From NCBI GenBank assembly GCA_951406725.2, contig OX597820.1, forward strand, positions 16,616,001-16,680,000: a stretch of 64,000 nt of DNA. The letters run 5' to 3'. The DNA comes from Octopus vulgaris. Taxonomy: Eukaryota. The position numbers and the translations under genes were made by a program. Positions 1 through 64,000 of this stretch are shown in pieces. The notes beneath the pieces are model-generated. The model had not been told where the DNA came from and searched no databases. It saw only the letters and a list, made by a program, of their open reading frames with translations. How positions within the stretch are numbered: position 1 is the stretch's first letter; every line of letters begins with the position of its first letter.

Positions 1-1321
1 GGAAGATTTTAATTTAGATCACTTTAAAGTAGGGGGTGGTTTCAGATGGGTTGGTGTGAAAAGGGTTAAGTCTACTTACTGAAAATGTGTGGCTTAGTGG
101 TTAGGGTATTGCATTTGTGATCGTAAAATTGTGGTTTCGATCCCTAGACTGGTTGGTGCATTGTGTTCTTGAGTAAAACTCTTTATTTCACGTTGCTCCA
201 GCCCTCTTTGCTGTGAATGAGTCCCAGCAACAGCTGAGAATAAACCCTATGACAGACCAGCAACCTGTTCAAGAGCAGGGTGGAGTGTTATAAACTCAGC
301 CACTTATATTCCATGAAAACTGGATTAAACCCCAAGGGCTCATGGTAAACCTAAAGTCTAAGTAAGTCTTCTTGGCATGGAAGAATGGTCACCGTACTGG
401 GGAAAAATGCTTAGTGGCATTTCTCTTGGCTCTATGTTCAGAGTTCAAATGCCTTCAGGGCTGACTTCACCTTTCATCCTTTTGGTGGAGTGGGGACACC
501 AGGGTTGAAGTAATTGACTTAACCCCCTCCCCTGAAATTTGCTGGCCTTGTGCCAACATTTGAAGTCAATATGTTGTTTATGAAGGGCTGCTTCGTTGTA
601 CTAACAACATTGTTGTTGAACCATTTCTGTTACTGCTTGCATTTAATTAATGTTTGCGGTATCTTGCATGCAGCATTTGAAAGACCGAAAGTCTTGTGAA
701 ATATAATAATTCTTTCTGTTAGTTTCGTTACCATTTCAGTTAGACTGTTTTGCTCGTTAGGGGTGGAGTTTCACCCTCACTGTGCTGATTAAGCTTTTAC
801 TGGTGAGGTAAGTTGCTAATCACTTTCAAATCAGTTCTTGCAACCTTTTTGCTATTTGGCCAGTAAAAATAAAGTTGGTGTAATATGTCATATGGAATGT
901 GGAGAATTCCAGAAAGTACCCCACAAGTTAACTCGATTCTCTTGTCTCAAGTGCTCATGTACTAAGATGCAGGTTCAGGTGTGGGGCTATGCACCGTTGC
1001 AGCATGTTGCTGTATTTACCATTTGTTGTTTTATTCTTGGATCCACTTGAGCGACCTGTTAAGCCAGAGTCCCACTGAGTCCCTATTTCCGCCAGATACC
1101 TCCTCATCTGCTGTGATCATGTGGCCTGTGGTCAACCAACATGAGTTGCCAACCCAGCTGGATCTTCAGTGAAGAGAAAGTGTGTGTGTGTGTATTTGTG
1201 ATAGATTAGTGTTGGTTTTGTTTACGCCTCTGTAACTTAACAGTTTGGCAAAGGAGACAAATAAAATAAATACCTGACTTTAAAAAAAACAAAGCTTAAG
1301 TACTGGGGTCAAATTGTTTGA

Positions 1322-1550
1322 TTAACCCTTTAGTGTTCACATTATTCTGCTCAAATTAATGCTTCTTCATCCACATTGTTTTGAATTAATCATGCATTAT
1401 CTTGTAGCTATGAGATTTTGACGAGGAAGCTGTTAATTTTTAAAACAATATTGTAGGGTTGGTGTGAGAGACCAGATCTGGCCAGATTGAACATAAAACA
1501 GGCAGAATACTTTTGGCCGGATATTGCTGGTTTAAATGCTAAAGGGTTAA
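1322..1550. mobile_element. piggyBac-type MITE family 2 (other copies ~14108-14530, 15679-16040, 20895-21175, 27275-27430, 52005-52394)
   Basis: TTAA-CCCTTTAG..CTAAAGGG-TTAA ends; shared body GTTTTGAATTAATCATGCATTATC. Confidence 0.8.
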
Positions 1551-1699
1551 ACCCTTCAGGGCGGTGCCCTAGCATGGCCACAGATCAATGACTAAAATGA
1601 GTAAAGGATAAAAGATAATCCTGTGAGGTAAAAATACTGAGAACAGAAGAGAAAAGATGCTCAGTTGTTATAGTAACTAAAGAGATTTCCAAAGTCACA

Positions 1700-2443
1700 G
1701 TTAGTGTGGGAGCTGGGAATTAATATGAGCAATGAAGTGTCATTTCATGTACATATTACCTAGGTGGCAACTGTGCAAAAGGCTTGCAGGAAAGATTCTG
1801 AGATTGTTCAGTATGAGAGAAAGCAGGAAATCATGTTGTGTTTGTAGAGAACATTTGTCTTCAGCTGACTGGAACATTGTTCACTATTCTGCTTGCCAAA
1901 CAATACTAGGTCAACAACAGATCTCAATGCAATCCAATAATGCTTAATGAAGATCATCTTTGTTCAACAATTAAGCTTCTGGGAGAGGTTGAAAGCATTG
2001 AAACTTTGCTCCCTGAAGAGAAGCTGGGAAAAATCTGTATGTGGTATCAGTGATCTATACATCATAGATCTTTGAGTGGCTCACTCTAAACTTTAGTATT
2101 GAGAACTACACCAGTCTCTATATTGGTAATCAGTATATAGTTCTGAAGGTCCTAACCTCTCTGTTGAAAGTCAGAACCACAAACTGCAACAGCTTAAGTT
2201 TCAGAGGTCACTAGTTTGTCAATATCTTGTCAAAGAAGCCGAGAAATTTACACGGGCTCAGTGTCAATGTATCCAAAAAGCCCTTGGAGGTTTTACTAAG
2301 TTCACGAACAAGTGTTGTAGCATAAAACTCATCTGAGGGTAACAGCATGTAAACTCTCTCATTCACCAAAAGCTAACTGCATAGGCAGTGCTCCAGCATT
2401 GCCACAGCCTTCAGGTTGGAACTAATACAAGAATATAAGAAAA
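1700..2443 (+). mobile_element. Older, degenerate copy of the same CR1-like LINE 3' region
   Basis: CTGCAACAGCTTAAGTTTCAGAGGTC matches 56610-56636; ends GGCAGTGCTCCAGCATTGCCACAGCC; 5' boundary approximate. Confidence 0.55.
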
Positions 2444-2639
2444 TACCACCTCCTCACCAAAAAAATGTTTCATAATAAAGAAATAATTGATTAAACATCA
2501 AAGAGTAATCCAAATGGACAATATGTGAGACATAACATATTTGGTTTTTGTAAGTGGAGTCTCTCAGCTAATATATGTATTCTTCTATAGCTTTGGAATG
2601 ACTAAAGCAGTGAATTTGGTAGGCAGAAACTGAAAAAAG

Positions 2640-3084
2640 GCGGTGAGCTGGCAGAAACGTTAGCATGCCGGGCGAAATGCTTAGTGATATTTCGTCTGTG
2701 TTTATGTTCTGAGTTCAAATTCTACCGAGGTCGACTTTGCCTTTCATCCTTTCGGGGTCGATAAATTAAGTACCAGTTACACACTGGGTTCAATGTAATC
2801 TACTTAATCAGTTTGTGTGTTCTTGTTTGTCCCCTCTGTGTAGCCCCTTGTGGGCAGTAAAGAAATAAGAAATGTTAGCACGCCGGGCGAAATGCGTAGC
2901 CGTATTTCGTCTGCTGTTACGTTCTGAGTTCAAGTTCCGCTGAGGTCAACTTTGCCTTTCATCCTTTTGGGGTCGATAAATTAAGTACCAGCTACGCACT
3001 GGGTTCGATGTAATCGACTTAATCCCTTTGTGTGCCTTTGTTTGTCCCCTCTACGTATAGCCCCTTGTGGGCAACAAAGAAATA
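2640..3084 (+). mobile_element. Dimer of tRNA-derived SINE family B (Nin/Deu-domain-like), nested in an old family A SINE
   Basis: Head GGCGGTGAGCTGGCAGAAACGTTAG, central GCCTTTCATCCTTTCGGGGTCGATAAATTAAGTACC; 15-bp TSD AGAAACTGAAAAAAG at 2625-2639 and 3085-3099. Confidence 0.88.
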
Positions 3085-3472
3085 AGAAACTGAAAAAAGC
3101 CTGTTGTATCTGTCTGTCAGTCTGTCTACCAATCTATCTGTCTGTCTGTTTGTCTATGTGTGTCTTTGTGTCTGTTTGTCCTCCACCACTACTTGACAAC
3201 TGGTGTTGGTGAGTTTATGTCCCTGAAGCTTAGCAGTTCGGCCAAAAGAAGCTGATAAAATAAGTACCAGGCTTAAAGAAAAATAAGCACAAGGAATGAT
3301 TCATTCAACTAAAAATTCCTCAAGGTGGTGCTGAAGCATGGCCATAGCCTGACGACTGCAACAAGCAGAAGGTAGGAGACAAACGATACTATATTTCATT
3401 TACGATATAGTCTGCTTTATACAATAAAAGATTCCAGAAGATATCGCAAAATATTTATCACAAAATATTTAT

Positions 3473-3735
3473 ATATGAATTTTTTGCGTAATGAGATAAG
3501 GCTATATAGATATTAGAGCATTCTATCTATAAATGCTCTAATATCTATACAGCCTTGGTTTTTTTTATCTCATTATGCAAAAAATTCATATATACATGCG
3601 CTGACATGTGACCAACGTTGAACCCTTTATTCGCAATATTACCGAATCTGGAACTTAACTATGGTCTGTCTATAGCACTTATTCAGCATTACCTGACATC
3701 TTTGGGTCTCAATGACACCATTATCTCTTATAACC
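3473..3735. mobile_element. Short retro-insertion with fold-back left end
   Basis: 15-bp direct repeat TCACAAAATATTTAT at 3458-3472 and 3736-3750; ~50-bp-arm hairpin 3471-3593. Confidence 0.6.
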
Positions 3736-4186
3736 TCACAAAATATTTATCTATTTGCATTTGAGTGTTTGAGAAAATCTGTAAAGAGATTTGAACTCGA
3801 CTCGAGTGAAGTACATTTTGTGGAGACCTGATAAAATGTGAGCTCAGGGGAATTAATAAATTCCATTCATTCATAAACAAAAATTCACTAGAGATGGAAT
3901 AAACCTTGCTCTCTCTTTCTTTCTTGTACCTGAATGAATTAAAGCGGGTTTATGAAGAAAAAAAAAGATTATCTCGACTATTCAATGTGGGTAATTTTGG
4001 AGTTTAACATTTGCTATCGATTAAGATGTTTGGAATTTTGGTCACTGGCAATGTCTTCTCCTACACACCTTGGATACTGCAATATACTGAGTTGAACTAC
4101 TTTTTGGTCTATGAGATTTTGTAGACTTCGTGATCGGTTTGTATGATTCTTGATGTGAATCCATGTATTAAAACAGTTCATGTAGT

Positions 4187-4491
4187 ATCTCTGGAGGGTC
4201 GTTATGCTAATAAATACACACACACTGGTCCTGTGTCGTTTCTTTATTTTTCATATTCATTTGTCAATTGGTTAAACATTTAACCAATTAACTAATTGAT
4301 TGATGATGATTGATTAATCATTTAGCTAGTCAATCAACTAGTACAATTAATTAATCAAATAATTTATTAATTTAAATTAAATTGAAATTGATCAAATAAT
4401 CGATTTGGTTAAATAGCTAACCAGTTGACAAATAAAAAGTGAAACAGAACCAGTGCATATGTTTATTATTGACATAATGACCCTCCCAGAT
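4187..4491. mobile_element. AT-rich fold-back MITE with long imperfect TIRs
   Basis: GGAGGGTCGTTATG / CATAATGACCCTCC and ATTTGTCAATTGGTTA / TAACCAGTTGACAAAT inverted matches. Confidence 0.6.
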
Positions 4492-4798
4492 GCAACAAAA
4501 GAAGATTTCATCTTTTTAAGAACAAATGGAACAGTGTTTACTTATTATCAAATATAATCATTATTGTAAATTTTATTTAATTTTTATTTTGTATACTTCA
4601 AAATATTTGAATTGTTTTTCTTTATAATTTGAAATGCATTTCCTGTCATGTTTTTGCATTTTGAATTAACTTGTTTTAGTTATTGTGATTTGTAATATTT
4701 GTGGTATATTATTCTTGTTTTGGAAAAAGGTGTAAAATTTTGTTGCAAAGATGTTCTTTCTTAAAGTATCATCAAATCATTCCTACACCATTTCCAGT

Positions 4799-4914
4799 TT
4801 AACCTTTAGCACACTTTAAGCACATCATGTTGCTGTATGAGTTTTCTCCCCTGTAGCAACAGGGCAGTGGCAAGGGAGACAATTCTAGAGAAACTGCTGT
4901 GTGCTAAAGGTTAA
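4799..4914. mobile_element. Small TTAA-flanked MITE (second copy ~36980-37116)
   Basis: TTAACCTTTAGCACAC..GTGTGCTAAAGGTTAA inverted ends. Confidence 0.65.
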
Positions 4915-5118
4915 AATTCTAATCCTCATTTCATTTTGTTTAAAACTTAAAAATTATCTTTTGTTTCTATTGCATTTAAATGTTTTAATTTTTTTTAATT
5001 TTTAAACTTTTGGTCCGCGTGAATCTTTACATTCCTAAAGGTTAGATAAAATATAACTGGTATTTGAACCTTTTTTCTTTCATGTCTGTTTTGTTGATCT
5101 ATATGGTTGGCTTTGCAG

Positions 5119-5208
5119 ATGGTTACTCAGTCAAATGTACCACAGCCACTGACTGCCATATCTGCACAGAACATGGCACCTACTTCAATGGGAGTTGTTA
5201 CCACACAG
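5119..5208 (+). CDS. Internal coding exon A of unidentified host gene (MVTQSNVPQPLTAISAQNMAPTSMGVVTTQ), 90 nt, phase 0-0
   Basis: T-rich tract and ttgcag acceptor; CAG|gttatt donor; length divisible by 3; open frame; higher GC island in unique AT-rich flanks. Confidence 0.7.
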
Positions 5209-5659
5209 GTTATTCTCATTTTTTTTCTGTCCTCTATATCCTAAATAATAATAATAATAAAACACCTCACCGTTTTTTACCTATCACCACAACTGCTTTT
5301 TTTTATTACTTTTCCTTAAGCAAATTAGTTGGACATTATAATTTAGAAGCATAAATTAACGAAGTTTAAGCAATATAAACGATGCTACCACTGTATTGGA
5401 TATAAATTCAGTTAGGTAATAATTATGTTTAATTTAGAAACCAAGATGAATCTTTCTTGGCTTTGTCTCTAGATTTATAAACCAATGTAGCTTAAATGTT
5501 AGACTCCTACGTAAACATAGTTCATTTATGATTCTAATATTTCCTAGCTTCAGTGAATATATGATACAACTTGGATGAAGCATTTTAAAACTTCCAAGTA
5601 AATGGCTGGTTTTTAAAATATATTAGTCGACATTAATGTATTCAGTTCTAGGCTCTGAC

Positions 5660-6031
5660 TACTCGTTATCTTTTAGACTGTGGCCATGCTGGAGCACCTC
5701 CTTGAGTCGAGCAAATCGATCCCAGGACTTTTCCTTTGTAAGCCTAGTACTTATTCTATCGGTCTCTTTTGCCGAACTGCTAAGTTACGGCGACTTAAAC
5801 ACACCAGCATCGGTTGTCAAGCGATGTTGGGGAGACAAACACAAACACACATACATATATATATACATATATATGATGGGCTTCTTTCAGTTTCCATCTA
5901 CCAAATCCACTCATAAGGCTTTGGTCGGACCGAGGCTATAGTAGAAGACACTTGCCCAAGGTGCCATGCAGTGGGACTGAGCCCAGAGCCATGTGGTTCA
6001 TAAGCAAGCTACTTAGCACACAGCTACTCCT
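5660..6031 (-). mobile_element. SINE family A (further copies ~2570-3385, ~9868-10232, ~11622-11830, ~42650-42806, ~47277-47425, ~49075-49723, ~61803-62185)
   Basis: Reverse complement of the family A consensus. Confidence 0.85.
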
Positions 6032-7594
6032 TATTTATATATTTATTTGGCTAATGTTCAAATTCCGCCAAGATTGAGAGGTTGATATTGCCTTTCTCTC
6101 TCCTTTTTAAAGGTCAATAAAATAAGTACATTTTGAGCAATAGGATGGATGTAATGACTTACTCTCCATCTAAAAAAAAATGCTGGCCTTGTGCCAAAAT
6201 TTGAAATGATAGCTTTTCAATTGAAACTTATGTATCATGCATCTGCAGTAGTGCTATCAATAAGCAGAATAGTTTTGGTCAGACTTCATTATTGCCTCAG
6301 CTCATATTGCAACTGTGACCTTGTATTTGTTGGTCCCTGTAATAGGGGCTGTTGTCACTTTGGCAGAGGGCTAGAGATTAAAATTGTAGATTTCAGGCGG
6401 AGGCGATTTATCTAATGATAGATATAGCTGCTCTTTTTATCAGTGGCATAGCGAGAATGTATGCCTCTTGGGGGAGCCATTGAGCCTGCCCCATCCCGCC
6501 AACAGGTGCTTATACAGCAGGTGTAAAGTACTGCCCTTGTAAAAGTGTCTTCTGACGTAGACTGTTCCCTTTGGCTCCCTCCTTCCTTCTCCAGCTATGC
6601 TACTGGTTTTTACAGACAAGTGGAAACAAACCATGCTAGGGATGGTTTGTTGTGCTTAGTTCTTACTTGCATTGAAAGGTACATGGGGACGGTTTTCATT
6701 AGCCAGGAGAAAGATTAAGATATTTAACCATTCTAAAAATATATGAAATTAAAAATGTAAATAAATAAATGTGTAAAAAAAAATTGCCTATTCCTATGTC
6801 CACTGATTTGTTGTTTACTGCAGGGAAAAGGTTATGTTTTTGATTTGCTGTGAGTTCCCACCTATAGCATGCCAACGAGTCTGTTGTTTTTCACTTGTAG
6901 TGCAATAGTATGTCTGCTGTTCAATGGAGAGAAATAGAATTGGCAGATAAGAGGTTCCCAATGGTAAGGCACAGAACAATTTTTGGACTCCCTTCCGCTA
7001 GAGGGACAACCAGTTTATTTCCCGCCATTCAGCTTTGGTTATTCATTCGCTTCCCTTGGTCCCTCAGGTTGGTGAAGGTTGTCATTCTCAATCGAAAAGA
7101 AAGACACGCTGCGTCGTGAAATACATGTGTTTCTTTTCACAAACAAAAGCCCCCCATTATTTATTTATTTATTTATTTGCTTGTTTATTAAGGCTCTTTT
7201 CCATATCATTCAATGCTCCGTCATATTTTACAAAGATTTCACCGTGTGCTCGAGACAGCTATGGATGACTTTACCGATAAAACTACACGTATAACAAAAA
7301 AAAGTAGATCTCAATATCCTTGATATAGAGAACAACATTGAATATGCAATACAAACATGGGAACACTCACATCCAGTACTTAGAGTATCTCCACCCACAG
7401 CAGATATGATTTTATCTGATTTCTATTCAGTAATCAATACATGTACCACTGTTAATCAGCTGCAAAAAGAAGAAAAAAAAAAACCCAAAACAAAAAAAAC
7501 AACAACCAAAAACAACATCCTATAATAACTTCATCACAACTAATGAACTGTGAGCTTTATGTTTGTCCATGTCTGGCTTATATTTATAAATGTA

Positions 7595-7984
7595 CTAGCA
7601 GTATTACCCCGCATTGGTCGGGTTTGTTTTGACCTGTTAGAATTGGCATTTTTGAAAAGTAAAAATTTTGTATTATGTAGCTTGTTATTCTCTTCAAGTG
7701 AACATTTTTCTGGTTGAAATGCACCGAAAAATGATGACACAGCAGTCAAAAAATCGTAAAAAATAGGGATTTTCATAGAAAAGAAGCACCTTTTTGATGT
7801 AAATAATTTTTGGTATTAACATTGTTCCATTTGAATTTTTTCTTCTACAGAAGGAAGAGCAAGCCTTCTTCTATCATACTCTCAATTTTGGTCAACTTGC
7901 ATTGCAGGGTCTCGGAGGAGATAGTGTTAGTTGAAGGCTACCAAACCTGCCATACAGACAACTTCAGCTTTATATATAGAGAGA
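7595..7984 (-). mobile_element. Non-autonomous Helitron, related family
   Basis: CTAGCAGTA at left end and TATATATAGAGAGA at right end; colinear with 58820-59162. Confidence 0.75.
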
Positions 7985-8233
7985 TTTATTAAGGCCTCTG
8001 ACCAAAGGTGTTTCAACCATAGCCATCCCTTCAGTTTTGCAGGCATTGTGTATCTAGTTCATACATTATTCAGATTATTCAGTATGTCCTTTTATTTTTA
8101 AGATGATAGGGTGGGTGAACTTTGAGAGAGGTGGGGCTGTTATTCTTAACAGGATGAGTGAGAATGTGGAGGTTACCTCATCGTTTCTATACATATGTAT
8201 GTGTTTATATATATGTGTGTGTTTGTGTATGTA

Positions 8234-8265
<32 letters not shown>

Positions 8266-8387
8266 GTGTACATTCATTTAAACAGGCATCCATCATAGGA
8301 TTCCTTGCATGCTAGAGAGAACAGTTAAATTCCAAACTACTATTAGGGATAAAATTTCGAAGGGAATGAAAAATAAAAACATATACC

Positions 8388-8478
8388 ATCTAACTCCTGG
8401 ACCAATGGTTTCAGACTTTTTTTTAGCAAATAAAATAATTTGCTAGGCGAAGTCTTCTTCAGCAGGTACACCTTAGAT
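8388..8478 (-). ncRNA. Type I hammerhead ribozyme, copy 1 (intact)
   Basis: Minus strand: ATCTAA-ggtgta-CCTG / CTGAAGA / AGACTT-cgcc-TAGCAAAT..ATTTGCTA-a5-AAGTCT / GAAA / CC-att-GG-TC^ / CAGG-ag-TTAGAT; all core nucleotides and three stems present; GUC cleavage between 8400 and 8399. Confidence 0.9.
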
Positions 8479-8844
8479 TAAATATATATACACGAGGCAA
8501 TCCAGTATACGCCCCGTGCTTATACATTCTAATATTTCAAATCTACCGCGCAAGCGCAGCTCCTTGTTGGCAGTAAATAAAATGCCGGCTTTTCAATTCA
8601 AAAATTTTCCAGAAAAATTATCAATAATTAATAATATTAAAGGGTAATTAGAAATATTTGAAATTTCCATTACCAGTGGCCTAGCATGTAAAAATTTAGT
8701 CAATAGACTATAAATACAGTGTACATTTAAACACATAAGAGGTATCCATCATAGGACTACGTACACGCTAGAGAGGACAGTTAAATTCCAAACCACAATT
8801 AGGGTTAAAATTTTGAAAGGGAATGAAAAATAAGAACATTTAGC

Positions 8845-8934
8845 ATCTAACTCCTGGACCAATGGTTTCAGACTTTTTTTAGCAAATAAAATAATTTGCT
8901 AGGCGAAGTCTTCTTCAGCAGGTATACATTTGAT
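8845..8934 (-). ncRNA. Type I hammerhead ribozyme, copy 2 (core intact, distal stem I partly mutated)
   Basis: Identical to copy 1 over core, stems II/III and proximal stem I except one base in the homopolymer; cleavage between 8857 and 8856. Confidence 0.88.
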
Positions 8935-9014
8935 TAAATATATATACATGAGGCAATCCAGTATATGCCCCATGCTTATACATTCTAATTTTTCAAATCT
9001 CTCTCTCTCTCTCC

Positions 9015-9063
<49 letters not shown>

Positions 9064-9152
9064 TAAATATATATATGGATCAAAACAGTTTGATTCAAAT
9101 TCATTACATTATTTACATTTGATGGATATTTATCCTCACCTTGTTTGTTGTT

Positions 9153-9197
9153 AACACAACATTTTGGCTGATATACTCTCCAGCCTTCATCAGGTGT
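9153..9197 (-). ncRNA. Minimal type I hammerhead, inactivated (GAAA>AAAA)
   Basis: Minus strand: ACAC CTGATGA a GGCTGG agagtata TCAGCC AAAA tg TT GTGTT; change is consistent with CpG decay of CCGAAA. Confidence 0.65.
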
Positions 9198-9485
9198 ACT
9201 GGGGGAATTTCGAACCTGAGTTCCCATTCCTAAGGTATTTTTCTGATGTTATTATTATTATTATTATTATTCAGGTCACTGCTTGGAATTGAACTTGGAA
9301 TCTTGGGGTTAGTAGCCCACGCTCTTAACCACTACGACATATGTCTGTGGATGTATGGCGTAGTGGTTAAGAGCGCGGGCTACTAACCCCAAGATTCTGA
9401 GTCAGTGACCTGAATACTACTACTACTAATAATAATATCGGAAAAATACCTTAGGAATGAGAACCTAGGTTCGAAATTCCCCCAG

Positions 9486-9532
9486 GACACCTGATGAAAG
9501 GCTGGAGAATACATCAGCTGAAATGTTGTGTT
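9486..9532 (+). ncRNA. Minimal (Penelope-type) type I hammerhead, degenerate
   Basis: GACAC CTGATGA aa GGCTGG agaataca TCAGCT GAAA tg TT GTGTT; stems I and II pair; stem III vestigial. Confidence 0.7.
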
Positions 9533-12500
9533 AACAACAAAGAAGATGAGGACAAATATCCGTCAAATGTAAATAATGTAAATGCAGAGTATTCTGTGAT
9601 GCATAAATAACTGAATCACTCCAATTTTCAATACTCTAAGTTGCTTGTTTCCAATCATATATCTATATCTATAAACTATTCAGTTGTAAATTGATAACCA
9701 TGTGATAGACTGGCTTTCCATTCAGCTGGAATATTGGTCTGCCTGCCTAGCCAGCTGGGTGGAATCATTTGAAAGCTCCAATAATACTAGGAAGTGCATT
9801 GTGACCAATGGTGTATAACAGCATCTGACAGTCTGGTTGATACAACGATATATACATATGTGTAATAGGCACAGGCATAGCTCTGTGGTAAGAAGCTTGC
9901 TTCCCAATGACACGGTTCCAGGTTCAGTCCCATTGCGTGGCACCTTGGGCAAGTGTCCTCTTCTATAGCCTCAGGCTGACCAAAGCCTTATGAGTGGATT
10001 TGGTAGATGAAAACTGAAAGATCTGAATATATATATGTGTGTATGTGTGTGTATATTTTGTGTCTGTATTTGGTCCCCCCCGTCGCTTGACAATTGGTGT
10101 TGTTGTGTTTATGTTCGCCTAACTTAGCAATTTGGCAAAAGCGATCGATAGAATACATCTTGGGGTTGATTTGTTCGACTAAAAAAACCCCTTTCAAGTG
10201 GCACTCCAGCATGGCTGCTGTGAAATGACTGCAGGGTAGGTCAGGTTTGTCATACAGAGACCTTCAGCTGTGTGAATTAAAATGGTTTATTTACATACTT
10301 ATTTGGCTCACTGATTACAATGGTATTATTCTACTCAGCTGTGTTCAAATTCTGCCACGATTGAAAGGTTAATTTTTGCCTTTCACTATCTTTTGAATGT
10401 GTGGTGGGGTCAAAACAAGTACCTATTCCTTTACTACCCACAAGGGGTTAAACACAGAGGAGACAAACAAGGACAGGCAGACGGATTAAGTCGATTATAT
10501 CGACCCCAGCGCGTAACTGGTACTTATTTAATTGACCCCGAAAGGATGAAAGGCAATGTCAACCTCGGCAGAATTTGAACTCTGAACGTAGCGGAAATAC
10601 CGCTAAGCATTTCGTCCGGCATGCTAACGTTTTTGCCAGCTCGGGGGTTGATGTAATCGATTTACCCTCCCCTTGAAAAAATTGCTGGCCTTGTTCTGAA
10701 ATTTGAAATCTTTATTCTGCTCAACTGTTATTAAGCCAAGGCAGCTCAGGTGGGGGTTGCAGCCATGTGAATTAGTTACTGTGTGCACATATATGTAGGT
10801 GAATGTCATGTGTGGATAACCCTTGTTCTCATAAAGTGGGTGTGCATGTAACTTTAGTACATGAGTGTGTGTGCTAAGAAGGTTTTCATTTTTGAGCTCA
10901 GAGCTGCGGAAAGTAATAAGGAGGATACAGGAGACAGTCAACAAAGCCAGCTTCTATATATGGCTGAAGCAAGATCAAAAATGGCTTGAAAGCCATAACA
11001 TGCTGGCTGGGAAGTACCATCGCTAGGTGAGACTGGCTGACACTTAAGCAGCATCACTGATTGACAGGTAGGGGTCTCATTCATGGTGCCCCCTTCTCCT
11101 GGTTTGAAGGCTTGTACCACCAAACAGCTGGTCGGCTCTAACTGCTGGAACTGAAACTAATACAACACTGTTGGAAGGCAGGTTTAGAGAGGGTGTGGCT
11201 ATAACTACATGCCCTTCCCCTCCATTGGTCAGCTGAAGTTTAAACTGTGTCATGTGACAACTATGTGGTGCTGGCTGCTGGAGCCTACCAGTGAGTATTT
11301 AAAGGGAAATTTGTCAGGATGGTCAGTCACCAGCTGACCCTCGTTGACGCTGCATTGAAGAGGCCAAGGAACAGAAGATAAAAGGAGAAAGAAGAAATGC
11401 ACTCAATACCAGGGCTGATGACACTTCTGAAAGGTGGGGCCCCGCCATGTCAAAAATGGTAGAGGAGTAGGGGCTGAAACCGGACGTGGTTTCTTCTGAT
11501 GATGTCATTAGCCACTGGACCCTATAAAGGAACTGTTGAGGTAGCAAACCATGAAATGTGGTTGAAATTCCTATGTGTGAGTGTGTGTCTGTGTGTGTAT
11601 ATGCCATATGTGCATATTATTGGGCAAGTGTCTTCTTCTATAGCCTCAGGCTGACCAAAGCCTTATGAGTGGATTTGGTAGATGGAAACTAAAAGATCTC
11701 AATATATATACGTGTGTGTGTGTGTGTGTGTGTGTATTTTGTGTCTGTATTTGCCACCGCTTGATAATTGGTGCTGGTGTGTTTACGCTTGCGTAACTTA
11801 GCAATTTGGCAAAATCGATTGATAGAATCATCGTTTAATATGGTCAACCCAGGAACCTCAAATAGAGAATTCCTGGAATGTCTTTAAACTTTTCACTTTA
11901 CCACTAATCAGTTATATTTGAAGAATGTGAATCAGTTTGCTTTGTTCTTTCTTGGAAAAAACCCAGCATTTCTAGACTTTTATGCAAATCAGCACCATTC
12001 AAGTGTGGTCATTGCCAGTGCAGCCTGACTGGCACCTGTGCCGGTGGCACGTAAAAAGCACCTTTCGAGTGTGGTCATTGCTAGTGTTGGTGTGGTCATT
12101 GTTCTGTGGTGGTGGCATGTAAGATGCACCATTCAAGCATGGTCAATGCCAGTACCGCCTGGCTGGTACCTGTGCTGGTGACACATAAAAAGCACCATTT
12201 CAGCGTGGTCAATGCCAGTGCCACCTGACTGATCCTGTGCTGGTGGCATGTAAAAAGTGTGTGTATATGTATAATGATGTCTGTGTGTATGTATGTGTAT
12301 ACACCTGTCTGGATGCATGTGTGTATGTTTCTGTACATATGTATGATTGTGTGTGTGTGTAAATTAATATACGGATGACTGAATATCCATTGCTTTTTTT
12401 CAAATAATAAACTTTTGGTGCAGTATTTCATATGACTATACACTGAAAATATAGAGGGTCTGCAGTTTATACATACACATATCCATATGTATATATATGT

Positions 12501-12660
12501 GTGTGTATGTATAAAAATATATTCAAGTGTCCTTTCAGTGGATTTAAATGAAAAATATTTGGGAATGCTTTATAGATGTTCATTGTTCATGTAAAGTGTT
12601 TCTTATAGTAGGTTTAGTTTTGAGTTATTATTTTCCTGCGTTAACGTTATCCCAAAGGTA

Positions 12661-13068
12661 CTAAAATCGAAATCGATCAACATCAATGGAAATTGTAGCT
12701 GTGATACCAGATACATGTAAGCGAACCATCCGAACGTGGCTGTTGCCAGCCTCGCCTGGACCTGTGCCGGTGGCACGTAGAAAGCACTATCCGATCGTGG
12801 CCGTTGCCAGCCTCGCCTGGACCCCGTGCCGGTGGCACGTAAAAAGCACCATCCGTCTGTGGCCATTTGCCTGCCCTGTCTGGCAACTGTGCGGGTGGCA
12901 CGTAAAAAGCACCCACTACACTCACGGAGTGGTTGGCATTAGGAAGGGCATCCAGCTGTAGAAACACTGCCAGATCAGACTGGGCCTGGTGCAGCCTTCT
13001 GGCTTCCCAGACCCCAGTTGAACTGTCCAACCCATGCTAGCATGGAAAGCGGACGCTAAATGATGATG
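12661..13068 (+). mobile_element. RTE LINE 3'UTR fragment
   Basis: Same 3'UTR as 16934-17400, ending CATGCTAGCATGGAAAGCGGACGCTAAATGATGATG. Confidence 0.8.
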
Positions 13069-13077
13069 TGTTACATT

Positions 13078-13490
13078 CATCATCATCATCATCGTTTAAT
13101 GTCTGCTTTCCATGCTAGCATGGGTTGGACAGTTTGACCGGGATCTGGGAAGCCAGGAGGCTGCACCAGGCTCCACTCTGATCTGGCAGTGTTTCTACAG
13201 CTGGATGCTCTTCCTAATGCCAACCGCTCCATGAGTGTAGTGGGTGCTTTTTACGTGGAACCGACACAAGGGCCAGAGGAGGCTGGCAAATGGCCACGAT
13301 CAGTTGTTGCTTTTACGTGTCACCGACATGGATGCCAGTCAGGTGGCACTGGCATCTGCCACATTCGGACGGTGCTTTTAACGTGTCACCGGCACAGGTA
13401 TCTTAGCTACAATTTCCATTTGATTTTCATTTTGATGTTGGTGTTAACGTACTTGACTCAATAGGTCTCCTCAAGAACAGTGGGTCACTC
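13078..13490 (-). mobile_element. RTE LINE 3'UTR fragment, tail-to-tail with the previous copy
   Basis: (CAT)n CGTTTAATGTCTGCTTTCCATGCTAGCATGGG start; reverse complement of the neighbouring copy. Confidence 0.8.
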
Positions 13491-16272
13491 TACAATAACA
13501 GCGGGTCACTCTATGGAGAAAAAAAAAATGAAAAATAGTTGGAGAAGATGTGGTTGAACTGGTAGACTAGTGGCAAGTCTTTGGTGATGTTTTGTTTGTT
13601 TGAGGTCCGTTACATCAGGCAAGGCAGAGGCTGTTCCTTTTTAGAATATTCAGACATTTTTATATAAGTTATTTTGTCACGTGTTACTTCTACATCATTG
13701 CCCCCACCCCACCTTCCCCAACTATTGCTAATGACTCAATTGAGAATCGAGGGTGGTGCCTGATGTCAGCCAGGCAGCCTGAAGCAAAGCAGTCATGTAC
13801 TCTTTTGTGCCGGGATGCAAACACAGACGAATCGTGTAGACAGGTTTGAATTCTTTACCATGTGGCCAAACGTGCTATCTCTATTTACCTTCAGTTCCCA
13901 CCGTATTCTGTGCCCTCTTTGAGCTGATCTCCCCACCACCCTGCCCATTTGCCAGCATTATTATAGGGTATGAAATGTTTTTGTCCGGCTGTTTTAGTGC
14001 CATTGTTGATGATTTGATGCTGACTTACTTGACATCAGATATCTTAATGGTTCTCTTATTTTTATGTTTCTCTCCTTCCCTCTGCTCTCCCTCTCTGTGT
14101 TTAACTCCTTAACATTCAGCTCACTCTATCAATTATAATGCTTATACATTCATATTGTCTTGAACTGATCATGTATTATCTTGTAGCTCAAAAGTTTTCA
14201 GTAATGTAATTGTTCAATTTTAGACTGCCATTGTAGGATAAGTGTGAAAGGCCAGATTTGGCCAGTTTGAACATGAAAAAAAAAGGTAAAATAGTTTGGC
14301 TGGATATGGCCGGTTAAACCCTTTCACCTTCAGAGTACCCGGTCAAATGTAATGCTTATTTATTCACACTGTTTTGAAATAATCATGCATTATATCATAG
14401 CTCTGAGATTTCAATGATTTGATTGTATATCTTTAGAATGACATTGTAGAACAGGTATAAGAGGTTAGATCAGGCTGGTTTGAATATAGAACCAGTAAAA
14501 TGTGTTTAGGCTGGATTGGTTGGTTTAGGGTTTCTCTTTATGTGTGTCAATATGTCCAGTGATTTGCTGTTTACTGCAGGGGAAAGGTGTTTTGATTGTC
14601 TGTAAATTCCCTCAGTCTGCTTTTCACTTCACCATCGTCCAGTGTTTTAAATCTGGGTTTTGTCCCCGTTAATGGGGTTGGCCGGATCTACCTCAGTGCC
14701 ATAGCAATTGTGGTATGCAGGTGCAGCCTATCCCAACCTTTGGGCTGGCTGGTGTCCATTCTCCTTTGCTATCATGAGGCTTTTTTGGAGTTGGATTTTC
14801 TACAGGGAGCATGTCCTTGCTTACCCCTAACCTCAGTTTCTAGACATGAGTGGTCCCTAGACCAAAGCCTCTACCATGCTTTTTAAGAAATGCAGTGGAA
14901 AACTAGCTCAGGAAGGCAGGGACGCTACTCCCTGAGACTCCTTTCAGAGCCACTTGTGCAATAATAGTATGTCTGCTGTTCGATGGTGGGAAATAGGGGT
15001 TGGCAGAAAAGAGGTTTCTAATGGCAAGGTATAGAAGGATTTTTGGGTTACCTTTTGCTAGACGGGCAATCAGTTTATCAGGAGAGGGGAAAATGGTGGT
15101 GTCAATTGTGTTTAATAATTTGTGTCTTTCTTTCCCTCTCCCTCCCCCTCTCTATCTCTCTCTCCCTCCCTCCTTGTCCCTCCCCTCTCTCTGTTTATGT
15201 ATGTAAGCATATTTCTCTTTATATGTGTGAAGAGAAGTAAAGCCATTTATGTTATTCATGCTCAATATATTATAATCTTTCTCTCTCTCGTTCACTCTTT
15301 CTATCTCTATGTGTATATTTCTGCACATGTGTATGTGTGTGTGTGTTTGTGTGTTTGCTTCTAGTGCTAAAAAGCACTTTTGCCAAAACAGTCTGAAAGT
15401 CCAGTCGATCGGGGCCAATTTTCAGAATCCAAACTGCTGCATCGAACCATCTCATTCCAGTCATTACCATCATCCAAATAAGCACCATTATTGTTATCAC
15501 TAATAATAATAATAATAATAATTATAATAATAATAATAATCTTATCATTACCATGACTGGTTCCATTCATTCATCATTAAAAATCTTGTTTTTGCATGTG
15601 AATTTTTTTTTACTTTCTTTTCTTTTACAAAAAAGCTACTAACCATTTTTTTGTCGCTTTGTCTGTCTTTGTAACCATTAACCCTTTAGCATTGATATTA
15701 TTCTGTCGAATTTAATCTGTATTTATTCACATTGTTTTGAATTAATCATGCATTTTCTTGTGTCATCAATATTTCAATGATGTAATTGTTTATTTTTTTA
15801 GAATGACATTGTAGGGTAGGTGTGAGAGACCAGATCAAATTTCATCCTTATTTATCCACCTTGTTTTGAATTAATTGTGCATTACCTTGTATCTTTGAGA
15901 TTTCAGTCAGTGATGTAATTGTTTATTTTTAGAATGACATTGTAAGTTAGGTGTGAGAGGCATGATCCGGTCCAGTTTGAACATAAAACCCAACAGAATA
16001 TTTAGGCCAGTCATGGTCAGTTTAAATGCTAGAGGGTTAAACCTTTTGATGAATATGCAAATATCATGTTAGAAAGATCTAATGTTTCTTATTTAATATT
16101 AATTTTATTAAATTATTTTAAGTACGTTTCATTTCTAAAATGTTTGTTTCTTGGGTGCAGGACAATTCAACACCACCAACTCAACACCAGAACAGCTCCA
16201 TACCAAGACAACTTAATTAATAAATAATTTATTCGTTTTATAACTTCATTTGTTGTATAACATTATCAGACA

Positions 16273-16678
16273 GGCGTAGGAGTGGCTGTGTGGTAAGTAG
16301 CTTGCTAACCAACCACATGGTTCTGGGTTCAGTCCCACTACGTGGCACCTTGGGCAAGTGTCTTCTACTATGGCGTCGGGCCGACCAAAGCCTTGTGAGT
16401 GCATTTGGTAGATGGAAACTGAAAGAAGCCCGTCGTATATATGTATATATATGTGTGTGTGTATGTGTGTCTGTGTTTGCCCCCCCCCCCAACATCGCTT
16501 GACAACAGATGCTGGTGTGTTTACGTCCCCGTAACTTAGCAGTTCGGCAAAAAAGAGACCGATAGAATAAGTACTAGGCTTACAAAGAATAAGTCCTGGG
16601 GTCGATTTGCTCGACAAAAGGCAGTGCTCCAGCATGGCCACAGTCAAATGACTGAAACAAGTAAAAGAGTAACAGAGT
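16273..16678 (+). mobile_element. tRNA-derived SINE family A, full length (internal (TA)n(TG)n; CR1-like tail)
   Basis: Head GGCGTAGGAGTGGCTGTGTGGTAAG..GGTTCAGTCCC, CCTTGGGCAAG core, tail CAGCATGGCC..GTAAAAGAGT; flanking duplication T(A)TAACATTATCA. Confidence 0.9.
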
Positions 16679-16821
16679 ATTTGTTTTATAACATTATCAT
16701 TTATAAAATATTAATTTAATACGACATAAATTTTAAAATTCAAATAAAAGTAATTGAGAAACTATACATTCTTAATACAAGGCTAAAATTTGAATTAGCA
16801 ATTTACTGAAAGTTAAGTTCT

Positions 16822-16902
16822 ATATGCCCATGGGCATATGGTGTAGTGGTCAAGAGTATGGGCTACTAGCTCCAAGATTCCGAGTTCGATTCCAGGTAGT
16901 GA

Positions 16903-16932
<30 letters not shown>
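16822..16932 (+). mobile_element. Truncated second copy of the palindromic tRNA-headed element (centre plus one head)
   Basis: Perfect palindrome ATATGCCCATGGGCATAT, then GGTGTAGTGG..GGCTACTA..CCAAGATTCCGAGTTCGATTCC..GTGACCTGAAT(AAT)n, matching the 9.3-kb arms. Confidence 0.75.
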
Positions 16933-16933
<1 letters not shown>

Positions 16934-18027
16934 CATCATCATCATCATCATCGTTTAATGTCCGTTCTCCATGCTAGCCTGGGTTGGACGGTTCGACCGG
17001 GCATCTGGGAAGCCAGAAGGACGCATCATGCTCCGGTCTTATCTGGCAATGTTTCTACAGCTGGATGCCCTTCCTAACGCCAACCACTCCGTGAGTGTAG
17101 TGGGTGCTTTTTACATGCCAACTGCACTGGTGCCAGGTGAGGCTGGCATCGGCCACGGTCGGATTGGTGCATTTTATGTGCCACCGGCACGGAAGCCAGT
17201 CGAGGCGGCACTGGCTTCAGCTACGATTCGGATGGTGCTTTTTACGTGCCACTGACACGGAAGCCAGTCGAGGCGGCGCTGGCATCGGCCACGATTCGGA
17301 TAGTGCTTTTTACGTATCTCCAGTCCAGGGGTCCTAGCATCTGCTGGGTGCCAGTCATAGGATTGGTTCAATCTCGATTTCGATTCCGATTTCACTTGCC
17401 CCAACAGGTCTTCACAAGCATAGGTGCCTGTCGTCGGATGAGGTTCGATATCGATTTTGCTTGCCTCAACAGGTCTTTGTGTGTCCAAGGGAGGAAAGGC
17501 ATGCATAAGTGGGCTGGACTCACTTGTCCTGCCTGGTCTTCTCATGCACAGCATATTTCCAAAGGTCTCGGTCGCTGGTCATTTCCTTGGTGAGACCTAA
17601 AGTTCGAAGGTCGTGCTTCACCACCTCGTCCCAGGTTTTCCTGGGTCTACCTCTTCCACGGGTTCCCTCCACTGCTAGGGATTGGCACTTTTTCACACAC
17701 CTATCTTCATCCATTCTCGCCACATGACCATACCAGCGCAATCGTCTCTCTTGCACACCACAACTGATGCTCCTTAGGTCCAACATTTCTCTCAGGGTAC
17801 TAATGCTCTGTCGAGTATGCACACTGACATTACACATCCATCGGAGCATACTGGCTTCATTTCTTGCGAGCTTACGCATATCCTCAGCAGTCACGGCCCA
17901 TGTTTCACTGCCATGTAGCATGGCTGTTCGTACACATGCATCATACAGTCTGCCTTTTACTCTGAGCGAGAGGCCTTTAGTCACCAGCAGAGGTAAGAGC
18001 TCCCTAAACTTTGCCCAGGCTATTCTG
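16934..18027 (-). mobile_element. 5'-truncated RTE-clade LINE: ORF2 C-terminus (17520-17984), 3'UTR with ~55-bp tandem units and (TGA)n tail
   Basis: ORF with KGRLYDACVRTAMLHGSETW, RRLRWYGHVARM and GRGRPRKTW motifs typical of RTE C-terminal regions. Confidence 0.9.
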
Positions 18028-20452
18028 ATAATGTTATAAAATGAGTAAAGATATAAAACAAATAAATTATTTATTAATCAATTTTCCTGGTGTTGAGTCA
18101 GGAGTGTTGAATTGGCGTTGGTGAGTTGTCCCTATTTTTTGTTTCTTTGTTGTTATGCTAATTCATTTTTGTCAGATTATTATTATTATTATTATTAAGG
18201 CATTGAGTTGACAGAATCGTTAGCATGCTGGGTGGAATGCTCACTGTATTTCATCAAATCGAAATCACTGACGTGGGCAATGAATACTGCCCGATTGGCA
18301 CTCATACCAGTGGAACGTTAAAAGCACATCTCAGTGTGATTATTGCAAGGGCCATGGACTGGCTCCCGTGCTGGTGGCATGTAAAAAGCACCATTTAAGC
18401 ATGATCATTGCCAGTGTCGCCTTACCTGCACGTGCTGGTGGCATGTGAAAAACAACATTCGAGCGTTGTTGTTGCCAGTGCTGCCAGACTGGCTCCTGTG
18501 CAGGTAGCATGTAAAACACACCTTTTGAGTGTGGTCGTTGCCAGAACTGCCTGATAGGCCCTCGTGCCAGTGGCACGTAAAAGCACCCACTACACTCTCA
18601 GAGTGGTTGGCATTAGGAAGGGTATCCAGCTGTAGAAACTTTGCCAGATCAGATTGGAACCTGGTGCATCAGGTCGAGTGGACCATTCCACTCAAAAGGC
18701 CACTAATTATTATTGTTATTATTATTATTATTATTAGGCAATTCCTAAGAAGGTGACTTTACCTTTCATCCTTTTGGGGTCAATAAGTACCACTTGAGTA
18801 CTGGGGTCAGTGTAATTGACTAACCTCCTCCCGCAAGTTTTCGAGCTTTTTGTCTATAATAGAAAGAATTAGAGGTGGCAAGCAATGTTTCATTGCATTT
18901 CTTCTGGCTTTGCGTTCTGAGTTCAAATTCCACTGGGATTATCTTCCCTTTCATTCTTTTGGGATCAACAAAATAAGTACCAGTTGATCACTAGGGTTGA
19001 TGCAGTTGGTTAGGCTTTCCCCTAAAAATTGCCTTTCATCCTTTTGGTGTCAATGGAGTTAGGGTTAAGCGCTGTTAAGCTCTACAAAATTTCAGGTCGC
19101 CCTAAAGTAGATAGGATTATTATTATTATTATTATTATTATCCATAGGTAGCAAGCTGGCAGAATTGTTAGCATGCTGGGCGAAATGCTTAGCGGTATTT
19201 CATCCGTCTTTACGTTCTGAGATCAAATTCCACCGAGGTCAACTTTGCTTGTCATCTTTTCAGAGTTCATAAATCAAGTACCAGTCAAGTATTGGGGTTG
19301 ATGTGATTGACTGTCCCCCCTCTCCATAAAAAACCAGGTCGCCCTAAAGTAGAAAGGATTATTATTATTATTATTATTATTTATCTTTGTCATCACCATC
19401 ATCATCATCGTCATCATCTGAATATTTTCCTGCCTTGATCCTAATGTCATCAATATATATCCAAGCTTTATAATTCGCCTTATTGTCTTGTTTGCTCTGT
19501 ACTTCACTGAAATGGCTATATGTAACAAACATATTTTGCTCCTTTCTTTTTATCATTATTATTGTTATTATTGTTTTGCTCTGTATGAAATTGCATGTTA
19601 TATATATATACACACACATATAGGTACAATGTTGACTTTCTGGACACTGATGGTTCGGAACCTCTTGTAATCCATACTAATTTACAAGCAGGAACTTCAA
19701 ATTCCTGCAGCCACCAGACTAGTTTAGTGCGGTGCTTTGCAACCTTTTTTCACCTGCGATACACTTATATTCCTTTCAGAATCCGGCAGCACACCTGAAC
19801 TAAAAATATAATTAAAAGTATAGGGAAAAAAAATTATGTTCAGGTTACACTGCGGCACACCTAGCATCGTCTAGTGGCACACCAGTGTGCCATGGCATAC
19901 CGGCTGCAGAGCTTTGGTTTAATGGTACCTTGCACATTATAGTATTAATAAACTTGTTTAGCATGCTGGGCGAAATGCTTATCGGCATTTCGTCTGTCTT
20001 TACGTTCTGAGCTCAAATTCTGCTGAGGTTGACTTTGCCTTTCAGGGTTGATAAATTAAGTATCAGTTGTGTACTGAGGTCGATCTAATCGACTTGCCCC
20101 TCTCCCCCAAAATTTTGGGCCTAGAGTAGAAAAGAGTATTAATTTACTTGTATCATTTATACTGATATACAGATACCTATATTTCAAATAATTATTTAAT
20201 TAAATTTAATATTTATTTAATTTAGCACGTGTTGACCAAAGTGACCTTTATTGGTTTGGAAAAAATAATCAGTAAACCAGAAAGGCTTTGGAAGCAAAGG
20301 TCCTAGAAAGACAATGTTGTACCTGTATATATATATATATATATATAAATAAACAATCTTTGCTGCTGCAAAGCTATTGTATCCTACATTTATTTATCAG
20401 TATCTTTTGTTCTCTTTTCCTTCCCTTTCATTCATTTTGGAATGGTTACCAG

Positions 20453-20527
20453 ATGCCGGGAGGGATGAGCCTCGTTGCTGGACAAGTTCAACCGCAGATG
20501 GCTATGGATCAAGGCCAGACTAACATG
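20453..20527 (+). CDS. Internal coding exon B (MPGGMSLVAGQVQPQMAMDQGQTNM), 75 nt, phase 0-0
   Basis: Long pyrimidine tract 20401-20438, accag acceptor, ATG|gtaggt donor; GC-richer island; composition matches exon A. Confidence 0.78.
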
Positions 20528-21306
20528 GTAGGTCCAGTTTCTAAAGTAATCTCATGTTATTTTAACTTTTATTTTAGTTTGTTTGTATTTTACTTTTTCA
20601 TTTTACATAATCATAAAAAGACAAAATAAAAAAAAAAACGAAAAACAAAACGAAAACAAAAGAGCAGTTTCTCTTCTTTGTTAGATAACAAGGTAGAGTG
20701 AATATGTCTGGAAATTCTGAAATTTATATGGATATTCATGAAGTAGTTTATTCCAAGTATTCTTACTTCATCATCATTTAACATCCTTTTTCCAGTCTTG
20801 CATGGATAGGACAGAATTTTTTGAGGTATATTTTCTATGGTCAAATGGTATTTAATCACGGGCTCTAGTGCTTGTACCAGACCCACCACGGTGACCATTT
20901 AGCATTCACATTATTCCGTCAAATGTAATGCTTATTTATTCACATTGTTTTGAATTAATCATGCATTATCTCAGCTTCTAGGTGCAGTCCCATGGTCATT
21001 CATGACCAAAGGGGTCCCTAAAATATCATAGCTTCAGGATGTCGATAATGTGATTATTTAATTTAATGAATGACATTGTAGCATAGAAGTGAGAGGATGG
21101 ATGCGGTCAGTTTGAGCATAAAACAATAAGAATATTTGGGCTGAATATGGCCAGTTTAAATGCTAAACAGTCAAAGTATGTAATTACATAAATTCTTTAA
21201 TAATGGGAGGGTGTGTGATTAGTGTATGAGATTTTTCTGTAATCAACTGGCCCCTTTCCCTAAAACTGCTGACCTCATGCTAAAATTTGAAACAGTTAAT
21301 CTTGTA

Positions 21307-21536
21307 TTAACCCTTTCGTTACCATTTATCTGTTGAGACGCTCTGTATTTCTTTCAATTACTTTAAATATAACAAAGAATTTAGTAAAATAACTTAGTTA
21401 TCATTAAGCTAGTGTTAGGAATACAAATTGTGACTAAGATTTGGTGGAAGATTTTAAATTCAAAACTTATGAAAACAAAACATTTGTACTACAGAACCAG
21501 AGGCGGTTTCAGCTGGGTTGGTAACGAAAGGGTTAA
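21307..21536. mobile_element. piggyBac-type MITE family 1 (~225 bp; other copies 1-69 partial, 41331-41810 x2, 50679-51160 x2, 57117-57343)
   Basis: TTAA-CCCTTTCGTTACC..GGTAACGAAAGGG-TTAA TIRs and TSD. Confidence 0.85.
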
Positions 21537-21977
21537 TTATCTTACACTAGGTTAGAAGAATTTAATAATATCCAGATTTGGAGAACCTTGGTTTGTTCAG
21601 ACAATTCTAGACAATTCCATTCATTCATTTTTTTTCTTGTTCAGTGTTGTATTGTTTTCTATTAAAACAGTTTTTATTCTACATCTACCTACATACCTCA
21701 TTTTCCAATCTCTCTCTATATATATCCTTTAAATATTTTCTTTTTCTTGCCTGCTTTTCCTTTACCTCACCATTCCTCTACCTGTGTGGCTAATTACACC
21801 TGATGCCTTCTTTACCAAATATTCTCTCCTCATGTCACATATTGCAAAGACTTGCCTATTGGTACCACATTTACAGTTTCTCTTTCTGCTTTCCTTGCAT
21901 GTTTTTCTCACTAAGATCACAATCTCTTTCTCTGAAGAGTTTGCATAAAACTAATGCTATAAAAATGTTCTTAATTA

Positions 21978-22269
21978 AACAATTGCAGCGTGGAAGGTGT
22001 TTATAAGCCATTTAAGAAACACACAAAAACCGTTAGATTTACTTCAGCATTTCAATATAATTTGTCAAAATATTTTCGTCGCTTTGAGACTGCGACCTCT
22101 TCAATGACAAAACTCCATGCTGCATTAAATTTAAATGTTGAAGTGAATCTAATGGTTTTTGTGTGTTTCTTAAATGGCTTATAAACACCTTCCACGCTGC
22201 AATTGTTTTTGTTCCAGCACACGATCTCAGATTAGGTCACTTGCTATGCAAGTACATCTCCGTAATTCC
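21978..22269 (-). mobile_element. Penelope-like non-coding insertion with fold-back end and internal minimal HHR
   Basis: 12-bp direct repeat TGTTCTTAATTA at 21966-21977 and 22270-22281; ~75-bp inverted arms 21977-22052 and 22133-22208. Confidence 0.75.
22061..22111 (-). ncRNA. Minimal type I hammerhead variant (C3>U)
   Basis: Minus strand: TTTGTCA TTGAAGA g GTCGC agtctcaaa GCGAC GAAA ATATTT TGACAAA; 7-bp stem I, 5-bp stem II, palindromic stem III AAAATATTTT. Confidence 0.7.
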
Positions 22270-22756
22270 TGTTCTTAATTACTATACAATTTAATTACCA
22301 TACAGTATCAGACCTCTATTAGTTGACTTCTATTTTTTTTACAACAGATTTCTATTATTGCATTTTCTGAGTTAATCTCCAGGTATATTTCAGCTGGACT
22401 GAGATGCAAAGAAAAAGAGCAGTTATTTTTGCAGAAACCCTCCACATTCTTTGTATTTCCTTTGCTAAGTTTTGCTGTTTTCCTTTTTTTTTTTTTTCCT
22501 GTTCTTTAAACCATTACATTCATATCAGCAGACATAGTCACACCCATGGTAATGCACTCTTTTGATACTACTACTCCTACTACTGCTACTGCTACTACTA
22601 CTACTACTACTACTTACATTCTAAGTTAAAATTCCGCCAAGTTTGACTTTCATCCTTTTGGGGTCGATTAAATAAGTACCAGTCTAATACTGGAGTTGAT
22701 GTAATCAATTGGCTCTATTCTCCCAAATTACAGACCTTGTGCCCATTGTAGAATGG

Positions 22757-22789
<33 letters not shown>

Positions 22790-23226
22790 AATATATAATA
22801 TAAATAAATAAATAAATAAAGGCAACGAGCTGGCAGAATCGTCAGCACGCCGGGCAAAATGTTTAGCAGTATTTCATTTGCCGCTACATTCAGAGTTCAA
22901 ATTTTGCCGAGGTTGACTTCGATTTTTTTTCCCTTCAGGGGTTGATAAATTAAGTACCAGTTACGTATCGGGGTCAATCTGATCGACTGCCCCCCCCCCC
23001 CCACGAAATTTCAGGCCTTGTGCTTATAATAAAAAGGATTATTATTATTATTATTATTATTATTATTTTTCTTGAGACGCATAGGTAGGATGAGCCTGCA
23101 AATTTAGATATTTGTTTGATGTTGTTGAAATAGTTTATGGCTGGATATTTTCCATAATGTTTATTTTTCAACCGTCAGTTGCATAGACTCTGAAAGTAGA
23201 TCAATTAACATCCTGTATAACATCTA

Positions 23227-23388
23227 GGCGCAGGAGTGGCTGTGTGGTAAGTAGCTTGCTAACCAACCACATGGTTCTGGGTTCAGTCCCACTGCGTGGC
23301 ATCTTGGGCAAGTGTCTTCTGCTATAGCCCTGGGCCGACCAATGCCTTGTGAGTGGATTTGGTAGACGGAAACTGAAAGAAGCCTGTC

Positions 23389-23436
<48 letters not shown>

Positions 23437-23645
23437 TTGTGTGTCTGTGTTTGTCCCCCTAGCATTGCCTGACAACCGATGCTGGTGTGTTTACGTCCCT
23501 GTCACTTAGCGGTTCGGCAAAAGAAACCGATAGAATAAGTACTGGGCTTACAAAGAATAAGTCCCGGGGTCGATTTGCTCGACTAAAGGCAGTGGTCCAG
23601 CATGGCCACTGTCAAATGACTGAAACGAGTAAAAGAGAAAAGAGT
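23227..23645 (+). mobile_element. SINE family A, full length
   Basis: Near-identical to the 16273 and 62886 copies. Confidence 0.9.
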
Positions 23646-24234
23646 ATAAGGATGTGAAATGATGCCTTTTTACCAGTGGTCTAAGACTTCTGATTCTTAA
23701 TTCTTCTCAGTGTCAAATTTTCAACCATCAGAAGTGGTTTTGGGCTCCCCACCCTTTTGTTTTCTCTCACTCTTTTTTCTTTTTAGCTGTATAGACTCTG
23801 GAATTAAATCAATTAACTTCTGTATAAGGATGTGAAATGATGCCTGTGGCATTTTCTTTTTGTAATCAAGTACCTTTTTACCAGTGGTCTAAAACTTCTT
23901 ATTCTTAACTCTTACCCTCACTCAATCGCTATACCTCCACTGTTCAAAAGCCGTCTCTTCAACACCTCTGTGTCACTAACCACCCAGCTTGCACTTATCT
24001 AACCCATTCAAAAGCTTTGTCCGGTCCTATATTTCTATCACATCTTTCGCTCAATTTGCACTTGTCTGAAACTTAACCTTATGCCTACTACTAACCTACA
24101 GTAAGCAACATTGCATTTTCTATCCCTGACTCACTGCACACTTTGCATGCAAACAATAAACACTGCACTCAGTATCAAAATAACACTAGCCCTCAGTTGC
24201 ACATCACTATTAGCCTACTGTTTCTTATTTCTCA

Positions 24235-24892
24235 TTTCTTTACTACCCACAAGGGGCTAAACATAGAGGGGACAGACAAGGACAGACAAACAGATTAAGT
24301 CGATTACATCGACTCCAGTGTGTAACTGGTACTTTATTTATCGGCGAGCTGGCAGAAATGTTAGCACGCCGGGCGAAATGCGTAGCTGTATTTCGTCTGC
24401 CATTACGTTCTGAGTTCAAATTCAACCGAGGTCGACTTTGCCTTTCATCCTTTCGGGGTCGATAAATTAAGTACCAGTTACGCACTGGGGTCGATGTAAT
24501 CGACTTAATCCATTTGTCTGTCCTTGTTTGTCCTCTCTGTGTTTAGCCCCTTGTGGGTAATAAAGAAATAGGTACTTTATTTATCGACTCCGAAAGGTTG
24601 AAAGGCAAAGTCGACCTCGGCAGAATTTGAACTCAGAACATAAAGACAGACGAAATACCTATTTCTTTGCTACCCACAAGGGGCTAAACAGAGAGGGGAC
24701 AAACAAGGACAGACAAACGGATTAAGTCGATTATATCAACCCCAGTGCGTAACTGGTACTTATTTAATTGACCCCAAAAGGATGAAAGGCAAAGTCGACC
24801 TCGGCGGAATTTGAACTCAGAACGTAACGGCAGACGAAATACCGCAAAGCATTTCGCCCGGCGTGCTAACGTTTCTGCCAGCTCGCTGCCTT
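24235..24892. mobile_element. Nest of three family B SINEs (+ copy 24344-24570 inside a - copy; another - copy 24660-24892)
   Basis: 16-bp TSD GGTACTTTATTTATCG at 24328-24343 and 24571-24586. Confidence 0.88.
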
Positions 24893-24949
24893 TAGTATTA
24901 TCCTATTGTTACAGTTAACCACTCACCCCACCTAACTTCTTCCACTGTG

Positions 24950-25325
24950 GAGGCATGTGGGTTAGTGGTTAGGGTGTTGGACTCATTATCATAAGATTGT
25001 GATTTCGATTCCCGGACTGGGTGACGCATTGTGTTTTTGAGTAAAACACTTCATTCCACATTGCTCCAGTCCACTCAGTGTGGCTTAGTAGTTAGGGAGT
25101 CAGACTCATGATTATAAGATTGTGGTTTCAATTCCCGGACTGGGTGACTCATTGTGTTCTTGAGCAAAACACTTCATTTCACATTGCTCCAGTCCACTCA
25201 GCTGGCAAGAATGAATTGTACCTGTGATGGACCAGTGTCCCGTCCAGGTGGGGAATATATACACCATGGGAACTGGGAAACTGGCCCTTATGATTTGGCA
25301 TGACTCGAGAAGGTTACCCTTACCT
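24950..25325 (+). mobile_element. tRNA-derived SINE family C with duplicated head (related copies ~85-350, ~27930-28120 -, ~37190-37435 -, ~61110-61740)
   Basis: A-box TGGCTTAGTGG-like, B-box TTCGATTCC, core GTGTTCTTGAGCAAAACACTT..GCTCCAGTCCACTCAGCTG. Confidence 0.75.
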
Positions 25326-25974
25326 TTTACTTTCTTCCACTCCGCCATACTTCTACCAATAAACCACCACTCCTCTACTATTCAACTGATGCAGTTTCAT
25401 CACCCATCAGTTTAAAACTCTTGCTGTCACACCATTTGGTCCTCAAACGCTGTTGCTCGACACCACCCAGATTCTGATCCACAGCGCCACACAACCAATT
25501 GTACTTCAAACACTCAACCACCGCACCCCTATCATTCACTTAACACACTATGTGCACTCAATCACCTTCCTTTACTGCTTGGAACCGTAATATTTACCTC
25601 TTAAATTCCTACATCTGTAAACCACACAGCTGTTACATCTTGCATGTCTCTCAGTAACCTCCTCATCCTTATAACAGATATAAACATGTAGAAGCACCAA
25701 GCTTGCTATTTCTGAAGCATTGCATTTCACCATTTAGCCGTCTTTCTTCCCGAGCTCTCCACGTTCACCTTATCGGCCAGGGCACCTGTATACACTTTTT
25801 GCAAGAATCACAATTCTACATCACCACCACAATAACAACAACAACAACAACCACTGCTGTACCAACATCACACCTCCTACCCTCTTTCTCTCAAACAATT
25901 CACCTGTCTTAAATTTACGAAAAATGTGAAAATTAAAAGCTTTTGCCCTTGTTATCCATCTTGTGTGTTTTCAG

Positions 25975-26074
25975 GCCAAAATCCAGCAAGCCGTGAAAGC
26001 CAAGGAGATGCAAGCCATGGGGAATGAACCTCCTGCAAAACGTCAAGTGATGGATGTTCGACAACCCTTGCTTG
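25975..26074 (+). CDS. Internal coding exon C (AKIQQAVKAKEMQAMGNEPPAKRQVMDVRQPLL), 100 nt, phase 0-1
   Basis: gtgttttcag acceptor, TTG|gtttgt donor (3' boundary less certain), open frame continuing exon B, PPAKR NLS-like motif. Confidence 0.75.
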
Positions 26075-26105
26075 GTTTGTGTTGTTCACTACTCACCAGT
26101 CACTG

Positions 26106-26151
26106 ATATAATATATATATGTGTATATATGTGTGCATGTATATATGTATG

Positions 26152-26186
<35 letters not shown>

Positions 26187-26311
26187 CTGTATAAATATAT
26201 GTATATATATATATATATATATAGCTGTATAAATATATGTATGTATATATATATATATATAGCTGTATAAATATATGTATGTATATGTATATATAGCTGT
26301 ATAAATATATG

Positions 26312-26349
<38 letters not shown>

Positions 26350-26463
26350 TGCATATATTTGAGTATATGTATATATACGTCAAATATGTACACATACAGG
26401 CATGTATATACATATCTATCTATATATATGTGTGTGTACATTATATGTACAGTATAGATATGT

Positions 26464-26497
<34 letters not shown>

Positions 26498-26570
26498 TAA
26501 TTATATATGTGTATATACATACATTTATGTATATGTTATATTGATATTATATTATGTGTATGTATGTATA
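26106..26570. repeat. Compound (TA)n/(TATG)n microsatellite with four GCTGTATAAATATATG units
   Basis: Direct inspection; source of several spurious YI-rich ORFs. Confidence 0.9.
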
Positions 26571-28591
26571 CACACAAGCACATATATATCATTGTCATCA
26601 TATTCATATCATATTTTATGTCCATTTTTCCATGCTTCATGGGTTGGAGGTGTCATTTCCAACACACCACCAGCCATGTCACTTGTTTATGTTTCTTTGT
26701 CATCTCCATTTCGAGGCCCAGCCTCCTCACAAGATGAGCCTGCACTTCTACTATTTCTTCACATGCCTTCACTCAGGCGTCCCCTTCGATTTGGATAAGT
26801 TGGGATGTCTTTAATTCATATGCCATTGTCCATACACAGCTCCCTACCAGCTCAGTCGTCTCTCTTGTATGCTGCATCTTATTCGTCTTACCCACATTTT
26901 TTTTCCCCCCATCCTCTCAGCTCATTCGTGCTCCATCGTTTCATGCACACTAACATTACACATCAAGCAGAGTATGCTTGCCTCATTTTTTTTCTTCCCC
27001 CACCATACATTTCATACGTTGTACGTAGAGAATGTGCCTTCACACAGCCTCTGCATTTAGTGTCCATGTTTCACTGTCTTTCAATATCACACTTCATACA
27101 CAGATAACACTATATAATTTACGGAGAGAGACTTCTTTTGATGTCAGCATAGTGACAACTTCTCAGACTCTTCCTACATTGTTCTTACTGTGGCTATTAT
27201 ACACCTGGAAAAAACCAGCCTTCGTTGTTGATTTAGTCATGATGGTAATAGAAGCTACCAACTAGTTCTAGCTATTTAGTGTTCAGATTATTCTGTCAAA
27301 TGTAATGCTTATTTATTCACACTTTTGAATTAGTCATTTGTTATATTATAGCTTTGAAATTTCAAATTCTGTAATCATTTCTTATTAGAATGACATTAAA
27401 GGCTAGATGTGATAAGCCAGATTTAGCATTTATCAGTTCAGGGGAACACTTATTTACCCTAGGTTAACACAAAGCAAATATTCTAACTGGTAACACTACT
27501 AGTATAGACTAGTAACCACACCACTTTATTGGATGTTGACTTCATGGATGATACTCTACTTGGAGTAGAGTTTTGTTGATTGAGGTCAACTTAAGTAAGA
27601 TACTTACTGCCGTTGACAATTGCGATTTGGCAGGGAAGTTGATGTGTTACGAACATGGGTTTATGCCATTGGTCTTTAGGTCACTCTATGTACATGAGAT
27701 TCTGTTAGCAAGAGTGGACAGAATGGAACAGTATGCTTGTCAGTTCCTTTGAAACAGGCTTGCTCTCCTGCCATACTTCACAAGAAATGAGCTGTATACT
27801 GTTGCTGTAAAATCCCAGCTACCACTAATGTCACTGGTTATTGTTTGTGTGACGTGGAACATATCCCATTGTCACAGGTTAAGAAGTATGAGATTATTCT
27901 GTGGAGCTTAATTCTTGTCTGGTTAGTCCACATCACTTCATAAGGAGCTGGAGCCCCTGTTTCCTGGTTTCTCTGGTGTATATATGTTCCTTCCTGGATG
28001 GGATGCTGGTCATTTGCAAGTACTGCTCATTTTTGCCAGCTGAGTGGACTTGAGTAGCATGAAATGAAGTGTTTTGCTCAAGAACACAACACATTTCCTG
28101 GTCCAGGAATCAAAACCATTAAGCCATGTGCCTCCAGAATTCTATTTCTTGTTTGACCAAACCAATATTGTTGATAGGAAGGAAATGGTATGATGATGTA
28201 GAGCTACACCTAGAAAGGAAATTGTTGATAAAGCTATGCAGAATTAGGCAAACTGCACATGGACAGGTATAAAAAGAAATGGGTCTCCTGTCAGAAAACC
28301 AAGTGTGGGCCAAGTATTGTGATCTGAGAGATTTGCCAGCCCAAAGAAGTATGTACAATGAAAGCAGTGAGATTATGAAACCAGTGTGACTGGGTAATAT
28401 GAGAAGAGGGCAACTGCCCAAAGGAAGGTTATACGGAGCATAAGGTGGAGAATGGAGCCAGCCAGATTGCAATTCCTTTGGAGATCAATATATGATCTAT
28501 TCCCATCTCTGTGGTTCAACTGATTGAGATGACTAACTGCCATCATTATTGAGGTAACATATAGCTGGTATATGTCCTCACAGTATATATA

Positions 28592-30310
28592 ATCATCATC
28601 ATCACCATCATTTAATGTCTGTTGTCCATGCTGGCATGGGTTGGACGGTTTGACTGGGCTGGCATACTGGAAGGCTGCACCAGACTCCAGTCTGATTTGG
28701 CATGGTTTTCTACAGCTGGATGCCCTTCCTAACACCAACCACTCTGAGAATGGTTGCTTTTATGTGCCACCGGTGCAATACCTGGGTGCGTTTATGCACC
28801 ACTGGCACGGGTGCCAATTTGCATAGCACCGGTATCTGCCATGGTAGAATGTTCTTAATGAAATAACCAAGTCCTGAGCTTCTTTGCTGTTGCACGAAAA
28901 CAGCATGGAAGAATCTTTAAAAAATGAGGAGTATGATGCCAAAGTGCCCCTTGGTGTTTTTCACAAATGGGTAAGAGTGTAATGCAGAAGTGTAAATAAA
29001 AGCACTAAAAAATGCAGACTTCTGAAATGATATTAATAACTTGAAGGGCCTTGTGCTCCAGAACCATTTTACAATGACAAAAAAAGGATTCAAACTTATG
29101 GTATGGCACAACTTGATAACAAATGTCCTAATTAAGAAAGGTAGGGTTTTGCAGGAGTGACTAATTAGCTTTAAATGTGCCGGTGGCACATAAAAAACAC
29201 CATCCGTTCGTGGCCGTTTGCCAGCTCTGGCTGGCACCAGTGCGGGTGGCACGTAAAAAGACAGACCCCAGCAGAACCGTCCAACCCATGCTAGCATGGA
29301 AAACGGACGCTAAATGATGATGATGATGATGATGATGAATAAATGAACTCCACTAAATGTAAAGAATACTCCTTTTTCTGCTTGGATATCCAAATGTGTG
29401 TGCCACCATCATCATTTAGTGTCTGTTTTTCGTGCTGGCATGGGTTGGATGGTTTGACAAGAGTTGGCAAACCAGAAAGCTTTACCAGGTTCCAGTCTGA
29501 TTTGGCTAGGTTTCTATGGCTGGATGCCCTTCCTAATGCCAACCACTTGGCGTTTTTAACATGGCACCAGCATGAGTAATTTCACATGGCATTGGCACGA
29601 GTGCTTTCACGTGGTGCCAGTATGGGTGCTTTTAAAGTGGCACTGGCTCAGGGCTCTTACAGACCAATCCTCTTCACCAGGGAATGTGGCCTTAACACTT
29701 CTGTTGTGGAGGTCGGGTCTTCTTGAGTACAGCAAGTTGCCAGGTATCTTGGTTCTTTGTCATCTCCTCTGAAAGGTTCAATATAAGACATCATCATCAC
29801 CATTTAACATCCGCTTTCCATGCTAGCATGGGTTGGACAATTTGACTGAGGACCAGATGGCTGCACCAGGCTCTAATCAGATCTGCACATGGCTGCACCA
29901 GGCTCCAATCTGATCTGGCAGAGTTTCTACAGCTGGATGCCCTTCCTAACACCAACCACTCTGAGAGTGTAGTGGGTGCTTTAACGTGCCACCGGCACGA
30001 GGGCCAGTCAGGCAGTACTGGCAACGGCCACACTCAAATGGTGTTTTTTATGTGCCACCTGCACAGGAGGCACAGGCAATGACCTCGCAAGAATGTTTTT
30101 TCACGTGCCATGGCACAAGTGCCAGTATGGCGACGCTGGTAACGATCACGCTCGAATCGTGGAAGCCAGTTAGCTGGTCTGGCAATGATCACGCTCGGAT
30201 GGTGCTCTTAATGCTCCACTAGCACAGATGCCAGTCATCGAATTTGATTTCAATTTCACTTGCCTCAACAGGTCTTTCCAAGCAGAGTTTAGTGTCCAAT
30301 GAAGGAAAGG
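28592..30310. mobile_element. Cluster of four RTE 3'UTR fragments (~28592-28850 -, ~29176-29338 +, ~29405-29770 -, ~29789-30310 -)
   Basis: Recurrent CATGGGTTGGA..CTGGATGCCCTTCCTAA signature; further copies near 11990, 18270, 26590, 33358, 35095, 43826, 46270 and 60130. Confidence 0.75.
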
Positions 30311-31595
30311 TAGGAGCATTATACATTTAAACAATTTTTATTAGTCTTTAATACAATATATTCTCTTGAAACTTCTGTCCGGCATATGTTTCTACTGCAA
30401 AGATATCCTAGGATGTGGTGTCCATTTGCATCCTGTTGATTCAGCTGCATTGGGGTCAACTATATCCATGCAGCTTTATTCAAGATGCTGCCACTGCTAG
30501 AGTTGAGAGAAAAAACTGTGGACATGAACTTGGTATTCTTTTGTTTCATCTATTACATATGTTTCTATAATTAATTAATAATGTTGCTCTAAAAATTTGA
30601 TTCATAAATGCAGTTTATAAATTCAGCGTACATAGTCATACCAAACCTGTCCTCAGACATGGTCGAAATATGGATCACAACCAGAATGGTAAATTTGTCG
30701 GACACAGAGCACATCCATTCCAGTATGGTTTCATTCAGCCAAATTGAATGAAAGCTTGGTGTCTGTATATATCAGTGGATTGGAAAGGAATAACAAATAA
30801 TGGTGTAAACTATAAGCCTTACGTTTGTAAATGATGAAAAATTTATTGATATCCACTCTCATGTATCATGCAGGAGGGTCATCTTTGAAATACTCGAGGA
30901 AAAATTTTTAATGGTGTTAGCAGGTTGAAGTTATTTCCCTTTTGTTTTGGTTTGGAATAGAGGAGTAAATGAGATAGAGTTTCTCTTTTTAGACATGTAA
31001 TGGAACTTCAGTCTAGTCTTGAATTCTGGCATCTTATTTAATTTATCCTGAATGGGTATAGCTTCCATTTACTGTTCAATGACATCATAACATCTGCTAA
31101 ATCCACATGAAAATTGTAAGTGCCATGTGTGTGTGTGTGTGTGTTTGCTTTTGTGTCAAGTTATATACAATAAACAGTTTAACATTAGACTGAAAGAGTA
31201 CTCAATATTTTTTCATTGTGTACCTGTATATTGAACTTTTACAAAGAAAAGGTTGACTGTGACTTCGAAGTTTTTTGCTTGCTTGCTTTGTTGTTTGTGG
31301 TCATAACACCTTTATGACAAATAGATCTGTTCAGTTTTGTTGCATTAGGTTTAGTTGTCTTTGTGTAGTTTTTCTTCTTTGTTGTTGTGAAAGATACTTT
31401 TGCTCAGCACATACTAGCAATTGATTATTGTGAATTCAGTTAAAGCGAAGTGTCTGTGAGAGAAAGATATTGTTGATTTGGAATAACTGAGTGATAAATT
31501 GCTTCAAAGCCATTGCAGTAACCGTTTGCTGAAGACACAGCTTAGATCTGGCGAAGACGTTCAGAACTGTTTCGTAATAATTTTGAATTACTTGA

Positions 31596-31697
31596 GTTCT
31601 TAAGGATTAATCTGTGAACCAGTGGGCTGTTAGTTCAAATTTGCTTGAGTTACTAAGGATTGGCCTGTGAACCAATGGGCTGTTAGTTCAAATTTGC
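31596..31697. repeat. ~54-bp tandem duplication
   Basis: TAAGGATT..CTGTGAACCA(G/A)TGGGCTGTTAGTTCAAATTTGC occurs twice in tandem. Confidence 0.7.
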
Positions 31698-32902
31698 TGC
31701 TGGTATTTTTTTGTAGTGTTTCTGTACAAAATGTGTGCACTTGAGACACAGAATCCAAATTAACTAATTTTTTTGATACTGAGGTACTTTCCAGAATTCT
31801 CTATATTTCATGATGTAATACATCATATAAATGATGTCTTACAAAACTTTGTCATTCCTAGATGCGGTTCGTTGTTCACCTTCAGTTAGGCTTTGAATAG
31901 TCAAAAGATATAAAAACTGGTTATTTTTAAAACCATTTGTTCATGATGGGGTCGCAGGACGTTTCAGTAATTAAAAATTGACTTATTATCATTTTTATCT
32001 ACCTCACTTCATATCTTGTTTTAAAACATAGCGAAAACCCATTTTGCCTATATACACAATGGCTACTACAATATAATTTTACAACATGGACTTGTAAATC
32101 TAAAGTATCCATTTCTTTATATTTGAGAGTTGCAGTTGGCTGATTCAGTAACATGTCATACTGCTAAGTGAAGGGTCTATGGTTCATGTCATTCTACCAG
32201 CACTGCACTGTGTCCATAATCGAGGCACTTAATTCTCAAATAGCCGATTTGACCAAAACCTAAATATACATTGTGTGGAAATACGGTTAGCTATTTACTA
32301 TGAGAGGCTCACGTATTGTGTACATTGGTAAGTGTTTTCCTTTATAAGTGTGCTGTGTTGTGTTCAAGTTCTTCTCTGAGTGTCGCTTGGAATGGGATGC
32401 GTTCTGCCTTGTGGGTGATTTGCTGTTGATAACATAACACGAAGCGCCGAGCTCTTCAAATGATACTTTCAAGTAGTAACTCTGAACAACCCAGTTGTGA
32501 TAGCATCGACTCATTCACTCACTCTTTCACAAACATGCTATCTCACTTTTTTAACTCACTCACTCATTAATTCAACTCATTAACTAACTCATTACATATT
32601 TTCACTTCATTATTTTGTGTTTTTTTTTGTGTGTTATTTTTATCTTTTTTTTAATGTCTTCATCAATAATTTCAAATTCATAATAAAAAAAAGTAAATGA
32701 TTAAAAATTCTGAAGAAATTTAAATAACATCCTTGTCTATCCTTTACAGAATGGCCTAGTCTTAAAACATAAGCTTTGCTGGTTTTATTTTACAATGTTA
32801 TATCATAGCCATTGTCAGTACATCTGTTTATAGTTGCATCCTCAAATTGCTCCTTCGACATATATATATATATAGATGTATATGTATATATTTGTATCTA
32901 TA

Positions 32903-32951
<49 letters not shown>

Positions 32952-33017
32952 AGATGTATATGTGTATATATAGATATGTGTGTGTGTGTATATGTATATA
33001 TATATATATGTATATAT

Positions 33018-33049
<32 letters not shown>

Positions 33050-34331
33050 GTATATTAAAAATGAGCTAAAGTTCTTGGTCACTTGTCACTGCCACTGTGA
33101 GGTCCGACATTTGAAAGGTGCTTTGTGTGTGCCAATGGCACAGGATCCAAGTATGTGACACTGGCATTGGCCACGACTGCAATTTCACTTGACTTGATGG
33201 GTCATTCGCAAGCATGGCATATCGTTAAAGGTCTGGGTCCCTTAGATAGTACATCTTGTGTGTGCTGTTAGATGTACAATTGCTACTGTTTAGTGTAGAG
33301 CTCCATTTAGAGTATCATCATCCAACCTACTTCCGTTATAGTGGTTTGTTTACTACTATCATCATCGTTTAGCATCCGCTTTCCATGCTAGCATGGGTTG
33401 GACGGTTCAACTGGGGTCTGGGAAGCCAGGAGGTTGCACCAGGCTCCAGTCTGATCTGGCGATGTTTCTACGGCTGGATGCCCTTCCTATCGCCAACCAC
33501 TCTGTGAGTGTAGTGGGTGCTTTTTACGTGCCACCGGCACAGGTGCCAGACGGGGCTGGCAAACGGCCACAGTCGGATGGTGCTTTTTACGTTCCACCGA
33601 CACGGGGGCCAGGCGAGGCTGACAACGGCCATGATCGGATGGTAGCAGTATTACTGGTTGTGATATGCAGAGCAAATATAAGAAATCTGTTGTGATTAAG
33701 CATCCTTTTGTACTTGGAACATCGAATGCAGGCGCTCCAGACAACCACAATGATGGGATGTACATAGGGTACAAATAATATAGACTTGTGTTTATCATAA
33801 TTTCTTACACAGTGTTTAGTTTTCCATTAAGGGTAAGATCAACAAAAAAACTACTCTATCCAGTGTGAGAGATAAATATCATTTAATGTACAAAGTATAG
33901 AGATACTAGCTGCTAATAGTTTCTTGCTGTGGAAAACTATATTTAGGCAGGTTTTTAAAACATGCATTATGTCACCAAGCAATCTTTCTCTTGATCTTAT
34001 CTTAACAGAACAGTAAGCTACGCATGCACACACACACACATATATAGTATAGAGCTATGGTCAGGTGGTGTGTGAAGTTGGATATTTACAGAGAAGCACT
34101 CGACTCGAATTCCAGGCCAAACCCGGAATTCTTCAGGTGTAGAAAAATTCAAGTTTCATGACAATTACACCATCAAATAGGTTTGGCGAAGAGTAAATTA
34201 TCCACTAATTCTTTACCACATCTTTAATTATAAGTTACAATTGTTTCCGTATCATCTAGAGATTGTATGGAAACAACTGTAACTTATAATTAAAGATGTG
34301 TTAAAGAATTTTCCTTGTCTTCTTCTTTTCA

Positions 34332-34637
34332 TCTTTATATATAAAACTGAAGTTGTGTGTGTGTCTATCTACTCCGATTTAGATTCCTAACTACTCCCAC
34401 ATTTTGCGGTGCAGTTTAACCAAAACCGGGTATCTTATAGTCGTGATTCATATCGAGCCCTTCTGGGTATTAGCGCGCGTCTACGATGAGTCTACGATTT
34501 AAAAAAAAAATTTACCATAATTTTTCCGCATTTTTAATGCATTTTTTGCTTGATTTATATAAGGGAAGTAACTCTCCAAAAATGCTTATATAGTTATTTC
34601 CCTTACAAACACGAGCAACGCCGAGCGATACTGCTAG
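34332..34637 (+). mobile_element. Non-autonomous Helitron
   Basis: A|TC 5' end, CTAG|T 3' end, subterminal CGAGCAACGCCGAGCG hairpin remnant; no TSD. Confidence 0.75.
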
Positions 34638-34766
34638 TTGGATATATATATATACACATACAGTAGTACCTTGGTTTTCGAACACCTCTGATCATGAATA
34701 AATCGTGCTTTATCTCCTGTTTTTCTCATATGAACACCTGATCTTGAATAAATTATGCTTTATATA

Positions 34767-35056
34767 TCACCGTGACCGACCAGGCTATCAGATGTTGCTA
34801 CACATCGCTGGTCACAATGTGCTTCGCATTGTTTTAGCCTTCAAATGACGCCACCCCGCTGGCTAAGCGAGCAGGCCAACAGAAGAAAGTTGTGGCGAAA
34901 GAGTACAGCAGGGATTGCCACCACCCCCTGAAGGAGCCTCGTGGAGCTTTTTAGATGTTTTTGCTCAATAACCACTCACAATGCCTGGTCTGGGAATCGA
35001 AGCCGCGATCCTACAACTGCGAGTCTGCTGCCCTAACTACTGGGCCATTGCGCCTC
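34767..35056 (-). mobile_element. tRNA-headed SINE with a distinct tail (second copy ~49311-49548 nested in the TA tract of a family A SINE)
   Basis: Minus-strand head GAGGCGCAATGGCCCAGTAGTTAGG..TTCGATTCC; body shared with 49311-49548. Confidence 0.75.
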
Positions 35057-35060
35057 AACC

Positions 35061-35096
<36 letters not shown>

Positions 35097-35944
35097 TCAT
35101 CATCATCATCGTTTAACATCCGTTTTCCATGCTAGCATGGGTTGGACAGTTCGACCGGGGTCTGGGAAGTCAGGAGGCTGCATCAGGTTCCAGTCTGATC
35201 TGGCAAGGTTTCTACAGCTGGATGCCCTTCCTAACGCCAACCAGTCCGTGAGTGTAGTGGGTGCTTTTTATGTGCCACTGGCACAGGTGCCAGGGGAGGC
35301 TGGCAATGGCCACAATTGGTTGGTGCTTTTTAAAGCATAATTTATTCGTGGTCAGAGGCGTTCATAAACCAGGGTACTACTGTATACAAAATTATATATA
35401 ATAATAAAAAATCATTCTGAACTGCAAAGTTTTGTATGTGTTTAGTGGCAGCCCAGTCTGACTGGGATAGACAAGGATATATTTAAAAGCCATAGCAAAC
35501 CTTAATAAAAACAACCCCCAAAACCTGTTACTTTTTTCTTCAGTGTTGGCTATTTCACTATTGTTTTTCATGCTTTTTGTTGCTTCTTTTATGTTTTTTG
35601 CATTTATTCTAAACATTGAGTTTTTTTTTTTTCTCTCTAAATGCTGCAAATATTTCTGTCTTACAGATCATGTTTGCTTTCAAATTATTTTTTTTTTTTT
35701 AATTAATTAATATTTTATTAATCATTTGTTTTCTCTTTCTTTTCTGTCTGTTTTCTGTTATAATTTTTTTAAACTTTTCTGTTTTTCTTTCTTTATATTT
35801 TTTTTTTTACTCTCCTGTTGTCTTAGTTCTGCTCTTAACTTCTTTAATAACTTAGTTGAATTAACAGTAAAAATTAAATGCAAACACACACGCATATATA
35901 TACACACACATCCTTTTCTTTCCTTTACACCCTAATTAACATGA

Positions 35945-36181
35945 TGGGGTGATTTGGGGTGGCTGTTTTGATGCTGACGATTTGGCACGGCTGATTGGAT
36001 GGACACTCAGCCTGTTTCAATGATGGTACTTTTTGGCACTAGAGGCACACACACACACAAGCATGTGTAAACAGAATATACACATACAGATAGAGAGAGG
36101 GAGAGAGTATGGGAGAGGAGAGAAAGAGAGTGAGAAAAAGAAAAACTGAGGGAGAGGGGAAGAGAGTGTGGGAGAAGAGAG

Positions 36182-36235
<54 letters not shown>

Positions 36236-36429
36236 TGAAAGAGAGAGTGAGAAAATGGGAGAAACTGAGAGGGAGAAAGAGATTGAGAGAGAGATGTTAC
36301 ACATAGAAACATAGAGGCTGATACATAAACAGAGAGAGCGAGAGAGATTATATATACAATCATAGCTGCTGACATACATAGTGAGAGGGAGAGGAGAGAG
36401 AGAGAGAGAGAGAGAAAGATAGATATATA

Positions 36430-36511
<82 letters not shown>

Positions 36512-36700
36512 TTACATATACATACAAACATTGGTACGCACTTAAACTGAGGTGGGGGAGGGAGAGAGACAGACAGACAGACAATCAGCCGGACAGATAA
36601 CAAAAGCGCAATTATAATATCTGATGTCAAATAAGTCAGCATTGAATCAGTGATGCCAAATAGACGGCGCCAAAACAGCCATGCCGAAATGTCTCATACC
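35945..36700 (-). mobile_element. Microsatellite-filled TIR element; a related copy in opposite orientation spans ~13966-15450
   Basis: Shared GATGCTGACTTA(C/T)TTGACATCAGATAT near one end and CTAGTGC(T/C)AAAAAG near the other; GGCTGTTTTG / CAAAACAGCC inverted ends; (GA)n and (TA)n interior. Confidence 0.6.
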
Positions 36701-38088
36701 TCCTAATTAATATATACATATCATTATTACTACTATTAATTACTTTTAAAAGCACAATTTGGCAGATATGTTGTGGAGTGTCACACTAAAAGAAGTTTTA
36801 CAATGTTTAGTTTTGTTGCTCTATATTTGTAGTTCAAACCCTTCCAGTGCTGACTTTGTATTTATCCTGGTCAGGCCTCAACAAGATCCAGTGATAATCA
36901 TGGACTCGATTCCATTTGCAGTTCAAATCCCCATCTCCCCACTACAAAATGCATGACCATGTACCATATTAGAAATCGACTAACCTTTAGCACACTGACG
37001 ATGAATCATGTTGCCATATGAGTTTTCTCCCCTCCATCTGCAGGCACATTGTGTTGCATTGAGAGGGAAGAAAACTCCTACGACGACATGATGTGTCTAG
37101 AGCATGCTAAAGGTTAATTAAAAGAAGCTTTATTCTTTTTATTTTTAGTTTTTGAATATATGGAAGGACATTATTGTCTTGAGTCCTAGAAATCTTAGGG
37201 CCAGTTGCCAAGTTTCCTCGGCACATAAGTGACCGAAATGGCACATAAGTGACAGTTCCACTCAATGGGATGCCAATCTGTCGTAGGGTTACTCTTTTAT
37301 GCCTGAATAGATTGGAGCAGCATCAATATAAAATGAAGTGTTTTGCTCAAGAACACAATGCCACTACCTGGTCTGGGAATCAAAACCACAATCGTGTGTT
37401 CAAGTGCAACACCCTAACCGCAGGGCCAAGTACCTTCAGATAAATGGAAACAGAAAGGGAAAGCAAAAGAAATTAGTAAATGTAATTACAAAGAAATTAG
37501 TAAATGTAAAATAATATGAAAATAATAAAAATAAAGTACATGAAAATACATAAAGTACAAAAAAATGTAGATGATAGAAAAACATAGGAAAAGGATAAAA
37601 TTTAAAACTGATACAATATCGAAGTAGATAGATCCCAATATTGGAAAGGGCTGTGGGTTTAACCCCTTTGTTGCCATAGTTTTTGGTGAACTATGCTGGC
37701 ATTAATTATGAAAATAAGAATTTAGGAAATAGCTGTGTCGTTGTTAAACTGGTGTTTGGAACAAAAATTAACGGATAATTTTCATGGAAGGGTTTTGGTT
37801 TTAGATCAATTTAAAAACAGGAATTAATGTCATAGAACCAAAAGGCAGTTGCAAGTGGGTTGGTATCAAAATGGTTAACACTTTAAAAATTAAAAAAATC
37901 TTTCGTGAGCCGCTGATTTGAAAAAACAAAAAAAGAAAAGAAAAGAAAAGAAAAGAAAAAATGCTACAAAAACAACCCAAAACAACAACAACAAAACAGA
38001 ACAAAACCTACTAAGCTGACTTTGTAAATGTGTTCAACTTGTTAAATATTATTAAACCAACTGACCCGACTTTTATATATCCTTGTAG

Positions 38089-38136
38089 ATGGCTTCTACA
38101 ATGCCGGGATGCACTCCCTACCCCATTTTTACAGTG
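38089..38136 (+). CDS. Internal coding exon D, 48 nt (DGFYNAGMHSLPHFYS if phase 1; MASTMPGCTPYPIFTV if phase 0)
   Basis: ctgac branch-like motif and ccttgtag acceptor; GTG|gtaggt donor with a second donor AG|gtaatc 4 nt downstream; GC-richer island. Confidence 0.65.
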
Positions 38137-38547
38137 GTAGGTAATCAAAATTTTCTCTCTCATTGACCAAATGGGGGCACATGCTGATCCCGGTCAAAGG
38201 CTTCTATTTTTTTTTTTTTAATTGTGTCTCGGGGCAATAAACAAACAATAAAAACAAATAATACAAGAAAACCCAACAAAACTGCCTGCGCTTTGATATC
38301 CCTACTTCCAACACAGACATTAGGTAATCAATGCACTTTGACCTCCACCTCCTCCTCATCCTCTGCCTCCTCCTACTCTCACACCTCCCAGTCTTTATTT
38401 CCTGCAGACCCCTCTGTCATGTAATATTTGAACCTTCCAAATATATATTTTGCTTATTTAACTTAATTTCATTTAATTTTATTTTTAGCTTTTATTAATG
38501 TTGTTGTTGTTGTTATCATTATTGTTATTATTATTATTTTTATTATT

Positions 38548-39173
38548 GAGTGAGAGAGCAGCATATGCCATCTAAGCGACACTGGGGTACAAATATACAA
38601 AGCCCAATATACCCATCATGATTACCCGTCTGATAAGGTTACACCAGGCACAACCATCACAACCATTTGTGCATGACATGGTGACCTCATATCAAGATAA
38701 ACAGTGCATGATCTTGCAGGTGGGTGGGGGTAGTTAGAATTTTCTTCAGGTCGAGTAGTCCATCCAACTGAAAGGGTCCCTGAATAAGGTTTGTTTAAGG
38801 ATGTTGAACAAAACACCCGTGTTTCCAGAGTTGAATTATTCAGACCCCAAAGAATTACTCTTAACAAATGGCTATGATGCTCCCCAACTACTTCTGTTTG
38901 TGACCAGAGATGCACATATCATCAGCCACTAAGGGACATGCTCGACTGGTTATAGTCAAGCAACTGACAAGAAAATTTGTGGTATTGAGCTGGATATTTG
39001 CTGTAACCCAGGACAAAAATCATGTACATGGTAATACTTGCAATCAGTCAAGATGAGAAGCCATGAGAGCCACTGCCTGGAACTGCATCAGGCAGCCACT
39101 GCCTGATATTGTATCTGGGCATGGCACTGCATCTGACCACAGTACTGCACCAGGGTATGGTACTGCATCAAGG

Positions 39174-39175
<2 letters not shown>
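38548..39175 (-). mobile_element. ~550-bp fixed-end element embedded in (TTA)n, copy 1
   Basis: Same ends GAGTGAGAGAGCAG.. and ..GCCACTGCCTGG(T/A)ACTGCATCAGG as copies 2 and 3; strand inferred from a presumed (TAA)n tail. Confidence 0.75.
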
Positions 39176-39207
<32 letters not shown>

Positions 39208-39421
39208 ATAAAGGCGGCGAGCTAGCTGAATCACTAGCATGCTGAGCAAACTGCTTCACGGTATTTTGCCCTTTGCTGCGTTATGAATTCAAATTATGCT
39301 GAGGTTAACTTTGCCTTTCATCCTTTCGGGGTCGATAATTTAAGTGCCAGTGAAACTGAGGTTGATGTAATTGGCTTATCCCTTCCCCCAAAATGGCTGT
39401 CCTTGTGGCAAAATTTGAAAC

Positions 39422-39470
<49 letters not shown>

Positions 39471-40027
39471 GAGTGAGAGAGCAGTGCATGCCATCAAAGT
39501 GACACTTCGTAAAATATACGAAGCCCAGTATACCCATCATGACTACCCGTCTGATAAGGGTACACTAGGAACATGCATCACAACCATATGTGTGCGACAT
39601 GGTGATCTCATATCAAGATAAACAGCACATGACCTTGCAGGTGGAGCCCGATTTGAATTTTCTTCTGGTCAAGTAACTCATCCTGCTCAAAAGATCCCTG
39701 AATAAAGGTTGTTTAAGGATGTTAAACGAAACACCCATGTTTCCAGAGGTGAATTATTCAAACCCTAAATAATCCCTCTCAAAACGTGGCTATGATGCTC
39801 CCCCACTACTTCTGCTCGTGATCAGAGATGCACATATCGTCACCCACTAAGGGACATGCTCAACTGGTTAAGGTCAAACAACTGACAAGCAAATCTGTGG
39901 TATTGGACAGAATATTTGCTGTAGCCCATCTTTTATACCAATACAAAACAATGTACATGATAACACTTCCAATCAATTAAGATCAGAAGCCATGAGAGCC
40001 ACTGCCTGGTACTGCATCAGGGCATTT
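39471..40027 (-). mobile_element. ~550-bp fixed-end element embedded in (TTA)n, copy 2
   Basis: Colinear with copies 1 and 3; (TTA)n on both sides. Confidence 0.8.
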
Positions 40028-41007
40028 ATTATTATTATTATTAATTATGAATATTATTGCTTTTGTTTAAGGCAGTGATTTGGCAGAATTGTTACTGCAC
40101 TGGAAAAACAGCTTAGTGGCATTTCTTCTGAATTCACGTTCTGAGTTCAAATGCCTCTGTGTTTGGCTTTACCATTTGTGTGTGTGTGGGGGGTCAATGA
40201 AATATGTACCAGTTGAATACTGGGGGGTTGGTGTAATCAATTTGCTCCCTCCTCTGAAATTGCATGTTTTGTCCCAAAATTTGAAACTAAAAGCAGCAAG
40301 CTACCAGAATCGTTGGCATGTCGGGCACAGTGCTTAGCAGCTTTTTGTCTGTCTTCACAATCTGAGTTCAAACCTTGCTGAGGTCGATTTTGCTTTTCAT
40401 CCTTTTGGGTGGGGTCGATGAAATTAGTACCAGTTGAACAATGGGGCCCGATGTAATCAACTTTTTCTCCCTCCCCTGAAATTGCTGGCCTTGTGCCAAA
40501 ATTTTAAACAAATATTATTGGACTTTTTTCTTTTCTTCATAATTGCTTATTCTCATAATCATCATCATCATGATCATTGAGACAAACAAGTGTCAAGCTT
40601 ATTTCCTTTCTTGTTGAATTGTTCTCATCTGAAATATCCTTGTTTATATCTGAAATCTTGATTAGAGATTAGTTGCAGGTGCTCCAGTATGGCCACTACT
40701 TCTGTGTACGAACTGGTAAAGCAATAGTTTTTCTTTTTTTATATAGTGTGATGCAAAGAATTAAAATCCTCATGGTATTCAGTTAATTCTCTATATGTTC
40801 CGAGTTCTGATTCCTTTGAGGACCTTGCTTTTCATTGTACCAGGAAGTTAAGATATCAATACCGGTCAGCGACTTGGAGTCAGTTTGATTGATCCTTTCT
40901 TTTCTTCTCCAAAATTCGAGGCCTTACGTTTGTATAAGAAATTATGATTATTATTATATGTTTGTATAAGAAATTATCATTATTATTATTACATGTTTGT
41001 ATAAGAA

Positions 41008-41053
<46 letters not shown>

Positions 41054-42609
41054 GGTATGGCTTCTGTGTTTCTTTTCATATTTTGAAAATCATGCCTAAT
41101 GCTCCAGTTATTGGTGTTGTTCTTTTCATCTTCATGCTGCACGTCTTGAATTCTTCAATTTCAAGGTCCTTGTACTTTGGCAGAATCACTTAGCATGTTG
41201 GGGAAAAATGCTTAGCGGTATTTCTTCTGGCTATGCATTCTGAGTTCAAACTCTGCTGCGGTCAACTGTACCTTTCATCTTTTCTAGGGCAATAAAATAC
41301 GAAGAGTGCAATACGATTTCAAGGTTGTGTAACCCTTTCATTACTGTATTTCTGTTGAGATGTTCTGTGTTTCTTTCAATTATTTTAAATATAAAAAAGA
41401 ATTTAGTAAAACAACTTAGTTATCATTAAGCTGGTGTTAGGAGCATAAATTGTGACTAAGGTTTGGTGGAAGATTTTAATTCAGAACTTATGAAAACAAG
41501 ACATTTGTACTATAGAACCAGAGGTGGTTTCAGCCAGGTCAGTATCGAAAAGGTTAAGAATTGTTTCTCTATTGTATATTTTAACCATTTTGTTACCATA
41601 TTTCTGTTGAGATGCTCTGTGTTTCTTTCATTTTATTTTAAATATAACAAAGAATTTAGTAAAATAACTCCGTTATCATTATGCTTGTGTTAGGAACATA
41701 AATTTTGACTAAGGTTCGGTGGAAGATTTTAATTCAAAACTTATGAAAACAAGACATTTGTATTACAGAACCAGAGGCGGTTTCAGTTGGGTTAGTAACG
41801 AAAGGGTTAAATGTTAAGTGTCAGCATTGCTTAAATTGTAGCCATCCCTTCTACTAATTTGCAGTCTTGTTCTAAAATTATTGTTGCTATAACTTAACAG
41901 TTGAAGAATGGGGTAGATACAGCCTATTTTTATATTCATTTTCTTTGAGGTTCTCAGGTGTTTTTGATAGCTATAGTGTTTCTTTTGTTTTATCATAGTT
42001 CTATAATGATTGCCAAGGAAGGCTGCAGGCTGGCCACATCATTAGCACGTCAAACAAAATGCTTCACAGCATTTCTTCTGACCCTTTATGTTATGAGTTC
42101 AAACACCACAATGGTTAACTTTGCTTTTCATCCTTTACAGGGTCAATAGAATAAGTACCAGTGGGGTACTGGTGTTGATGTAACTGCCTTGCTCCTTCTC
42201 TCAAAATTGCTGGCCTTGTGCCAAAATTAAGATTATTAGCCCCAAGTCTTAGGATTGAACCTGTTTTTGCTGTGACCACTCTTCGTTTCAGTGTCGTTGC
42301 TCCTAGAACATCTTGTATGCAACCCGTAAGTCTATAAATGGTGTTAAAAATTTGTTTTAATGTTCATGTTTCCATGCTTGAATGAGTTGAATGGAGTTTA
42401 TTGAGACAGATTTTCTACGGTCGGATGCCCTCACCTATTTCCAAGCAAGTAATATTTTCCTACAGCCGGACATGTTTTTGCAGACTATTGGAAATCAATG
42501 ACAGTGAGGCATCTTTACAACTCCCACATTATGTCAACACAACGTACAAACATACACACACACGCACGTGCACACACACACGCGCACGTGCACACACACA
42601 CGCGCACGT

Positions 42610-42651
<42 letters not shown>

Positions 42652-42916
42652 AGTTTCTTTCAGTTTCCATCTAGCAAGTTTATTCACAAAGTTTTGGTTG
42701 GTGCGGGGGTTATAAGTAGAAGACAGTTTGCCCAAGGGGCCATGTAGTGGAACTGAACCCAAGACTACATGGATGGGAGGCAAGCTTCTTAACCACACAA
42801 CCATACCTACATGTATGTAGGTAGAGGCTTGGCTGTGTTATCTTTGCAATCATATAGCTTTAGGTTCAATCCCTCTGCAAAGTACCATGGGCAAGTGCCT
42901 TCTATTATAGATTTTG

Positions 42917-42955
<39 letters not shown>

Positions 42956-43002
42956 GTAGATAGATAGATAGATAGATAGATACATGCATTTATATATATA
43001 TA

Positions 43003-43803
43003 CAGGCATACCTCAGCTTAAGTTGTTCTCGATTATATGTCGATTTTCAAAAATATGGAAAAATAAAAATCAAATCAAGTCATTTTACTCGACTTTGCAT
43101 TTGTCTGCCACGAATATTGAAATCAAGAAATTACAAGAAAACCGTTAAAAGCACATAAAATTATGTTTCTGTACAATAAATAAGAATAAAAGCACATACA
43201 ATCATGTTAAAATATGTACGGTAAATGTTAAGATACACACCATAAAGTAGTGTAGCTTAGCGAACAAATTCATGAAATCAGCTGTGCTGTCTTATTTATC
43301 AGTCTTTCAGAGCTCATATTGCACTGTAGTTCCAATATCTACCATTAGGCGTCACTGTCACTTGTGATTGTTTTGAATTCAGATTTATGTACATCTGTTT
43401 ATTGGCTACTTTCTCATTCATTTGTGATTTAAATATTTGTTCCCCTGGCTCCTAAGGAAATTCATAGTGAAAGTGCTAAGCGTCATGCTATAACGCTGGT
43501 AGATAAACTGGCTGTGGTAAAACGCCATGAAAATGGTGGAAAACTGGTAGCAATTGCACAATCTTTTGGGACAACTATATTGACAACTGTACATAATAAG
43601 GACAAGATTTTAGCACTCATGTTTTTTTATTAACCATGTATTATCGAAAGTGCATTCATAAATAAAGTACAGAACTAGGATTGGTTATTACCAGTTTAGC
43701 CTAGAGACAAGTAAATTCGGCCTAGCCTAGCCTAGAGACAAGTTAATTCGACTTAAGTCGTGTCTCCTGGAACCAATTAATGATGTAGGGTGAGGTATGC
43801 CTG
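43003..43803 (+). mobile_element. pogo/Tigger-like internally deleted DNA transposon
   Basis: TA-CAGGCATACCTCA..TGAGGTATGCCTG-TA; ~43451-43570 translates to AKRHAITLVDKLAVVKRHENGGKLVAIAQSFG (CENP-B/psq-like HTH). Confidence 0.8.
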
Positions 43804-44571
43804 TATGTATGTGTGTGTATATATTGGCCGATGCCAGCGCTGCCTCGACTGGCTTCCGTGTCGGTGGCACGTAAAAAGCACCATCCGAATCGTGGCCGAA
43901 GCCAGTGCCGCCTCGACTGGCTCCCGTGCAGGTGGCATGTAAAATGCACCAATCCGACCGTGGCCGATGCCAGCCTCGCCTGGCACCAGTGCAGGTGGCA
44001 CGTAAAAAGCACCCACTACACTCACGGACTGGTTGGCGTTAGGAAGGGCATCCAGCTGTAGAAACATTGCCAGAAAAGACCGGAGCCTGGTGCAGCCTTC
44101 TGGCTTCCCAGATCCCCGGTCGAACCGTCCAACCCATGCTAGCATGGAAAATGGACGTTAAACAATGATGATGATATATAATACTTGGAAGAAGAAGAAA
44201 ATGACGCGTGCGTTCAATCATATAATAACAATTTAACAAATAAAACATTTGCATACATACATACTTACATACATATATGTACATACCTGCATCTATATGT
44301 ATATCTACATGCATATATGAGTACAGGACACCACAAATAAACGTAGAACACAACGAGAAGCGAAAACATAAAATCAAACAAAAAACGGCCTTTTTTTAAT
44401 GACAAAACAGAGTACAAGACAAACAACACAAGGAACATTCCCCTTCTTCAGCTGCCCCTGTTTCGACTCAATGCGTGTGAAAGAATAGCTGACAATTTGT
44501 AACATTGGTATTTAAAAAAATCTTCATTATCTTACAGCTGTTTCAATACCTTTCCTGAAACTACGCTGTTA

Positions 44572-44608
<37 letters not shown>

Positions 44609-45013
44609 AATACTCTTGATGTTTGAAACTCTCATAAAGGATATTTTCAAAATAATATATTTTGAGGAAATTTTTCCCTTCTGTCCTCATGAGCTTAAGT
44701 ATATAATAGGTGCCCCTTAAGTATAAATGTTGGCTTTTCTCCCGTTGGCACTTGTCTCACCATAAATGAGGAAGTGATATTATCCCTTCACGCCTGGTGT
44801 GTATATATACACATTTCTTATACAACCACCTATATATGCATTTTAACCCTGCCAACTATCTTCCATCTGGCCTCTCTCCACCTGTCTTCTGTTGGGCCAC
44901 TCCCACCTCTTCCTTACACCTCTATACCTTTTAATGTTTGTTTTTATGCCCACTATGATAGATCATTAGCCACTACACACATTCTTTTCTTTCCTTGTTT
45001 TTTTTCTGTGTCC

Positions 45014-45049
45014 CTTTCTGTAGAAGAGCATAGGCTCGAAATGTAAAAG
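45014..45049 (+). ncRNA. Minimal hammerhead-like motif (A6>U variant) in a Penelope-like terminal repeat
   Basis: CTTT CTGTAGA a GAGC atag GCTC GAAA tg TA AAAG; stems I and II pair. Confidence 0.55.
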
Positions 45050-45617
45050 ACTTTTTCTATTCCTGAGCGTTATACTAATACACCTGTTTGTTTTGTACAC
45101 CACCTGTCTTCGTCTTATTTTTTCGTAAACTCTCCCTGTATATAGAAGCAGTTTTAACACGAAACTGAATGATTATTCCACACTTTTAGTTGAGTACGTG
45201 TTTTTTAAGCTTCTACAAGGAAAAGGTTGACTGTGCTTTCAGTGTTTTAGCTTGCTTACCTTCGTCAGACAGTTTGACAAAGGCAAGCAAGCAAATCGAA
45301 GCACCTTTATATATCTTTACATACATGTATTTATATATGTATATTTACAACTGTATGTGTGTGTGTGTTTGTATCTATACATATGCTTCTTATTAGCACA
45401 AAGCCAAGCTGTATCTAATATAGATTAATCATTCTTTCGACCAAATTGCTGTCTACTTTAATACACGGTTTTTCTGTGTGGCCTTTTCCCCCCCCTATGC
45501 TTTCTTCACATTTGAGCAACCTCTCTTAATAACATTTCCATTCCTTTTACTTTGTGACATTGTTTAGGGCAAGTGTGCTTCTGCCTTTCTGTGCTTATTT
45601 CTATCTTTGTGTGTCAG

Positions 45618-45672
45618 TTATCTTCAGTACTCTGGCTTGCAATCTAAAACACTCAATGCCTCAGATCCTCAG
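45618..45672 (+). CDS. Possible additional small exon (acceptor at 45618 or 45628)
   Basis: Pyrimidine-rich upstream region, tcag acceptors, weak CAG|gttaca donor; two frames open; unique sequence. Confidence 0.25.
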
Positions 45673-47234
45673 GTTACAGAACTTGTACAAAACTTTAAAC
45701 ACTTTCTACTTAGCTATTTACTGAGTATATTTGATATATATCTTCTTTTCTAGTTTTTTTTTTTTATTACTTTCTGGTTTTGTATGTGTTTGTTGTTTTT
45801 GTCTATTATCAACTCAGTATGGTCTTTGGAATTATTTCCATTCCTTTATATACAAGATGGTTTGCAGGAGGGCTAAAATTCAAACATATGGCCATTTTGT
45901 AGTCTCGGTATTTCTCTTGTCCCACACACAAGGCGGGTTGTTCTAAGGAAAAGAAGAAGATTCTGATACAGTATTCATCTGTAAAATACTTCATCCCAAT
46001 AATCATCCCAGGGGTGAAATTCGAGGGAAAATTGCTACTCACTTTCTTGATACGGCTGGGGTTATCCCATGTTAGTGGTCCCAGAGGCATCATCATGTGT
46101 AGAGCCAACCGGGCCTGCCAGTGCTCTCCATCCACTGGCGTTTTCATGCCAGCCCCTCTGCATCTTCCAAAATGATGTTGAACCTCTGGAAAGCTTCCTT
46201 AATCACATCCAGGCATCTGGTTGCAGGACCTGTCATGGGACCTCTTCCAGCCTGCAACTGCTGCATCGAACATCATCATCATTTAACGTCCGTTTTCCAC
46301 GCTAGCATGGGTTGGGCGGTTTTGACTGAGGTCTGGAAGCCATGGAGGCTGCTCCAGGCTGTAGTCTGATTTGGCAGTGTTTCTACAGCTGGATGCCCTT
46401 CCTAACACCAACCACTCCGTGAAGAATTGCAAAAAAAGAATGTGTTTGAGCAAATTGTTGCATTTATTCTCTCTCCACTATACAAATAAATATTTAGAAT
46501 TTACAGTAAATTATATAGATACCGTCATTGTTTAATGTCCACATTTCTATGCATGCTTGGGTCAGACAGAATTTGTCGAAGCAGATTTTCTTTGGCTAGA
46601 TGCCCTTCCTGTTGGCAGCCTTCATCTGTTACCAAGCAAGGTGATATTTTCCCATGGCTAGACATGTCCTTCATGGAAGACTGGGAACGAACAACTCACT
46701 TGTAAGATGATGCTTGTTTACAACCATTGCACAATGTCTGGACAAGGGCTCACACAACACAAGGCATTCACTTATACACACACACACATCTATATATATA
46801 TACACACACACACATATATCAAACAATGAGAATGAGTGCTCAGCATTGCATTGGTGGATAAAATTTCTTTATTTGTTTATTAAGGCTACCATTGGTTTCA
46901 TGTAAATACCTAAACAGTTTTCAAGATGATCACAGACAGATGCATACATGCATGCACACACACACACACACACACATATAATCATACTGCACCAAAGGGA
47001 TTTATGACTTGCTGGACACCCTAGAATATACCAACAACACACAATTCAACGTAATGCGTGCTTTGGACCAGCCCCTAGGCACTAAATAGTCATAGGGTTG
47101 GTTTTCTCCGGGTGCACACAACCGGAATATCCTATTTGATACTTATCAACCATAGGCTGGAACCACAGGTTTATCCAACTCTACCTGGTGCATATCATTT
47201 CAAGTACCTGATTATACCTGAATCCTTATTCTAT

Positions 47235-47275
<41 letters not shown>

Positions 47276-47451
47276 TGGCTTCTTTCAATTTCTGTCTATC
47301 ATAAGGATTTGAGATTCGGTTAACCTTGAGCAATACAAGAAGTTTGCCCAAGGTGCCATGCAGTGGGACTGAACCAAGGACAAATGATTGTGAAGCAAGT
47401 TTCTTAACCACACTTCCAAACCTGCACTTATACATACATACACATATACAT

Positions 47452-47483
<32 letters not shown>

Positions 47484-50400
47484 CCCAGCAATACTGTCAC
47501 TAGCATAAATTTATTTGAATTCTATACCTTGTTATATACATATATATCTGTCTGTCTGGTTGTTTCTTTCTATTTATCAAACTACCAACCTTTTTATCAG
47601 TCTCTCTCTCTCTCCCTCCACCTGTCCGCCCACCCATCTGCCCACCCACCCATCCATCCGTCCGTCCGCCCGCCCACCCACCTTGCGGCCTCCTAACTCA
47701 AACAAAGAATGACTATAATACATTTTTTATATAAGAAAAATTGTACACTAATAACCAAACACTTACAACGATACACATCTACATTGACAAGTTCCCCTTC
47801 AATTAATCGTTTGATACTGAAGAAATTAAAAGTGTTTACCAAATTCCTTACCTAATTCAATTGTATTGGCTTCTTAACCTGCAATTTTCTTATTGAACTG
47901 CATCACTTCTAATTATGCTGCTGTTTAACTAAATCATTAACATCATTGCAGATTGTTCTTTTTTTAGTGGCATAGAGTAGAGTTGCTTAAGTTAATTTCC
48001 AAACAGCCATTCACTTCGTTATTCCTTACACTAAATTAGTCGTATCATTGCTTAAAAATTTAATAAGAAAAAACAATTTGCATTCGACTGATGTTTGCTT
48101 CATTTTTACTTACCCTTTTTCTTATTTGTATTCTTTAATTTTTCTTTTTTTTTTTATTCTTATTTTATTTTTCATTGCTGATTTTATTCAAAGCTTCTTT
48201 TGACATCTAAAAACAAAAACCCCAAACTAAAAACTTTTTCTTCTTTTTATTATGATTATTAATACTTTTTATTGTTTTCCTTTTTGCTTTTGAAGCTAAA
48301 ACTAAACTAAACTAAACAAAACAAATACACCATAAAAATTATTCCATTTACTTTGTTAAATGGCAAAAAAGAACAAAACATTGTCGCTTGCTTTGATGAG
48401 ACTAATTTCATATTAAAAATTTTTAAAAAAATAAATAAAATGGATAATTTGTTTAAAAGCATTTTTTTTTCTGAGCTCAAATTTTTGCTGAGGTCGACTT
48501 TGCCTTTCGTCCTTTCAGGATCAATAAAATAAGTTGATGTAATCAGCTGGGGTTGATGTAATCAACTGAATTCCCTCCCCTTAAAATTTGCTGGCCTTGT
48601 GCCAAAATTAGAATTATTTACTATAGGAAGTGGCTGTTGGATTTTATTTCTTGGAGTGAAGTACTAAATATTGTCTCATTTACTTAGTTGGAAAGTCGTT
48701 CGGTAGAAGGCATTTTAAAATGCAAAGCTCAAAAGATACGCCACTGATCTGTGCTTACTTGTAGCAATCAAAGTTTTTGCTTGAACTTTCACCAGTGTAG
48801 GGTTCAATAAAGGAAATCTACAAGAATCCAGCAATATTTAGAGCCAATGAAGTTTTGTTCTGTTTGATGATTGTTCTATAATGGTAGCTTTGCTACTGTG
48901 ACATTGAAGTTTTATTTGTGTTCTGATGAAGGAATTTTCAGTGAGTTGCGTTTGATCTGTTCTTAGACTTTTCCCTCTACAAAACATTTTCATAATCATG
49001 TTCTAAACGACCAAGCTTCTTTACAGACTTTTTGATAGCTCTTTTGTTTTGATACATTCTGAATAATATTCTTTTATTCCTTTCAGTCGTTTGACTGTGG
49101 CCATGCTGGAGCACCGCCTTTAGTTGAACAAATCGATCCTAGGACTTATTCTTTGTAAGCCTAGCATTTATTCTATCGGTCTCTTTTGCCGAACCATTAA
49201 TTTATGGGGACGTAAACACACCAACATTGGTTGTCAAGCGATGATGGTGGGGGACAAACACAGACATACGAACATATATATATATATACATATATATGCA
49301 CATATATATATCACTGTGACCGACCAGATGTTGCTACACATCGCTGGTCACAATGCGCTTCGCATTGTTTTAGCCTTCAAATGACACCACCCCACTGGCT
49401 AAGCGAGCAGGCCAACAGAAGAAAGAGTGAGAGAAAGTTGTGGTGAAAGAGTACAGCAGGGATCGCCACCACCCCCTGCCGGAGCCTCGTGGAGCTTTAG
49501 GTGTTTTCACTCAATAAACACTCACAACATCCTAACCATTGAGCCTCCACCAATATATATATATACGATGGGCTTCTCTCAGTTTCCGTCTACCAAATCC
49601 ACTCACACGGCTTTGGTTGGCCCAAGGCTATAGTAGAAGATACTTGCCTACGGTGTCACATAGTGGGAATGAACCTGGAACCATGTGGTTGGGAAGGAAG
49701 CTACTTACCACACAGCCACTTCCTTTCACAAATTCCAAGTTATTCTCGTGGTTGAAAAAAAAAAATGGCAATGTGTATAGACGCCATTCCCTAAAATGGG
49801 AATGATGTATAAAGGCCAGGCAAATATGTCCTGTGTATCACACAGCGACGTTCACAAGAGCGACTAATGCTAAAAATTGTAGCAGAGTTCAATAATTTTC
49901 TCTTGGTTCCATTTGATTCCAATACCATTTTGTTCTTTTCTTTGCTTCATTTCTTTCTGTCTTCTATCTCTAGTTCTCTTGGTTTCGTTATATAACATAC
50001 CTGGTGCTGTAACCTGGCCAACTCGTTAGGACATTGGACAGAATGCTTTGTGTCATTTCTTCTGACTTGAATTTCATTTCTGCTTAGGTGGACTCTGCCT
50101 TTTATCCTATCAGGGTTGATGAAATAAGTACCAGTCAGACACTGGGGTTTATGTAATTGACTTTCCCTTCCACCTGAAATTGCTGGCATTGTGTCGAAAG
50201 TAAAGAGGATTATTTGGTATTCTTTCTCAGTTTTATTGATTTTGTTTCTTTTGTCTTTCTCATGTGTTGCCATACATTATGATGATAAAAGCAAAACAAA
50301 AATAATTGTTTCAAGGAGTGTAATTCCAACATGCATGGTAAAGAGGTACCATATTTGATGGCATAAAGAATCGTGAGCATATTAGGTGCATATTCAAAAA

Positions 50401-51431
50401 CAAAAGTGCATTGAAGCATATGGGCTGCCCAACTTCACATAGCATGTTTTTTTTTGTTTGAGATGTGTTTTTGAGATAAATGCATGCCTTACATGCCATC
50501 AAATATGGTTTATTGTATTTGGATTAAGTACTTTTTGTTATCTGTTTATGTTCCAAGTTCAATTCTCACTATGGTTGATTGTATTTTTCTGAAATCTATC
50601 ATATTCTGAAGTTTATAGATCTTTACTTTATCATTTTTGGTAACTTGCCTTGTGCCCAGTTCTAAGTAAATTGTTAGTTAACCCTTTCGTTACCGTATTT
50701 CTGTTGAGATGCTCTGTGTTGCTTTCAGTTACTTTAAATATAACCAAGAATTTAGTAAAATAACTCAGTTATCATTAAGCTATTATAGGAACATAAATTG
50801 TGACTAAGGTTTGGTGGAATATTTTAATTCAAAACTCATGAAATCAAGACATTTGTACTACAGAGCCAGAGCCAGTTTCAGCCGGGTTGGTAATGAAAGG
50901 GTTAAGAATTGTTTCTCTATTATATATTTTAACCCTTTTGTTACCATATTTCTGTTGAGATGCTCTGTGTTTCTTTCAATTAATTTTAAATATAACCAAG
51001 AATTTAGTAAAATAATTTACAGTTATCATTAAGCTAATGTTAGGAACATAAGTTCTGACTAAGGTTTGGTGGAAGATTTTAATTCAAAACTTATGAAAGC
51101 AAGACATTTGTGCTACAGAGCCAGCTCTGGTTTCAGCTGGGTTGGTAACGAAAGGGTTAATATGCTCAGATTAGTGGATGACAGAATTGGTAGCACACTA
51201 AACAAAATGAATATAGTTATGTCTCTTTATGTTCTGAGGTCAATTTTGCGTCTTGTTTGTTGAGGGTGATCAATAAAATAAGAACTAGCAAAGCACTGTG
51301 GTAGACTGAATCCGTTATTTTACTCTCCTTCAAAAATGTGTGGCCTTGTGTCTGTATGAGAAGCCATTGTTGGTATAGCCTGTTGTTACTGTGTACAGGA
51401 TAGCAATATAGATATATACAGCTTTCAGATA

Positions 51432-51986
51432 CAGGGTGGACCAAAATGATCTGACACATTTGGAGGCTTAATAAAAGCACAAAATAAGAAACAATGAAAG
51501 GAAAAAATTTATTTTCTGAATCTAAATATAATGCCATTTTATTTCATTAAGTTTTAAAAATTAAATCAGCTAAATGCTTCCCATCATTGTCAACACACTA
51601 TTGGAGACGTTCAGGAAAGTTATCGATAACTCTATGGATCATTTCTTCTGGAATGGTGAAATGTGATTTCTTCTTGTGGGGATATTTAAAATCAAAAGTA
51701 TTCAGTCATCGCCCTCGATCTATTGATGAATTAAAACGTGCAATTTGTGTAGAAATAGCAACCATTCCAGAAGAAATGATCCATAGAGTTATCGATAACT
51801 TTCCTGAACGTCTCCAACAGTGTGTTGACAATGATGGGAAGCATTTAGCTGATTTAATTTTTAAAACTTAATGAAATAAAATGGCATTATATGTACATTC
51901 AGAAAATAACATTTTTCTTTTCATTATTTCTTATTTTGTAATTTTATTAAGCCTCCAAATGTGTCAGATCATTTTGGTCCATCCTG
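51432..51986. mobile_element. Tc1/mariner (rosa/maT-like) derived palindromic element made of two inverted 3' ends
   Basis: TA TSD, CAGGGTG terminus, 226-bp inverted arms 51432-51657 and 51761-51986; CDFFLWGYLKSKV..RLQQCVDNDGKH transposase C-terminus. Confidence 0.9.
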
Positions 51987-52779
51987 TATAAGCCAAATAA
52001 AAGGTAACCTTTTAACATTCAGGTTATTCTGTCTAATGTAATGCTTTATCTATTCATATTCTTTTGATTTAATCATGTATTATCTTGTGGCTTTGAGGTT
52101 TCAATGATGTGATTGTTTATTTCTTAGAATGACATTGTAGGGTAGGTATGAAAGGTTGGATCTGGCTGTTTTAAATATTAACCGTTTAGCATTCAGGTTA
52201 TCCTGTCCAATGTAATGTTTATTTATTCACTTAATTTTGAATTAATCATGCATTTTGTCTTTACTTCAAGATTTCAATGATTGCTTACTTTTAGAATGCA
52301 GGGTAGGTATGACAGGCTGAATCTAGTCAGTTTAAACATAAAGCAGGTAGAATATTCGGGTTGGATGTGGCCGGTTTAAATGCCAAAGGGTTAAACATAA
52401 CCCTTGTGTCTGTAGAATTATAAACCATTTTTCAATGAGTTGTAATGTATTAATCAGATTGATGTTGGGGGTGGGTGGGTGAAGGAAAGTTTTACAAATC
52501 TTATGATCAGTAGGTTTTTTTTTCTCTGAACAACATTACCAATAACCCTAATATCACTTAACAAAATGTCTTTAATATATTAAGGCTGACATTCTCTCAT
52601 TGCCCACTTTCTTTCACATTATCTCCAAGGTGTTGGTTAATGCTTGAAGCTTATAATTTTCTAAACCCATTATCTTAATTTATTCAATTTTTGCTTAGCT
52701 TTCTACCACTGAATAAGAAATTATTGTTTCCATGTAATATAAAACTTGTAAACTATATCTACTAATTTTATTCTTATAG

Positions 52780-52791
52780 GTTTGTGGCAGG
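52780..52791 (+). CDS. Candidate 12-nt microexon GTTTGTGGCAGG (GLWQ in phase 1 or VCGR in phase 0)
   Basis: tactaat branch point, ttttattcttatag acceptor and consensus G|gtaagt donor only 12 nt apart; frame-preserving. Confidence 0.6.
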
Positions 52792-53147
52792 GTAAGTGGC
52801 TCTTTGAAATGTTTTTATTATCATTATTATTATCATTATTATTATTATTATTAAAATACACAATGCAATTTTTTTGCTGTTAATCATATTTTTAAAAATT
52901 AAGAGACAATAAAATCATGTATAGACTTTGTTACTTTAATTAGTATTTGAAGGCTTCGGATATTTATTGAAACCCTTTGCTCAAGAAGCTTAAGGGAATT
53001 CTTTTACTGGAAGATAAAGCTGTAATGAAGAACTTTATAATATATCCATATGAAGTCCACTTCCTTTTTATGTCATTTAATTTTGAATTAGCTCAATGAA
53101 GGTGGTTCTTGTAAAAACGAAACAGAACTGCCAGGAATGATATTGGG

Positions 53148-53445
53148 CAGTGGTTCTCAACCGGGGCCCATAGAAGATTTTTGGATGTCCACATGAGCAA
53201 AATAGCAAATTGGGGATCTATAGTAGTGTATCAAGGGTCCATGAAACAGCAGGATTTCTTTCTCTGTTTTACATGGTTCAAACCACAAAAGTCAGTGTGT
53301 GAAAAAGCAAAATAGGAATTTTGAAAGAAGTATCTATACAAATAGATTTTAAACATCGAATGGTGGGGGGTAGGGTCACCAGAATAAAATAGGAGTCAAA
53401 ATGGTTCCATGGGTAAAAAAAAAAAAAAACGGTTGAGAACCTCTG
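53148..53445. mobile_element. hAT-type MITE
   Basis: CAGTGGTTCTCAACC / GGTTGAGAACCTCTG TIRs; degenerate 8-bp flanks ATATTGGG / AAGTAGGG. Confidence 0.7.
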
Positions 53446-53666
53446 AAGTAGGGAAGGAATAAAAAAGAAATGGAAAAAAAAATATGAATGAATGATAGGA
53501 TATATTCTTCAAAATTATTACAAAAAAATGAATATTTAAAAAATTTGGTATGCACATTTTATTAACAGCAAATTCGTTTCACTATGTAGCCAGCCTCTGC
53601 CTTTTAGCTTATCGGCAAAATGTTAAGTAATTTTAAAGCACTGCTATGTGCACATTGTGTGGGTGC

Positions 53667-53711
<45 letters not shown>

Positions 53712-54413
53712 TTTAGGTAGTTGCCATTTTTTTTTTTTAAACAGCTTTGAGTCACCTGCGACACACAGGTTTTGATACTATAGCTTCTCACATAGAAATC
53801 ATATGTGTGTATGTATATATATGTATATATATATATGTGAATGATGTAATAGGTCTTTAATAACACTCCTGCTAAATCCACATTGCCACATCTTTTAAAA
53901 CCTAGAGAGTTTTAATAATATTCACTACTAATTCAATAAGTTAAGATTTAAAGAAAAATGTTCTTAAAATTATAATTGCTACTTTCGCTTTCATGAAATT
54001 GAATTAAATTTGAAGTCAGTATCATTATTATTATTATTATTAATATTGTTATTTTTTTCCCAATTAATACAGTTTTTTTCCCCATAGTTATCAATATATT
54101 TACAGTCATCAGTTTGGTTATTCATTATTTCTGTTTTTCTAGCCATTATATTGCTTCTATCCATTATTATATAGTAGATCTACACAGGTTAACAATGTTA
54201 TTGATCTATTTATTAATAATATTATTATTATTATTATTATTATCGTTATTATTACTGTGAAAATTTGTCCTTGATACCTGCTGTATTTACATGTTATTTA
54301 CTTGGTGCCACCCAGACACCTGAGGTAGATGATGGATATAATGTGCTCTCTGCAATATGATGTCGAGAAGTAGTCGGACCGGATAAATTAAATACAAATA
54401 TGTACGAGTGTTC

Positions 54414-55262
54414 AGTGAGCTGGCAGAATTGTTAGCATGCTGGACAGAATGCTTAGTGGTATTTCGCCCATCACTACGTTCTGAGTTCAAGTTTCACTGA
54501 GGTCGACTTTGCCTTTCATCCTTTTGGGGTTGATAAATTAAGTAAAAGTGGAACACCAGAGTCGATGTAATCGACTAGTCCCCTCCCCCAATTTTCAGTG
54601 CCTTTAGTAGAAAGGATTATTATTATTATTATCATCATCATCAAGGTGGCAAGCTGGCAGAATCATTAGCATGTTGGTCGAAATGCTTAGTGGTATTTCA
54701 CCTGTCGCTATGTTCTTAGTTCAAATTCCACCGAGGTCAACTTCACTTTTTATCCTTTCGGGATTAAAATATTAAATACTAATTAAACACTGGGTTCAAT
54801 GTAATCAACTTAATCCTTTCTCCAAATTTCAGGCCTTGTGCCTACAGTAGAAAGGATTGTTATTATTATTGTTAAGGCAGTGAGCTGGCAGAATTGTCAG
54901 CACACCGGGTGAAATGCTTATCAGTATTTCATCTTGTCTTCACGTTCTGGGTTCAAATTCTGCTGAGGTTGACTTTACTTTTCATCCTTTTGAGGTCGAT
55001 GAAATAAGTTCCTGTTGAACACTGGGGTTGATGTAGTCGAGTATGCCTGTTCCTGGAACCAAATTTCTGCCCCTGTGCCTATAATAGAAAGGATTATTAT
55101 TGTTGTTGTTATTATTGTTATTAAGGACTGTACCTTTCATTCTTTCAGGGTCAATAAATTAAGTGCCAGTGAAATACTGGGGTTGATGTAATCAACTAGT
55201 CCCGCCCCCAAAATTTCAGGCCTAGTGCCTGTAGTAGAGAGGGTTATAATAATTATTATTAT
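54414..55262 (+). mobile_element. Head-to-tail array of four family B SINEs with (ATT)n tails
   Basis: Repeated GAGCTGGCAGAAT..GTTCAAATTC..CCTTTCATCC..GTAGAAAGGATTATT units; similar copies near 18750-19370, 19960, 22821, 39212, 40070-40505, 55857 and 57836. Confidence 0.8.
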
Positions 55263-55263
55263 T

Positions 55264-55820
55264 GAGTAAGAGAGCAGTGCATGCCATCAAAGTGACATTG
55301 GGGTAAAATATACGAAGTCCAGTATACCCATCATGACTACCTGTCTGATAAAGGTACACTAGGCACATGCATCACAACCATATGTGTGCGACATGGTGTT
55401 CTCATATCCAGATAAACAGCACATGACCTTGCAGGTGGGGCCCAGTTAGAATTTTCTTCTGGTTGAGTCACCCATCCCGCTCAAAAGGTCCCTGAATAAG
55501 GGTTGTTTAAGGATGTTGAATGAAACACCCATGTTTCCAGAGGGGAATTATCCAAACCTCAAAGAATCCCTTTCAACACATGGCCATGATGCCCCCCACT
55601 ACTTCTGCTTGTGATCAGAGATGCACATATCGTCAGCCACTAAGGGACATGCTCAACTGGTTAAGGTCAAACAACTGACAAGCAAATCTGTGGTATTGAG
55701 CAGAATATTTGCTGTAACCCATCTTTTATACCAAGACAAACCAATGTACATGATAACACTTCCAATCACTTAAGATCAGTAGCCACGAGAGCCACTGCCT
55801 GGTACTGCATCAGGGCATTT
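55264..55820 (-). mobile_element. ~550-bp fixed-end element embedded in (TTA)n, copy 3
   Basis: Colinear with copies 1 and 2; (TTA)n on both sides. Confidence 0.8.
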
Positions 55821-56587
55821 ATTATTATTATTATTGTGGCGAGCTGGCAGAATCATTAAGATGCCAGGTAAAATGCTTAGTAACATTTTGTCTGTCTTTG
55901 TGTTCTTAGTTCAAATTCCACTGAGGTCAAATTTGCCTTTCATCCTTTTGGGATCGATAAAACAAGCACCTGTTGAACACTGTGGTTGATGTAACCAATT
56001 GAATCCTTCCCCTAAAATTTCAGGCCTTGTGTCTATAGCAGGAAGGTTTAGTATGTTCTGAGTTCAAATGCTGCTGGGGTTGTCTTTGCCTTTCATCCTG
56101 TCAGGGTCCTTAAAACAAGTTCATACAAACAACACAAGTGTGTGTATGTATACATACATACATACATACTGTATGTTGTTGGTTACAGAGATGGCTATGT
56201 GGTTGATAGATTTTGCCTGAAAAGCTGCATGTGGTTTACATATGGCTGGGCACTTCATCACATGTTGCAGTTGATTTGCCGAGTTTTCCAGCCTGCACAT
56301 GAAATTAGTGTACAAGTGGCTGAGAACTCCAGAGACAAGCATACTCTTAATGTAGTTCTCAGGGGGATTCAGCATGGCTCACTAAATGTGACATGGCTGG
56401 CCCTTTGAAATACATGTACAACTCAGTTTTGCCAGCTGGTTGAACTGGAGCAACATGAAATAAATTGTCTTGCTCATGGACGCATTGAACTGTTGGGAAT
56501 TGAACTCAGGACCTTATGATTGTGAGCCAAATACACTGATTAGTAAACCATATGTCTTAACTGTTTACATGTATAATAATATTACAA

Positions 56588-56914
56588 AATCAAGATGTAG
56601 GACAAGATACTGCAATAGCCTGGGCTTCAGAGGTCCACAGCTCTTCAATATCCTCCCAAAGGACCTGACAGACCTGAGGTGGATGTAGGTGTCTTCAAAA
56701 TAAAGCTGGACCTCTTTCTGTCAGGTGTCCCAGATGAGCCAACTTCACAGCAGGAGGTGCAGATGAGGGCAGCTGCATCAAACTCTCTCATGCACCAAAT
56801 GTCAATTGCTAAAAAGCATTCATGAAGTAAAATTATGTAGCAACACCAAATGGTGGTGCCCCAGCATGGCCACAGCGCGTGAGCTTAAACTATATGAAGT
56901 AAAATAAATAAAAA
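56588..56914 (+). mobile_element. CR1/L2-like LINE 3' end
   Basis: Translates to YCNSLGFRGPQLFNILPKDL and, after a frameshift, FKIKLDLFLSGVPDEP; 3'UTR GGTGCCCCAGCATGGCCACAGC and A-rich tail. Confidence 0.75.
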
Positions 56915-58819
56915 TATGTGCATATTAATATTAGTATCCATGAAATGTATATACCATATAGTGTTGAAACACATGTATCGAAAGAATTAGATGTAATAAT
57001 AACATTAATTCTACTTTTTAGATTTATTATGTATGTCTATATATATATATATATATATGTTTAATCATATAAATTTTTTTACTGAAATTCAATGTTAGTA
57101 ATAAACTATTTGATACTTAACCCTTTCATTACCATATTTATTTTGAGATGCTCTGTGTTTCTCTCAATTATTTTAGATATAATAAAGAATTTAATAAAAT
57201 AACTTAACATTAAGCTAGTGTTAGGCACTAAGGTTTGGTGACTAAGGTTTGGTGGAAGATTTTAATTCAAATCTTATGGAAACAAGACATTTGTACTACA
57301 GAGCCAGAGCTGGTATTGGCCGAGTTAGTAACGAAAGGGTTAATGAACTGTTGGGTGATATAATATTATGAATTAAATATTTATTAGGTCAATGATAAGA
57401 ATTATTTTAATCTCTCAAGGTTGGCTGTTTGTGGCATTGATAGGACAATAAGACAATTGGTTAAAGTGTGTTACAGCATTGTCCTTCCTTACTTGAAATC
57501 CACCCAAGGGCAACTTTGTCTTTTACCCTTCTAATGTTGATAAAGTACCAGTGACGTATATAAGGGTTGATTTCTTCAGTTAGTCCCGTGCCCCAAATTT
57601 GTGGCCCTGTATCTGAATCTCTTAGGATTTTGTCAAGCAGAATCCTTAGAGGATTGGATAAAATACTTTGTGGTATTTTCTTTGGCCCTTTTATATTGAG
57701 TTGAAATTCTGTTAAGATCAACTCTGCCTTTCATCCTTATAAGAGGAAGTACCAGTCATTTTACTGGGATCAATACAATAGATTTTTTTTCCCTAAATTT
57801 GTAGCCTCGTGATTATGTTAGAAATTATTATTATTGCAAGCTGACAGAATTGTTGGCATCTTGGGAGAAATGCTTAGCAGCAATTCATCCATCATAACGA
57901 TCTGAGTTCAAATTCTGCTGAGGTCGACTTTGCTTTTCATCTTTTTTTGGGGTTGATAAAATAAGTACCAGTAGAACACAGGAGTCGATGTAATCAACTT
58001 AACCCCTCTATGAAATTTTTGGCCTTGTGCCAAAATTTGAAGCCATCATTATTGTTGTTCCTTTTGTTTTTGTGTTTCGCTTTAAAAAAAAACAAAACAA
58101 AAACTCATTACAACTTTTAGTTAAAATGTTTGATAGTGTAATTTATTTATCCTAGGGTTATGTCATGCTGATGATTTTAAATAAGGATGAAATGGCACTG
58201 TACATGGCTACTTATGATGAGAAAGTTTATGATCTTTGTTATGAGTAAAGAAAAAAAGAAAATATATAAATATTCTGTGCTTTTTTTTATTCTTTGAATT
58301 AAATATATAACTTTTAACTCTATCAGGATTAATCTAAGAGTGATAATTTCCCTTATAATAACAGATGCCTGGGTACACCGTGTATGCAAATAGAAAAACA
58401 ATTTTTTGGGAATGACTTTATTATGATTTATATATTAATTGTGGATCCCTTTTTGATATAATGTTTTTATACTGTATGACAAAAAGAAGGGGTATTGTTA
58501 TGCTTGCTGCCCCTGTGGAAAGGATATTCTTGTCTAGTAGTGTTGGAGTGATGGTTGAAATCTATTCATTCTGGTGGTGGTGTTGGTAGTAGTTCTAGTA
58601 ATGTTGTTATTGTTGTTGATGGTGGTGGAGGTGGCGGCTGTGGTGTTATTAGGAAATTCGAATAGGTTTGTAGACATTAGTAGTTAGTTTGAGTAGTAGT
58701 TTTTAGATCATTCAATCATCACTTCTGCTAATGGATAAGATTTTGAGCATTAGAAATAAACTTAAACCATTTTGCCTTCTGCTTTCTTTTTTTTATATTT
58801 ATTATTATTATTATTTTTC

Positions 58820-59162
58820 CTAGCAGTATCGCCTGGCGTTGCTCGGGTTTGTTTCAACCCTTTAGAATTGGAATTTTTGAAAAGTAAAAATTTTGCATTA
58901 TGTAGCTTGTTATTCTCTTTAAGTGAACATTTGTCTGGTTGAAATACACCGGAAAATGGCGACACAGCAGTAAAAAAATTGTAAAAAATAGGGATTTTCA
59001 TAGGAAAAAAGCACCTTTTTGATGTAAATAATTTTTGGTGTTAACATGGTCCGATTTGAATTTTGGTCAACTTGGTGCCACAGGGTCTCGGAAGAGAGAG
59101 TGTTAGTTGAAGGCTACCAAACCTGCCATACACAGACAACTTCAGCTTTATATATAGAGAGA
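58820..59162 (-). mobile_element. Non-autonomous Helitron (internally deleted relative to 7595-7984)
   Basis: CTAGCAGTATCGCCTGGCGTTGCTCGGG terminus with hairpin. Confidence 0.75.
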
Positions 59163-59839
59163 TTATTATTTTCTTTTTGGTCTGAGCTCTATATCTTATA
59201 ATGGAGATGACAGATATTTGGTGTCAGTTTTAAAATTTTCTCCCCTCCAACTTAGTCCCTTGAGAGTCATCTGCCCCTTCCACTCTGCTTCACTGCTGGT
59301 GTTTATTGATCTCTCGTCTCTATGGTTGATAGATTCCACAGTAGGAATATCCCTGAGTCAAACCAAATGCTCCTGGATAGAACTAGTCTTTTATCAGATC
59401 AAAAGAAATCTGTATTTATATTCTCTGCAACAAAATGGACAATTAATATAAAACATGTAAAAAATATAATTAGCTTCTATCTCACTTGACACCCAAAATC
59501 CTATCTTTTGGCCTTTATTGATTTTTGTTTTGAAAAAAAAAAAAATTGTTTTTATAAAATTTAATTATTTCATGCTTAATTTGTTTACTCTTGTTTTTAC
59601 AGATTTAAATGTGGATATCTTTTTAATTGATTTTTATTTTTTTAAATTGCATAATTTCTGTAAAATGTTACCTGTATTTTATGTTGTTAGGATTACATTA
59701 ATCTAAAGATGAGTGACCTGGGAGGGAGAGAGAGAGTGAGAATACTTGATCTTAGTTGTATTTCTTTGGCTGTTTAAGGAATTAACTTTTTTCTCACTCA
59801 TAGTCCTTTACATTTTATAATCGGTATCAATCCAGGGTG

Positions 59840-60066
59840 GCGAGCTGGCAGAAACGTTAGCACGCCGGGCGAAATGCGTAGCCGTATTTCGTCTGCCGTT
59901 ACGTTCTGAGATCAAATTCTGCCGAGGTTGACTTTGCCTCTCATCCTTTCAGGGTCGATAAATTAAGTACCATTTGCGCACTGGTGTCGATGTAATCGGC
60001 TTGATCCGTTTGTCTGTCCTTGTTTGTCCTCTCTGTGTTTAGCCCCTTGTGGGTAGTAAAGAAATA
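59840..60066 (+). mobile_element. Young family B SINE
   Basis: 17-bp direct repeat GGTATCAATCCAGGGTG at 59823-59839 and 60067-60083; CpGs retained. Confidence 0.9.
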
Positions 60067-62220
60067 GGTATCAATCCAGGGTGCCGGATTAGCAGAACTG
60101 TGAGTCCGTCATCCCATTTATATGAATAGGGCTTTTCCATGTCTTGTGAGTTACTTGGCAACCCCACTAGTGTCGGTGGCATGGAAAAGGCATCCAATGT
60201 ACTCTGTTAATTAGTTGGCTTTGGGAAGAGCATCCAGCTGTGGAAAACATGCCATGGCTGATATTGGAACTTGATGCAGCCCTGCAGTTCACTGACTCCT
60301 ATCAAACTGTCCAACCCATGCCAGCACGGAAAATGGATGTGAAAAAAAAATGATGACGAAAATGATAAAAATATCATAAATGTAACGTTTCTCAAATGGA
60401 AAATCCCAAAACAACGGTTTTTGCTTCAGATTCTGGGAAATCCCTTAGCGTTTGTCAGTTGCTCACCGTCTGTGAAGCTTAAGTAAGATCTTGATTGGAA
60501 TACAGCTCACATAGCTGGGTTGCTACTGCTTTCTCTCTCTCTCTCGCTCCCCACCCATCCTGACATTTTTGGCAATCATTAACGTCCATGTCCTCTTGTC
60601 CAACGTACAATGTTCTCAGATCGTGTGTAGCTGCTGCAGTTACACATACAAAATACTATTCAGCAGATTGGCCCTGACTCAATTCCTGATATCAGGCTAT
60701 GGTTGGCTCATATGCATGTTCCATTTATTTACTACAGCTACTGCTGCTGCCCCTCCATCTCTGTATAAGCAAGCCTTATATCACCCCCCCTCCACCCATT
60801 GCAGTCCAGCTTTCTGCTACTTCAACCTCCTGTGCAACACTCAAGATTCCAACAAGCAATTTAGACCCAATCATTCCCCCACCGGATTCCCTTACCTGTC
60901 TTTTTTGAACAGGAAACAATGTGCAGAACATTAAAGCTGAACATAGATTAATCACATTGATCTGATCTAATGTTTTCTGATCTGACAGGGTCAGCTGCAG
61001 AACACTGGGTCCCTTTTATAGATCCCTTTTCCTGGTACCCTTGGTCACTCTACCAGGTACTCAATGTCTTGTAAACCACTATCTTTTATTTCCTCAGTAC
61101 TAGTGAAGGTGCATGAGGTAGTGAATTCGATTCCTGGATTGAGCTGTGTGTTGTGTTCTTGAGCAAGACACTTTGTTTCACATTGCTCCAGTTCACTCAG
61201 CTGTAGAAATGAGTTGCTACGTCACAGGTGCCAAGCAGTATCGGCATTTGCCTTTCCCTTGGATAAAATTGGTGGCATGAAAAGGGGAGGCTGGTATGCA
61301 TGAGTGACTTGCTTGGACTTGTGCCTCGTAGGGGAACTTTCTAGGTGCAATCCCATTGTCATTCATGCCGGAAGGTGGGGGTCTTTACTCTTTATAATGA
61401 AGGCACATGGCTCAATGGTTAGAGCATCAGGTTCACAATCAGGCAGTAGTGTGTTCAGTTCCCAGACCAGGCTGTGTGTTGTGTTCTTGAGCAAGACACT
61501 TTATTTCACGTTGCTCCAGTTCACTCAACTGTAGAAAGGAGTTGTGACATCATTGATGCCAAGCTGTATTGGCCTTTGCCTTTCCCTTGGATAACATCAG
61601 TGGCTTTGAGAGGGGAGGCTGTTATGCATGGATGACTGCTGGTCTTCTATAGACAACCTGCCCAGGATGTGTGCCTCGGAGGGTAACTTTCTCGGTGCAA
61701 TCCCATGGTCATTCATGACCGAAGGGGGTCTTTACCCATTACAAGTGATTCTGAGGTGAAGCACTAACTTCATGGGCCTGCTAAAATATTTTCTACCCTT
61801 TAGCATGGCTGTGTAGTTAAAAGCAGCTCACTTTGCAACGATGCAGTTTCAGGTTCCGTCCCATTCTGTGGCACCTTGGGCAAGTGTCTTCTATTATGGT
61901 ACTGGGCCGACCAATGCCTTGTGAGTGAATTTGGTAACTGCAAACTGTGGGGAAACCTATTGTATATGTATGTGTGTCTTTCTGTATGCCCCTGTCCCAC
62001 TGCTTGACAACCGGTGTTGGTTTGTTTATGTCCCCATAGCTTAGTGGTTTTAGCATTAAAGACTGATAGATACCAGACTTGAAAAAATAATAAGTACTGG
62101 GGTTGATTTGTTTGACCGCAACCCTTCAAGTTGGTGCCCCAACGTAGCTGCAGTCCAATGAATGAAGCAAATTAAAGATAAAGGATTAACTGTTTTGCCT
62201 GTCTACCTAAGTCTCCCTCC

Positions 62221-62272
<52 letters not shown>

Positions 62273-62841
62273 CTGTTCCTGAAAGTATGTATTTTGTTCT
62301 CCTAAAGTAGAAAGGAAAGGAAAATTACTTTAGAATTAGTGGGTCATTTTCAGTCATACTGTAGAGAGGGACAGGGGGGGGGAGAAGAGAGAGAGAGAGA
62401 GAGAGAGGTGAGAGAAAAATATGTGTGTGTATAATAATAATAATAATAATAATAATTATAGTAAATGTGAAATTCTGTCCATCCATCCGGGACCCTTGTA
62501 TTTCAGTCTACATTTACTCTATATAGACATATTATACCTTTTTGGAACCAAGACAATCCCAAGATTGAAAATCTGCCCTTCATTTGGTTCTTGAACATCC
62601 AGCATTGGGATCAGGTCTGGACGAGAATTTGTCATATGCCAACAGTTGGAAATTCAAATTTTAAAAGAACTCCCAAAATTTGTGAATTTACAAGTTTTAC
62701 ATTTAAACTGAATTTAAAGTAATACCATATTGGTAGGGTACCAATGAATACTTTCTTATTAACTGCTCACCCTAGTTTTGGGCTGCAGGACCAATTAGCC
62801 CACTGCAGGAGCTAGCAGGAGTGCGGCTTCGTTAGCTAGTA

Positions 62842-62885
<44 letters not shown>

Positions 62886-62887
<2 letters not shown>

Positions 62888-63292
62888 CACAGGAGTGGCT
62901 GTGTCGTAAGTAGCTTGCTAACCAACCACATGGTTCCGGGTTCAGTCCCACTGCGTGGTATCTTGGGCAAGTGTCTTCTGCTATAACCCCAGGCTGACCA
63001 ATGCCTTGTGAGTGGATCTGGTAGACGGAAACTGAAAGAAGCCTGTCGTATATATGTATATACATATGCGTGTGTGTGTTTGTGTGTCTGTGTTTGTCCC
63101 CCTAGCATTGCTTGACAACCGATGCTGGTGTGCTTATGTCCCCGTCACTTAGTGGTTCGGCAAAAGAGACCGAAAGAATAAGTACTGGGCTTACAAAGAA
63201 TAAGTCCCGGAGTCGATTTGCTTGACTAAAGGCGGTGCTCCAGCATGGCCGCAGTCAAATGACTGAAACAAGTAAAAGAGTAAAGAAAGAGT
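62886..63292 (+). mobile_element. SINE family A, full length, inserted in (TA)n
   Basis: Near-identical to the 23227 copy. Confidence 0.9.
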
Positions 63293-63310
63293 ATATATAT
63301 GTTACATATA

Positions 63311-64000
63311 TTGGGCCATCCCATAAATAATGTGGGTTTTTTTATACTTCTTTTATTTTTCAAAATTAAGATAAACAGAGTTCTTTTCTAATCTAAAATA
63401 CACTCTCCTTCATTTTCTACAATGCTCTTCCATCTATCCGATAGACTTGCAAGGCCCCTCTTTCAAAATTCACTTGTCCGTGACAAAAAATACTCCTCCA
63501 GTACTGTTCTGACCTTGTCTACAGAATTCATATTTTTTCCATCGAAATGATTTTGAAAACTGTGGAATAAATGATAATCAGGTGGGGCAATGTCCGGCGA
63601 TTTTGATGGGTGGGGTATCTTTTCTCATTCAAACTGTTCCAGCCTTTGGAATGTCATCCTTGCTGTATGTGGCTGAGCATTATCCTAATGGAAGAACACC
63701 CTCCATCTTGAGACCAAAAATGGTTGTTTTTCTTTTAGCACTGACTGAAGCCGCTCAAGCTGCTTGCAGCAGATCTCCTTTGTTATCGTTTGGTTTGGCT
63801 TTAAAAGTTCAAAGTGAACTAAACCTTTCATATCCCACTAAACAGATAACTACACCTACCATGGGTGAAGGCCTTCTTTAGCCTGGGGTGCCAGTGTGTC
63901 TCTATTCCCTACCTACTGTTTTGACATTTTTAGTGAGAACCCATTTCTCGTCACCAGTCACTATTCGGTCCAAAAATGGTTCATTCATGAGACGTGAAGG
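63311..64000 (-). pseudogene. Decayed mariner (DD34D) transposase and right terminus, running off the window
   Basis: Minus strand translates FLDRIVTGDEKW, FH*DNAQPH, PHPSKSPDIAPPDYHLF and DRWKSIVENEG; internal stops; stop at 63388-63390; TA-TTGGG end. Confidence 0.9.

What the first reader, a model, noticed from the sequence alone, without database searches (positions are those of the whole stretch)
8265..9000. Tandem intact hammerhead ribozymes 457 nt apart: candidate cephalopod retrozyme encoding a circular RNA
Seen: a non-coding direct repeat offset by 457 nt. On the minus strand each copy has a complete type I hammerhead (CUGAAGA, GAAA, GUC site, stems I-III), with predicted cuts at 8857/8856 and 8400/8399. 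About 80 nt of ribozyme are identical between copies except one homopolymer base, while the adjacent ~105 nt differ at roughly 15 positions by eye. That contrast suggests the ribozyme was preserved by function. Established: non-LTR retrozymes of other animals are tandem HHR repeats that self-cleave to monomers and circularise. Inference: this is such an element, producing a 457-nt monomer/circRNA and mobilised in trans. I do not know of a described octopus family like it.
Basis: partly seen in the sequence, partly recalled or inferred. Interest (0 to 1): 0.92.

Follow-up and report, generated by a model that had tools for sequence, protein, structure and literature searches.

The report
Penelope-spread hammerhead ribozyme repeat
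This is an old copy of a small non-coding jumping element that carries a self-cutting RNA, and its hundreds of relatives bear the insertion marks of a Penelope-type retrotransposon, which points to the enzyme that spreads such elements in animals.

Summary
In detail: two type I hammerheads lie on the minus strand, with cuts at 8857/8856 and 8400/8399, bounding a 457-nt non-coding unit present in 1.6 copies.

The locus is one of several hundred dispersed copies (163-723 exact short-word hits) of a ~470-nt unit with at least three sister families. Across the families every hammerhead stem except III changes in a compensatory way, stem III stays palindromic, and the core shifts C3-G8 to U3-A8. 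The ribozyme was therefore selected in source lineages.

The copies are not arrays. They are 5'-truncated, end at two fixed internal sites, run into (TA)n, and often form inverted pairs with one long and one short end (33 of 34 classifiable pairs). Young Neptune-like Penelope elements in the same genome show the same signature (15 of 16; 7 of 7). No coding element shares the unit.

Best reading: a non-autonomous, retrozyme-type element mobilised in trans by a Neptune-like reverse transcriptase. Copies are ~4.6% decayed and their ribozymes decay neutrally. The window's two repeats differ in subfamily alleles, and preservation of this locus is unproven. Cleavage and a circular RNA are not shown; an uncut tandem transcript would serve as template equally well.

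The parts
8266..9000 (-). Whole insertion: 5'-truncated, 1.6 units of the ~470-nt family unit (this copy's unit is 456-457 nt), ending at the family's short 3' end
8844..8927 (-). Type I hammerhead, upstream copy; core CUGAAGA 8918-8912, predicted cut 8857/8856
8387..8471 (-). Type I hammerhead, downstream copy; core CUGAAGA 8462-8456, predicted cut 8400/8399
8400..8856 (-). Predicted cut-to-cut monomer, 457 nt, 33% GC, non-coding; folds as a circle at z -2.9 (0 of 60 shuffles as stable)
   Evidence: its existence as RNA is not shown
8768..8843 (-). Intron-like stretch (GT, CYTAAY, pyrimidines, CTAG) in the upstream copy; the GT is changed to CT here
   Evidence: splicing is inferred, not shown
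8312..8386 (-). Intron-like stretch in the downstream copy, GT and AG intact
   Evidence: splicing is inferred, not shown
8624..8708 (-). 85-nt 'tail' between the family's short and long 3' ends, holding two conserved hairpins, one with compensatory changes
8188..8265 (.). (TA)n/(CA)n microsatellite at the 3' end: the family's usual target
8998..9075 (.). (GA)n/(TA)n/(GT)n microsatellite at the 5' junction

Best explanation
A decayed member of a non-autonomous, hammerhead-bearing ~470-nt element (retrozyme type) that was copied in trans by a Neptune-like Penelope protein. Steps: (1) a source holding more than one unit is transcribed (inferred); (2) the ribozyme can cut after GUC, probably as a double hammerhead through its palindromic stem III (structure and selection shown by covariation; cleavage inferred); (3) the helper endonuclease opens a (TA)n microsatellite (target shown; enzyme inferred); (4) reverse transcription starts at two internal sites about 148 and 233 nt downstream of the cut, one site on each DNA end, giving an inverted pair with one long and one short end (pattern shown; mechanism from published in vitro work on another Penelope element); (5) most cDNAs run through the cut site, so the template was a ligated circle or an uncut tandem RNA (read-through shown; which one is open); (6) synthesis stops early, leaving copies under two units that then decay neutrally (shown). 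The window copy is such a product, with only a short-end arm, long enough to hold two ribozymes.
For: Copy number: 163, 307 and 723 exact hits for three short words, reversed controls 0, 1, 0. Covariation over 53 ribozymes of three families: 89.7% of cells paired against 21-45% in slid controls; both-side changes G-C to A-U (13) and U-A to C-G (10) in stem I, C-G to U-A (21) in stem II. In family 2, C3-G8 6, U3.G8 9, U3-A8 6 of 22 parsed. Stem III is a palindrome of different sequence in further lineages. Sample picked on a word outside the ribozyme (92 elements, 86 loci): 79 end at two sites, 52 have an inverted arm, 57 of 69 that reach the cut read through it, inverted pairs are 33 long+short, 1 short+short, 0 long+long, 15 unclassified. 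42 of 52 such ends run into (TA)n/(CA)n, against 3 of 17 other ends and 14% of random windows. Two young Penelope families with intact 784-811 aa frames and a CxxxxCxxC linker show the same target and asymmetry, 15 of 16 and 7 of 7 pairs, and carry a minimal hammerhead with GAAACCGGUA and U3-A8. Repeats of one locus usually share the subfamily site (24 of 26 direct, 33 of 38 inverted, 52% at random).
Against: No sequence similarity between the unit and either Neptune-like family or the neighbouring Poseidon-like family, so the helper is assigned by signature only; Naiad elements also target (TA)n (PMC8557442 passages). The helpers found are far younger (95-99% and about 94% protein identity) than the family (median 4.6% from consensus), so the true helper may be an older relative. 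The 148-nt cut-to-end distance matches one Neptune-like family (147-153 nt in 30 of 32 arms) but not the other (about 60 nt). No source array was found. Rfam does not recognise the ribozyme. Only 8 of 36 complete ribozymes in the unbiased set keep core and stems intact.
Confidence: 0.75

Rival explanations
1. This locus is a live source kept by selection: it is transcribed and yields a 457-nt monomer or circle today.
For: Both ribozymes match the family majority over the core region, which only 4 of 77 complete copies do; the upstream unit is among the least diverged pieces (1.9%). The unit folds well as a circle.
Against: The locus was picked because its ribozymes look intact. Ribozymes decay neutrally across the family. 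The upstream copy has a 14-nt deletion and a broken GT in the conserved intron-like stretch. Its deletion junction occurs in only one other held locus, which lacks the window copy's type-2 alleles at three subfamily sites. Local gene conversion could also homogenise 85 nt.
Confidence: 0.15
2. The repeats are the pseudo-LTRs of an autonomous Penelope-like element whose coding part I did not find, and the short copies are ordinary truncation products.
For: Tail asymmetry, inverted arms, microsatellite target, hammerhead and an intron-like stretch are all Penelope features (PMC8557442, PMC11167929).
Against: Long copies extend upstream into the previous unit, never into coding sequence. 20 loci fetched around ribozyme hits, most with about 4 kb upstream, show no Penelope frame or shared upstream sequence.
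Confidence: 0.07
3. Classical array-forming retrozyme amplified by rolling-circle reverse transcription of an abundant circular RNA, as described for coral, mussel and axolotl.
For: Most copies read through the cut (57 of 69). Repeats of one locus share rare variants three times more often than random pairs (9.8% vs 3.1%). 12 copies stop within 140-151, around the cut at 145, against 4.4 expected (p=0.002), as if some templates had been cut in vivo.
Against: No element of two units or more in 92, longest 912 nt in another 69, and no triple among the 100 listed ribozyme hits. Published work on a Penelope element found unprocessed RNA to be the main template and cleavage dispensable in vitro (PMC11167929). 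The pile-up near the cut may be pausing at the ribozyme fold, and BLAST ends are fuzzy.
Confidence: 0.3
4. A chance hammerhead-like pattern in a local duplication.
For: No Rfam hit; modest folding z-scores.
Against: 0 hits in 20 shuffles; family-wide covariation.
Confidence: 0.02

Closest known systems
Non-LTR retrozymes of animals (Cervera and de la Pena 2020, PMC7229834; Li, Clavereau and Pollet 2026, bioRxiv 10.64898/2026.07.22.740005)
   Same: Non-coding, low-GC unit of a few hundred bases with one type I hammerhead per unit, short stem III, many genomic copies, co-existing with Penelope-like elements; a mismatch at the base of helix II also occurs in an axolotl family.
   Different: Unit 457-484 nt, above the 150-450 nt given in the 2020 paper. 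No arrays: copies stay under two units, are 5'-truncated and often inverted. Stem II carries an extra hairpin. An intron-like stretch and a structured 85-nt tail are conserved. No sequence link to a known pseudo-LTR, unlike the Xenopus families. Circular RNA not shown. Neither main text mentions octopus or cephalopods.
Neptune-clade Penelope-like elements (PMC8557442); mechanism from the anole Poseidon element (PMC11167929)
   Same: (TA)n target, 5' truncation, partial tandems, inverted 5' arm, optional tail between two internal start sites of reverse transcription, hammerhead upstream of those sites, U3-A8 core variant.
   Different: No reading frame; tail 85 nt instead of 30-40; larger, canonical-like ribozyme instead of a minimal one; no alignable sequence with the families found here.
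Plant LTR retrozymes (as described in the two retrozyme papers read)
   Same: Two ribozyme-bearing direct repeats around a short unique middle, as the window copy appears in isolation.
   Different: Type I, not type III; the 'LTR' look is an artefact of truncation, since other copies start at any point of the unit; Penelope-type ends rather than Gypsy-type.

Membership tests
Type I hammerhead ribozyme | CUGANGA, GAAA, NUH core with stems I-III in type I order | tested here: met
   covariation
Type I hammerhead ribozyme | Match to an Rfam hammerhead model | tested here: not met
   no hit
Type I hammerhead ribozyme | Self-cleavage in Mg2+ | not testable with these tools
   needs in vitro transcription
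Animal non-LTR retrozyme | Short non-coding low-GC unit with one type I hammerhead, many genomic copies | tested here: met
Animal non-LTR retrozyme | Two consecutive complete ribozymes in direct repeat | tested here: met
   window and other dimers
Animal non-LTR retrozyme | Tandem repeats of two or more full units (dimers to multimers) | tested here: not met
   0 of 92; longest 912 nt of 69; no array by TRF in the window; only part of the family was sampled
Animal non-LTR retrozyme | Expressed as linear monomer and circular RNA | not testable with these tools
   only assembled contigs of runs guessed to be RNA were on offer
Animal non-LTR retrozyme | Target-site duplication longer than 4 bp where present | tested here: inconclusive
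   window flanks are microsatellites; not examined across loci
Animal non-LTR retrozyme | Sequence kinship to a Penelope pseudo-LTR (2026 preprint) | tested here: inconclusive
   no similarity to three Penelope families sampled; other families not examined
Penelope-like element, autonomous | RT plus GIY-YIG reading frame joined to the repeat | tested here: not met
Penelope-mobilised element | 5' truncation, partial tandem, inverted 5' arm, tail at one end | tested here: met
Penelope-mobilised element, Neptune or Naiad type | Insertion into (TA)n microsatellites | tested here: met
Neptune clade (candidate helpers) | RT, then CX2-5CxxC linker, then C-terminal GIY-YIG | tested here: met
   the GIY-YIG Pfam score is below its cut-off (E 0.016)
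Neptune clade (candidate helpers) | Phylogenetic placement of the RT | not tested
   no reference proteins at hand; no tree built
Plant LTR retrozyme | Type III hammerhead in fixed terminal repeats | tested here: not met
   type I; 5' ends vary along the unit

The most novel reading that the evidence does not exclude
A cephalopod superfamily of intron-carrying retrozymes whose circular RNA is copied by a Neptune protein dimer. The two subunits start at different structured sites, always one long and one short, which would name the enzyme and the geometry by which animal retrozymes spread. The window copy is one of the few dimers still able to cut out a monomer.
Probability: 0.22. Interest if true: 0.72.

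Novelty: new variant of a known kind. Interest (0 to 1): 0.5.

Why it matters
Which enzyme mobilises animal retrozymes, and how, is open: the 2020 paper names Penelope-like elements as candidates, and the 2026 preprint argues from co-occurrence and sequence kinship while leaving the mechanism open. Here hundreds of insertions record the reaction itself, and their signature matches young, intact Neptune-like elements of the same genome. With the published in vitro Penelope assay the pairing is directly testable. The near-strict one-long, one-short rule (33 of 34, 15 of 16, 7 of 7) also bears on Penelope mechanism, since the in vitro study saw no strand difference in start site. The sister families give a natural series of hammerhead variants. 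The single locus flagged is probably a fossil.

Tried and rejected
Rfam: no hammerhead family hit.

Expression: no RNA holder listed. Four runs guessed to be RNA, all assembled contigs, were laid on 8545-9000. They hold 9 to 32 short family pieces each, of mixed identity. None spans the unit, none shows a splice joint over the intron-like stretch, and the covering contigs read other letters than the window at 8759, 8797 and 8805. This is no evidence on expression or circularity. Their loose ends were useful only as leads to sister families.

Ribozyme pairs spaced 4.4 kb, 2.2 kb, 639 and 758 nt, tried as full-length coding elements: separate short copies, no Penelope frame between them. Two loci share a nearby LINE fragment in different arrangements, taken as coincidence.

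The neighbouring inverted repeat as helper: no similarity to the unit. The covariance model on 12 Neptune-like loci: only weak hits, best E 0.08, the two inspected lying on microsatellite. A model search of the whole genome could not be run, so distant ribozyme relatives were sampled only through exact words.

The 148-nt cut-to-end distance as a general rule: fails for the second Neptune-like family. A pile-up of 5' ends at unit position 1 is an artefact of my monomer reference. The long/short counts for the Neptune-like family printed ('SS 16') came from a faulty pattern; the corrected count is and agrees with the sequences.

A 23-base ribozyme word has no match in viral or metagenome contigs. 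Four window frames gave no informative Pfam hit, so the host gene context is unknown. Three look-ups in earlier findings returned nothing.

Full report
Observation. Coordinates 'q' count along the minus strand from window 9000. The window carries a direct repeat of about 290 nt with a 456-457 nt offset, between microsatellites. Each copy has a full type I hammerhead with cuts at 8857/8856 and 8400/8399. My descriptor finds only these two sites in the window and none in 20 shuffles. Rfam finds nothing. The cut-to-cut unit is 457 nt, non-coding, and folds as a circle at z -2.9. The genome has 2.8 Gb in 227 contigs.

A dispersed family. A DNA search scored 40 of 3970 candidates and gave copies on many contigs, the 30 best at 84-100% identity including the window itself. 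Exact words give 163 hits for the ribozyme 3' half, 307 for a word downstream of it and 723 for a word shared with sister lineages; reversed controls give 0, 1, 0. To avoid picking on the ribozyme I fetched 90 loci around the first 100 listed of the 307 hits and dropped 4 overlapping duplicates. Of 92 elements, 43 end near q292, 36 near q377 and 13 elsewhere. The median length is 230 nt; 11 reach one unit and none two; 52 have an inverted arm at the 5' end. In an earlier set, 42 of 52 ends at those two sites run into (TA)n or (CA)n, against 3 of 17 other ends and 14% of random windows, and none of 69 3' ends lies at the cut. Of 49 inverted pairs, 33 are long+short, 1 short+short, 0 long+long, and 15 have an unclassifiable end. 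Long copies wrap into the previous unit. 20 loci fetched around ribozyme hits, most with about 4 kb upstream, showed no Penelope frame, and the three family loci with Penelope fragments had them separated from the unit.

The ribozyme was selected in source lineages. Loose ends of public contigs led to two sister families 66-76% identical over the whole unit with the same architecture. On 53 ribozymes that I chose from the three families (9, 21, 23), 89.7% of cells pair, against 21-45% in slid controls, with both-side changes in stems I and II and the inner hairpin. The sequences are related, so these counts reflect a few lineage events. Family 2 shows C3-G8, U3.G8 and U3-A8 in 6, 9 and 6 of 22 parsed copies, 5 not parsed; U3-A8 is a known Penelope core variant (PMC4209133). 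Further lineages have other stem II sequences and palindromic stem III (ACCAUGGU, ACCUAGGU, ACUAUGCAUAGU; read by eye), which fits dimeric cleavage as described in that paper. Two more conserved parts emerged. The 85-nt tail has two hairpins, one with compensatory changes. An intron-like stretch q158-233 has GT in 51 of 56, a branch-like motif in 29 of 56 and a pyrimidine-YAG acceptor in 46 of 56 family-1 copies, and 18, 16 and 17 of 18 in family 3. Family 2 was barely parsed, and no intron-less copy was found among held loci.

Copies decay neutrally; this locus is unproven. Median divergence from the family majority is 4.6% over 181 pieces, 13 duplicate loci dropped. That is roughly 13 My on the calibration quoted in PMC13282606, a loose figure. 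Private substitutions are 4.3% in the ribozyme and 4.7% elsewhere (p=0.29); the catalytic core is at 3.0% (p=0.08); with polymorphic sites included the ribozyme is lower (5.0% vs 6.7%, p=0.0002), as expected from selection on sources. Only 8 of 36 complete ribozymes keep core and stems. In the window, 7 of the 15 differences next to the ribozyme are family polymorphisms: the upstream copy has a short patch of the other subfamily's alleles. The window is one of 2 of 26 dimers discordant at the main site. Its upstream copy also lacks 14 nt and the intron-like GT. Still, both ribozymes are substitution-free over the core region, as only 4 of 77 are. Ascertainment or local conversion can explain this; selection cannot be excluded.

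The likely helper. A Penelope fragment beside one copy led to a young family: 150 scored of 9010 candidates at 95-100% protein identity, many with frames of 800 aa or more. [quoted passage not shown] In 16 loci that I picked as inverted neighbours, arms run into (TA)n and 15 have one short end and one with a tail of about 35 nt. A second family gives 7 of 7 pairs. Both carry a minimal hammerhead with U3-A8 and GAAACCGGUA. The cut-to-short-end distance is 147-153 nt in the first, like the 148 nt of the unit, but about 60 nt in the second. No alignable sequence links them to the unit, and they are younger than it.

Mechanism. PMC11167929 (parts 1-2 of 4 read) shows a Penelope protein cutting AT-rich DNA on both strands and starting reverse transcription at two internal RNA sites that bound the tail; ribozyme cleavage was dispensable. 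This accounts for the ends seen here. 57 of 69 elements that reach the cut read through it, so the template was continuous there: a circle or an uncut tandem. 12 stop at q140-151 against 4.4 expected (p=0.002; 6 vs 2.3, p=0.03, for q142-147), a hint that some templates were cut. Direct repeats of one locus share rare variants more often than random pairs (9.8% vs 3.1%; inverted arms 17.1%), which fits one source lineage per insertion but does not decide between circle and tandem.

Comparison and novelty. The closest kind is the animal non-LTR retrozyme: PMC7229834 (parts 2-4 of 6 and passages read; supplement unreadable) and bioRxiv 10.64898/2026.07.22.740005 (parts 1-3 of 5 read; supplements not seen). 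It works like one and meets most criteria, but fails the array criterion in my sample, and circles are untested; I file it as a variant. Searches for a described cephalopod family returned none. The main texts of both retrozyme papers lack 'octopus' and 'cephalopod'. A 2026 Octopus vulgaris repeat annotation (PMC13282606; passages and one supplement searched) has no mention of ribozymes. The readable supplement of PMC4209133 (part 1 of 4 and passages read) has no octopus entry; one file could not be searched. PMC3846280 was seen as passages only. Unread supplements, subscription papers, Repbase and Dfam may already hold this family.

Verdict. A real ribozyme-bearing non-autonomous element with a clear Penelope insertion record and a testable helper; the flagged locus is most likely a well-preserved fossil. 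Interest 0.5.

Noticed in passing
window 9104-9581: Head-to-head inverted pair of truncated 3' ends of an autonomous Poseidon-like Penelope element. Each arm has a tRNA-like head, (AAT)n and a degenerate minimal hammerhead. 382 exact 31-base hits; the same segment follows the RT/GIY-YIG-like frame in several loci. A tRNA-like segment inside a Penelope terminal repeat is unexplained.
   Followed up: partly
L243, L246-L261: Very young Neptune-like family with intact 811-aa frames, 9010 candidates, inserted in (TA)n as inverted pairs; probably still active.
   Followed up: partly
L262-L270: Second young Neptune-like family (784-785 aa) with a long (CTT)n/(CAT)n stretch in its 3' untranslated part and a minimal U3-A8 hammerhead.
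   Followed up: partly
L213-L242: At least four more hammerhead lineages of the same superfamily, with different stem II and palindromic stem III sequences, one with a GUA site.
   Followed up: partly
run X14, record 9: A 456-nt contig of depth 141 from another organism code matches only 8669-8712; its loose end resembles family 3. Its length is close to one unit; the rest of its sequence could not be read.
   Followed up: no
L070, about 480 nt upstream of the match: Another hammerhead-like motif with a GCC-UAGACCAAUCUUU-GGUC arm before GAAAC at the end of a LINE-like fragment, seen in the printed flank.
   Followed up: no
window 17520-18077, minus strand: 185-codon frame resembling the C-terminal end of an RTE-type LINE protein (resemblance recalled; no significant Pfam hit).
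   Followed up: partly
window 11991-12913, 17103-17315, 18357-18582, 33516-33643, 43825-44013: Recurrent 63-68 nt tandem units of one interspersed repeat family.
   Followed up: no

Follow-up and report, generated by a model that had tools for sequence, protein, structure and literature searches.

What kind of element leaves two copies of a tRNA-like sequence lying head to head? The question is raised by a 64-kb stretch of Octopus vulgaris DNA (contig OX597820.1, positions 16,616,001 to 16,680,000; hereafter the window), in which an inverted repeat of 478 bp spans positions 9104-9581. The reading that we prefer is that this palindrome represents one insertion of two pseudo-LTR (pLTR) copies of an autonomous Penelope/Poseidon retrotransposon, and that the element probably starts its own transcription at the tRNA-derived head of these copies, a start that RNA polymerase III (Pol III) may serve. 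Taken jointly, we give these statements a rough probability of 0.68.

The inverted repeat and its features

Sequence alignment of the two arms gave 85.8% identity, and folding predicted a 486-nt hairpin of -335.6 kcal/mol (z -34) that none of 100 shuffled sequences matched in stability, which bears out the inverted repeat of about 480 bp given in a preliminary description of this locus. On the strength of this predicted fold, the palindrome could plausibly form double-stranded RNA within a host pre-mRNA. The features of the window that belong to the family, read in the way argued below, are as follows.

9104-9346, minus strand: left arm, one pLTR copy from the head to the first 3' end, without the 35-bp extension
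9274-9346, minus strand: left head, derived from tRNA-Arg(ACG); A box with one mismatch at 9339-9329, B box at 9294-9285
9250-9271, minus strand: left (AAT)n tract
9104-9227, minus strand: left Penelope ORF start, ATG 9227-9225, with a frame that passes through the hammerhead, as judged from the open frame of copy L181 and the alignment with the N-terminus of homologue P0001
9153-9198, minus strand: left hammerhead, minimal type I; core G12 replaced by A, predicted inactive
9343-9352, no strand: decayed palindromic centre, derived from a small hairpin just 5' of the head in the autonomous element
9349-9581, plus strand: right arm, second pLTR copy, without the 35-bp extension
9349-9410, plus strand: right head, tRNA-derived; A box 9356-9366 intact, B box lost through an 11-nt deletion
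9457-9581, plus strand: right Penelope ORF start, ATG 9457-9459
9486-9532, plus strand: right hammerhead, minimal type I; CUGAUGA 9491-9497, GAAA 9520-9523, predicted cut after 9527
16816-16932, plus strand: second family insertion, consisting of a 10-nt inverted tail end, a perfect centre (16822-16839), head and (AAT)n, then broken by another repeat

The arm layout described earlier, with outward tRNA-like heads, (AAT)n tracts and hammerhead words, is present on both sides except for the deleted B box of the right arm. The left head matches a genomic tRNA-Arg gene at 42 of 73 positions. The hammerhead words are likewise found in both arms, but the left arm reads AAAA in place of the required GAAA and both arms lack the C of helix III, and the helix III palindrome is gone from both; in the right hammerhead, the G10.1-C11.1 pair is mutated as well. 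An Rfam search of the palindrome locus returned neither a hammerhead nor a tRNA match, ARAGORN found no tRNA across the 64-kb window, and no target-site duplication of at least 5 nt is present at the palindrome.

The second insertion had been noted as a remnant at 16822-16932 with a perfect centre adjoining the head. The centre is indeed there, but it is not merely a head with a centre: its ten nucleotides at 16816-16825 match the end of the family's tail in reverse complement, which makes the remnant look like a collapsed inverted arm.

The arm as a pseudo-LTR

In three of the first 30 family loci (L008, L012 and L016), the C-terminus of a GIY-YIG-encoding frame lies directly upstream of the head and stops about 35 nt before it. 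A search with this GIY-YIG peptide gave 2630 first-look candidates, and an arm or part of one was found 3' of the ORF in 28 of 30 loci selected in this way, the peptide's own locus among them. Walking upstream revealed a reverse transcriptase (RT) domain (PF00078, E 2e-10). The element has a single ORF with RT and, at its C-terminus, a GIY-YIG endonuclease (EN), which forms an open frame of 783 codons in the column majority of 27 copies. The GIY-YIG-type motifs were recognized by reading the translations, on which the Pfam GIY-YIG model gave no score, and no zinc-finger linker between RT and EN was visible in the translations inspected by eye.

At the other end of the element, an arm precedes the ORF in tandem in nine of 20 loci with an ORF start, as a partial tandem forming the pLTR, and the 35-bp extension continues straight into the element body at ORF-start loci. 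In the tandem copy L181, the frame that begins with the ATG 3' of the AAT tract runs uninterrupted across the hammerhead (no stops in 150 codons); four other printed copies of this frame contain 1-15 stops. The peptide encoded across the hammerhead can be aligned to the N-terminal part of homologue P0001 (44% over 142 amino acids). The supposed SINE tail therefore corresponds to the first codons of the protein. Overall, the protein is 55% identical to P0001 and 35% identical to an Anolis carolinensis protein, to which it is nearer than to other Penelope-like element (PLE) families of the same genome (27-34%). All 39 homologues have one common Pfam set.

From these observations we consider it very likely that the arm is the pLTR of an autonomous Penelope element, probably of the Penelope/Poseidon clade. 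The proposed link to Penelope and the minimal hammerhead are upheld. The idea of a SINE that borrows a Penelope-type tail is not: head, microsatellite, hammerhead and tail together are the pLTR of the autonomous element. Like SINE2 elements, the arm has a tRNA-derived head with A and B boxes, here 34 nt apart. A SINE2 head is missing from the partner element, whereas here the autonomous element carries it; and in place of a LINE-type 3' tail with target-site duplication, the 3' part is the Penelope ORF start and the window locus has no such duplication. Head-to-tail arrays of short hammerhead units, as in non-LTR retrozymes, were absent from 90 mapped loci, in which the tandems are either a pLTR joined to an ORF start or, in one case, a partial duplication (L200).

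A family with intact 781-aa ORFs, found with PF01541, was considered as the partner and rejected, as 15 of its loci were without the common tail. This PLE family (L077, L082, L323, L324) is young, and many of its copies keep an intact ORF of 781 aa; 3' of the ORF lie tandem repeats that contain TGATGACGTC, in which a motif scan found no canonical hammerhead.

Family size and insertion anatomy

We surveyed the family in the 2.8-Gb genome. A 29-nt tail motif has 6604 exact matches; it is present in 33 of 131 arms chosen without it, which extrapolates very roughly to 26,000 arms genome-wide. Forty arbitrary 10-kb stretches contained three insertions, each with a partial inverted arm. Of the first 100 tail-motif matches, 97 fall in the 90 mapped loci, which are confined to the first 36 Mb of C1; this set is biased toward less mutated copies and was classified automatically, with a few merge artefacts (L204, L222, L223) retained. 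The AAT tract is often split by 300-600-bp insertions of other repeats, which part head from tail (e.g. L147, L152, L157, L203). A 9-nt unit just 5' of the tail is present in one or two copies with the reading frame preserved.

An adjacent inverted arm is present in 51 of the 90 tail-selected loci and also in 18 of 30 RT-selected, ORF-bearing loci, but full twins account for only seven of the 90. Among 78 junctions, the start of the second arm is scattered from 0 to 237. Four loci have a common junction at +9. The sole recurring junction for which flanks were compared, L313/L316, proved to be a 3-kb segmental duplication; the two stretches are 97.5% identical, inverted and 0.86 Mb apart on C1, and could also be an assembly duplicate. 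Arms within a locus are 93.4% identical and arms of different loci 91.8%, only a slight excess. The 35-bp extension is found on exactly one arm in 39 of 42 complete pairs (p 6e-9 against an independent 50%).

Perfect palindromic centres occur at 459 exact sites and parent-type sequences at 534. Symmetric centres gave 1125 strand-matches, versus a single centre that retains further upstream parent sequence. The 35-bp tail was on the GT-reading arm in 11 cases, on the AC-reading arm in three and on neither in 11 (p 0.057), a hint that tail placement is tied to centre orientation. The head-to-head layout had been thought native to the family. This holds in that the palindromic centre recurs, but the twin is not the family unit, and the scattered inversion junctions do not look like copies of a twin master. 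The layout itself is ordinary for Penelope and already described, because PLE insertions are reported to have inverted, 5'-truncated copies, a tail of 30-40 bp at one end and palindromes at the junctions (PMC8557442, PMC3846280), and opposite-strand hammerhead pairs have been noted 100-700 bp apart in Schistosoma (PMC4209133).

The hammerhead

The family-majority sequence holds a complete minimal type I hammerhead core with helices I and II and an ACGU palindrome as helix III, so that the consensus does keep CUGAUGA and GAAA, a point that the preliminary description had singled out for checking. Its details are those of minimal metazoan PLE hammerheads (PMC4209133), namely an extra nucleotide between 9 and 10.1, the G10.1-C11.1 pair and palindromic 15.2-16.2; we see no structural difference from the published description apart from the mutations of the two window copies. 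Of 78 arms sampled, just 12 have an intact core; position N7, which is free in the core, is variable in 15 of 75 arms, and an Rfam search over 20 family loci gave no hammerhead match. A dimer, for which a cleavage test had been proposed, cannot form on one transcript because the two window hammerheads lie on opposite strands; both are also mutated here.

Hammerhead cleavage was considered as the origin of copy 5' ends and rejected. The cut is predicted at 189, and eleven of 38 tail-only arms begin close to it, at 187-196 (p 4e-4, or 0.019 after correction for scanning), but in an independent arm set only four of 31 starts fell at the cut site (p 0.31), and a GTTAAC microhomology lies at the same place.

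The tRNA-derived head

The head aligns without gaps to tRNA-Arg(ACG) genes of the same genome, the tRNA type compared, at 56-63% identity, and its suspected tRNA origin can be accepted. In the same genome, about 19 tRNA-Arg(ACG)-like matches are clustered at G000:C2:211.89-211.91 Mb, many of them about 206 nt apart.

In 39 of the 90 loci, the longer arm starts at -19..+20 relative to the head; 14 loci have the start upstream of this and six have it within the head. Another 20 longer arms start at the AAT tract and are uninformative because other repeats interrupt it, and the remaining 11 start further down. Thus 39 of the 53 longer arms that reach the head stop there (39 at, 14 upstream, six inside; Fisher p 3e-12), with an end rate at the start of the head about ninefold that of its interior. 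In 30 loci selected by the head, six of them shared with the 90-locus set, 24 begin at -4..+8. Only one of nine tandem 5' pLTRs extends to the head (L181). An independent SINE using the same head was looked for in the head-selected loci and rejected: 24 of the 30 have the Penelope tail downstream, three more have an inverted family arm, and three end in AAT.

Two further features could relate to transcription. Of 60 ORF-linked copies, 50 have a TATAAG hexamer that precedes head +1 by 34-35 nt and the commonest 5' ends by about 29 nt; it overlaps the ORF stop codon and so may be a coincidence, and it would suit Pol II no less than Pol III. The run TTTT is absent from the whole 2.7-kb unit: neither the 783 codons, taken as the column majority of 27 copies, nor the arm contains a T4 run. 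Synonymous shuffling of the ORF gave a mean of 2.7 runs (P 0.033), a Markov null P 0.078 and a run-length null P 0.07-0.10, a modest deficit. Control PLE ORFs of the same genome, from other PLE families, comprised six of 309-781 codons (five and a near-duplicate) with 1-9 T4 runs and one of 134 codons with none, while three more loci yielded no ORF fit for the count; eight related metagenome ORFs had 2-12. The controls thus lack the deficit. RNA reads, pooled from two raw runs and two contig sets, were spread evenly over the two strands and showed no pile-up at start or end; these data pool many diverged copies and are of unspecified strandedness.

Judged from sequence, the head at which most copies begin is probably the element's own transcription start. 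That Pol III serves it is possible, at somewhat less than even odds in our estimate. More tentative still, and rather unlikely as it stands, is the proposal that an autonomous coding Penelope has exchanged its Pol II promoter for a captured tRNA-Arg promoter and would be transcribed by Pol III from end to end. If it were true, TTTT terminators would have been cleared from the 2.7-kb unit, and the start site would have left its fossil map in the piled-up 5' ends of the copies. Against Pol III, its RNA would be uncapped and would have to reach translation in some other way.

A possible mechanism and its alternatives

The Anolis Poseidon protein cuts and extends both DNA strands, RT starts at two internal sites flanking the tail, and template RNA is needed beyond these sites (PMC11167929). 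In the octopus family, the element RNA would start at the head, possibly by Pol III. By analogy with the lizard element, whose protein is 35% identical, the protein would cut both DNA strands, and RT would initiate internally at two sites that lie a short way into the ORF, at distances of about 245 and 282 nt from the head. Head-started RNA would in this way give a pair of short cDNAs, on opposite strands, of which only one carries the tail; the two could be joined head to head via microhomology or via a small GCCC/GGGC hairpin at the RNA 5' end, a hairpin present just 5' of the head in the parent element. Where both cDNAs reached the end of the RNA, a full twin such as that at 9104-9581 would result. 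Since RT would start internally near the 5' end of the element's own mRNA, the short copies would be by-products and not a separate lineage. Snap-back of the cDNA at the hairpin could be an alternative source of 5' ends at -5.

One alternative, which we consider improbable although it is the strongest competitor, is that the head is a passenger, the stub of a tRNA-SINE once inserted into the 3' UTR. Copies would then derive from long Pol II or read-through RNA, nascent cDNA would snap back at the hairpin before the head and produce the pile-up of 5' ends, and later central deletions would shorten one arm. The parent element does carry the hairpin, the long arm may be AC-reading or GT-reading, and palindromes at pLTR 5' ends and inverted junctions have been described and put down to self-priming (PMC3846280). 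Against this, many junctions have a long-arm end at -4..+3 with no mirror and a partner that ends 50-240 nt away, an RNA hairpin would be expected to stall RT at about +10 and not beyond the loop, and a passenger head leaves the T4 deficit and the TATA spacing unexplained.

Still less probable is a reading close to that of the preliminary description, though with the twin no longer the unit: the short copies would make up a non-autonomous lineage of genuinely SINE-like kind, with solo head-to-tail copies transcribed by Pol III and re-mobilized in trans by the Penelope protein. Each copy carries the internal A and B boxes at their 34-nt spacing, pLTR sequence is reported to be sufficient for trans-mobilization in Adineta (PMC3846280), and head-start arms are slightly less diverged than ORF-linked arms (median 7.3% versus 9.3%, in sets that were selected differently). 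Against a separate lineage stands the comparison of 37 head-start with 41 ORF-linked arms, where none of 63 tested sites survives correction as a diagnostic position and the arms form one sequence pool. In addition, the minimal template of Anolis Poseidon reaches past the RT start sites (PMC11167929) while the solo copies end at them, and the one repeated junction with flanks compared, L313/L316, is a segmental duplication. Two further readings, in which the twin is a native bidirectional unit that moves in one piece or two insertions came together by chance, are largely refuted: the former has the perfect centres and the common +9 junction in its favour, against the rarity of full twins and the scatter of junctions, and the latter is ruled out by an inverted neighbour in 51 of 90 loci at about 10 arms per Mb.

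Relation to known elements

Poseidon_Ac (PAc) of Anolis carolinensis has the same RT and C-terminal GIY-YIG, an ORF start that overlaps the hammerhead, the same two 3' ends a 30-40-bp tail apart and a tandem pLTR (PMC11167929). The available text on it mentions no tRNA-derived pLTR sequence, whereas here a tRNA-Arg head and (AAT)n fill the 5' part of the pLTR and the 5' ends of copies pile up there. Pen2, Pen2a and Pen3a of Adineta vaga share the head-to-head inverted pLTR, the tail on one arm, the palindrome at the pLTR 5' end, microhomology junctions and a TATA-like motif in the pLTR (PMC3846280). The Adineta vaga Penelope elements differ in their low copy number and in a promoter read as Pol II TATA/Inr, with no tRNA head mentioned in the available text (PMC3846280).

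The nearest concept to a tRNA-type promoter in a pLTR is found among LTR elements, in TRIMp3 Cassandra, Helenus and Ajax, which have a small-RNA-derived Pol III promoter inside the terminal repeat, for which an origin by SINE insertion is proposed (PMC10886601). TRIMp3 are non-autonomous LTR elements with PBS and PPT whose autonomous partners must use Pol II (PMC10886601), while the repeat studied here belongs to a protein-coding Penelope. Schistosome Sm-alpha and Sj-alpha are also tRNA-derived repeats with a hammerhead, but they are tRNA-Gln-linked and SINE-like with canonical hammerheads, and no autonomous element with the same head is described in the available text (PMC2770079). Metazoan non-LTR retrozymes likewise consist of short repeats that carry type I hammerheads and are linked to the pLTRs of PLEs (PMC7229834; bioRxiv 10.64898/2026.07.22.740005); they form head-to-tail tandem arrays, whereas short copies here are single or inverted.

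A tRNA-derived promoter in a PLE pLTR was not found in the openly available full-text literature. The available text of two octopus repeat papers (PMC13282606, PMC8967140) contains no description of one, and no precedent for a coding retrotransposon on a Pol III promoter was found in the same full-text literature. The unusual part is the promoter-like tRNA head; the palindrome itself is ordinary Penelope.

Other features of the window

Other repeat families occur in the window as close inverted pairs or as nested tandem and inverted pieces (24234-24886, 12842-13314 and 21977-22208), and these may likewise have been mobilized by Penelope. An element at 51429-51989 has 229-nt terminal inverted repeats that are 96% complementary, and it resembles a Tc1/mariner-type non-autonomous transposon. 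A 185-aa open frame at 17520-18077 (minus strand) is similar to the C-terminal end of an RTE-type LINE. A candidate host exon with a polypyrimidine tract, AG acceptor and GT donor lies at about 20456-20530 (plus strand).

Significance

If the head is the promoter, this family would give direct genomic access to two open questions about Penelope elements, where transcription starts and how inverted pLTRs originate, and thousands of copies would record both ends of the template RNA. The two-start-site model taken from lizard Poseidon biochemistry would account for the twin, the tail and the centre jointly. Should Pol III read the whole unit, a retrotransposon that codes for protein would here depend on a Pol III promoter, and SINE-like repeats would arise without a separate SINE gene. 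Some of the tRNA SINEs annotated in such genomes may be Penelope end-repeats, which calls for caution in their classification.
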